Part shown: positions 1 to 27,935 of the stretch, piece after piece
Layout: the number at the start of each line of letters is the position of its first letter
How positions within the stretch are numbered: the stretch's first letter is position 1
Virus genome (UHGV): UHGV-2167857
Direction: 5' to 3' (one strand)
From: a virus
Length of the DNA stretch: 27,935 nt
The notes under the pieces: generated by a model
Told to the model about the DNA's origin: nothing
What the model saw: only the letters and a program-made list of their open reading frames with translations
Databases searched by the model: none
Position numbers and translations under genes: made by a program

Positions 1-338
1 TTTTGATACCGTTAATCAGACCGTCGATAAGATGGCCACCGAAGTCGGTGAACTTTGCCGGCAGAGCAACGCCGAAATATTTCAGCGCAGCCGCAAAGGC
101 TTTATAGAGCAGGCCTGCCGGCGACCAGTTAATCAGCAACTTACCAATTCCCACAATGCCGCCGTTAAAGGCTTCCTGAATGTCAGCCCAGCGCTGTTTA
201 AACCAGCTACTGATGCTGTCACCCATTCCGGTTACACTGGATTTGAGCGACCCCCATTTGCTTTTGATACCGTTAATCAGACCGTCGATAAGATGGCCAC
301 CGAAGTCGGTGAACTTTGCCGGCAGAGCAACGCCGAAA
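1..338. repeat. Exact 77-bp direct repeat (1-77 and 262-338), 261 bp apart, inside the tape measure gene
   Basis: Positions 1-77 are identical to 262-338 by direct comparison; the spacing is a multiple of 3; the second copy abuts the N-run. Confidence 0.9.
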
Positions 339-2128
339 NNNNNNNNNNTCGCGACAGCGGTGATAACGAGACCGATGGGATTCATCATCAGCGCTCGCCC
401 AATCCAGAGAACGGCACGTGCAGCGCTCATAAAACCGCGAACGAGGCTGCCCGCCAGAACTTTGCTGAGTTTCAGTCCTCCGCTGGTCAGTCGGCTGAAT
501 CCAGTGACAAGCCAGCGTAATTTGCCACCTTCTCCGAGTGCGGTAGTCAGTCGATGCCAGTTGGTCCGGAGTAAAACAGCAGTTTTCCAGACGTTCACAA
601 AGGGGGAAATAAGGAGATTCAGCCCCAGTTTGAGACCAACAGTCGCTATCTTAATCGCAAGGAGCGCACTGATGAGCTTAAAAGCCCCACTGACAAATTG
701 CGGGTGAGTCGCTACCCAGTGTTTTGTCCCCTGAATGAGTGGGAGCAGTTCCTGAGTCAGAGAAATAAAAGATGGAGCTAATTGATCGCCCAGCGTAATT
801 GCCAGATCGCGACTGCTGACCATAAGTGTTTTAGTGGCTTCAAGGGGAGATTTCAGCCGCTGATCATAAGCACTGGCAAGCAAATCGTTATCCGCAGCCC
901 TGAGAGCACCGGCACGGATCTCTCGATATCTGTCCATGTTGGCCAGCATCGGGCGGATAAATGCCATGACCTGCATATCCGCGAACATATCGCCCAGACC
1001 AAAGTTTTTCGCCAGAGCCTGAAGTGCCTCATCTCTTGCCGTATCATTCTTTATTTTCATGGCTGATTTGAAGCCGGCCAGCGCTTCGGGGCTTTTGGCA
1101 TTGAGGTAACGTTCTATAACACTCAACATCCCTTCAATCGGAGAGATCCCCGCAGCTTTATAACTCGCAATAGATCCCTGCAAATCAATACCCAGATCAG
1201 CAAACTGTTTCTGAGTATCGCGGGCAAAAATTTTGGTAAGAAAGTTTTTAAAATTATTGGCTGCTTCGTCGGTGGAACCTGCACCGATTTTTGCTATCTG
1301 GAGACTGGCCCCGATTTCAGCAACAGCCTCTTTTCCACTGGCAATACCCGCCATCATTGGGGCCAGGGACTGCATCCACTTGACCTGATCCGGGATTTCA
1401 AATGACCCCTGGTCACCGGCATAAGCCATAATATTCTGAACGGCACCAAAATCTCTGGCCGCGCCTTTCAGGGAGTTTTGCCAGACTGCGGCCACTTTTG
1501 CCCAGTCCTGAGCAGACGTGCGTGTTGCCGTTGCCGCGCGGGCAATATCCGGCATCAGAAAACCGATATCTGACACATTATCAATATTGTCGCTGATGAG
1601 TGAACCCACCGCCTCCTGCAGCTCATCCTGATACTGATTGTATTTAAGCGCCCAGCCTTTTATCTGTCCGGCAAGTGCATCCCGCGTTTTATTGTCATAT
1701 TTTGCGGTGATCGACATATCAATCATTTTGTCCTGAAAAGACATGGACTGCTGAACGGCAGGGGAAACCGTATGATAAACAGTCTGTGCCATGCCATACG
1801 CTTCAATCCCCTGACCATACAGCGCCATGCGGTTAGCTTTCAGCGCATCACTGGTAGCGGATGCCGCTGACAGACGGCGCTGCTGGCGCTCAATTTGCTC
1901 CATGGTGCGGCTTACCCGCAGCAGCTCGCTGTTGAGATGCTGCATCCGGGAAGAACCCAGTTGACCATAACGTTCTGTTGCACGGGTTAAAGCGTTCTGA
2001 CGTTCCTGCAGGCGGCGTGAGGTATCGCTCAGGGAATCAAGCGCACGGCGGGTACCGCTCATTGCAGAACGGAATGTGCTGCCAATCATCCCGCCGATAA
2101 CAACGCCGACTGAAAACTGTCCCGACAT
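1..2128 (-). CDS. Tail tape measure protein (partial; 3' end of gene beyond window start)
   Basis: Minus-strand frame opens at ATG 2128..2126 with GGAGG about 9 nt upstream. I checked the frame codon by codon and found no stop down to position 1; it stays in frame across the 10-N run. Sits after the tail chaperone in sheath-tube-chaperone-TMP order. Absent from the ORF track because it has no stop in the window. Confidence 0.75.
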   Translation of the reverse strand, partial: MSGQFSVGVVIGGMIGSTFRSAMSGTRRALDSLSDTSRRLQERQNALTRATERYGQLGSSRMQHLNSELLRVSRTMEQIERQQRRLSAASATSDALKANRMALYGQGIEAYGMAQTVYHTVSPAVQQSMSFQDKMIDMSITAKYDNKTRDALAGQIKGWALKYNQYQDELQEAVGSLISDNIDNVSDIGFLMPDIARAATATRTSAQDWAKVAAVWQNSLKGAARDFGAVQNIMAYAGDQGSFEIPDQVKWMQSLAPMMAGIASGKEAVAEIGASLQIAKIGAGSTDEAANNFKNFLTKIFARDTQKQFADLGIDLQGSIASYKAAGISPIEGMLSVIERYLNAKSPEALAGFKSAMKIKNDTARDEALQALAKNFGLGDMFADMQVMAFIRPMLANMDRYREIRAGALRAADNDLLASAYDQRLKSPLEATKTLMVSSRDLAITLGDQLAPSFISLTQELLPLIQGTKHWVATHPQFVSGAFKLISALLAIKIATVGLKLGLNLLISPFVNVWKTAVLLRTNWHRLTTALGEGGKLRWLVTGFSRLTSGGLKLSKVLAGSLVRGFMSAARAVLWIGRALMMNPIGLVITAVAXXXXFGVALPAKFTDFGGHLIDGLINGIKSKWGSLKSSVTGMGDSISSWFKQRWADIQEAFNGGIVGIGKLLINWSPAGLLYKAFAAALKYFGVALPAKFTDFGGHLIDGLINGIK
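339..348. other. Run of 10 ambiguous bases (assembly gap or masked bases)
   Basis: Literal nnnnnnnnnn in the sequence. Confidence 1.
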
Positions 2129-2203
2129 AGTGGTTAACCTCCGGGGAAGGTGAAAAGACGTGAGGGGATAACGCAGAACAGCCGCTACTGGCGGCTGTCT
2201 GTA

Positions 2204-2461
2204 CTATGATTTGTCGCCGTACTCGCTTTTGATTTGCTCTTCAGCCTGCTCCAGCCACATCTCCAGATCGTCAGTATCGAGGGCATCAATCTCCCCCGGC
2301 TGAAACCGGAACCATCTCGCCAGCAGCCCCTGCGCCTGCGTCAGCGCCCTGGTTGCTCTCACCCATCCCCGTGATGAGCTGAAATCGTTTCTGTAACTGC
2401 AGGTAATCAGCCAGATCCATATTGTCGAGATCTTCCGGGAGAAGACCAGTACTGCGGGCAA
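2204..2461 (-). CDS. Overlapping-frame extension ORF of the tail chaperone (candidate programmed frameshift product)
   Basis: Second open frame overlaps the 3' 58 codons of the chaperone ORF and extends 27 codons past its stop, ending just before the tape measure start. A G5 run (plus-strand C5 at 2293-2297) lies in the overlap. The frame relation is +1/-2, not the classic -1. Confidence 0.4.
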   Translation of the reverse strand: MPAVLVFSRKISTIWIWLITCSYRNDFSSSRGWVRATRALTQAQGLLARWFRFQPGEIDALDTDDLEMWLEQAEEQIKSEYGDKS

Positions 2462-2621
2462 TCAGCGGTTCGTCCCAGTCTGCCGGGTTTTTGCTGATTT
2501 TGCGCACCTGCTTCAGGTCTTTTACCGTCAGGCGTTTCAGTTCAACCAGCTCAATTCTGGTGCCTGCAGCAGTGGTGAAGGGATAAGACAATTTAAAAGT
2601 ATCGGATGGGGTCTGTGACAT
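2286..2621 (-). CDS. Putative tail assembly chaperone (P2 gpE-like position)
   Basis: 111-aa ORF between the tail tube and tape measure genes, with an acidic, Gly/Ala-rich C-terminus; overlapped by a second frame as in frameshifted tail chaperones. Call is by position and architecture only. Confidence 0.55.
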   Translation of the reverse strand: MSQTPSDTFKLSYPFTTAAGTRIELVELKRLTVKDLKQVRKISKNPADWDEPLIARSTGLLPEDLDNMDLADYLQLQKRFQLITGMGESNQGADAGAGAAGEMVPVSAGGD

Positions 2622-2718
2622 GATTGTGCTCCTGTGTAAGTTCAGGGCAGTATGTCGGGAGAAGCGCGTGACGGATATTAAAGGAGATTAAGAAGAAGGG
2701 GCCGGAGCCCCTGTGATG

Positions 2719-3000
2719 TCAGCAAGTGCGAAACCCCTTGCAGTTACGCAGGAAAGCGATGAGAAGCGTCTTTCCCTCAGATTTGCCGATGCCGGAGAAC
2801 CAGTGGTCGGGAGGCTCCCATGCTTCAATCAAATCCGCCAGTTTGCGGGCCTTTGAACGTGTGCAGTCAATCGGGTCATTGGTTTTACGGGTATTAAAAA
2901 GGGTTTCCACCCCCGGAATATCAAGGAGGGTAAACCACGTACCATTTGACATGCCCAGTGCCGCACATCGTCCTCCTTTATCCGTCAGTTCAACACTCAC
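2719..3000 (-). CDS. Hypothetical small tail-module protein
   Basis: ORF between tail tube and chaperone on the late strand; AAGGAGGA precedes an internal ATG (about 2952). True start uncertain, no recognisable motif. Confidence 0.35.
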   Translation of the reverse strand: MSVELTDKGGRCAALGMSNGTWFTLLDIPGVETLFNTRKTNDPIDCTRSKARKLADLIEAWEPPDHWFSGIGKSEGKTLLIAFLRNCKGFRTC

Positions 3001-3002
3001 CG

Positions 3003-3524
3003 TCAGCCCCCGATATTGATACGGTAGTCAGTCAGTTGATCAACACCGCCGACCCGGAAGATGTTGGCCAGATAGTCCAGTTGCAGCAGCTCTTCACCAT
3101 CCAGTACCTGTCTGATATACGTGCAGGTGAAGCTACTGGAGAACTCGGCGTTCTCGTGCTGTTTGAACGTCCCCAGCGGGTTCTTCTTGAACATAATCGT
3201 CAGGAAGGTGACCAGCGGGATTTCGTCAATCAGCCCCTGCGAGCTGTAGCGCTGGACGCTGGAACGACACTGCAGTGCCAGCGACCTGTACGGGTTCGCG
3301 GCAGACAGCATCGCATCGCGGTAAAAGCTGTTCCATTTGATTTCGCCTTCCAGCTTGTCAAAACCAGCCGGGAGTTCCACCTTACCCACCATCCCCAGCG
3401 CCTTGTGTTCCTGCATAATCATGGAGACATCGGGGAGTTTAACTTCCTCAGCCCGTCCCAGCAGGTTAGTACCATCCAGATAGATGTTGGCATTCGTGAT
3501 GCGGTTTATCTCAATCTTTGACAT
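3003..3524 (-). CDS. Tail tube protein (P2 FII-like)
   Basis: 173 aa. N-terminal NIYLDGTNLLGRAEEVKLPD resembles the P2 FII tube N-terminus as I recall it; directly downstream of the sheath gene. Confidence 0.75.
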   Translation of the reverse strand: MSKIEINRITNANIYLDGTNLLGRAEEVKLPDVSMIMQEHKALGMVGKVELPAGFDKLEGEIKWNSFYRDAMLSAANPYRSLALQCRSSVQRYSSQGLIDEIPLVTFLTIMFKKNPLGTFKQHENAEFSSSFTCTYIRQVLDGEELLQLDYLANIFRVGGVDQLTDYRINIGG

Positions 3525-4951
3525 CAGTTGCCCCCTTTCAGGGTTAACAGGTATTCCGAGGTGATCTCAGTCTCAAACGTCAGTCGCTCCAGCGGCGGTG
3601 GTGGCGTATATTTGTAGCTCAGCAACAGGTGCCCGGCGGCCAGCTCCGTCTCCGGATTGCGGGCCGGATCAAACCAGCAACGGAAGCCCAGTACCGCACC
3701 ATCACCAGTCATTTTGCGACCGTAGGCGTTGACCGACTCCGTCAGTGCATCAATCAGCGCCTGAGTAATCGGCATGTCGATGTACTGCTGGCTGAAATAA
3801 CGAATGGACTCGTTGATCACATCACCGGTGCGGCGAACGTTCTCAAAGTTACGCATATGGGTGACCGTTGGCCATGCTGCCGTCCGGTTACCCCACAGAC
3901 GAAGGCCGCTGCCGTAACTGCTGAATACCGTGGTGATCCCCTGTTCGTTAAGCAGGTTCACCTCACTCTGCGGGTCATCAATCATCGCGGACAGCTGGCG
4001 CTCCACGCCGGTGATCCCCAGAATCTCCTGATTGGAGGATGACCACCAGTAGCCCTTGTCCAGATCGACTCTGGCACGCAGACCTGCTGCACGCTGGCTG
4101 AGCGGCTCCAGACGCTCTGTGTTTGTCACCGGGTCATATACCTTCACATGCGGATAGCACAGACGGACGCGGTCGGAGCTGGTATTGAAGTTGATGGTGC
4201 CTTCCGGGCCACGACCTGCCAGAGCCTGTGCAAAGGTGGTACCGACAGGCGCATCAATGTAGGTTACCGCGCCCAGCTTCTCTGCCATGGCGATAAGCTC
4301 AACTGCGACACTCTTCTGGGTGCAGAACACCGGCGCAATCAGAATTTTGGCGAAATAGCCGTACAGGTTGAAGCTGTCGTTAAGCAGCTTCATGCCGGTT
4401 CGGTTTCCGGCGCTGTTCACCCCGCCGATGATGTCCGCCGCAGTCACCTTCGACGGGTCCGCGTACTCATAGCTCACCTTCACGCTGCCACCGGCCTCAA
4501 TAGCCTTGCCCAGGTTCGTGAGCACACCCGCCTGCGCATCAACACGGTAGTCCGTGTTCGCCGTGTGGGTGGTGCTGCCTTCACTGTTTTTCACCACCAC
4601 ATTAGCGACAACCGGATGCGCCAGTCTGGCCTGCCCTGTCGATTTGTCAAAGGTAACCACCTCATCCTCGATCGCCGTTTTATGTTTCGCCGGGTCGAGG
4701 ACGTTAATGACCAGAACGGTGCCTGCACCATGGTCATAAATCGCATCCAGCGCCTGCGGAATGGTAAAGCCGGTGAACTGGCTGCCAAATGCCGCTGCGT
4801 CTTTCTCAGACAGGCACTGTACCAGCGTATTGACATCCCCCATCGGGGCGGTACCAATCAGGCCAATAACGGCAGATTTCACCGTTTTAACCGGGCGGGC
4901 TCCGTTTTCCACCTCAATGGTTTCGGGACCATGCAGATAGTTAGCTGCCAT
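3524..4951 (-). CDS. Contractile tail sheath protein
   Basis: 475-aa ORF immediately upstream of the tube gene; size and position typical of Mu L / P2 FI sheath proteins. Confidence 0.8.
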   Translation of the reverse strand: MAANYLHGPETIEVENGARPVKTVKSAVIGLIGTAPMGDVNTLVQCLSEKDAAAFGSQFTGFTIPQALDAIYDHGAGTVLVINVLDPAKHKTAIEDEVVTFDKSTGQARLAHPVVANVVVKNSEGSTTHTANTDYRVDAQAGVLTNLGKAIEAGGSVKVSYEYADPSKVTAADIIGGVNSAGNRTGMKLLNDSFNLYGYFAKILIAPVFCTQKSVAVELIAMAEKLGAVTYIDAPVGTTFAQALAGRGPEGTINFNTSSDRVRLCYPHVKVYDPVTNTERLEPLSQRAAGLRARVDLDKGYWWSSSNQEILGITGVERQLSAMIDDPQSEVNLLNEQGITTVFSSYGSGLRLWGNRTAAWPTVTHMRNFENVRRTGDVINESIRYFSQQYIDMPITQALIDALTESVNAYGRKMTGDGAVLGFRCWFDPARNPETELAAGHLLLSYKYTPPPPLERLTFETEITSEYLLTLKGGN

Positions 4952-5195
4952 GGGCGTCCTCCGTTTTCACTTCGCTGTCACTGCTGCTTCTGCGCTTTGG
5001 TGACTGCACAGCCGGTGTGACGGCGGGTTTAGTATCTTCTGGTACCGGCGTCAGATGCTTCAGCGCCACCAGTACCTTCACGTAGTCATGCTCCTCCGGC
5101 AGGGAAACCGTCTTCCCCGGCCAGAGCAGGATTTCGGTTCCGTCCGACAGCGTGACGCCGCTGGCCGGGCCGGAATAGCGGTATTCTTTCATCAC
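4941..5195 (-). CDS. Hypothetical protein (Mu gp38-like position)
   Basis: 84-aa ORF overlapping the sheath start and the upstream gene stop; conserved position in Mu-like late operons. Confidence 0.4.
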   Translation of the reverse strand: MMKEYRYSGPASGVTLSDGTEILLWPGKTVSLPEEHDYVKVLVALKHLTPVPEDTKPAVTPAVQSPKRRSSSDSEVKTEDAHGS

Positions 5196-5656
5196 TCGCT
5201 TTCCTCATAGTTCACTTCGGTTAACAGCGGGCCGGACGGTAAATCGCTGTCTTCGATAAAGATGCTTTCAGTCGCGAAGTCGAGGGCGTATTGCCACAGC
5301 CCCCTGACTTCACCGATAAACACCTCGCGGGTCAGCCAGATACGGCAGCGGCACCCGGGCGGGGTGTGGCCACCGAGAATGCGGCGGACAGCATCCAGGA
5401 CATTAATCGCCCCTTTTTTACCGTTGAGCTGGCGGAAGACCACCGTGACGCAGAGCTGGATAGTCTGAGACTGGATCACCGCACCGGTATCATCCGGCCT
5501 GTCAAAGCGCGAACCGGCATAGCTCAGCAGCAACGCGCCAACCGGATGGTTCAGGCGATATTCAGCCGGTTTCTCCGGGAAGTACTCCACCTGCAGTTGC
5601 GGCAGCTTCTCGCGTAACCGGGCCAGCACCGCATCAAGGACGGGCAGAACGTTCAT
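5192..5656 (-). CDS. Mu gp37-like virion protein (DUF1834-like)
   Basis: 154-aa ORF with overlapping start/stop coupling; assigned by position between head and tail modules. Confidence 0.55.
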   Translation of the reverse strand: MNVLPVLDAVLARLREKLPQLQVEYFPEKPAEYRLNHPVGALLLSYAGSRFDRPDDTGAVIQSQTIQLCVTVVFRQLNGKKGAINVLDAVRRILGGHTPPGCRCRIWLTREVFIGEVRGLWQYALDFATESIFIEDSDLPSGPLLTEVNYEESE

Positions 5657-6102
5657 CAGTATTTCTCCAGTAAACCGTCACGACCGCCGAAAGTGGCCGG
5701 GCGACTGCGTACACGAAACTCGCCAGGCTCAGGCACATCTTTCTGAGTGGACGGCAGCCCCAGCGTGAGCCTGTTATCACGTAACTCCCTGAGTTGCCGC
5801 AGCGCTTCTTTGTGGTCATCCTTCACCGTATCCGGGAGGTCACCTTCCGGGCGGCGGGCGTAGAGCCGGTAACGGACCAGCGTGATGGCAATGTCCCGCA
5901 GAACAGTCGGTATCTCTGCCAGTGGCAGGATATAGCGTCCGCGCAGATGGGCATCAATCAGCTCGTCGGCATAGCGGATACAGCTGTCCACCACACGGGT
6001 ATTCACTGTTGCAGGCGAGTCGAAGTCCATCTCTTCACTGGTGAGTTCGATAAGCGTCCGCTCCGGCACCTGCGCAAGCAAATCCTCCAGGGTGCAGTAC
6101 AT
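5656..6102 (-). CDS. Mu gp36-like virion protein (DUF1320-like)
   Basis: The track ORF begins at an upstream TTG that overlaps the preceding gene. I place the start at ATG 6102, directly after the upstream stop at 6104-6106. Confidence 0.55.
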   Translation of the reverse strand: MYCTLEDLLAQVPERTLIELTSEEMDFDSPATVNTRVVDSCIRYADELIDAHLRGRYILPLAEIPTVLRDIAITLVRYRLYARRPEGDLPDTVKDDHKEALRQLRELRDNRLTLGLPSTQKDVPEPGEFRVRSRPATFGGRDGLLEKY

Positions 6103-6103
6103 G

Positions 6104-6442
6104 TCACACCCCGCGCAGGATACGAATGACGTCGCCTTCACCCCCGGCTTCATCAAGTGCAATACCACAGGATTTACCGTCGCCGGACTGCGGCACGGCT
6201 CTGGCCTGAGCATCTGACTGAACAGCCACACCACGGCTGACAGCGGCCCCGGCCTCGACAGCAATAATGCCCAGAACGCTCACCGGCGTGCTGTCGCCGG
6301 TAACAGCATCCACTTCGGCAACCCCGAGCGCTGCGGCACCGGCTTTACAGGGGGTATTATCTGCCCCGACAAAACGCTGCTGTGCCAGTGCTGCCCCTGC
6401 CGTTACGGTTGTGATCAGAATGACCTGCTGAGTGGTTCCCAT
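6104..6442 (-). CDS. Small Gly/Ala-rich protein, possibly capsid-associated
   Basis: 112-aa ORF with strong SD (AGGAGG) directly after the major head gene stop; very Ala/Gly/Val-rich. Decoration-protein role is positional inference. Confidence 0.5.
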   Translation of the reverse strand: MGTTQQVILITTVTAGAALAQQRFVGADNTPCKAGAAALGVAEVDAVTGDSTPVSVLGIIAVEAGAAVSRGVAVQSDAQARAVPQSGDGKSCGIALDEAGGEGDVIRILRGV

Positions 6443-6451
6443 AACGCCTCC

Positions 6452-7405
6452 TTATTTACTGATACCGGTAATGAGATACCCGGCATCGCCACCAACCACG
6501 GCGACTTTGTAGATATCGGTATAACGGCAGTACTTCACCTTGCCACCGGCTCCGTCGTATTTGTCGGCAACAGGCATCCCCTTACGACGCAGGGTGTAGC
6601 CGAAGGACGGCTCGTTCTCGTCCGCGCTGTCCGCCCCCGGCTGCGGTTTGCCGACATAGTGCAGCATCAGATTGTCTCCCCAGATATCCGCCGGCACGCT
6701 GTTCTTATCCATTGCCGCTTTCATGGACGGCAGGGAGACTGGGGCACCGATGACGATCTCTTCGATCTGAAAGAGGTCCTGCAGGATTTCTGTGGTGATG
6801 CGCTTGCGTTCGTTGGCTCCGATGGCGGCCTGAATCGCCGGGTGGAACTTCAGCAGCGCCATCACGCCGGCCCCCATGGTCATCAGGTTAGGACGCAGCC
6901 CCGTGGCCGTACGGACCGCTTCCATACCGGCTTCAATCACCCCGATGGGGTCCCCCTTACCACCGGCCCAGCGATCACTGGCTGTCAGTTTTTTGACGTG
7001 CCCGGTACGGTAGACCTTTTCATCCTGAGCCAGACGGGCAGCGATAAGTTCACGGCGCAGGTTCACGCCATTCGTGGCGCGACGGATGGCCTTGCTCTCT
7101 TCGTTAAACATGGACTCCGCCTGCTCGCGATAGTCCACCGGCGCAGCCAGATCGTGTTCACCCAGCACCAGGTCCAGCGTGCCTGTTTTTTCACGGACCA
7201 GAACATTGCTGTCCGCCCCGACGGCACGCTCGGTGTCATATTCCACAAAGGCGGTTTTCCCGAAGGTCGGTACACGCACGCCTTCCTTGTCCGTCAGCAC
7301 GACGGGGAAAATACGTTCGCCGATGAATGCGGCATTTTTATAGCCACGGGCGATACTGGTCAGTACCGGATCAACGACACGTTTACCTTTTAAGTAATCA
7401 GACAT
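6452..7405 (-). CDS. Major head subunit (Mu T-like)
   Basis: 317-aa ORF directly downstream of the I protease/scaffold gene; size and position match Mu T. Confidence 0.8.
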   Translation of the reverse strand: MSDYLKGKRVVDPVLTSIARGYKNAAFIGERIFPVVLTDKEGVRVPTFGKTAFVEYDTERAVGADSNVLVREKTGTLDLVLGEHDLAAPVDYREQAESMFNEESKAIRRATNGVNLRRELIAARLAQDEKVYRTGHVKKLTASDRWAGGKGDPIGVIEAGMEAVRTATGLRPNLMTMGAGVMALLKFHPAIQAAIGANERKRITTEILQDLFQIEEIVIGAPVSLPSMKAAMDKNSVPADIWGDNLMLHYVGKPQPGADSADENEPSFGYTLRRKGMPVADKYDGAGGKVKYCRYTDIYKVAVVGGDAGYLITGISK

Positions 7406-7419
7406 GCTCTCTCCTTAAA

Positions 7420-8535
7420 TTACAGGCAGCGTGCGACAGCAGCCTCATAGCTGATGCCTTCTTTTTTGGACAGGGCCACTGCTTTCTGATGCAGGGCCAG
7501 ACGCTCAGGATCGGCTTCCGCAAACTCTGCCACATCCACCTTCACCGTGTCGCCGACACGCTCTTTTGTGGCCTGTTCGGCGAAATTCATCACCGGCTCC
7601 CCGTCGGAGAGCAATGAACGAAAGGCGGTGGCCAGCGGTGTGCGGCTTTCCCCCTCAGCAAACTCCACCGGCTTGTCGCCACCGGCGACGGCATCCAGCA
7701 GGGCAACCACCACGGAGGAGGCGCGGGGAGCCAGACGGCCCTCTGCGACCAGTTTTTCTGCAAAGGCCACATTGTCCTTATGCAGTTGCTCCTGTCTGAC
7801 CTGTGCATCACGCGCATCGCGATCAGCAGCCTGCTGCTTCAGGCGGCGGTTCTCCTCCTGAAGGGTTTCAATCTCTTCTTTTGTCATCGATGATTCCTCG
7901 TTACTTGCGGAAGACGGCCCCGGGCCTGTCTCACTGAATTGTGCACCTGCTGCATCCTGCGACAGTGTGTCGCGGTACGCCTCTTCGCGCAGACTGTTGA
8001 GCTGCCATTCCGGCAGGACTTTTTCTGCCTCGTCCAGACTGAAGCGGGCGATCAGAAAATCGCGCAGCTTTCCCCACAGGGAGGCATTCGTGATGGCCTG
8101 CCAGTCGGCGAACTCCACCACACCTTCTTCCTGCTCACTGAAGGACACCTGTTTCAGCCCCTTGATGGAAGGTGGCTGTGCCCCGAGAAAGCCCACATGG
8201 CGAAGGTAGAGCACGCCGGGCTTCGGATTGGACGGTGAATCCGGGAGGTAGAAAGAGGCGGACACTTTTTTGAATCGTCCGTCGGTGACCATCTCAGCAA
8301 ACTGCGGGTCCAGCTGGGCAGGCTCTGCCATCAGATCGACGCCGCTGAGCGACAGGGCTTTCACCCAGCCCCACGCCGGGTCTTCCGTTCTGGGATGACC
8401 AATCACGAGTGGTGCTTCATGGACGGACGGGTCATAGGCTTTCACGCAGGCGGCAAGATCGTCTGGCGTGAACGGCAGTTTTTTGCCGTGCATATCGGTA
8501 TGAGTACCGGCTTTAAAAATGTGAATGGCTGACAT
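7420..8535 (-). CDS. Head maturation protease/scaffold (Mu I-like; nested Z-type scaffold possible)
   Basis: 371 aa with a Glu/Ala-rich coiled-coil C-terminal half, immediately upstream of the major head gene. Confidence 0.75.
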   Translation of the reverse strand: MSAIHIFKAGTHTDMHGKKLPFTPDDLAACVKAYDPSVHEAPLVIGHPRTEDPAWGWVKALSLSGVDLMAEPAQLDPQFAEMVTDGRFKKVSASFYLPDSPSNPKPGVLYLRHVGFLGAQPPSIKGLKQVSFSEQEEGVVEFADWQAITNASLWGKLRDFLIARFSLDEAEKVLPEWQLNSLREEAYRDTLSQDAAGAQFSETGPGPSSASNEESSMTKEEIETLQEENRRLKQQAADRDARDAQVRQEQLHKDNVAFAEKLVAEGRLAPRASSVVVALLDAVAGGDKPVEFAEGESRTPLATAFRSLLSDGEPVMNFAEQATKERVGDTVKVDVAEFAEADPERLALHQKAVALSKKEGISYEAAVARCL

Positions 8536-8660
8536 TTTGCTGTCCCGCGTTATGTTGTCGGAGACAGTTTGTGAGAAATGCAGGCCCGGCGATTTTAATC
8601 TGCTTTAGAAAACATCAGGGGAGAAGGACAGGGAAAGCAATGCGGTGAACCGGAGGCGGT

Positions 8661-8706
8661 TATAAAACAGAGGCTGTAAAGCCTTTATAAAGGTAATACA
8701 GCCCCT
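8661..8706 (-). terminator. Terminator-like hairpin downstream of gene G
   Basis: On the minus strand: 10-bp stem (AGGGGCUGUA / UACAGCCUCU, one G-U) around an 18-nt loop containing the perfect palindrome CCTTTATAAAGG, followed by UGUUUUAU. Confidence 0.4.
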
Positions 8707-8749
8707 CATTCTCTGGCAATGATAAATCACCCGCCTGAAGAGAGAAAAC

Positions 8750-9208
8750 TCAGCGACGGGCCGCTGATTCAAGATGGCGGACAATGGTATCGAGGATGGG
8801 GATTACCACTTCAGGCTGTAGTTCTCCATCCCCCGTCACCGGCAGGAACGGGCGGGCCGGAAGTTCAACAGACTCATTACGCCCCGTTTTACCCCCGAAC
8901 TGGTGAATGGCACCGTAAACAACGTTGGTCCCCACAACAGCCTGCCGGTCGTCATGGTCGGTTGATACTGACCCCATCAGACGCCCGGTATCCTGCAGTG
9001 TCTGCCCGTCACGTTCTTCCGCTGCCAGCGAGGGCATCCACCCCGGACGCCCCTCATCAAGAAAGTTAAACTGTGTTTCCGCCAGCAGGGTTCCGGCGAT
9101 TTTGCGCATCGCGGGCTCCAGGTCTGTGGCAGCAAGATCCAGCGCACGGAGGCTCCGGCGCAGGGATTTATCGTTAATGGTGATACTGACCAGGTTATCG
9201 GAAGCCAT
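8750..9208 (-). CDS. Virion morphogenesis protein (Mu G-like)
   Basis: 152-aa ORF between the F-like and I-like genes; start directly follows the F stop. Confidence 0.7.
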   Translation of the reverse strand: MASDNLVSITINDKSLRRSLRALDLAATDLEPAMRKIAGTLLAETQFNFLDEGRPGWMPSLAAEERDGQTLQDTGRLMGSVSTDHDDRQAVVGTNVVYGAIHQFGGKTGRNESVELPARPFLPVTGDGELQPEVVIPILDTIVRHLESAARR

Positions 9209-9210
9209 TG

Positions 9211-10032
9211 TTATCCTCTCAGTTCCTGTTGTGCCAGTGGCTGAAGCGTACCCTGATAGCGGGCCAGGTCGGGACGGTATGCTGCCCCCGGTGCATAAGA
9301 CCAGCCGACGTCGGTGGTCACCTTCGTGGTGCCGGTATTAAAGGTGGCCACGTTCCGCATTTCGCCGGTTTTCTCTGAGACCAGTTTCAGTTCCTGGCCC
9401 ATGGCAGAGCCGGAGCTGATAACCTTCAGGCCACGGGCACGTACATCCGCCGCACTCAGGGCAATCACACTACAGCGGCAGCGCCAGCCGTTCGGCGGGT
9501 AAAATGCCTGCCAGAACGGGTCATCCCAGCGCAGCACCAGACCATGCAGCGCCAGATGGCTCCTGCGGGTATGGCTGTCGTTGATGCCGGTATACATCCA
9601 GTACGGCCTGTCGTCGACGTTTTCCATCTGTTCCGCCCAACGACCGGCGCTGTAGAGTACGGACATATTGGTGCGAAAGATGGTATCGAGCCGCCACGGA
9701 CTGCCCTGCTGAATGGTGACCGGCTCACCCGTTACCGGGTCAGTCGTGTCACGTGGTCCCCACCATCCCTTACGCTTCAGCACCGGCTCCAGCTCCTGCC
9801 GGAACCAGCGATCGGTTTTTCCTTCATCGACAGCCTGCTGCAGTGCCCCGCGAATATCTTCCAGGATATCCAGGCGGGTCACTTTAGCAACGGTAAAGGC
9901 GCGGGCATGGGCCTCCTGCCACATTTCTTCCCAGTCCCAGGTAATCTGATATCCTTTGGACTTCAGGTAGTTGATTGCCCGCTTCGGGGGAAGCGTCATG
10001 CAGTACGCCAGTTCAGCCGTTGTCACGCTCAT
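9211..10032 (-). CDS. Minor head / head morphogenesis protein (Mu F-like)
   Basis: Directly downstream of the portal gene. I place the start at ATG 10032 (about 20-nt overlap with portal) rather than the track start at 10059. Confidence 0.7.
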   Translation of the reverse strand: MSVTTAELAYCMTLPPKRAINYLKSKGYQITWDWEEMWQEAHARAFTVAKVTRLDILEDIRGALQQAVDEGKTDRWFRQELEPVLKRKGWWGPRDTTDPVTGEPVTIQQGSPWRLDTIFRTNMSVLYSAGRWAEQMENVDDRPYWMYTGINDSHTRRSHLALHGLVLRWDDPFWQAFYPPNGWRCRCSVIALSAADVRARGLKVISSGSAMGQELKLVSEKTGEMRNVATFNTGTTKVTTDVGWSYAPGAAYRPDLARYQGTLQPLAQQELRG

Positions 10033-11509
10033 GCAGACGTCCCCGGATATTTGCCACAAAGAGAATGCGGGCCAGCCGCTCCTGCAGATCGTCCGTGTTC
10101 ATCTGAGGGTAGAGCTCCGCCAGTTCGCCCAGCAGCTCAGACGGGTTAACCCCGTTTTCGACCCGCCTGAACAGAGGTGCCAGGACGGGTTCCAGCGTGC
10201 CATTTAACGCGCCTCCGTTCATCAGAATGTCCAGCGCGTCGTCAAGCTGCTGCTGAGCCTGAATATCAGCATCAATCGCCTCGGCAAATGACAGCGGCAG
10301 CATGTTATTCTGGCGTTCCGACGGTGGTGTCTCGTCAATATCGCCGTCCTGCAGTTGGTACTCACGCTTGAAGTACTGCGGGGTCAGACGCAGACCCGCC
10401 CGGGTGAGTTTTTCGTCGCGGGTGGCACGGGTGTCATCAATGGCCTCCTGTTCCCACATGGCCCAGACCGGACACGGCACATCGCCGAAGTTCAGGGTGA
10501 CCACCGTTCTGATGACCTGATTCACTGCCGCCTGAATGATGTCCGCATCCGCATCGCGGATATCAGCCGTTACCTCCAGCCCGGCCTGTGCAGAGGCCTT
10601 GTTACTGTTCGCTTCCGTGGTCTGATTCTGACCGAGTAATGCAATGGAGATCTCACTGCGTGACAGTGTGATCAGCTCGCGAAATACCTCGCTGCTGTCT
10701 GCCTTGCCATCCGCTGCCCTGAGCTCAATACTGCTGTCATCGGGGATGGCGGCCACCGCGTCCTCCACCATCTGCTCCATGGAGTCCAGCAGTTTTTCAA
10801 TCTCTGCATCATTTGCGCCCCTCGGGTGCTTACCGATCACCCACGGGGAGCCAAACTTTTCGGCAAAGCGGAGCCAGAATTTCATCCCGCCTTTCTTGAA
10901 GGCGACCGGCCAGAAGCACATGGACAGGTCCGGGAAACCGTAAGGATTGTCATACGAGGCATCCTGTGCCGGCACCACGAATTTTGACGGTGACAGCAGC
11001 TCACCCTCCACACCCGCATCACGCGCCCGAAAGCGCAGGCAGTTGTCCGTATCAAACTGAAACCACTCAGGCGGTTTGCCGACAATATCCGTCACCGCCC
11101 ACGACCTGACCGAACGGCCCCACATGATTTCACAGGGCTGATACCCGTAGAGCACGGCATCGCTCATTTCACCGATGATGCGGGACAGATCCAGATCGTC
11201 GAGCATGTCGCGGATGAAACGGAAGACCCGGGCAGAGGCGTGACCACGCTCCAGTCCACGCTCCAGCGATTTGAGCGCTGCTTTACGTCTGCGGATACAG
11301 CCCCCGACCAGCGGGTCGGTGCGCAGTTCGCGGTAGATACGGATATCCCGTCCCTGAGCCTTGAGAATGGGATCAGGATTGGGCAGATACATGCCCAGTC
11401 CGTAAAAGTCGATCGCGCGGCTGCGGGAGGCAATCTGCGCGGTCAGTGATTTCTGAGGCTCAGAAAAAGCAACAAATTCATCGGGTGAAACCCAGATACC
11501 CCTCGCCAT
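10013..11509 (-). CDS. Portal protein (Mu gp29-like)
   Basis: 498-aa ORF whose start overlaps the large terminase stop; terminase-portal-F order. Confidence 0.8.
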   Translation of the reverse strand: MARGIWVSPDEFVAFSEPQKSLTAQIASRSRAIDFYGLGMYLPNPDPILKAQGRDIRIYRELRTDPLVGGCIRRRKAALKSLERGLERGHASARVFRFIRDMLDDLDLSRIIGEMSDAVLYGYQPCEIMWGRSVRSWAVTDIVGKPPEWFQFDTDNCLRFRARDAGVEGELLSPSKFVVPAQDASYDNPYGFPDLSMCFWPVAFKKGGMKFWLRFAEKFGSPWVIGKHPRGANDAEIEKLLDSMEQMVEDAVAAIPDDSSIELRAADGKADSSEVFRELITLSRSEISIALLGQNQTTEANSNKASAQAGLEVTADIRDADADIIQAAVNQVIRTVVTLNFGDVPCPVWAMWEQEAIDDTRATRDEKLTRAGLRLTPQYFKREYQLQDGDIDETPPSERQNNMLPLSFAEAIDADIQAQQQLDDALDILMNGGALNGTLEPVLAPLFRRVENGVNPSELLGELAELYPQMNTDDLQERLARILFVANIRGRLHERDNG

Positions 11510-13104
11510 CAGAATCCCTCCAGCATACGGGCCGCCTGACGACGACGGCGTGAGCTTGCCTTCACCGGCCCTTTGTTAATTTCACGGCTGGCGAAATACG
11601 CCAGCGCCAGTGCGATGGCTGAATCCCCGTGGCGTTTACCACCGTCAGCCTTTGCTTTTGAGCGTTGCTCCGGTACGCGGGGGACACCGTTCACCACCTG
11701 AACGGCCCGCAGGTCATCCAGTGTGTCTTCATCCTTTGGTAAGTCCACCAGGTTACCGTCTTCCAGTGCAGCTTTGACCGGAGGCATATGCTCCCGGTAC
11801 CAGCCTTCGGTTGGCATCACCTGCTGAACCCGGCCGGAGCCGTAGCGCTGCATGGCGTATTCAGCCAGATAGGCACCATTACCACGGGCATCAAACGCTG
11901 CACCCAGCAGACCGGGCAGGCCATCCATCAGATACCAGGTGATTTGCTCCTGCTGTCTGAACGGCACGTTACGCAGCTCCAGTACGAATGGCACGCGTCG
12001 TACCAGGTTCTTCTCCTGCAGCAGGGGATAGTCCACCGACAAATCACCGCTACGGCCAAAGTCGCGCCCCAGGAAAGAGCGGGCATCAGTGGGGAGTGCC
12101 TCCAGCAATGGTTTCAGATACTCATCAAGCCAGTCCTGCGTCTCGCGGAAGCGAACCTCATCAGACAGCAGTTCATAACCTTCCTTGCAGGTCAGACGCA
12201 ATACCGGCGTATCAGCGGACATGCGGGACTCTATCAGGGCACGGGACAGCCAGGCACCGCCACCGTTGGCCGGAATACAGTCAAGCTCTTCGGATGCGCC
12301 GGCACCGTAGAATTTGTACACCGATGCCATCCAGGCTTGCTCGGATGCCTCCGACCATTCCTTCCCGGTGCGCAGACAGACGCGCCGGAACAGCCCCTCA
12401 GATACGGCTTCCCGGAAAGTGATGCGATGTATGCTGCCTCCCTGACGTCCGGCACGGATATCCCCGATAAGCGTATTGAACGGATTGTCGTCACCGTCAT
12501 GGGTGGAGATAACGCGTACCTTTCCCCCCCAGATAAGCATCGCCAGCGCCGCTTTCAGCAGTTCGTCCAGTTGCTCATGGAACGCCGCTTCGTCGATAAC
12601 AATAATACCCTGACGGCCACGCAGGTTAGACGGGCGGCTGGAGAGCGCAACAATACGAAAGCCGGAGTCAGGAAATTTGATGGTGTAAGTCTTGATGTGT
12701 TTGTCGTCGTCGTCCTCTTCCCAGAATCCTTCTTCAATTTCACTGGCCGCATAGTTGAATGCCCGTGCCCACATCGCACACGCCTGAATGTATTCGACGG
12801 TCATGTCCTGGTTATAAGCGATGTAATACACATTCATCCCGCCTGCTGGCGCAGAAGAGGCGGCGGTCAGTACGTTATCGGATGCCTCAGCCCATGTAAT
12901 ACCGGTACGACGGCTCTTTTCTATCACCTTAAGCGGAGAGGTGTCTGCCACCCAGCGCTGCTGGTAAGGCAACAGAACGGGAGGGGCATCCAGCGCCGAG
13001 GTATCAGGCAAAACGGGAGCAAGGTTATTCCTCCCGTCCATGGGACTCATCCCTTCGGGGCCGCCGCCAGCGGCGTTTAAAATCACTCCGGATGATTTTG
13101 TCAT
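11509..13104 (-). CDS. Terminase large subunit (Mu gp28-like)
   Basis: 531-aa ORF with an acidic DDDD stretch and a nuclease-like C-terminal half; follows the small-subunit-like gene. Confidence 0.8.
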   Translation of the reverse strand: MTKSSGVILNAAGGGPEGMSPMDGRNNLAPVLPDTSALDAPPVLLPYQQRWVADTSPLKVIEKSRRTGITWAEASDNVLTAASSAPAGGMNVYYIAYNQDMTVEYIQACAMWARAFNYAASEIEEGFWEEDDDDKHIKTYTIKFPDSGFRIVALSSRPSNLRGRQGIIVIDEAAFHEQLDELLKAALAMLIWGGKVRVISTHDGDDNPFNTLIGDIRAGRQGGSIHRITFREAVSEGLFRRVCLRTGKEWSEASEQAWMASVYKFYGAGASEELDCIPANGGGAWLSRALIESRMSADTPVLRLTCKEGYELLSDEVRFRETQDWLDEYLKPLLEALPTDARSFLGRDFGRSGDLSVDYPLLQEKNLVRRVPFVLELRNVPFRQQEQITWYLMDGLPGLLGAAFDARGNGAYLAEYAMQRYGSGRVQQVMPTEGWYREHMPPVKAALEDGNLVDLPKDEDTLDDLRAVQVVNGVPRVPEQRSKAKADGGKRHGDSAIALALAYFASREINKGPVKASSRRRRQAARMLEGF

Positions 13105-13646
13105 GTGGCAATCCCCAGAATCTCGCGACGAAGCGCCTGTACTGCGTCGCTTGACAGTCCCCCCTTACGGGCAATTTTCTCGGCGTTGCTGGCTGCCTGC
13201 TGCGCTCTGGCCCGTACTTCAGACTGGAACTTTTTGAGGTTGACGGACGCGCGGGACAGCGTAGCCACATTCTTCGCCACCTTCGACAGCAGGGCCACGC
13301 GTTCTTTAGGATCGACTTCGCCTTCTTCCGCCTCCTGCAACTGGACAATACTCTCGAACAGCTCGGTCTGAATAAGGGCTATCACAGCCTCCGAACGCGC
13401 ATCCTGATCGTCTGCTGCGCCTTCGGTCAGCATGCGGGCCGCTTCTGTTGCCGCACGGATAGCACCATAGCGGCGCTCAATCTTCTGTCCATAGCGATGG
13501 ATAGCGGATTTGCTGATGACGTACCCCCGCTCACGCAACAGTGACTCCAGCTCGTTATACCCGCTGAAGCCGGATTCAGTCAGCGCCCGTTCAAGCCAGC
13601 GGCGCACGTCTTCCGGCAGCTTTTCTATTGTGCTGCGTCTGGCCAT
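13101..13646 (-). CDS. Terminase small subunit-like protein (Mu gp27-like)
   Basis: 181-aa ORF with an N-terminal HTH-like segment (PEDVRRWLERALTESGFSGYNELESLL) and a coiled-coil C-terminus, immediately upstream of the large terminase. Confidence 0.6.
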   Translation of the reverse strand: MARRSTIEKLPEDVRRWLERALTESGFSGYNELESLLRERGYVISKSAIHRYGQKIERRYGAIRAATEAARMLTEGAADDQDARSEAVIALIQTELFESIVQLQEAEEGEVDPKERVALLSKVAKNVATLSRASVNLKKFQSEVRARAQQAASNAEKIARKGGLSSDAVQALRREILGIAT

Positions 13647-13957
13647 TATTCACTCCAGTACTTTTCCGGGCGGGCAATACCCGGACCACATTCCACGGTG
13701 TATTCCACCAGGTCTACGCCGAGGCGGGTCAGGTCAGCAAACCAGTCGCCAGAAGGTTTTTTCTCCAGATCAACCATTTTACGGTCAGCCAGATAATCCA
13801 GTTCGCGGCGCAGTTCCAGCGGTGTGGTGTCCGGGTAGATGGCACGGGACACATCCAGCAGCAGCGTCTCGCTGGCGGTGTAAGGGCGGGTCTTGTTCAG
13901 GGCAACCAGCAGACTCCAGCGCAGGGATTCGCGGCGTACCCGGGTAATATCGACCAT
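13646..13957 (-). CDS. Hypothetical protein (Mu gp26-like position)
   Basis: 103-aa ORF coupled by ATGA overlaps on both sides within the late operon. Confidence 0.45.
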   Translation of the reverse strand: MVDITRVRRESLRWSLLVALNKTRPYTASETLLLDVSRAIYPDTTPLELRRELDYLADRKMVDLEKKPSGDWFADLTRLGVDLVEYTVECGPGIARPEKYWSE

Positions 13958-14283
13958 TATTGACCTCCGGTATTGCGGTACTGCTGTACCACTTCCAGTT
14001 TGTTATAAAGCGCGTCCAGTTTGGCCTCAATGACTGTCTGGCCACGGATATAATCCTCTCGACGGACATAATTCAGCGGTAAATCCGCTTTAAATCGCAT
14101 AAATTCTTTTTCCAGCTCGCCCCAGTTGGAGGCGGATTGTTGCAGGGCCTGTTCAAGGGAGGCGAATCGTGCCGCCTGGCGTTCTTCTGTTTTACTGAAC
14201 AACCATTTGGCGAGCCCTCCCACAAACCCCATGAAGGTGAGCAGAAAACTCACCACCGTCCAGAATTCAACCTGCAGTGTCAT
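13957..14283 (-). CDS. Small membrane protein, Mu gp25-like (possible releasin-type lysis accessory protein)
   Basis: 108 aa with an N-terminal TM helix (VVSFLLTFMGFVGGLAKWLF) then a coiled coil; directly downstream of the spanin genes. Confidence 0.5.
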   Translation of the reverse strand: MTLQVEFWTVVSFLLTFMGFVGGLAKWLFSKTEERQAARFASLEQALQQSASNWGELEKEFMRFKADLPLNYVRREDYIRGQTVIEAKLDALYNKLEVVQQYRNTGGQ

Positions 14284-14930
14284 TTCTGTAATCCTTCCCG
14301 TTCATCCAGCAGCGCGTTTATCTGGTTCCGCCAGCGACGACATTGCCATGCGTTGTCGATGATGTTGGCGAGAACGTCACGCTGGGAGACACCCGAATCG
14401 CGTAACCGGGTGTCAGTGGTTTCAGGTTGCCCGGTCGCTGTGCCAGAGCGGGTGCCAGCGGCGGCAACTGAGTCTGAATGACCGGTGTCGACGGATGCGT
14501 TGTCATATCCGAGTGCGGCGTTGTACTGGCGCACGAAACCGCGAGTAAACACGCACTCAATGGGATGGCTCTTACCTTTTTCATCAATCCAGCGCTGTGT
14601 GACATCGTTAATTTGCCCCTGTAGTTGTTTATTCCGGCTCTCCAGTTGAGCAATCTGCTCAAGATAACCGGCTTCAGCCCGCTGCCCGGCGGCCACCTGC
14701 TCCTGATACCGTCTGGCCCAGGCCCGCAGCGCAGCATTCTCAAGCGTTGCCTGCTCCGTTTTGTACGCGTCAAATGCTGACTGCAACTGACTTAGCGCGG
14801 TATCACCGTCACGCTTTGCAGAGTCATGACCACTTCTGTATCCCATGGCATACAGGCCGACCAGAAAGGCATTGATAAGAATGGCCAGCAGAATGCCGCG
14901 CCACGGCAGCTTTTTAATCAGATGCCACAC
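14280..14930 (-). CDS. Inner-membrane spanin (Rz-like)
   Basis: N-terminal TM (WRGILLAILINAFLVGLYAMGY) then a Gln/Ala-rich coiled-coil periplasmic domain. I place the start at GTG 14930 with GGGGAGG about 7 nt upstream, just after the endolysin stop. Confidence 0.6.
   Translation of the reverse strand: MWHLIKKLPWRGILLAILINAFLVGLYAMGYRSGHDSAKRDGDTALSQLQSAFDAYKTEQATLENAALRAWARRYQEQVAAGQRAEAGYLEQIAQLESRNKQLQGQINDVTQRWIDEKGKSHPIECVFTRGFVRQYNAALGYDNASVDTGHSDSVAAAGTRSGTATGQPETTDTRLRDSGVSQRDVLANIIDNAWQCRRWRNQINALLDEREGLQK
14318..14584 (-). CDS. Outer-membrane lipoprotein spanin (Rz1-like), embedded in the Rz-like gene
   Basis: Alternate-frame ORF wholly inside the Rz-like gene; from MKKVRAIPLSACLLAVSC (lipobox-like AVSC) into a Pro-rich mature region. 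Confidence 0.6.
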   Translation of the reverse strand: MKKVRAIPLSACLLAVSCASTTPHSDMTTHPSTPVIQTQLPPLAPALAQRPGNLKPLTPGYAIRVSPSVTFSPTSSTTHGNVVAGGTR

Positions 14931-15654
14931 AACTGCTGCCTCCCCATGTGAGATATCGCGGTGCCAGTTCGCGCAGGATGCGCTGCGGATAATGGCGGTT
15001 CTCCCGCCAGCTGGCCGCATTGCGTCCGGCATTCACCGTGGCGACATGTCCGAACCAGCGGGTGCTGTCCAGACCTTTCTGTGATGCAAGCCGCCTGTCC
15101 CGTTGTACCCAGCCCAGACCACCGTTATAGCCCGACAGTGTCATGGCCATACGCTCGCAGTCACTGGCGGCGCTGACACGCTGCCACAGCCAGCGGTCAT
15201 AGCTGACCAGCGCCCGGATAGCCCATGCCGGATTAAACGGCTCACGACTGCTCAGCATCGGTATCAACTGGCTTATCCAGTCGGCAGTGGCAGGCATGAA
15301 CTGCGCCAGTCCCTGAGCGCCAGCCGGCGAGATCGCATCAGGTCGCCAGCCGCTTTCCTGATGCAGTTGCGCGGCGAAATCGGCCACCGGCGCAGACAGT
15401 CCCCATTCAAGCCGGGCATTACGGATCACATCATCGCGATACTGCAGCGCAGCCTGCGGAGGTTGTGCTGCGCATGCCTGGCTGAAAAAGCCGCCACACC
15501 AGAGCAACATTGCGACAAAGAATACCCATGCCATATGAACCAGAAAGGTCCCGGCGCGGACTGACAGGCGTTCGGTTCTGATGAAGACCCGAAAGGCTTC
15601 GAAAGCCAGTTTCAGGGACATGCATACAATCCAGGTGATCTGCGGCCAGTTCAT
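14914..15654 (-). CDS. Endolysin, soluble lytic transglycosylase (SLT) family, probable signal-anchor-release or secreted type
   Basis: SLT catalytic-region motif QLHQESGWRPDAISPAGAQGLAQFMPATADW; hydrophobic Gly/Ala/Cys-rich N-terminal segment (MAWVFFVAMLLWCGGFFSQACAA). Start may instead be the internal ATG at 15534. Confidence 0.8.
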   Translation of the reverse strand: MNWPQITWIVCMSLKLAFEAFRVFIRTERLSVRAGTFLVHMAWVFFVAMLLWCGGFFSQACAAQPPQAALQYRDDVIRNARLEWGLSAPVADFAAQLHQESGWRPDAISPAGAQGLAQFMPATADWISQLIPMLSSREPFNPAWAIRALVSYDRWLWQRVSAASDCERMAMTLSGYNGGLGWVQRDRRLASQKGLDSTRWFGHVATVNAGRNAASWRENRHYPQRILRELAPRYLTWGGSSCVASD

Positions 15655-15656
15655 GA

Positions 15657-16007
15657 TTAAAGCCCCATCGCAACAGCCAGGCAGACCGCTGCAACAATCA
15701 GTGCACGGCGGATTAACGCAGCAGAAAACACCAGGTGAAGGCCGGTCTGTACCGGGAAACGCCCTTCAGCCATCAGCCTGTCGTCATGTTTCAGGTACTG
15801 ACCGGGACGGGCTTTGGGGAAGAGCGAACGGTCAAGCCAGTAACCCAGCACTGCTGCCAGCGTGATGAGTGCCAGCTTGTAGATCACAACAGGCAGCTGC
15901 TGTGGTGAGACCAGAGCGATGGTGCCCAGCAACAGCACTGAGGTCAGCAGCCAGCCGCTGAGGCGAGGTTTTTTAACAGGGGGAATGAATTTTTTCAGGT
16001 TTTTCAT
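15657..16007 (-). CDS. Putative holin (three predicted TM helices)
   Basis: First gene of the late operon, directly upstream of the endolysin. Start placed at ATG 16007 with AAGGAG upstream; three hydrophobic helices. Confidence 0.55.
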   Translation of the reverse strand: MKNLKKFIPPVKKPRLSGWLLTSVLLLGTIALVSPQQLPVVIYKLALITLAAVLGYWLDRSLFPKARPGQYLKHDDRLMAEGRFPVQTGLHLVFSAALIRRALIVAAVCLAVAMGL

Positions 16008-16137
16008 GTGTGTCTCCTTATCTGGTGGAGACAGCATCACAAATACAGGGCGCGAAGGATTTTAAAGCGCGTTAAGAGAGCCGGGGATACGGGATGTGCA
16101 GGATAAACGATGAATTATTCACAGAGGAGAATACGAT
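16008..16137. promoter_or_regulatory. Divergent intergenic region: probable late-operon promoter (leftward) and promoter of the P-loop gene (rightward)
   Basis: 130-bp non-coding gap between two divergent genes with good SDs; the only sizeable non-coding DNA at the head of the late operon. Confidence 0.35.
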
Positions 16138-16614
16138 ATGACGCACACACTGAATCCGGTCATCACTGTCACTGTGTCCGGTCCTGTGGGCAGCGGTAAA
16201 AGTTACGTACTGGCGCGGATAGAAGAGATGGTGAAACAGGAACTCGGAAACAGCGTCATTGTCGATGCTGCTGACGTGGAGAATGAGCGCCGTATGAATG
16301 GCGAAGATCTGACGACCTGGCAGAAGCCACGGGGTGGCACAGTGATCAGGCTAGAGGAATACACGGGACAGGGCCTGTTGTCATACGGCGAGGAGCGTAT
16401 CTGTCGGACGAATGAGCTGCTGGATGTTATATGCCCCACGGGCCGGCAACCCTGGATACTGCCCGATGCACTGCATGCCACCATTGCGGCACTGATGACA
16501 GTTTACGATCAGGAGCTGCTCATGAAGGAGTTACGTAAACTCACCGGTCAGCCAACAGAATGTTGTTCGTCTCCGAAGTACGGCAAACAGGAAAACGCCC
16601 CGGATAATCCTTAA
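16138..16614 (+). CDS. Small P-loop protein of unknown function
   Basis: Strong SD (GAGGAG) before the ATG; Walker A-like GPVGSGKS at residues 15-22, then a hhhhD-like stretch SVIVDAAD about 20 residues later. Confidence 0.5.
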   Translation: MTHTLNPVITVTVSGPVGSGKSYVLARIEEMVKQELGNSVIVDAADVENERRMNGEDLTTWQKPRGGTVIRLEEYTGQGLLSYGEERICRTNELLDVICPTGRQPWILPDALHATIAALMTVYDQELLMKELRKLTGQPTECCSSPKYGKQENAPDNP

Positions 16615-16620
16615 GATACC

Positions 16621-16652
16621 TCCTGAACAGAAACAGCCCTGAAGGGCTGCAC
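16621..16652 (-). terminator. Probable intrinsic terminator of the repressor operon
   Basis: Perfect 6-bp GC-rich stem (CAGCCC / GGGCTG, plus 16634-16649) with 4-nt loop, 2 nt after the 16652 stop, followed on the minus strand by UUUCUGUUC. Confidence 0.45.
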
Positions 16653-17239
16653 TAAAAAAAGAAGTGTATTATTGCCCAAACAGCTATAACGATGATTCCC
16701 AGCCCAAGAGCCGATTCTAACTTATCTTTGGCAGTCATTTTTACTGTTGTAGCGGGCGCAGGTAAGTCTTGCTGCTGTGGATTTTCTGTTAGTTGTTTAC
16801 GAGAAGAAACATCGCCCCTATTAGTTTGCTTCATGTTGATTACAGATGCGTTATGGGCATTATCAGCAGCAATTGACTGAAGTTTTACAAAAGTTTTTGA
16901 ATCTGTTTTAGCCAGAAGTAACCTATTTCCCGTAAACATTGCCTTAAAAGTGATAGTTTTTTTCGTCTTGTCCGCCGCACCAAGCAAACCTCCAATGACC
17001 AACCCTGCACCACCAAAGATTAATCCACCAAGCAAACCTGCGCCTGCCGCCTTACCTATACGGCTTTCCTCTTCACTATCCGCAAGTTCAATCGATAAAA
17101 GCTCTTCTTTCAGATTTAATACAATATTTTCAGGAAAGCCTTGTTTTGGTTTTTTGGCAAACACGATGGTACCGAACCCCATGCTTGCCCACCCTTTAGG
17201 AAAACTTCCTGCGATAACCTGAATCCCTGCCATGTTCAT
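16652..17239 (-). CDS. Glycine-zipper membrane protein, unknown function (cargo)
   Basis: Central motif GAGLLGGLIFGGAGLVIGGLLGA and C-terminal TM (LGLGIIVIAVWAIIHFFF); AT-rich; last gene of the repressor transcription unit. Confidence 0.5.
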   Translation of the reverse strand: MNMAGIQVIAGSFPKGWASMGFGTIVFAKKPKQGFPENIVLNLKEELLSIELADSEEESRIGKAAGAGLLGGLIFGGAGLVIGGLLGAADKTKKTITFKAMFTGNRLLLAKTDSKTFVKLQSIAADNAHNASVINMKQTNRGDVSSRKQLTENPQQQDLPAPATTVKMTAKDKLESALGLGIIVIAVWAIIHFFF

Positions 17240-17323
17240 CACCTTTTACATTAAAATTTCAGAACGCAGCATGATGCCGCCTTTGTCTTTTTTCTGATCC
17301 CATGGTAATTCAGCTGTTATTTT

Positions 17324-18310
17324 CTATTTAAGAATAAAACGGTATTTACTGTCAGGAGTGCTTTGCTGATCAAGTAGCAGTGAACGACATGGAGCAGTCA
17401 AAACCCGAGCATAACTACCATCAGGGCTTATGTTAATGTAACAAACCTTGCCCTTAACACTATAATTTTCGGGGACGGATGCCTTTGCTGATACAGTAAA
17501 TTTAAGGGTATGCCAGCCCGTTTTTTGCTTGTAGCTTGAAACCGAATGGAAATCATCTGAGTACTTATTTAACCCTGGAAACATGCTGCGCAGTGCGGGG
17601 ATGGAATCTTCTATTATTTTATTGTTGGTTTTAATGTTAAAAACGCTGGTTTCAGTAGAAGCTACTGCTTTGGCATTTCCCCATTTACCAGCGAACACAA
17701 TCATTCCCACGAAAAATATTGCTACAAGAACTAACACTCCCCCCAACACTACTACATGAGGCTTCCGGCTTCTGGTTGGTACAGTTGCGACTGATTTTGC
17801 ACCGCTTTCCGATGGAGGTGATAGAGTTTTACTCTCATCACGAATATTCAGCAGATCATCAAAATAACCAAACACAGCCTGCAACTGCTCTTTGTCTAGG
17901 CCTTTAAGATGGGTTGTACCGAAATGCTTCAGACAGTATCTGTCACGGTCAAGACGATACCCAGGGTCAGTAAGCGCCATTATTTTGCTGACCAGAAGAT
18001 TACAGTCCTTCATATTCTGGATCTGTTGTGCATATCTCTGAAGGATCTCAACCGCACCATGATAATCAGCCGCAGTCATTTCATTAACTGTTTTGGTATT
18101 AAGTTTCGTGTGGATCGTCATCCATAGCTCGCGCTTACTTTCCCCCAGATCAACCAATTCATCCATCAATCTGTGTAAATCGCGTTTTTGCAGCAACGAA
18201 ATTGGTTGCTGGGCCGAAGGAAGTATGTCAGCAGAATAGTTATGAATGGTAACATCACCGCTGACAACGTTACCCACATCCCCGTTAACTGTTTGCTTCT
18301 CTTTACTCAT
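17324..18310 (-). CDS. Bitopic membrane protein, unknown function (cargo; N-in/C-out predicted)
   Basis: 328 aa; start ATGA-overlaps the repressor stop. N-terminal soluble domain of about 175 aa, one TM (HVVVLGGVLVLVAIFFVGMIVFAGKW) with basic residues before it, then a C-terminal domain of about 125 aa; AT-rich. Confidence 0.5.
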   Translation of the reverse strand: MSKEKQTVNGDVGNVVSGDVTIHNYSADILPSAQQPISLLQKRDLHRLMDELVDLGESKRELWMTIHTKLNTKTVNEMTAADYHGAVEILQRYAQQIQNMKDCNLLVSKIMALTDPGYRLDRDRYCLKHFGTTHLKGLDKEQLQAVFGYFDDLLNIRDESKTLSPPSESGAKSVATVPTRSRKPHVVVLGGVLVLVAIFFVGMIVFAGKWGNAKAVASTETSVFNIKTNNKIIEDSIPALRSMFPGLNKYSDDFHSVSSYKQKTGWHTLKFTVSAKASVPENYSVKGKVCYINISPDGSYARVLTAPCRSLLLDQQSTPDSKYRFILK

Positions 18311-18768
18311 CTTCTCTTGGTATTTTTGTTCATTATTCCACCTGTTCCTATGGTTACGTTACCTTTGATAACATTCCCCAGAACATCTCCATGAATAACC
18401 TGTTCCGCCCGTTCTCTGGAGGAGCCAGTAGTCAAGGCCGACAAAACTGAACCTTTGACCTGTAATGGTGCCTGCCGGTAGTGCTGCAGTAACTCCATTT
18501 CATCACGTGATAAAGTTATACCTGATGACTCCCCGGTAAGAATGAACTGTACATTGGCCCCAATTCTTGCAAAGGCTGCAAGTAACTCACCTCCGGGAAC
18601 AGCAACCCCTCGTTCATATTTCCCCCACATTTCTCTTGAAACGCCACAAAGGGCTGCTACTTCAGCCTGCTTGAGTGATAACCGCGAACGCTCAGCTTTG
18701 AACCGCGACGCGCAAAGAGAATCAAAATTCACATAAACCTCATTGACAATGAGAACAATAGTTCTCAT
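18307..18768 (-). CDS. Prophage repressor, HTH (XRE/Cro-C1-type)
   Basis: N-terminal HTH (LSLKQAEVAALCGVSREMWGKYERG); divergent from the early operon across about 50 bp. True start may be an internal GTG. Confidence 0.7.
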   Translation of the reverse strand: MRTIVLIVNEVYVNFDSLCASRFKAERSRLSLKQAEVAALCGVSREMWGKYERGVAVPGGELLAAFARIGANVQFILTGESSGITLSRDEMELLQHYRQAPLQVKGSVLSALTTGSSRERAEQVIHGDVLGNVIKGNVTIGTGGIMNKNTKRR

Positions 18769-18818
18769 AATCTATCACATATAAAACAAACATCATTGCA
18801 TCAACAAAGGAGACAACA
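18769..18818. promoter_or_regulatory. Divergent repressor / early-operon promoter-operator region
   Basis: Only about 50 bp of AT-rich DNA between the repressor start and the Ner-like start (SD AAGGAG), so operators probably extend into flanking coding sequence. Confidence 0.4.
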
Positions 18819-19007
18819 ATGACTTCCGAACAAGTTAAAAATCTCTTCCGTCAGCGTGGTATCACGTTTACCCGCTGGGCCGAAGAACACGGCTACAGCC
18901 GCAATGAGGTCTATCGTGTTCTCAATGGACAGACCAAAGCTCGTTACGGCAAAGCCCATGAAATTGCCGTAAAACTGGGATTAAAACCCACGTCAAATGC
19001 GGCATAA
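18819..19007 (+). CDS. Ner-like small DNA-binding protein (first early gene)
   Basis: 62-aa basic protein with HTH-like core (FTRWAEEHGYSRNEVYRVLNG) in the Ner position. Similarity to Mu Ner is positional and loose. Confidence 0.5.
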   Translation: MTSEQVKNLFRQRGITFTRWAEEHGYSRNEVYRVLNGQTKARYGKAHEIAVKLGLKPTSNAA

Positions 19008-19059
19008 ATTTTCCACATATGCAACAGGTTATCACATATTGCAAAAATGGAAATGTGAC

Positions 19060-19368
19060 ATGAGTAAAGTAAATATTTCCAGTTCTGGGACCCGCATCCT
19101 ACGTGTACTCAAAGCTCTACGCGGTCATGCTCTGAACGGTGTTTCTAACGGTGAACTGGCATCAGCCCTGGGGGAGTCCCCAGCGAATATCAATCGAGCA
19201 CTTAATACCCTTATTGAAGAGGGACTGGCCATGAAATTAGAGAACGGACGTTTCGCACCGGGAATCCAGTTACTACAGATCGCCATGGCTCACAGTCACG
19301 AGATGGCGCGTGCACAGGATCGTATTAACGAAATCAACCAACGAGTTATTTCAGGTAGTCGTTTGTAA
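19060..19368 (+). CDS. Winged-helix DNA-binding protein (MarR/IclR-like HTH), unknown role
   Basis: The track ORF starts earlier; ATG at 19060 gives a 102-aa protein with a wHTH-like segment (ILRVLKALRGHALNGVSNGELASALGESPANINRALNTLIEEGLA). Confidence 0.45.
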   Translation: MSKVNISSSGTRILRVLKALRGHALNGVSNGELASALGESPANINRALNTLIEEGLAMKLENGRFAPGIQLLQIAMAHSHEMARAQDRINEINQRVISGSRL

Positions 19369-19378
19369 GGAGTAATCA

Positions 19379-20293
19379 ATGGGACGCACCAAATCACCCG
19401 TTAACACTGAACTGAATGTTGAGGTTCCGCTGTCAGATAACATCAATGTCAATTTGAACGCTATGACACAGCATCGCATGGAAATTATGCAGCAGTTTGG
19501 TGATGGACTGCCTTATGAACGTGATCGCATTGTTCACGAAGCACGTTTTTATATGGCGCAGAGTGCTGAATCTATGCTGGAAGCGGGTAAGCGGCTGATC
19601 ATCTTAAAAGAAAATGAGCCACACGGTGATTTTACAAACATTTTAGAAAATGAACTCGGACTTGCACCACAAGTTGCTCGCCGCATGATGCAAGCCAGTA
19701 TGAAGTTTTTGGGAGAAGGTGATGAGCCAACAAAACGCTCAACGTTGAGCGTTTTGGGGAAAGCCAAACTGTACGACCTGATGGTTCTGGATAATGAAGA
19801 ACTTGATGAATTGGCCGACGGCGGCACAGTTGCCGGCCTGACGCTTGACGACGTTGATCGCATGTCAGTACGTGAATTGCGTCAGGCCCTGCGCGAAGCG
19901 CGCGAAACCAACGCAGCACAACAGCGCGTACTCGCTGACAAAAATGAAAAAATAGACTCACTCTCCACCAGACTGGAGAAGAAATCCCGTATTCAGCCGC
20001 CTGAGCCTGATGAAGAGGTTAAGAAGCTGCGGGCGGAAGTGACAGCATTAGCGGTTGAGGCGGAATCTGCTATCGCCGTTCGACTGTCCAGCGCTTTTGA
20101 GACGCTGTGCGCATATTGTGCTGAAAACATGATTGATACCCCCAGAGACTTCATGGCAGGCCTGGTCTGTCAACTGGAAAGCACAGCGCGTAGCCTGCGC
20201 TCCACATTTGACCTGCCGGATGAGCCAACAGGCAATGCCGCGCCTTCATGGCTGACTGAGCCGACGCCACAGATTAACGGGCTGGAGGCATAA
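19379..20293 (+). CDS. Hypothetical acidic coiled-coil early protein
   Basis: 304-aa ORF between the wHTH gene and the transposase, tightly spaced in the early operon; no recognisable catalytic motif. Confidence 0.5.
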   Translation: MGRTKSPVNTELNVEVPLSDNINVNLNAMTQHRMEIMQQFGDGLPYERDRIVHEARFYMAQSAESMLEAGKRLIILKENEPHGDFTNILENELGLAPQVARRMMQASMKFLGEGDEPTKRSTLSVLGKAKLYDLMVLDNEELDELADGGTVAGLTLDDVDRMSVRELRQALREARETNAAQQRVLADKNEKIDSLSTRLEKKSRIQPPEPDEEVKKLRAEVTALAVEAESAIAVRLSSAFETLCAYCAENMIDTPRDFMAGLVCQLESTARSLRSTFDLPDEPTGNAAPSWLTEPTPQINGLEA

Positions 20294-20296
20294 CCA

Positions 20297-22066
20297 ATGA
20301 ATGCTGCCCTGACTGAACGACTGGTTTATGTCGCCCGCGCGGCACGTGACGCGGGGCATGGTAAACGCGGTGCAATATACGACGCTGCCTGTGCTGAACT
20401 TGGCATGTCCCGCGCCACTCTGCTGCGCAGGCTGAAGGAGGTCTCTGTGACTGATAAACGCAAAAAACGCGCTGATGCCGGACGCAGCGCCCTGACCCGC
20501 GACGAAGCCGCGCTGATATCTGCCACACTGCGTGAGGCCACCCGCAAGAACGGTAAACGCCTCTATTCCATCGCAGATGCAGTGGAAACCCTGCGGGCTA
20601 ACGGCTTTATCACCGCAGGCAGAACAGATGAAACCACCGGTGAGTTTTTCCCGTTGTCTGAAGATGCCATCAGCCGTGCTCTGCGTAACTATGGCCTGCA
20701 CCCGGAACAACTGGATGCTCCTGCACCGCATACCGAAGTGGCCAGTCTGCACCCCAATCATGTCTGGCAGATTGACGCCTCACTCTGCACGCTTTACTAC
20801 CTGAGCAATGGACATAAAGGGCTGCAGGTGATGGACAGCGCGAAGTTCTACAAGAACAAGCCCGCTAACCTTGCCCGTATCGCCAGTGACCGCGTGTGGA
20901 GTTACGAGATTACCGACCATGCCAGCGGCTGGATTTACGTTGAGTATGTGACGGGCGCGGAATCAGGTGAGAACCTGTGTTCTGTGCTTATCAACGCCAT
21001 GCAGGAGCGTGGCGGCGCAGACGTGCTGCACGGCGTGCCGAAAATACTCTATCTCGACCCCGGCTCGGCAAACACCGCGGGTATGACGAAAAACATGTGC
21101 CGCTCACTGGGCATCGACCTGATAGCGCACAAGCCGCATAACGCCCGCGCCACCGGACAGGTGGAAAAGGCGCGGGACATTATCGAACGCAAGCTGGAGC
21201 CGGGTCTGAAGTTCCGGCCGGTTCACAGTCTGGAAGAACTCAATGCGCTGGCCGCGAAATGGCGCAGCCACTTTAACGCCACGGCTGTTCACAGCCGCCA
21301 CGGTAAAACCCGCACGGATATCTGGCTGAAGATTACTGCTGAGCAGCTGAAAAAAGCGCCTTCCGTTGAGGTATGTCGTGAACTGGCTGTGGCGGCACCA
21401 GAACTCCGCAAAGTCACGCCAAAACTTCGTGTCTCGTTCCGGGGCACTGAATTTGACGTATCAACGGTACCGGGCGTACTGGTCGGTGAAAAACTGATGA
21501 TTACCCGTAACCCGTGGCGCAGCGATGTGGCACAGGTGGTTCTGACCGGTGAGGACGGCCACGAGACGTTCTTCCTGGTCGAAGAAGTCAGAAAGAACGA
21601 GTTTGGCTTTGCTGAAGGCGCGGCGGTATTTGGCGAAAGTTACAAAGCCCTGCCGGAAACCCCGGCGCAGATGGCGGCAAAAGAAACCGAAGCGCTGGTC
21701 ACCGGTACAGACAACGCCGCAGATGCAGCTGCCGCACGCAAGGCGAAGGCGCTGCCGTTCGGCGGGCGGCTTGACCCATATAAACATATTGATGACGCCA
21801 CACTTCCGGCCTATATGCCGAAGCGAGGTCAGGCCTCTGACGTACGCGGGCCGCGCACTGAACAACGTCCCATGACTCATGTGGAGGCCGCGAAAGCCCT
21901 GCGCGATAAGTTCAGCGCCGACGGCCTTACCTGGACGCCGGAACATTACCGCCAGTTAACGGCACAGTATCCGGACGGCGTACCGGAAGCCGCACTGGAT
22001 GAAGTCATGGCCACGCTGACCACGCCGGCCCGCAGCAGCGTTATCAGCATTGTTAACGGCAACTGA
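20297..22066 (+). CDS. DDE transposase, rve/integrase-core type (phage transposase A analogue)
   Basis: 589 aa. N-terminal HTH-like region, then candidate catalytic acidic residues in HVWQIDAS, LYLDPGS and ATGQVEKARDIIE. Shorter than and unlike MuA; paired with a downstream ATPase. Confidence 0.85.
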   Translation: MNAALTERLVYVARAARDAGHGKRGAIYDAACAELGMSRATLLRRLKEVSVTDKRKKRADAGRSALTRDEAALISATLREATRKNGKRLYSIADAVETLRANGFITAGRTDETTGEFFPLSEDAISRALRNYGLHPEQLDAPAPHTEVASLHPNHVWQIDASLCTLYYLSNGHKGLQVMDSAKFYKNKPANLARIASDRVWSYEITDHASGWIYVEYVTGAESGENLCSVLINAMQERGGADVLHGVPKILYLDPGSANTAGMTKNMCRSLGIDLIAHKPHNARATGQVEKARDIIERKLEPGLKFRPVHSLEELNALAAKWRSHFNATAVHSRHGKTRTDIWLKITAEQLKKAPSVEVCRELAVAAPELRKVTPKLRVSFRGTEFDVSTVPGVLVGEKLMITRNPWRSDVAQVVLTGEDGHETFFLVEEVRKNEFGFAEGAAVFGESYKALPETPAQMAAKETEALVTGTDNAADAAAARKAKALPFGGRLDPYKHIDDATLPAYMPKRGQASDVRGPRTEQRPMTHVEAAKALRDKFSADGLTWTPEHYRQLTAQYPDGVPEAALDEVMATLTTPARSSVISIVNGN

Positions 22067-22076
22067 GGAGGGATAC

Positions 22077-23243
22077 ATGCTGGTACTGAAGCAGCAACTG
22101 AAAGAGGCCCGTATTCCACAGGCGGTGGTGGCGAGAGCTGTCGATGTTTCTGAGGCCACGCTGGCCCAGATTGTGAATCATAACGCGTGGCCCCGCACCA
22201 GCCCCGGAGAAGTGCGCCGGCGTCTTGCGTCCTGGCTGGAAAGTCAGGGGATTGATACAACGAAGAGTTTTGATGCTGTACAGGGCGCGGCCACGCCCCG
22301 TACAGCGGGTACCACAGATAAAACGAGCCTCAGTGAGGAAGAGAATATGTTACTCAAAAAACAGGTGTTATTTCCAGCAACCAAAAAAGCGTTTGGTCTT
22401 TTCCGTGACCCGTTCGCCGACGAAGCCATGCAGGGTTCTGATGATGTGTTCACCACCCCGGACATTCGCTACGTGCGTGAGGCGCTGTACCAGACAGCCC
22501 GTCATGGTGGGTTTATGGCCGTCATCGGTGAGTCCGGTGCGGGTAAATCCACGCTGCGCCGCGACCTGACTGAACGTATCAACCGCGAGAATGCGCCGGT
22601 AATTGTTATCGAGCCATACATCATCGCTATGGAAGACAACGATGTGAAAGGGAAAACCCTGAAGGCAGCAGCTATTGCCGAAGCCATTATCAGTACCATC
22701 GCACCACTGGAAAGCATCAGACGCAGTCAGGACGCCCGTTTTCGCCAGTTGCATCGCGTCCTGAAAGACAGCAGCCAGGCGGGGTTCAGCCACGTTCTGG
22801 TGATTGAGGAGGCCCACAGTCTGCCCATTCCGACACTGAAACACCTCAAACGCTTTTTTGAGCTGGAGTCCGGTTTCAAAAAACTGCTGTCCATCGTGCT
22901 GATTGGCCAGCCGGAACTGGCGACAAAACTGTCTGAACGCAATATGGAAGTCCGTGAAGTCGTTCAGCGCTGTGAGGTGGTCGAACTTCTGCCTCTGGAC
23001 AATAACCTTGAAGAGTTTCTGACGTTCAAACTGCAACGGGCCGGTAAACAACTGACGGACATTATGGACGCCAGCGCAGTGGATGCCATACGTGCCCGCC
23101 TGAGCAATCCGGGAAGTCATCGTAAAAATATGGTCAGCCTGCTGTATCCGCTGGCCGTCAGTAACCTGGTAATAGCCGCCATGAATCTGGCCGCTGAAAT
23201 CGGGGTTCCACAGGTCAACGCTGACGTTGTCAAAGGGGTTTAA
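22077..23243 (+). CDS. Transposition ATPase (Mu B-type target-DNA activator)
   Basis: Start at ATG 22077 with GGAGG upstream. N-terminal HTH-like segment, Walker A GESGAGKST, Walker B-like HVLVIEEAH. Confidence 0.8.
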   Translation: MLVLKQQLKEARIPQAVVARAVDVSEATLAQIVNHNAWPRTSPGEVRRRLASWLESQGIDTTKSFDAVQGAATPRTAGTTDKTSLSEEENMLLKKQVLFPATKKAFGLFRDPFADEAMQGSDDVFTTPDIRYVREALYQTARHGGFMAVIGESGAGKSTLRRDLTERINRENAPVIVIEPYIIAMEDNDVKGKTLKAAAIAEAIISTIAPLESIRRSQDARFRQLHRVLKDSSQAGFSHVLVIEEAHSLPIPTLKHLKRFFELESGFKKLLSIVLIGQPELATKLSERNMEVREVVQRCEVVELLPLDNNLEEFLTFKLQRAGKQLTDIMDASAVDAIRARLSNPGSHRKNMVSLLYPLAVSNLVIAAMNLAAEIGVPQVNADVVKGV

Positions 23244-23245
23244 TA

Positions 23246-23515
23246 ATGAAATCCACCACAGGTATCAACCAGCAAATCAGCAAAGTGCAGTCAGCCATTA
23301 TGGCGCTTAAGGCGACGAACACGGATGTACAAAGCATCACCATCAGGGGTAACAAACCTGTCATCCGCGTTTCCCGGAGTGCGCATTGCATGCGCATGCT
23401 TGAGCAGGGAAAGGCCTGTTATCTGTATACCGGACATGACCACAGGGGATATTTCCGTCAGGGCGTTTTCGAACTGCACGGCTGTCGCGTCGTGTGGCCG
23501 GAATCTTTGTGGTAA
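23246..23515 (+). CDS. Hypothetical early protein
   Basis: 89-aa ORF 2 nt after the ATPase stop; no recognisable motif. Confidence 0.4.
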   Translation: MKSTTGINQQISKVQSAIMALKATNTDVQSITIRGNKPVIRVSRSAHCMRMLEQGKACYLYTGHDHRGYFRQGVFELHGCRVVWPESLW

Positions 23516-23542
23516 TCAGCACAACTGGAGAAATCATAAAAA

Positions 23543-24073
23543 ATGGCAAAAAGTACAAAAGGTGCAAAACGTATCAAGGCCGCAGCAGCACTCTGGGTGC
23601 CGGGGACACGTGAAGAGGTCATTGAGGGAATCAGACTACTCGGTGACGCACAACGTGAACTGGTCAGGGCTGAAACAGAAATGAATGACGCCATTGGCGA
23701 TATCACCGCACGTTATGCCCCGCTCACCGAGAGCCTGAAAAAACGCATGGCCGAACTGCAGTCCGGTATTCAGACATGGTGTGAGGCACACCGTGATGAA
23801 CTGACCGGCAACGGGAAGGTGAAGTTCGCTAACCTCACCACCGGCGAGGTGCAGTGGCGAAACCGTCCGCCATCAGTCAGTATCCGTGGGGCGGATAATG
23901 TTATTGAATTACTGAGACGTCTGGGGCTTGAGCGCTTTATTCGTGTAAAAGAGGAAATAAATAAAGACGCTATCCTGAATGAAAAAGAGGCCGTGAAAAA
24001 TATTCCCGGTATTTCCATTAAAAGCGACATTGAGGATTTTTCAATAATTCCTTTTGAGCAGGATGTGCAGTAA
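23543..24073 (+). CDS. gam: Gam-like host-nuclease inhibitor / DNA-end-binding protein
   Basis: 176 aa, closely resembling Mu Gam as I recall it (TGEVQWRNRPPSVSIRGADNVIELLRRLGLERFIRVKEEINKDAIL, C-terminal EDFSIIPFEQ). Confidence 0.85.
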   Translation: MAKSTKGAKRIKAAAALWVPGTREEVIEGIRLLGDAQRELVRAETEMNDAIGDITARYAPLTESLKKRMAELQSGIQTWCEAHRDELTGNGKVKFANLTTGEVQWRNRPPSVSIRGADNVIELLRRLGLERFIRVKEEINKDAILNEKEAVKNIPGISIKSDIEDFSIIPFEQDVQ

Positions 24074-24170
24074 ACACACCACGTTAATTATTTAATAAAA
24101 ACATTTTCTTTTTTATTCCGACGTCAGCGCCGCGGGCTTCTGCACGCCGGAAACAGAGGAGAATTAAATC

Positions 24171-24365
24171 ATGATATTTAAATGTATTCAGTGCGAGAGG
24201 GATATAACAGCCCTGCGTTTTCACAGCGCCATCGCCGTGATGTCCGGTAAATACCACATCCCTGCGGTACGCGTCACCCTGGTCTGCCCGTACTGCAGCC
24301 AGCATTTTTCGGCAGACGTGCCCGTCATGGAATTCTCCCGCCCTGACAGGGAGGACTCGCAATGA
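24171..24365 (+). CDS. Small zinc-ribbon-like protein
   Basis: 64 aa with two CxxC pairs (CIQC ... CPYC); SD GAGGAG upstream; stop overlaps the next start. Confidence 0.4.
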   Translation: MIFKCIQCERDITALRFHSAIAVMSGKYHIPAVRVTLVCPYCSQHFSADVPVMEFSRPDREDSQ

Positions 24366-24634
24366 TTACCCCACAGGAAGCACGACAGCGCACCCGAACC
24401 CTTGTTGAACACTATGTCAACGAGTGTGAATGCCGCGACCTCACCGATGTGAAGCACGTCCTGACGGCGCTAATCAGCATGACCGCTCAGGCCATTGTGG
24501 CGACCAACGGAAAGGCGGCTGCCCTGCAGGTACTGGTGAACACACTCACCCACACGGCAGAGCATGAGGTGCCGTACCGGATGGAAACCACTGCAGAAGG
24601 CGGCCTGCACATCACCGTCAGCCGGAAGCACTGA
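24362..24634 (+). CDS. Hypothetical early protein
   Basis: 90-aa ORF, ATGA-coupled to the upstream gene. Confidence 0.4.
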   Translation: MITPQEARQRTRTLVEHYVNECECRDLTDVKHVLTALISMTAQAIVATNGKAAALQVLVNTLTHTAEHEVPYRMETTAEGGLHITVSRKH

Positions 24635-24643
24635 GGGCGCGGC

Positions 24644-24940
24644 ATGACACGGAACACCATACTCACCCGCACCGCCCTCTACCGTCTGGCCCTGCAGCGT
24701 TTCGGGCCGGACGCACAGGCCCTGAAACTGACAGAAGAGGCCGCTGAACTGGCGGCCAGTGCTGCCCGCAATCTGAACGGACAGGGCAGCGAAAGTGACC
24801 TCGCGGCAGAGCTGGCAGACGTGGAAATCATGACAGAGCAACTGCGCCTTCAGGGGATGGACCGGCTGATTGACTTCCACAAACAGAAAAAACTGGAACG
24901 TCTGGCTGCACGACTGGGCGTGATTTACACGAACGAGTAA
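24644..24940 (+). CDS. MazG-like all-alpha NTP pyrophosphohydrolase (putative)
   Basis: 98 aa with the two-motif pattern of small MazG/HisE-like enzymes: EEAAELAASAAR, then about 15 residues, then DLAAELADVEIM. Confidence 0.5.
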   Translation: MTRNTILTRTALYRLALQRFGPDAQALKLTEEAAELAASAARNLNGQGSESDLAAELADVEIMTEQLRLQGMDRLIDFHKQKKLERLAARLGVIYTNE

Positions 24941-24954
24941 CCGGGAGGCATTCA

Positions 24955-25170
24955 ATGGCTGACATACTCAGGGAAATCACCGCATGGACACTGATTCTTA
25001 CTGGCCTGGCGACATGCCTCAGTGCGGGGGCAGCCCTGGCTGCCCTGCTGATGCACATAACAACACAGTGGTTATGGGAAAAGCTTAAAGCAGCATACAG
25101 CCTGAAAGAGCTGTCCGACGCTGTCCGGGCATGGAAACGGCAGAAAAATACCGGAGATACAGAACAATGA
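24955..25170 (+). CDS. Small membrane protein
   Basis: 71 aa with one TM helix (ITAWTLILTGLATCLSAGAALAALLM); stop overlaps the next start. Confidence 0.4.
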   Translation: MADILREITAWTLILTGLATCLSAGAALAALLMHITTQWLWEKLKAAYSLKELSDAVRAWKRQKNTGDTEQ

Positions 25171-25850
25171 CAGACCAGAATAAACACATTGAGAAACTGA
25201 AAAAGTTGCTGGCGCTGGCCGCATCCGGCAACCCGCACGAGGCCGCTCTGGCACTGCGCCGAGCCCGTAAACTGATGGATGTTCACGGCATCACACATTC
25301 CGACATTGCTATGAGTGATATTGATGAAACCATCAGTCATTACTGGCCGACAGGCAGTCTCCGTCCACCGCGCTACATGCTGGGCCTGATGAACATCATC
25401 CGCGAGGCATTTGGTGTTAACTCCATCATTCACCCCGGCACGCATCCGTCTGTGGGGTTCTACGGTAACCGGGAACGAGCGGCACTGGCTGCGTACACCT
25501 GGGAAGTGCTGGTCCGCCAACTGAAAAAGGCGCGTCAGCAGTATATCAGCGCACAGAACAAAAGAATAAAAAACGCCACCCGTACCAGCCGTGGAAACCA
25601 GTTTGCTGAAGGCTGGGTACTGGCCGTTATCAGTGAAATACAGTCCTTTGCCCTGACCGATGATGAGCGTGAACTGATGCAACAGTGGCTGGAACATAAA
25701 TACCCGCAAACGCAAACCACCAGGGCGCGTAAACCGGGAAGAAGCCGCAATGGCGACGCCTCGCGCTATGCGGGGTTTCGTGAAGGGCAGAACGTCAGAC
25801 TGCACCGCCCGGTCAGTGGGCAGGAACAACAGAAACTGGAGGCCAGATGA
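25167..25850 (+). CDS. Hypothetical early protein
   Basis: Start at ATG 25167 with GGAGA upstream; N-terminal IEKLKKLLALAASGNPHEAALALRRARKLM helix-rich segment, basic C-terminus. Confidence 0.5.
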   Translation: MTDQNKHIEKLKKLLALAASGNPHEAALALRRARKLMDVHGITHSDIAMSDIDETISHYWPTGSLRPPRYMLGLMNIIREAFGVNSIIHPGTHPSVGFYGNRERAALAAYTWEVLVRQLKKARQQYISAQNKRIKNATRTSRGNQFAEGWVLAVISEIQSFALTDDERELMQQWLEHKYPQTQTTRARKPGRSRNGDASRYAGFREGQNVRLHRPVSGQEQQKLEAR

Positions 25851-26077
25851 TTACGCTATCAGGTAACAGCCGGAAATTAAAAGCCTGCCGAATATCTGCC
25901 AGATACCTTTTTGCCCGCGCCTTTTTTAAGAACGTCAGGCCGGGGATCACAATTGGTGTTATTGCCGGACGCGAACAGGTTGAAAAATACATGTCAGGTG
26001 CATGGTGGAATAACGACCCTGTCATTGCTGCCCGTAATATTCATATCAGTTGGGGGGATATTCAGAATGACGGCTGA
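25847..26077 (+). CDS. Hypothetical small protein
   Basis: 76-aa ORF ATGA-coupled to the upstream gene. Confidence 0.35.
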   Translation: MITLSGNSRKLKACRISARYLFARAFFKNVRPGITIGVIAGREQVEKYMSGAWWNNDPVIAARNIHISWGDIQNDG

Positions 26078-26282
26078 ATCTGTTGTATGTGCCCTGTTCT
26101 GGTATTGTTTTGCCGGTTGGTGTACTGCTGAACTGCACCGCCGTTCAGGGTTTTATTCACGTTACAGTGGTGCCGGCTACTGGATTAGCTGGTCGGTGAT
26201 GTTCCTGTGCTGGCCTGTGGCGCTTCCTTTATATGTCGATTATATCGGTGGCGCAGGTAAAAGGAGCAACGATGATGACTAA
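26067..26282 (+). CDS. Small membrane protein
   Basis: Internal ATG at 26067 gives a 71-aa protein with two hydrophobic, Trp/Cys-rich helices. Confidence 0.4.
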   Translation: MTAESVVCALFWYCFAGWCTAELHRRSGFYSRYSGAGYWISWSVMFLCWPVALPLYVDYIGGAGKRSNDDD

Positions 26283-26724
26283 ACAACGTCTTATCCAGCT
26301 CATTCATATTGCCCGTAATGAACTGGGTATGGATGAAGACACCTACCGCCAGATGTTACAGGGGCTGACCGGTAAAGCCTCAACCAAAGGAATGGATACC
26401 ACACAACTAAACTGCGTGCTGGAATCCATGAAAAGGAAAGGCTTTCGCGTTAAGCCTGCCGGAAAAGCCAGCTCCGGTTTACCGCTGGATAACCATCCGC
26501 AGTCCAGGAAAATCCGTGCGCTATGGCTTGAAATGGCTGCTGCCGGCATTGTTCGTGACCGTTCAGAAAATGCATTAGCGCGGTGGATCAAGCGGGAAAC
26601 GGGCATCAGCGCCCTGCGCTGGCTCAATACTGAACAGGCAAGCAGTGTTATTGAGAAACTGAAGAAGTGGCAGCACAGAGCTGCGGGAGTAAAACATGAG
26701 CGACCTGAATCAGTTTCGAAGTAA
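26272..26724 (+). CDS. gemA: GemA-like protein (Mu gp16 family)
   Basis: Start at ATG 26272 with AAGGAG upstream. LIQLIHIARNELGMDEDTYRQMLQGLTGKASTKGM matches the GemA/gp16 N-terminal signature as I recall it. Confidence 0.7.
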   Translation: MMTKQRLIQLIHIARNELGMDEDTYRQMLQGLTGKASTKGMDTTQLNCVLESMKRKGFRVKPAGKASSGLPLDNHPQSRKIRALWLEMAAAGIVRDRSENALARWIKRETGISALRWLNTEQASSVIEKLKKWQHRAAGVKHERPESVSK

Positions 26725-27085
26725 AGGGCCGGAACTCCTGGTGGAACTGGCACAGCATACCTCTGAGACCGTTCGCGAGATTATTGATATTGAGCCCGCA
26801 ATTGCCGACCAGATTGGTCAGGCCGTCGCGAACCGCATGATGCAGGTCTGGGGCGGGCAAAACGTTTATTTCCCGATGGGCATGGTATGGAAGGTCAGTC
26901 AGCGCGACCGGGAAATCTTCAGGGAGTTTAACGGACGTAACCACCATGAACTGGCCCGCAAATTTGGTGTTTCGCTTCAGTGGGTCTACAGCGTGGTTAA
27001 GCGGGTAAGAAAAGAAGAACTGGATCGGATGCAGGGCAAGCTATTTGCTGATGAACCCGATGTAGATACGGAGAAAAAAGAGTAA
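26696..27085 (+). CDS. mor: Mor-like transcriptional activator (Mor/C family)
   Basis: 129 aa; C-terminal HTH (REFNGRNHHELARKFGVSLQWVYSVVKRVRK) resembles Mu Mor; last gene of the early operon. Confidence 0.75.
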   Translation: MSDLNQFRSKGPELLVELAQHTSETVREIIDIEPAIADQIGQAVANRMMQVWGGQNVYFPMGMVWKVSQRDREIFREFNGRNHHELARKFGVSLQWVYSVVKRVRKEELDRMQGKLFADEPDVDTEKKE

Positions 27086-27246
<161 letters not shown>

Positions 27247-27935
27247 GTTACGGAACAGGCAGCGTTGGCTGCCTGGCCGCAAACCGGCTGTGGCGACAAA
27301 AATAAAATTGATGGCCTTGCGGTCACCGCGATGCGCCAGGCATTAAACGACGTTGCTTTTCGTGGGCGAGTGGTTATCGGCGAGGGGGAAATTGACCATG
27401 CGCCGATGCTGTGGATTGGCGAAGAGGTGGGCAAAGGCGATGGGCCAGAAGTCGATATCGCGGTCGATCCCATTGAAGGCACGCGGATGGTGGCGATGGG
27501 GCAGAGCAATGCGCTGGCGGTCATGGCTTTCGCCCCTCGAGATAGCCTGTTACATGCGCCCGATATGTATATGAAAAAGCTGGTTGTTAATCGACTGGCT
27601 GCCGGGGCGATAGATCTGTCTTTGCCTCTGGCGGACAACTTGCGTAACGTGGCGCGGGCGTTAGGTAAACCGCTGGACAAGCTGCGCATGGTTACGCTGG
27701 ATAAACCGCGCCTGAGTGCCGCAATTGAGGAAGCAACACAGCTCGGCGTGAAGGTTTTTGCCCTGCCGGATGGCGATGTCGCCGCCAGCGTGCTGACTTG
27801 CTGGCAGGATAATCCTTACGATGTGATGTACACCATCGGTGGCGCACCGGAAGGTGTTATTTCTGCCTGTGCCGTTAAAGCATTAGGCGGGGATATGCAG
27901 GCCGAGCTGATTGACTTTTGTCAGGCTAAAGGGGA
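27247..27935 (+). CDS. yggF: Class II fructose-1,6-bisphosphatase (GlpX/YggF family), host gene; partial at window end and apparently 5'-truncated
   Basis: Frame open from 27244 to the window end; VAMGQSNALAVMAF and DGDVAASVLTC are conserved GlpX-family core segments. A TAA lies immediately upstream in frame and no ATG precedes the conserved core. The paralogue (yggF versus glpX) is assigned from memory. Confidence 0.7.

Follow-up and report, generated by a model that had tools for sequence, protein, structure and literature searches.

The 214 bp of non-coding DNA between the homologues of phage Mu genes G and I in this Escherichia coli prophage are conserved in a few short blocks, leading us to propose, with moderate confidence, that they act as the cis control region at the centre of a transposable prophage of the BcepMu type. 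The region would be built like the G–I interval of Mu from a gyrase core, a terminator, a spacer, a Mor-dependent promoter and a leader hairpin. Most likely, the arrangement is one already known from phage Mu and the present case is a further example of it.

The prophage and its G–I interval

The window (the whole stretch of 27,935 nucleotides that was analysed) is part of a BcepMu-type transposable prophage of E. coli of about 37.5 kb and is 99.8% identical to Escherichia phage PhiKM (Bcepmuvirus). Members of this prophage family occur in 638 of the 5426 complete E. coli genomes (∼12%), with ST131 and other clinical lineages among them. The prophage end in the window (position 27246) was mapped by comparison with an uninterrupted glpX, and both ends of the EBJ003 copy were placed, giving a length of 37,511 bp with a target duplication in gcd. 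The features discussed below are listed here from G to I, followed by the regulator gene.

8750–9208, minus strand: G homologue (virion morphogenesis/Neck1; PF05069, E = 4.9e-23; phrog_26; RefSeq WP_000135514)
8752–8750, minus strand: stop codon of G, which bounds the gap
8715–8740, minus strand: conserved island 1, cTTCAGGCGGGTGATTTATCATTGCC, candidate cleavage core of a strong gyrase site (from conservation, Mu match and central position)
8664–8712, minus strand: hairpin with an inner palindrome, terminator-like end of the lysis-to-G transcript (from the fold and a predicted Mu terminator at the equivalent place)
8682–8693, no strand assigned: perfect palindrome CCTTTATAAAGG, a single copy in the window
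8626–8660, minus strand: hypervariable spacer of ∼35 bp with the lowest conservation and indels, the point of cargo insertion in distant relatives and empty here
8590–8625, minus strand: candidate Mor-dependent late promoter P_I (CCCC box, 8621–8618; core TTTTCTAAAGCAGATTAAAA, 8612–8593; -10 element TAAAAT, 8597–8592)
8540–8567, minus strand: conserved 5'-leader hairpin CTGTCTCCG...CGGGACAG, directly next to the ribosome-binding site of I
7420–8535, minus strand: I homologue (head maturation protease/scaffold; phrog_976, E = 8.5e-163; ATG at 8535–8533)
26696–27085, plus strand: gene for a Mor family protein (PF08765, E = 1.3e-43)

An earlier reading of this DNA from its sequence alone had pointed to a 214 bp non-coding separation of G and I. 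The boundaries (8536–8749) proved exact and the flanking genes were identified by their PF05069 and phrog_976 matches, the I homologue being 48.5% identical to the BcepMu equivalent of Mu I (gp32/gp33 region). The gap is the largest intergenic one in the late region of the prophage. The RefSeq and PhiKM records annotate no CDS in it, and no regulatory feature is annotated in the interval in the RefSeq, PhiKM and KP12 records inspected. No Rfam family was matched in a scan of the whole window, and the fold of the whole gap has a z score of -2.4.

Relatives of the locus were collected with an I-protein profile from which Mu-type sequences were left out, because a profile including Mu was too diverse to seed the locus search. 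Phylogenetic footprinting revealed four invariant islands amid diverged sequence, and for this reason the gap is regarded as a feature beyond chance. From G to I, the islands are the core, the hairpin with its palindrome, the promoter core and the leader hairpin, which is also the order of elements in Mu. In the Mu record (AF083977), the G stop at 17859 is followed by the gyrase cut site at 17879^17880 (20 nt past the G stop), a predicted terminator at 17908–17953, the late promoter PI at 17977–18043 and the start of I at 18056. Both intervals lie between G and the protease/scaffold gene I and near the genome centre, and their lengths are similar (196 bp in Mu and 214 bp in the window); in each, the hairpin includes a T(n)A(n) tract at a distance of ∼39 bp from the annotated (Mu) or predicted (window) cut. 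Outside short motifs, however, their sequences are unrelated, and the early region of the window phage is inverted relative to that of Mu.

A candidate gyrase site at the prophage centre

The best-documented function of the Mu G–I interval is a strong gyrase site (SGS) in the middle of the genome, close to G and I, of a kind also found in Mu-like prophages (PMC10052514; PMC2628397; PMC3820752). An SGS of the Mu type is cleaved specifically and efficiently by gyrase, supports processive supercoiling and is needed for replicative transposition to occur on time. The gap in the window contains a positional and sequence counterpart of the cut-site core of this site; the sequence-only reading was broadly right in naming a terminator, a late promoter and an anti-CRISPR slot, but it missed this function. 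Island 1 most probably represents the core at which a strong gyrase site would be cleaved. Its core, TCAGGCGGGT^GATT^TATC, aligns with the Mu cut site and places the predicted 4 bp stagger at GATT (8728–8725), 21–25 nt past the G stop. Positions 8735–8723 are identical in at least six of seven diverged lineages, with diverged flanks on either side. The core lies at 0.494 of the prophage length, compared with 0.487 in Mu.

The core 11-mer GCGGGTGATTT matches the cloned Mu SGS at 11 of 11 positions and AF083977 at ten of 11. Taken alone, this match is only modestly significant, because the prophage contains three matches of at least 10/11 to the Mu core against 0.8 expected; moreover, the longest match between the core and Mu is in the opposite orientation. 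When the two sites are aligned in the same orientation, the distance from the cut tetranucleotide to TCAGGC is equal in the window and at the annotated Mu cut site. The corresponding gap of an O157:H7 Mu-like prophage (possibly Sakai Sp18) has the core in the orientation of the window and reads cTTCAGGCgcgtgtcgtGATTttct, keeping the TCAGGC register with five extra nucleotides; it also carries TTTAACGGGCTTTAAAATC, which is close to the lysis-promoter core of the window. Other lineages have their own conserved island with Y^GATN, 29–39 bp upstream of TTTATAAA by inspection, and the distance from core to palindrome is 39 bp in the window versus 29–30 bp in the L037 type. The Mu-like prophage of S. 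Typhi CT18 has a central site that is reported (Oram and Pato 2004) to be cleaved by gyrase without supporting Mu replication, so that not every such site would be strong.

The I-side arm of the putative site correlates with the AT/GC phasing of the published gyrase consensus at r = 0.37, a value within the top 0.2% for the prophage, compared with 0.34 for the right arm of Mu, the essential one. The score peaks at the predicted centre, but this correlation is weak evidence, because a local scan finds equally high values elsewhere. Scoring with the consensus string by itself (Sutormin 2018) was discarded because its positive control failed: the true Mu SGS ranked only about 900th of 73,170 positions. 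Central gyrase sites between G and I homologues, in the position of the candidate described here, have been described for the O157:H7 Sakai prophage, FluMu and other Mu-like prophages (Morgan 2002; Oram and Pato 2004, J Bacteriol 186:4575; PMC2628397). These are Mu-type, unlike the BcepMu-type prophage of the window, and among them only the Sakai site has been reported to substitute for the Mu SGS (PMC10052514). If the analogy with the Mu SGS holds, gyrase bound at the centrally placed core (8740–8715) would, by processive supercoiling, draw the prophage into a loop that has the site at its apex, and this loop would bring the two prophage ends together for transpososome assembly after induction.

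The palindrome CCTTTATAAAGG noticed in the sequence-only reading is present within the hairpin and is conserved in relatives. Around this core extends a wider element, (GTAAAGCC)-TTTATAAA-GGCTTTAC, whose centre is 39 bp away from the predicted cut. A palindromic 12-mer with up to two mismatches turned up in 46 of 100 shuffles, so that its presence alone is not improbable. All 25 unique gaps of the window lineage have the palindrome unchanged, and it is identical in at least six of the seven diverged lineages. The window contains no further copies, the early operator region included. TTTATAAAGGCTTTAC is also found in the BcepMu gap and, inverted, in a Mu-type relative (L090). The octamer TTTATAAA occurs in 47 of 60 unique gaps, compared with three hits in 222 kb of flanking coding DNA, and is kept in the G–I gap of enterobacterial, Burkholderia and Pseudomonas phages; it is present in B3, JBD67 and JBD25 and absent from JBD30. 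The distances between the palindrome and the G stop are quantised (about 52, 62, 77, 87 and 96 bp). The spacings between palindrome and P_I range from 64 to 105 bp and cluster loosely around multiples of 10.5; with a scatter of ±3 bp and lineages that are not independent, no helical phasing is claimed. We tentatively suggest that GTAAAGCC-TTTATAAA-GGCTTTAC may be an undescribed sequence-specific cis element that marks the midpoint of transposable phages of the BcepMu and B3 types and of some of the D3112 type, either as a determinant of gyrase positioning or as an insulated promoter or boundary that defines a cargo slot beside the gyrase site.

Probable terminator, candidate late promoter and cargo slot

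The hairpin (8712–8664) has a folding energy of -20.9 kcal/mol (z = -3.9), a stability equalled by none of 200 shuffles. Its outer stem of 10 bp (8706–8697 paired with 8678–8669) is followed by UGUUUUAU, and the T-run side reads TGTTTTAT at 8669–8662; the transcribed strand of the window thus has the G+C-rich stem-loop and subsequent U-run of an intrinsic terminator, in agreement with the terminator-like hairpin on the coding strand described in the sequence-only reading. A terminator pattern scan flags just the inner 5 bp stem (8684–8671). Stem and U-run are not maintained in the relatives compared: most of the distant lineages keep TTTATAAA without a U-run, CGCTTTGC replaces the U-run in the KP12 type, where the T-run is weak, and the outer stem is absent from L037 and L038. 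The hairpin probably stops the lysis-to-G transcript. It also falls within the I-side arm of the putative gyrase site, at +14 to +62 from the predicted cut, so that its invariant TTTATAAA centre would lie in the DNA arm wrapped by gyrase.

The core of P_I is identical in at least six of seven lineages and a P_I-like motif is found in 49 of 60 diverse gaps. No further copies of the core itself occur in the window, while its architecture, TTAA-N6-TTAAWAT-C, is also present upstream of the holin gene (16075–16059) and of the tail gene at 2621 (2693–2675); it is located at the holin, I and tail-gene starts in the window and KP12 alike. As in Mu PI, a C-rich box precedes the -10 element: the CCCC lies 20 nt upstream of it, the same spacing as that of ATAAYCCC in Mu Plys, PI and PP, and CTCCCCTGATG at P_I resembles Mu ATAACCCCAGAT. 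By inspection, CCCTGA, 17 bp upstream of the -10, is a poor match to a -35 element, and most relatives have TAAAAG, lacking the final T, as the -10. A generic promoter scan gave no σ70 promoter on the minus strand of the gap, and no clear activator dyad was found near -43.5 of P_I, a region that varies among relatives. The late promoter upstream of I that the sequence-only reading had suggested by comparison with Mu is plausible, given the equal order of elements in the Mu gap and the recurrence of the core at two other late-operon starts. The promoter (∼8625–8590), with a -10 and no -35, would restart late transcription at I from a predicted start near 8585, given the single Mor-family activator of the phage; Mu, in contrast, uses a Mor-plus-C cascade. 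The leader hairpin (8567–8540), which adjoins the I ribosome-binding site, is kept in all lineages, with a fold no more stable than shuffled sequences (z = 0.1), and the holin leader has an analogous hairpin starting with CTGTCTCC.

Between the hairpin and P_I, the spacer (8660–8626) would be free to take up cargo genes, as in some distant relatives. Aligning the interval across relatives, as the sequence-only reading had proposed, revealed cargo ORFs in seven of 60 unique gaps. L213, L232, L234 and L262 have an insert of 0.25–0.8 kb between the palindrome, which stays beside G, and the I-adjacent region; the P_I motif was found in L213, L232 and L262 and not, by regular expression, in L234. 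In L220 a distance of 306 nt separates the G stop from the palindrome, and the cargo, on the opposite strand, lies between the palindrome and the P_I motif; the cargo gaps of L230 and L233 have neither landmark. Same-strand cargo ORFs begin ∼21–52 nt downstream of the palindrome. No cargo was found in gaps with an I gene of 63% or more identity to that of the window, nor in E. coli copies: an 801 bp gap-spanning query gave a match of at least 80% at a single place in each of 629 E. coli genomes, and the full-length matches sampled across the ranking, 59 in number, all span 800–801 bp. Searches of the cargo ORFs against Pfam, PHROGs and PADLOC gave no match and no known function, with the exception of one DUF2158.

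Alternative readings and implications

The palindrome could instead be a late-class promoter element, with GTAAAG as upstream element, a spacer of 4–5 nt and T-TATAAA as the -10, that drives the cargo gene in relatives; two tandem promoter-like copies would then bracket an emptied cargo slot, and island 1 would be an activator site rather than a gyrase core. To this we assign a low but real probability. The architecture parallels that of P_I (CTAAAGCAGAT-TAAAAT versus GTAAAGGCTT-TATAAA in relatives), the same-strand cargo ORFs start a short way downstream of the palindrome, the cargo of L213, L220, L232 and L262 lies between it and the P_I motif, and in an L227-type relative TATAAA is preceded, at a distance of 21 nt, by CACACCCCAGAAG, which is similar to the Mu C box ATAACCCCAGAT. 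A precedent is the Mu middle promoter Pm, where the terminator of the early transcript doubles as the Mor-binding dyad AAAGCCGG-TTAAT-CCGGCTTT (PMC4287176); relatives of the window share its transcript-end hairpin with half-sites AAAGCC...GGCTTT (in GTAAAGCC-TTTATAAA-GGCTTTAC), and the window shares a hairpin upstream of a candidate Mor-family-dependent promoter. Unlike Pm, there is no -10 ∼32 bp downstream of the palindrome centre (such an element was looked for in relatives and is not conserved) and the conserved promoter is ∼90 bp away, so the resemblance may reflect the generic A-tract/stem/T-tract shape of bidirectional terminators. Moreover, the arm in the window lineage (GGCTTTAC) orients GTAAAGCC-TT-TATAAA towards G and not I, TATAAA is missing the last T of a -10 element, the centre of the island would fall at about -47.5 in the window and at about -38.5 in the L037 type instead of at a fixed -43.5, TTTATAAA is absent from the other late promoters in the window, and the L220 cargo ORF faces the other way. 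Another account, which we regard as unlikely, is that the gap holds a terminator and a late promoter and no special gyrase site, island 1 and the palindrome being kept for transcript reasons such as RNA 3'-end formation or stability. The stable hairpin with its T-run, the modest statistics of the core match and a clean terminator, GGGGCTCCGGCCCC-TTCTTCTT, that also precedes the tail-operon promoter in the window are all consistent with it. A hairpin loop, however, needs no such invariance as that of TTTATAAA across phages with differing stems and often differing T-runs; island 1 lies outside the hairpin, and the genome-centre position and the Mu cut-site register would be coincidences.

The sequence-only reading itself saw an empty accessory site, in the anti-CRISPR position, with a possible operator; on this account the palindrome would be bound by a phage HTH regulator (repressor, Ner-like or Mor) or a host nucleoid protein. 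Its statement that anti-CRISPR genes sit between G and I in Mu-like Pseudomonas phages agrees with PMC3993853, which places them between G and the protease/scaffold gene, and with the layout of JBD30; the acr-aca locus of the JBD30/D3112 group (genes 35–36 of JBD30) occupies the slot of the window gap, and relatives of the window resemble these phages in carrying cargo there, mostly between the palindrome and a P_I-like motif. The accessory part of the claim is therefore borne out in relatives, whereas 'empty' applies to the ∼35 bp spacer and not to the rest, which is mostly conserved cis sequence. A perfect dyad conserved at the sequence level is what a dimeric binding site would be expected to show, and the phage encodes several HTH proteins. 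We nevertheless consider the account as a whole quite unlikely. Neither an acr nor an aca ORF is present in the gap of the window, nor are operator repeats of the Aca type such as GGCACAnTGTGCC in JBD30, which in turn lacks the octamer, and the cargo proteins, bar the one DUF2158, match no acr, defence or otherwise known function in Pfam, PHROGs and PADLOC. The palindrome has no second copy in the early operator region or the rest of the window, it and the core are poor fits to the IHF and Fis consensus by inspection, and it is kept across enterobacterial, Burkholderia and Pseudomonas phages with differing repressors, which points to a host-conserved or structural reader. Least probable by far is a small protein or small RNA encoded in the gap. 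A 34-codon ATG frame crosses the hairpin within a 59-codon TTG frame (8605–8784), the position of its stop codon is common to relatives and the KP12 record annotates a hypothetical ORF of 41 amino acids in the gap. The ATG, however, is CTG in the KP12 type, 1 nt indels break the frame, the translation has no PHROG match, the window has no Rfam match and the conservation falls in islands and is not codon-like. The small ORF was rejected as a gene, in keeping with the sequence-only reading, which had found nothing but this frame in the slot.

Assignment of the gap as a central control region with a gyrase site, a terminator and a Mor-dependent promoter provides testable coordinates for the synapsis of the prophage ends and for the switching on of the head genes. 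It would also explain why the interval stays non-coding and constant in length, and it identifies the spacer of ∼35 bp as the place where accessory genes, the anti-CRISPRs of Pseudomonas relatives among them, are tolerated. If TTTATAAA is a determinant that positions gyrase, strong gyrase sites would be recognizable by sequence across hosts, offering a sequence handle on gyrase-site strength, a question that has stood since the work on the Mu SGS.

The prophage and its G–I gap

Most of a Mu-like transposable prophage, which encodes its late genes on the minus strand, lies in the window. At the DNA level it shares 99.8% identity with Escherichia phage PhiKM, a member of Bcepmuvirus, and 82% with Klebsiella phage KP12; of 5426 complete E. 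coli genomes, 638 carry an equivalent prophage. The IAI39 copy, as annotated in RefSeq, has a BcepMu-type layout: an early operon with transposase, B-like ATPase, Gam and one Mor family gene is directed to one end, and the lysis, head and tail genes are directed to the opposite end. Three late genes of this copy contain internal stops: one small terminase-like (DUF3486), one for the tail and one gp25-like. The copy also sits within lambdoid prophage remnants and is therefore probably defective. In the window, the prophage ends at 27246 (27246/27247; terminal sequence ...TCTAATCA, also given as ...CTCAAGTCTAATCA) next to a class II fructose-bisphosphatase gene (glpX-type); other strains carry this gene intact, so the window copy disrupts it. 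The EBJ003 copy (37,511 bp) interrupts gcd with a target duplication of 5–6 bp. Repeated ATGGGAAGA-like motifs (reverse complement TTATGGGAAGAACTGGGTCAAAATGGGAAGAGACC) in the end region (27150–27246, plus strand) are candidate transposase-binding sites. A 158-residue ORF (16138–16614, plus strand), which separates the lysis genes from the immunity region and runs opposite to the late genes, is labelled 'ABC transporter ATPase' in RefSeq with only a weak AAA_30 match, and looks like a moron-type gene.

The 214 bp at 8536–8749 lie, exactly as the sequence-only reading had placed them, between two head genes flanked by homologues of portal, F, capsid and Gp27:

8750–9208, minus strand, G homologue (PF05069)
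7420–8535, minus strand, I homologue, head maturation protease (phrog_976)

This G–I gap is without a CDS in the RefSeq and PhiKM records; a 41-residue hypothetical ORF is listed for KP12. The 34-codon ATG frame described earlier is present, nested in a 59-codon TTG frame, but was rejected as a gene: among 25 unique gap versions from 63 related loci its ATG changes to CTG and single-nucleotide indels break the frame, and its translation has no PHROG match. An Rfam scan of the window gave no match. In an alignment of seven diverged lineages (G 75–100% and I 72–100% identical), at least six agree in four islands only:

8735–8723, minus strand, GGCGGGTGATTTA
8693–8682, a perfect 12-bp palindrome
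8612–8593, minus strand, TTTTCTAAAGCAGATTAAAA
8561–8533, minus strand, leader and start of I

From about 8660 to 8626 the sequence is hypervariable, with indels. The leaders of I (8540–8567, minus strand) and of the holin gene (16008–16040, minus strand) each carry a hairpin starting CTGTCTCC that overlaps or abuts the Shine–Dalgarno region (TGTCTCC...GGAGACA; CTGTCTCCG...CGGGACAG). Through them, late mRNAs may share a control of translation or stability; the fold of the I leader is no more stable than that of shuffled sequences.

A probable terminator and a candidate late promoter

The minus-strand RNA 8712–8664 folds at −20.9 kcal/mol (z −3.9) into the hairpin with embedded palindrome recognized by the sequence-only reading, the palindrome CCTTTATAAAGG (8682–8693) forming its tip and UGUUUUAU following. 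Hairpin and U-run fit an intrinsic terminator, as predicted for Mu, which bears out the earlier suggestion; it would close the lysis-to-G transcript. The U-run is poor in KP12-type relatives and the outer stem is gone in two others (L037 and L038), yet the palindrome is untouched in both cases, so structure alone does not explain its conservation. A clean intrinsic terminator, GGGGCTCCGGCCCC-TTCTTCTT, lies at 2711–2691 (minus strand) directly upstream of the promoter of the tail operon, with its 3' arm in the −35 region.

One core is common to three minus-strand intergenic regions, in the window and KP12 alike:

16059–16075, minus strand, TTAACGCGCTTTAAAATCC, upstream of the holin gene
within the gap, minus strand, CTAAAGCAGATTAAAATCG
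2675–2693, minus strand, TTAATCTCCTTTAATATCC, upstream of the tail gene at 2621

The holin and tail copies look like candidate late promoters, counterparts of Mu Plys and PP. The gap copy, P_I, combines a −10 TAAAAT (8597–8592) with a CCCC box exactly 20 nt before it and lacks a −35; in Mu, Plys, PI and PP have ATAAYCCC at this distance, and CTCCCCTGATG of the gap resembles ATAACCCCAGAT of Mu PI. The phage also encodes a Mor family activator (PF08765, 1.3e-43). The proposal of a Mu-like late promoter upstream of I thus holds, on the recurrence of the core at three late-operon starts, the C-box spacing and the Mor gene; we infer a transcription start near 8585 and dependence on Mor. Of 60 diverse relatives, 49 have a P_I-like motif, TAAA(G/C)-N3-5-(G)ATTAAAA, placed 37–77 nt upstream of I. 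The −10 position reads TAAAAG in most relatives, and no clear activator dyad was seen at −43.5 of P_I.

In two distant relatives a Mor-family gene directly upstream of I replaces the non-coding gap (L053:2856–3869, PF08765 6.6e-14; L051:3291–3917, 2.8e-4); downstream of it, L053 has TTTTTCTAAATTGC, similar to the P_I core. The G–I gap of a Mu-type prophage of E. coli O157:H7 (L183:1795–1835) contains TTTAACGGGCTTTAAAATC, nearly identical to the lysis-promoter core of the window and about 10–30 bp beyond an SGS-like GATT.

A predicted central gyrase site

In the Mu record (AF083977), the region between G and I contains a gyrase cut site (17879^17880, 20 nt past the G stop), a predicted terminator (17908–17953) and then the C-dependent late promoter PI (17977–18043). 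Mu has its strong gyrase site (SGS) at the genome centre, near G and I, and needs it to bring the prophage ends into synapsis in time; Mu-like prophages have equivalents between G and I (PMC10052514; PMC2628397; PMC3820752; PMC2837660). On balance, we favour the presence of a similar central gyrase site in the gap, which the sequence-only reading missed; it is probably the main reason for the gap being conserved and non-coding.

The 133-bp Mu SGS fragment given by Sutormin et al. (PMC6379681, supplement) includes ctgtGCGGGTGATTTtatgcc, and register with their symmetric consensus places the cut between GGGT and GATT. The first of the four islands reads caGGCGGGTGATTTatc and matches this fragment at 11/11 positions and AF083977 at 10/11. 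With respect to G and I, the 11/11 match in Mu runs opposite to the window. If both are read in one orientation, Mu has aaTCAGGCataa, AATC and agcc where the window has ctTCAGGCgggt, GATT and tatc, which puts the staggered tetranucleotide equally far from a common TCAGGC. The O157:H7 Mu-like prophage (ctTCAGGCgcgtgtcgt, GATT, ttct) is oriented as the window, so core orientation varies even among Mu-type elements. The predicted cut falls at fraction 0.494 of the EBJ003 prophage (Mu, 0.487). Matches of at least 10/11 to the Mu core number three in the prophage versus 0.8 expected, modest alone, and a consensus-only gyrase score failed its positive control on Mu. The I-side arm correlates with the AT/GC phasing of the gyrase consensus (r = 0.37, top 0.2% of prophage positions; Mu right arm, 0.34), peaking exactly at the predicted centre, but similar values nearby make this weak support. 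The case is a joint one: the site is syntenic with an annotated cut site, its position is central, the register agrees and conservation takes the form of islands.

Cargo and the conserved palindrome

The earlier statement that anti-CRISPR genes sit in the G–I interval of Mu-like Pseudomonas phages is correct (PMC3993853). JBD30 has genes 35–36 between G and the protease/scaffold gene, preceded by inverted repeats (GGCACAnTGTGCC). These repeats are the Aca1 operators. A query of 801 bp that covers the gap matched 629 E. coli genomes to at least 80% at one place, and no insertion in the gap was seen in 59 full-length matches sampled across the ranking, all spanning 800–801 bp. Gaps measure 190–216 bp in relatives with an I gene at least 63% identical to that of the window. 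Among 60 unique gaps from phages with I proteins 44–99% identical to that of the window, seven (373–1043 bp) carry an ORF, all in relatives with I proteins 46–61% identical by best match:

L232:594–1406 and L262:591–1403, 270-residue protein
L213:935–1366, 143-residue protein
L220:943–1353, minus (opposite) strand, 136-residue membrane-like protein
L234:1130–1375, 81-residue DUF2158 protein
L230:1037–1267 and L233:1085–1309, lipoprotein-like proteins of 74–76 residues

Apart from DUF2158, these ORFs had no match in Pfam, PHROG or PADLOC; they are candidate anti-defence or lysogenic-conversion genes. In L213, L232, L234 and L262 the insert follows the palindrome, which remains 76–78 bp past the G stop, and a P_I-like motif still adjoins I in L213, L220, L232 and L262; neither element was found in L230 or L233. 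These inserts make the hypervariable spacer a genuine cargo site, empty in the window. The earlier description of an empty accessory site fits this spacer; the interval as a whole, with four conserved islands, is not empty. Nothing ties the interval in the window lineage to anti-CRISPR function, and an empty site with an operator is not established. The earlier interpretation is supported in part: terminator, Mu-like late promoter and cargo slot stand.

The palindrome is found beyond this lineage too. TTTATAAAGGCTTTAC also occurs in the gap of Burkholderia phage BcepMu, where an upstream GTAAAG completes a 24-bp inverted repeat, and, inverted, in a Mu-type relative (L090); TTTATAAA is kept in Pseudomonas phages B3, JBD67 and JBD25 and CGCGTTATAACGCG in Xanthomonadales-type relatives. 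Its centre lies 52–53, 62, 76–78, 86–87 or 95–97 bp past the G stop. By inspection, it is 39 bp from the predicted cut in the window and 29–39 bp from the conserved Y|GATN islands that other lineages have of their own, and the gyrase consensus has AT-rich patches at +29.5 and +38.5. The element also resembles both the late-promoter architecture of the window phage and the Mor dyad/terminator of Mu Pm. It may act as a determinant of the gyrase arm, a cargo promoter or an operator. Conservation of TTTATAAA is wide: 47 of the 60 unique gaps contain it, versus three occurrences in 222 kb of coding DNA flanking the gaps, and this element constitutes the residual novelty of the interval.

Follow-up and report, generated by a model that had tools for sequence, protein, structure and literature searches.

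A phage repressor and the adjoining inner-membrane protein carry matching terminal motifs in the immunity cassette of a BcepMu-like prophage of Escherichia coli

The window, that is the whole stretch of DNA analysed (27,935 nucleotides, UHGV virus genome UHGV-2167857), belongs to an E. coli prophage of the BcepMu-like transposable type, whose exchangeable immunity cassette occupies 16652-18768. Here a repressor gene is followed on the same strand by two genes for membrane proteins. A preliminary description of the DNA had seen in this arrangement a candidate Rex-like module for superinfection exclusion or abortive infection. The features of the cassette and of its borders are the following.

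16138..16614, + strand: truncated P-loop ORF, 158 of 242 aa; left recombination edge of the cassette
16633..16650, - strand: intrinsic-terminator-like hairpin; closes the operon and also faces the convergent 158-aa ORF
16652..17233, - strand: 193-aa PH_gly_zipper protein; a glycine zipper (66-84) splits its beta-rich domain, and a C-terminal membrane anchor lies at 175-193 (from hydropathy)
17324..18310, - strand: 328-aa bitopic inner-membrane protein; N-terminal motif, cytoplasmic Flk_N helical domain, one transmembrane helix, periplasmic alpha/beta domain
17327..17638, - strand: periplasmic alpha/beta domain of the same protein, residues ~225-328, with two conserved cysteines (AF2 pLDDT ~90)
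17699..17755, - strand: transmembrane helix, residues 186-204 (Kyte-Doolittle 3.05; four K/R before, two after)
17831..18223, - strand: Flk_N-type helical domain, residues ~30-160, cytoplasmic
18245..18304, - strand: N-terminal motif of the 328-aa protein, residues 3-22, KEKQTVNGDVGNVVSGDVTI, nearly invariant in the family
18307..18768, - strand: XRE-type helix-turn-helix repressor, 153 aa (HTH_31, E 4.7e-7; phrog_8; RefSeq annotation)
18349..18414, - strand: C-terminal motif of the repressor, residues 119-140, RAEQVIHGDVLGNVIKGNVTI, with a basic tail after it; imitates the N-terminal motif of the 328-aa protein
18743..18771, + strand: sigma-70-like early promoter TTGACA-17-CATAAT, a consensus match only
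18749-18766: palindrome TGAGAAC-AATA-GTTCTCA between the promoter hexamers, probable operator

The prophage shows the organization of a Bcepmuvirus, with a Mu-type transposase/ExeA early operon divergent from the repressor, and holin/SLT lysis genes and Mu-like head genes on the other arm. The families phrog_310 (transposase), ExeA, DUF3102, Holin_2-3 and SLT support the assignment, and the closest phage record is PhiKM, classified as Bcepmuvirus. The GC content is 0.459 in the repressor gene, 0.428 in the 328-aa gene and 0.421 in the 193-aa gene, versus 0.545 in the whole window and 0.54-0.59 in its outer neighbours, which are the 158-aa ORF and the holin at one end and the transposase at the other. 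The two membrane protein genes are therefore more AT-rich than their flanks, as had been claimed. The ner-like, IclR-like and DUF3102 genes adjoining the cassette have intermediate values (0.48-0.51). The 158-aa ORF, where the GC step is located, is 92% identical to residues 1-157 of a 242-aa gene found in PhiKM-type prophages. The terminator announced after the third gene was found in place, as a hairpin (GCAGCCC-TTCA-GGGCTGT) followed by the T-rich tract TTCTGTT; it is the sole terminator-like site within 15900-19100. This cassette is present in only 100 of the 636 E. coli genomes sharing its flanks. In other genomes the same flanks enclose either a 118-aa repressor with Dam or a 138-aa repressor with two genes of 297 aa and 145 aa. 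The cassette genes are almost absent from cultured-phage genomes, and a search for related loci in species-representative genomes retrieved one locus only.

The repressor gene is divergent from the ner-like/transposase early operon, and its position matches that of the alternative repressors of related prophages. Its ATG at 18768 sits within the operator-like palindrome, and translation may start instead at GTG 18732 (141 aa), as annotated in other strains. The palindrome probably acts as operator. No RecA-cleavable domain is recognisable in the window repressor. The stop codon of the repressor overlaps the start of the 328-aa gene as ATGA, as already pointed out in the preliminary description. 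The unit, a prophage operon on one strand, is led by a repressor and closed by a terminator; expression of its genes in the lysogen is to be expected, again in line with that description.

The 328-aa protein belongs to the Flk_N family (PF27202). The assignment is made through near-identical relatives, the model being missing from the Pfam-A copy scanned: it is precomputed on a 99%-identical cluster (P0001) and on many other relatives, and is supported by a match of residues 19-147 to the NCBIfam Flk model (E 2.9e-12). The protein also matches over its full length phrog_10002, of unknown function. In the AF2 monomer model pLDDT is ~90 at residues 30-160 and 225-328, and ~45 in the N-terminal motif, which is disordered. 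An N-in/C-out topology is supported by the two conserved cysteines of the C-terminal domain and by its relatives, which occur on their own as lipoproteins or as secreted proteins. At loci L011 and L016 the periplasmic domain is a separate lipoprotein gene located directly after a Flk_N-TM gene (E 8e-98 and 8e-46, respectively). The single-pass topology first deduced for the protein is upheld, its one membrane span by hydropathy and its orientation by these relatives. Fold searches for the periplasmic domain gave no match implying a sensing function, and a profile search of PDB sequences gave no match. DUF2511 and other third genes were considered as homologues of this domain, and were rejected on comparison.

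The relationship to Flk raises the question whether the protein is a lysogenic-conversion factor, acting via Flk_N on a host membrane machine such as flagellar type III export, or a phage receptor or injection route with superinfection exclusion as the result; its resemblance to the repressor would then be incidental. Membrane proteins encoded beside repressors often exclude phages, P22 SieA and lactococcal Sie2009 being examples. For P22 SieA, a phage-excluding membrane protein, see PMC10883804. Flk is a tail-anchored cytoplasmic protein which inhibits the flagellar export switch (PMC13344023), and homology to it extends over ~130 residues of the phage protein. BLASTP identity to Flk is however just 25% (across 133 aa), and the score against the Flk equivalog (PRK10715) is 46.5 bits, at residues 19-147 only, versus a cut-off of 353 bits. 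Moreover, the N-terminal motif is absent from host Flk, in which the domain is present twice, and a conserved, pair-specific motif is not accounted for by this explanation, which we regard as very unlikely.

Both the RefSeq annotation and the position of the ribosome-binding site favour a start of the third gene at ATG 17233 over GTG 17242, and the product is consequently 193 aa long and not 196 aa as first given; the glycine zipper and the membrane anchor stand. PH_gly_zipper (PF27000) is precomputed on the 97%-identical relatives P0026 and P0027, and is weak on P0032. The AF2 model is poor (pLDDT 36), but the order of strands and helices fits the family. The protein matches phrog_12025 over its full length. 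Like phrog_10002, this is a PHROG of unknown function. The statement that the two membrane proteins match nothing recognisable is to be corrected, given the PHROG matches and the Flk_N and PH_gly_zipper assignments on near-identical relatives.

The 193-aa gene occurs also behind an unrelated repressor in the absence of a Flk_N gene, and the 328-aa gene occurs elsewhere without the 193-aa gene and with other third genes. The 193-aa gene is an independent, swappable cargo cassette. At least 15 unrelated genes occupy the third-gene slot elsewhere, among which a 203-aa gene plus DUF2441, an 89-aa gene, DUF2511 and BRCT/WYL proteins. The latter match PADLOC PDC-S48 and are candidate defence genes; the slot behind the pair is a practical hunting ground for prophage cargo, candidate defence genes included. 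The preliminary description had suggested looking for variable cargo in related prophages: variability resides in the last-gene slot, while the 328-aa gene is the fixed partner of one repressor family.

These data bear on the Rex-like interpretation, according to which the 328-aa protein would sense infection and the 193-aa protein would depolarise the membrane. Glycine zippers are typical of membrane-perturbing proteins, the slot at times hosts the candidate defence genes just mentioned, and the AT-rich, exchangeable cassette is indeed a repressor-led, lysogen-expressed unit including two membrane proteins and a terminator. Searches of the Pfam-A copy scanned (E <= 0.1) and of 5027 PADLOC models, however, returned no significant family for either membrane protein, and neither RexA/RexB nor any other defence family. 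The two membrane proteins are not a pair, because each gene is found without the other, and neither the motif shared with the repressor nor the strict linkage to it is explained by a Rex-like module, which appears improbable. Fixed partnership with one repressor family and a common terminal motif argue for control of the repressor by the 328-aa protein over a Rex-like sensor/pore. The main remaining candidate for exclusion or abortive infection is the 193-aa protein, for which a membrane-acting role of this kind is plausible.

The motifs at the repressor tail and at the N-terminus of the 328-aa protein emerge as the highest-scoring local alignment between the complete proteins (repressor residues 119-140 versus residues 3-22; score 55). 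The score was equalled by 4 of 5000 shuffles of the repressor, and by none of 5000 shuffles of the tail only. Distant Flk_N relatives carry a variant of the N-terminal motif, and some Flk_N N-termini seem, by eye, to contain two pseudo-repeats. Repressor tails terminate in a K/R-rich stretch. In 10 diverse loci the Flk_N proteins share ~20-30% identity with that of the window, and every repressor tail is similar to the N-terminus of its own partner, as illustrated by the tail/N-terminus pairs FNGDISGQFAGNQIIN / FNGTAQGQFSSRDIIN, QVFHGKVGQSIAGNV / QVFREDVGQAVAGDL and SGNASRIAGRDF / GGDNNRIAGRDF. The scores of the 10 cognate pairs sum up to 468, whereas permuted pairs reach 323 +/- 33 (p = 4e-5). 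A few motif classes (GDVGxV-type, NRxAGRD-type, GQF-type) account for much of this cognate signal, and therefore shared ancestry of the adjacent segments contributes to it. The motif is missing in repressors found in the same slot without a Flk_N neighbour (118-aa, 138-aa and 121-aa types). The repressor of strain A33 has a different HTH half and the same C-terminal half, and is still located upstream of the 328-aa gene.

Only 42 of 94 identical residues are encoded by the same codon, and nucleotide identity is 48-67%. The similarity is maintained at the protein and not at the DNA level. Recent DNA duplication or gene conversion between the two motif-coding stretches is ruled out by the differing codons. 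Origin of the two genes by frameshift or fusion was similarly rejected, since anything from -4 to ~140 nt separates them and an 88-aa ORF intervenes at one locus (L017). The motif similarity could still descend from an ancient duplication spanning the gene boundary, the two genes being co-inherited only as neighbours, with no functional link. The motif-coding stretches lie within ~100 nt of each other in most loci, L017 excepted, and the cognate signal is in part clade structure. Yet the motifs have stayed similar although elsewhere the proteins have diverged to ~20-30% identity, different codons carry the motif, the tail stays when the HTH half is swapped, and linkage is complete (95/95) across two unrelated phage types. 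A mere relic is highly doubtful on these grounds.

Among the loci examined that have a partner repressor, 105 in number (10 diverse loci and 95 from IMG/VR), the Flk_N gene always comes next after a repressor belonging to a single family. In all 95 IMG/VR loci the repressor ORF of this family ends -4 to +15 nt from the Flk_N start and carries the motif. One Flk_N relative (L013) has no motif-bearing repressor nearby. The pair was found in two unrelated phage types, in BcepMu-like form in 127 and in P2/186-like form in 533 of 5426 complete E. coli genomes, the latter including O157:H7; roughly a tenth of the complete E. coli genomes host it. All copies of the module are annotated as 'hypothetical', and nothing on this repressor/membrane-protein association was found in the literature. 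Different motif classes coexist among E. coli prophages, and match within pairs. P2/186-like prophages bearing the module also encode a Tum-like 'derepression protein', and therefore already have an induction route.

The Tum-like protein fits with the motif being a handle for a third party, either a host protease or adaptor or a phage antirepressor, the 328-aa protein serving as a decoy or sink that buffers repressor turnover. In phage Mu, sensitivity to ClpXP is governed by the C-terminal tail of the repressor, and the K/R-rich ends of the tails described here recall this situation. A conserved host factor, however, predicts one motif per host, against the several classes which coexist in E. 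coli, and no candidate third party was found in the BcepMu-like cassette. The chance that the motif is such a handle is small.

We tentatively favour, with ample room for doubt, a direct contact between the membrane protein and the repressor through the matched motifs, resulting in an envelope-linked control of lysogeny, the 193-aa gene being unrelated cargo. Binding of the two proteins is inferred, as are the sign of its effect on the repressor, the kind of signal and any phenotype. The XRE repressor and the 328-aa inner-membrane protein, translationally coupled, would form one unit. The last ~20 structured residues of the former copy the first ~20 of the latter, and the motifs would pair directly, in a homotypic contact of beta-strand or beta-solenoid type where the membrane meets the cytoplasm. 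A cue from the envelope side would cause the Flk_N protein, together with its periplasmic domain (which other phages encode as a separate lipoprotein), to tether the repressor, to stabilise it or to inactivate it. The outcome would be a membrane-linked input to the lysis-lysogeny switch in phages lacking a RecA-cleavable repressor domain, and the matched pair indeed suggests such an input. The 193-aa PH_gly_zipper protein would be a second unit, an unrelated cargo expressed in the lysogen. Several points speak against direct contact: the N-terminal motif is disordered in the monomer model, the L013 relative lacks a motif-bearing repressor nearby, the P2/186-like carriers already possess an induction route, no fold match implies sensing by the periplasmic domain, and an ungated inhibitor constitutively translated along with the repressor would be counter-productive. 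In its favour, Flk_N in Flk is a membrane-face protein-interaction domain (PMC13344023).

An unlikely version is that the matched motifs are a templating signal, of the amyloid-like or beta-solenoid stacking type, acting as a prion-like switch for induction or for locking immunity. An envelope cue would cluster the Flk_N protein, its N-terminal motif would nucleate the motif of the repressor, and the repressor would leave solution. If true, such a switch would be widespread in E. coli, including the P2/186-like prophages of O157:H7.

Known systems resemble single parts of the module. As in lambda cI-rexA-rexB, a repressor heads an accessory operon which is on the same strand, lysogen-expressed, terminator-closed and exchangeable, and includes membrane proteins. 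Unlike in lambda, there is no sequence similarity to RexA/RexB, the downstream genes are not an obligate pair, and the first downstream protein shares a terminal motif with the repressor. For the 193-aa gene and the third slot, the best analogy is with P22 SieA/SieB, lactococcal Sie2009, Vibrio K139 Glo and HK97 gp15, all small membrane or periplasmic proteins expressed in the lysogen from the immunity region. Between these proteins and the 193-aa protein no sequence similarity was detected.

Flk (Fluke/RflH) of Salmonella and E. coli has a homologous Flk_N helical domain at the cytoplasmic face and a single transmembrane segment (PMC13344023). It differs from the 328-aa protein in having two domain copies, a Pro-rich N-terminus lacking the motif and a C-terminal tail anchor, and no periplasmic domain; its gene is chromosomal, and no repressor adjoins it. 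In RseA-sigmaE and other anti-sigma/ECF pairs a regulator is similarly co-transcribed with a single-pass membrane protein. The cytoplasmic N-terminal part of membrane-spanning anti-sigma factors binds the regulator, and the periplasmic part may receive the signal. The analogy is one of logic only, since there is no homology, the regulator is here a repressor, and no protease sites were identified. Control would also differ in sign, since lysogeny can be maintained only by a repressor that is free.

The temperate-phage switches that are understood are mostly induced via RecA-mediated cleavage or soluble antirepressors. The repressor described here is instead hard-wired, by translational coupling and a pair-specific motif, to a protein spanning the inner membrane, and should the two interact, cell envelope and periplasm would be connected to the lysogeny decision. 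The matched motifs have a parallel in amyloid-signalling pairs (fungal HET-S/NWD2; bacterial BASS, such as Bab/Agp of an E. coli prophage), in which one protein ends, and the product of the neighbouring gene begins, with a short Gly/Asn/Val-rich motif that is matched within pairs (bioRxiv 10.1101/2024.11.07.622273; 10.1101/2020.01.06.895854). The repressor and the 328-aa protein show the matching of C- and N-terminal motifs of adjacent products by which BASS/HRAM pairs are recognised, but neither contains the NLR/STAND, TPR, NTPase or Bell/HeLo domains of BASS/HRAM partners. The partners are here a DNA-binding repressor and a bitopic membrane protein. If they interact, they would provide the first instance of this adjacent-gene, C-terminal/N-terminal motif logic outside NLR-type immunity.

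The DNA under study belongs to a transposable prophage of Escherichia coli that is BcepMu-like (Bcepmuvirus). Among deposited phages the nearest is PhiKM, itself assigned to Bcepmuvirus, whose match is confined to the flanks; many E. coli chromosomes carry the same 3.8 kb with 99.9% identity. The features of the region are the following.

15657-16040, minus strand, Holin_2-3 holin, up to which the late and lysis genes on this strand extend
16138-16614, plus strand, truncated P-loop ORF of 158 aa, annotated 'ABC transporter ATPase'
16650-16633, minus strand, terminator-like GC-rich hairpin and, after it, a T-rich run (TTCTGTT)
16652-17242, minus strand, PH_gly_zipper ORF, likely start ATG 17233 (193 aa), 3' of an AAGGTGA ribosome-binding site
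17324-18310, minus strand, 328-aa ORF, its ATG overlapping the repressor stop (ATGA)
18307-18768, minus strand, XRE/HTH_31 repressor
18743-18771, plus strand, sigma-70-like early promoter
18749-18766, plus strand, perfect palindrome TGAGAAC-AATA-GTTCTCA, lying between the -35 and -10 hexamers of that promoter
from 18819, plus strand, early operon, in the order ner-like HTH, IclR-like HTH, DUF3102, Mu-type transposase, ExeA
20297-22066, plus strand, Mu-type transposase, within the early operon

The preliminary description had reported a repressor stop overlapping the start of the next gene, a glycine-zipper protein gene followed by a hairpin terminator, a single transmembrane segment (TM) in the 328-aa protein and two membrane-protein genes richer in AT than the phage genes around them. 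All were confirmed: the overlap is the tetranucleotide ATGA, the last protein is likely 193 aa long, hydropathy supports both membrane features, and GC content is 0.459, 0.428 and 0.421 in the repressor, 328-aa and 193-aa genes, against 0.545 in the window. The hairpin is the sole terminator-like site across the 3.2 kb scanned. The palindrome is a probable operator. Since the annotated ATG of the repressor (18768) overlaps this palindrome, the true start may be GTG 18732 (141 aa), which is used in other records.

The cassette is exchangeable. Its flanks are common to 636 complete E. coli genomes, and at least 80% of the query is present in only 100 of these. In the commonest alternative cassette, a 118-aa repressor is accompanied by Dam methylase and by three small genes. 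Another type, found in the E. coli PEC403 prophage (L010 8872-10701), features a 138-aa repressor followed by genes for 297-aa and 145-aa (4-TM) proteins, neither of which has a significant Pfam or PADLOC match; these two genes may form another candidate module expressed in the lysogen. PhiKM-type prophages have an intact 242-aa gene (phrog_3787), to the first 157 residues (two-thirds) of which the 158-aa P-loop ORF corresponds. This ORF, with which the drop in GC coincides, resembles a scar left by truncation and marks the left recombination edge of the immunity cassette.

Residues 19-147 of the 328-aa protein match NCBIfam Flk (E 2.9e-12), with a score far under the equivalog cut-off, and identity to E. 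coli K-12 Flk is 25%. Pfam PF27202 (Flk_N) is found on near-identical and distant relatives alike. Flk, a cytoplasmic protein whose single C-terminal helix anchors it in the inner membrane, inhibits the flagellar export-specificity switch (PMC13344023). As a rival explanation, the phage protein may act on some host machine in the manner of Flk. K-12 flk (L006 5951-6946) encodes two copies of a Flk_N-type domain; host Flk also has a weak, sub-threshold match to the GemA family of phage Mu (E 7e-4), a hint that the domain may have come from phage or be related.

The TM spans residues 186-204, and K/R residues are richer on its N-terminal side. The AF2 model features a confident helical N-domain (30-160) and an alpha/beta C-domain (225-328), residues 1-29 and the linker being disordered. 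Searched with a profile, 1.8 billion representatives yielded 112 relatives. The majority are about 200 aa long and consist of N-domain and TM; a second group consists of the C-domain alone, preceded by a lipoprotein or signal sequence. In two loci (L011, L016) a C-domain lipoprotein gene lies directly 3' of a Flk_N-TM gene. By this sequence comparison the window protein is a fusion of two parts that elsewhere work as separate neighbours, and an N-in/C-out topology is supported. In Serratia (L036 3501-5162, identical to L014/L037), a fused Flk_N-TM-C-domain protein precedes a distinct lipoprotein of 175 aa, which carries the periplasmic C-domain a second time.

The C-terminal residues of the repressor, RAEQVIHGDVLGNVIKGNVTI, followed by a basic tail, resemble KEKQTVNGDV-GNVVSGDVTI at the start of the 328-aa protein. 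This is the best local alignment of the two whole proteins, and is rare under shuffling. Variant forms of the N-terminal motif are kept in distant Flk_N proteins. Nine further loci (seven BcepMu-like, one P2-like, one integrase-bearing) were picked for divergent motifs; in each a repressor of the same HTH family is encoded just upstream of the Flk_N gene, with a tail similar to the partner's N-terminus. Cognate pairs score 468, permuted pairs 323 +/- 33 (p = 4e-5). A rival explanation holds the similarity to be a non-functional relic. Of 94 identical residues only 42 share their codon, and at the nucleotide level identity is 48-67%; since different codons carry shared residues, the similarity is maintained at the protein level.

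Linkage is strict. In 95/95 IMG/VR loci a motif-bearing repressor lies -4 to +15 nt before the Flk_N gene, and same-slot repressors lacking a Flk_N neighbour have no such tail. An exception is L013, where a Flk_N-like gene has no motif-bearing repressor nearby. In E. coli A33 (L007 3523-3945) the repressor is a hybrid: its HTH half is a different one, its C-terminal half is the same from GITLSRDEM onward, and its gene still overlaps the 328-aa gene; the recombination point thus lies inside the repressor gene. A P2/186-like class, which 533 of the 5426 E. coli genomes carry, O157:H7 included, has the tail ...SGxGNRVAGRDYNENKK and the Flk_N N-terminus VNSxGxxNRxAGRDFxEN; its genes run repressor, Flk_N protein, DUF2511, integrase. 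The O157:H7 prophage encodes, alongside the module, a Tum-like 'derepression protein' (L120 99-329), and so probably also has a classical SOS-linked antirepressor route.

The 328-aa gene is found in 127 of 5426 genomes, in 97 of them with the 193-aa gene. Some 30 have another third gene, for example that of a 203-aa protein plus DUF2441, and a Salmonella relative has an 89-aa protein in this place. Conversely, BcepMu-like prophages, in Citrobacter among others, have a PH_gly_zipper gene (71% identical) directly 3' of an unrelated 121-aa repressor, with no Flk_N gene there. Each gene being found without the other, an obligate pair is ruled out. A downstream ORF was callable in 89 of the 95 IMG/VR loci, and at least 15 unrelated families occupy the position, DUF2511 in 44 loci. 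BRCT/WYL-like proteins found there match the PADLOC candidate system PDC-S48. In P2/186-like prophages the gene after the Flk_N gene varies greatly, as at L096 3148-4035, L067 3051-3947 and other IMG/VR loci. This makes the third position a cargo slot; the variability that the preliminary description looked for holds for this position and fails for the second, that of the 328-aa gene.

The 193-aa protein matches PF27000 (PH_gly_zipper) and phrog_12025. Hydropathy places a glycine zipper at 66-84 and a C-terminal anchor at 175-193; the AF2 model is unreliable. Zipper, tail anchor, independent mobility and a lysogen-expressed cargo slot are features fitting a membrane-acting accessory protein, and a candidate role in exclusion or abortive infection is a reasonable guess. 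Relatives in clusters P0030 and P0031 have lost 11 and 16 residues, in frame, from within the zipper; the cause could be slippage in the Gly-rich repeat, or else selection against a segment that is toxic.

The whole interval had been read as a candidate Rex-like exclusion or abortive-infection module, a rival that retains the operon logic and the variable slot, and loses on homology, on pairing and on the role of the 328-aa protein. More interesting is a widespread, unannotated module of repressor and Flk_N membrane protein with matching terminal motifs, on which no publication was found in the literature searched. Given strict linkage, translational coupling, a pair-specific motif and membrane topology, direct contact is the best explanation: the repressor tail would bind the cytoplasmic N-terminus of the Flk_N protein, and binding would couple repressor availability to a signal sensed at or beyond the inner membrane. 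We infer the binding, as we do the sign of its effect, the signal and any phenotype of the pair. As a rival to direct contact, the motif may be a handle shared by the two proteins for a protease or an antirepressor.

Amyloid-signalling pairs have this layout, in which a C-terminal motif of one protein recurs N-terminally in the product of the adjacent gene; examples are fungal HET-S/NWD2 and bacterial BASS, including the prophage-borne Bab/Agp of E. coli (10.1101/2020.01.06.895854; 10.1101/2024.11.07.622273). In the repressor/Flk_N module the domains of the partners are entirely different, and for this reason the module is not classed with that family.
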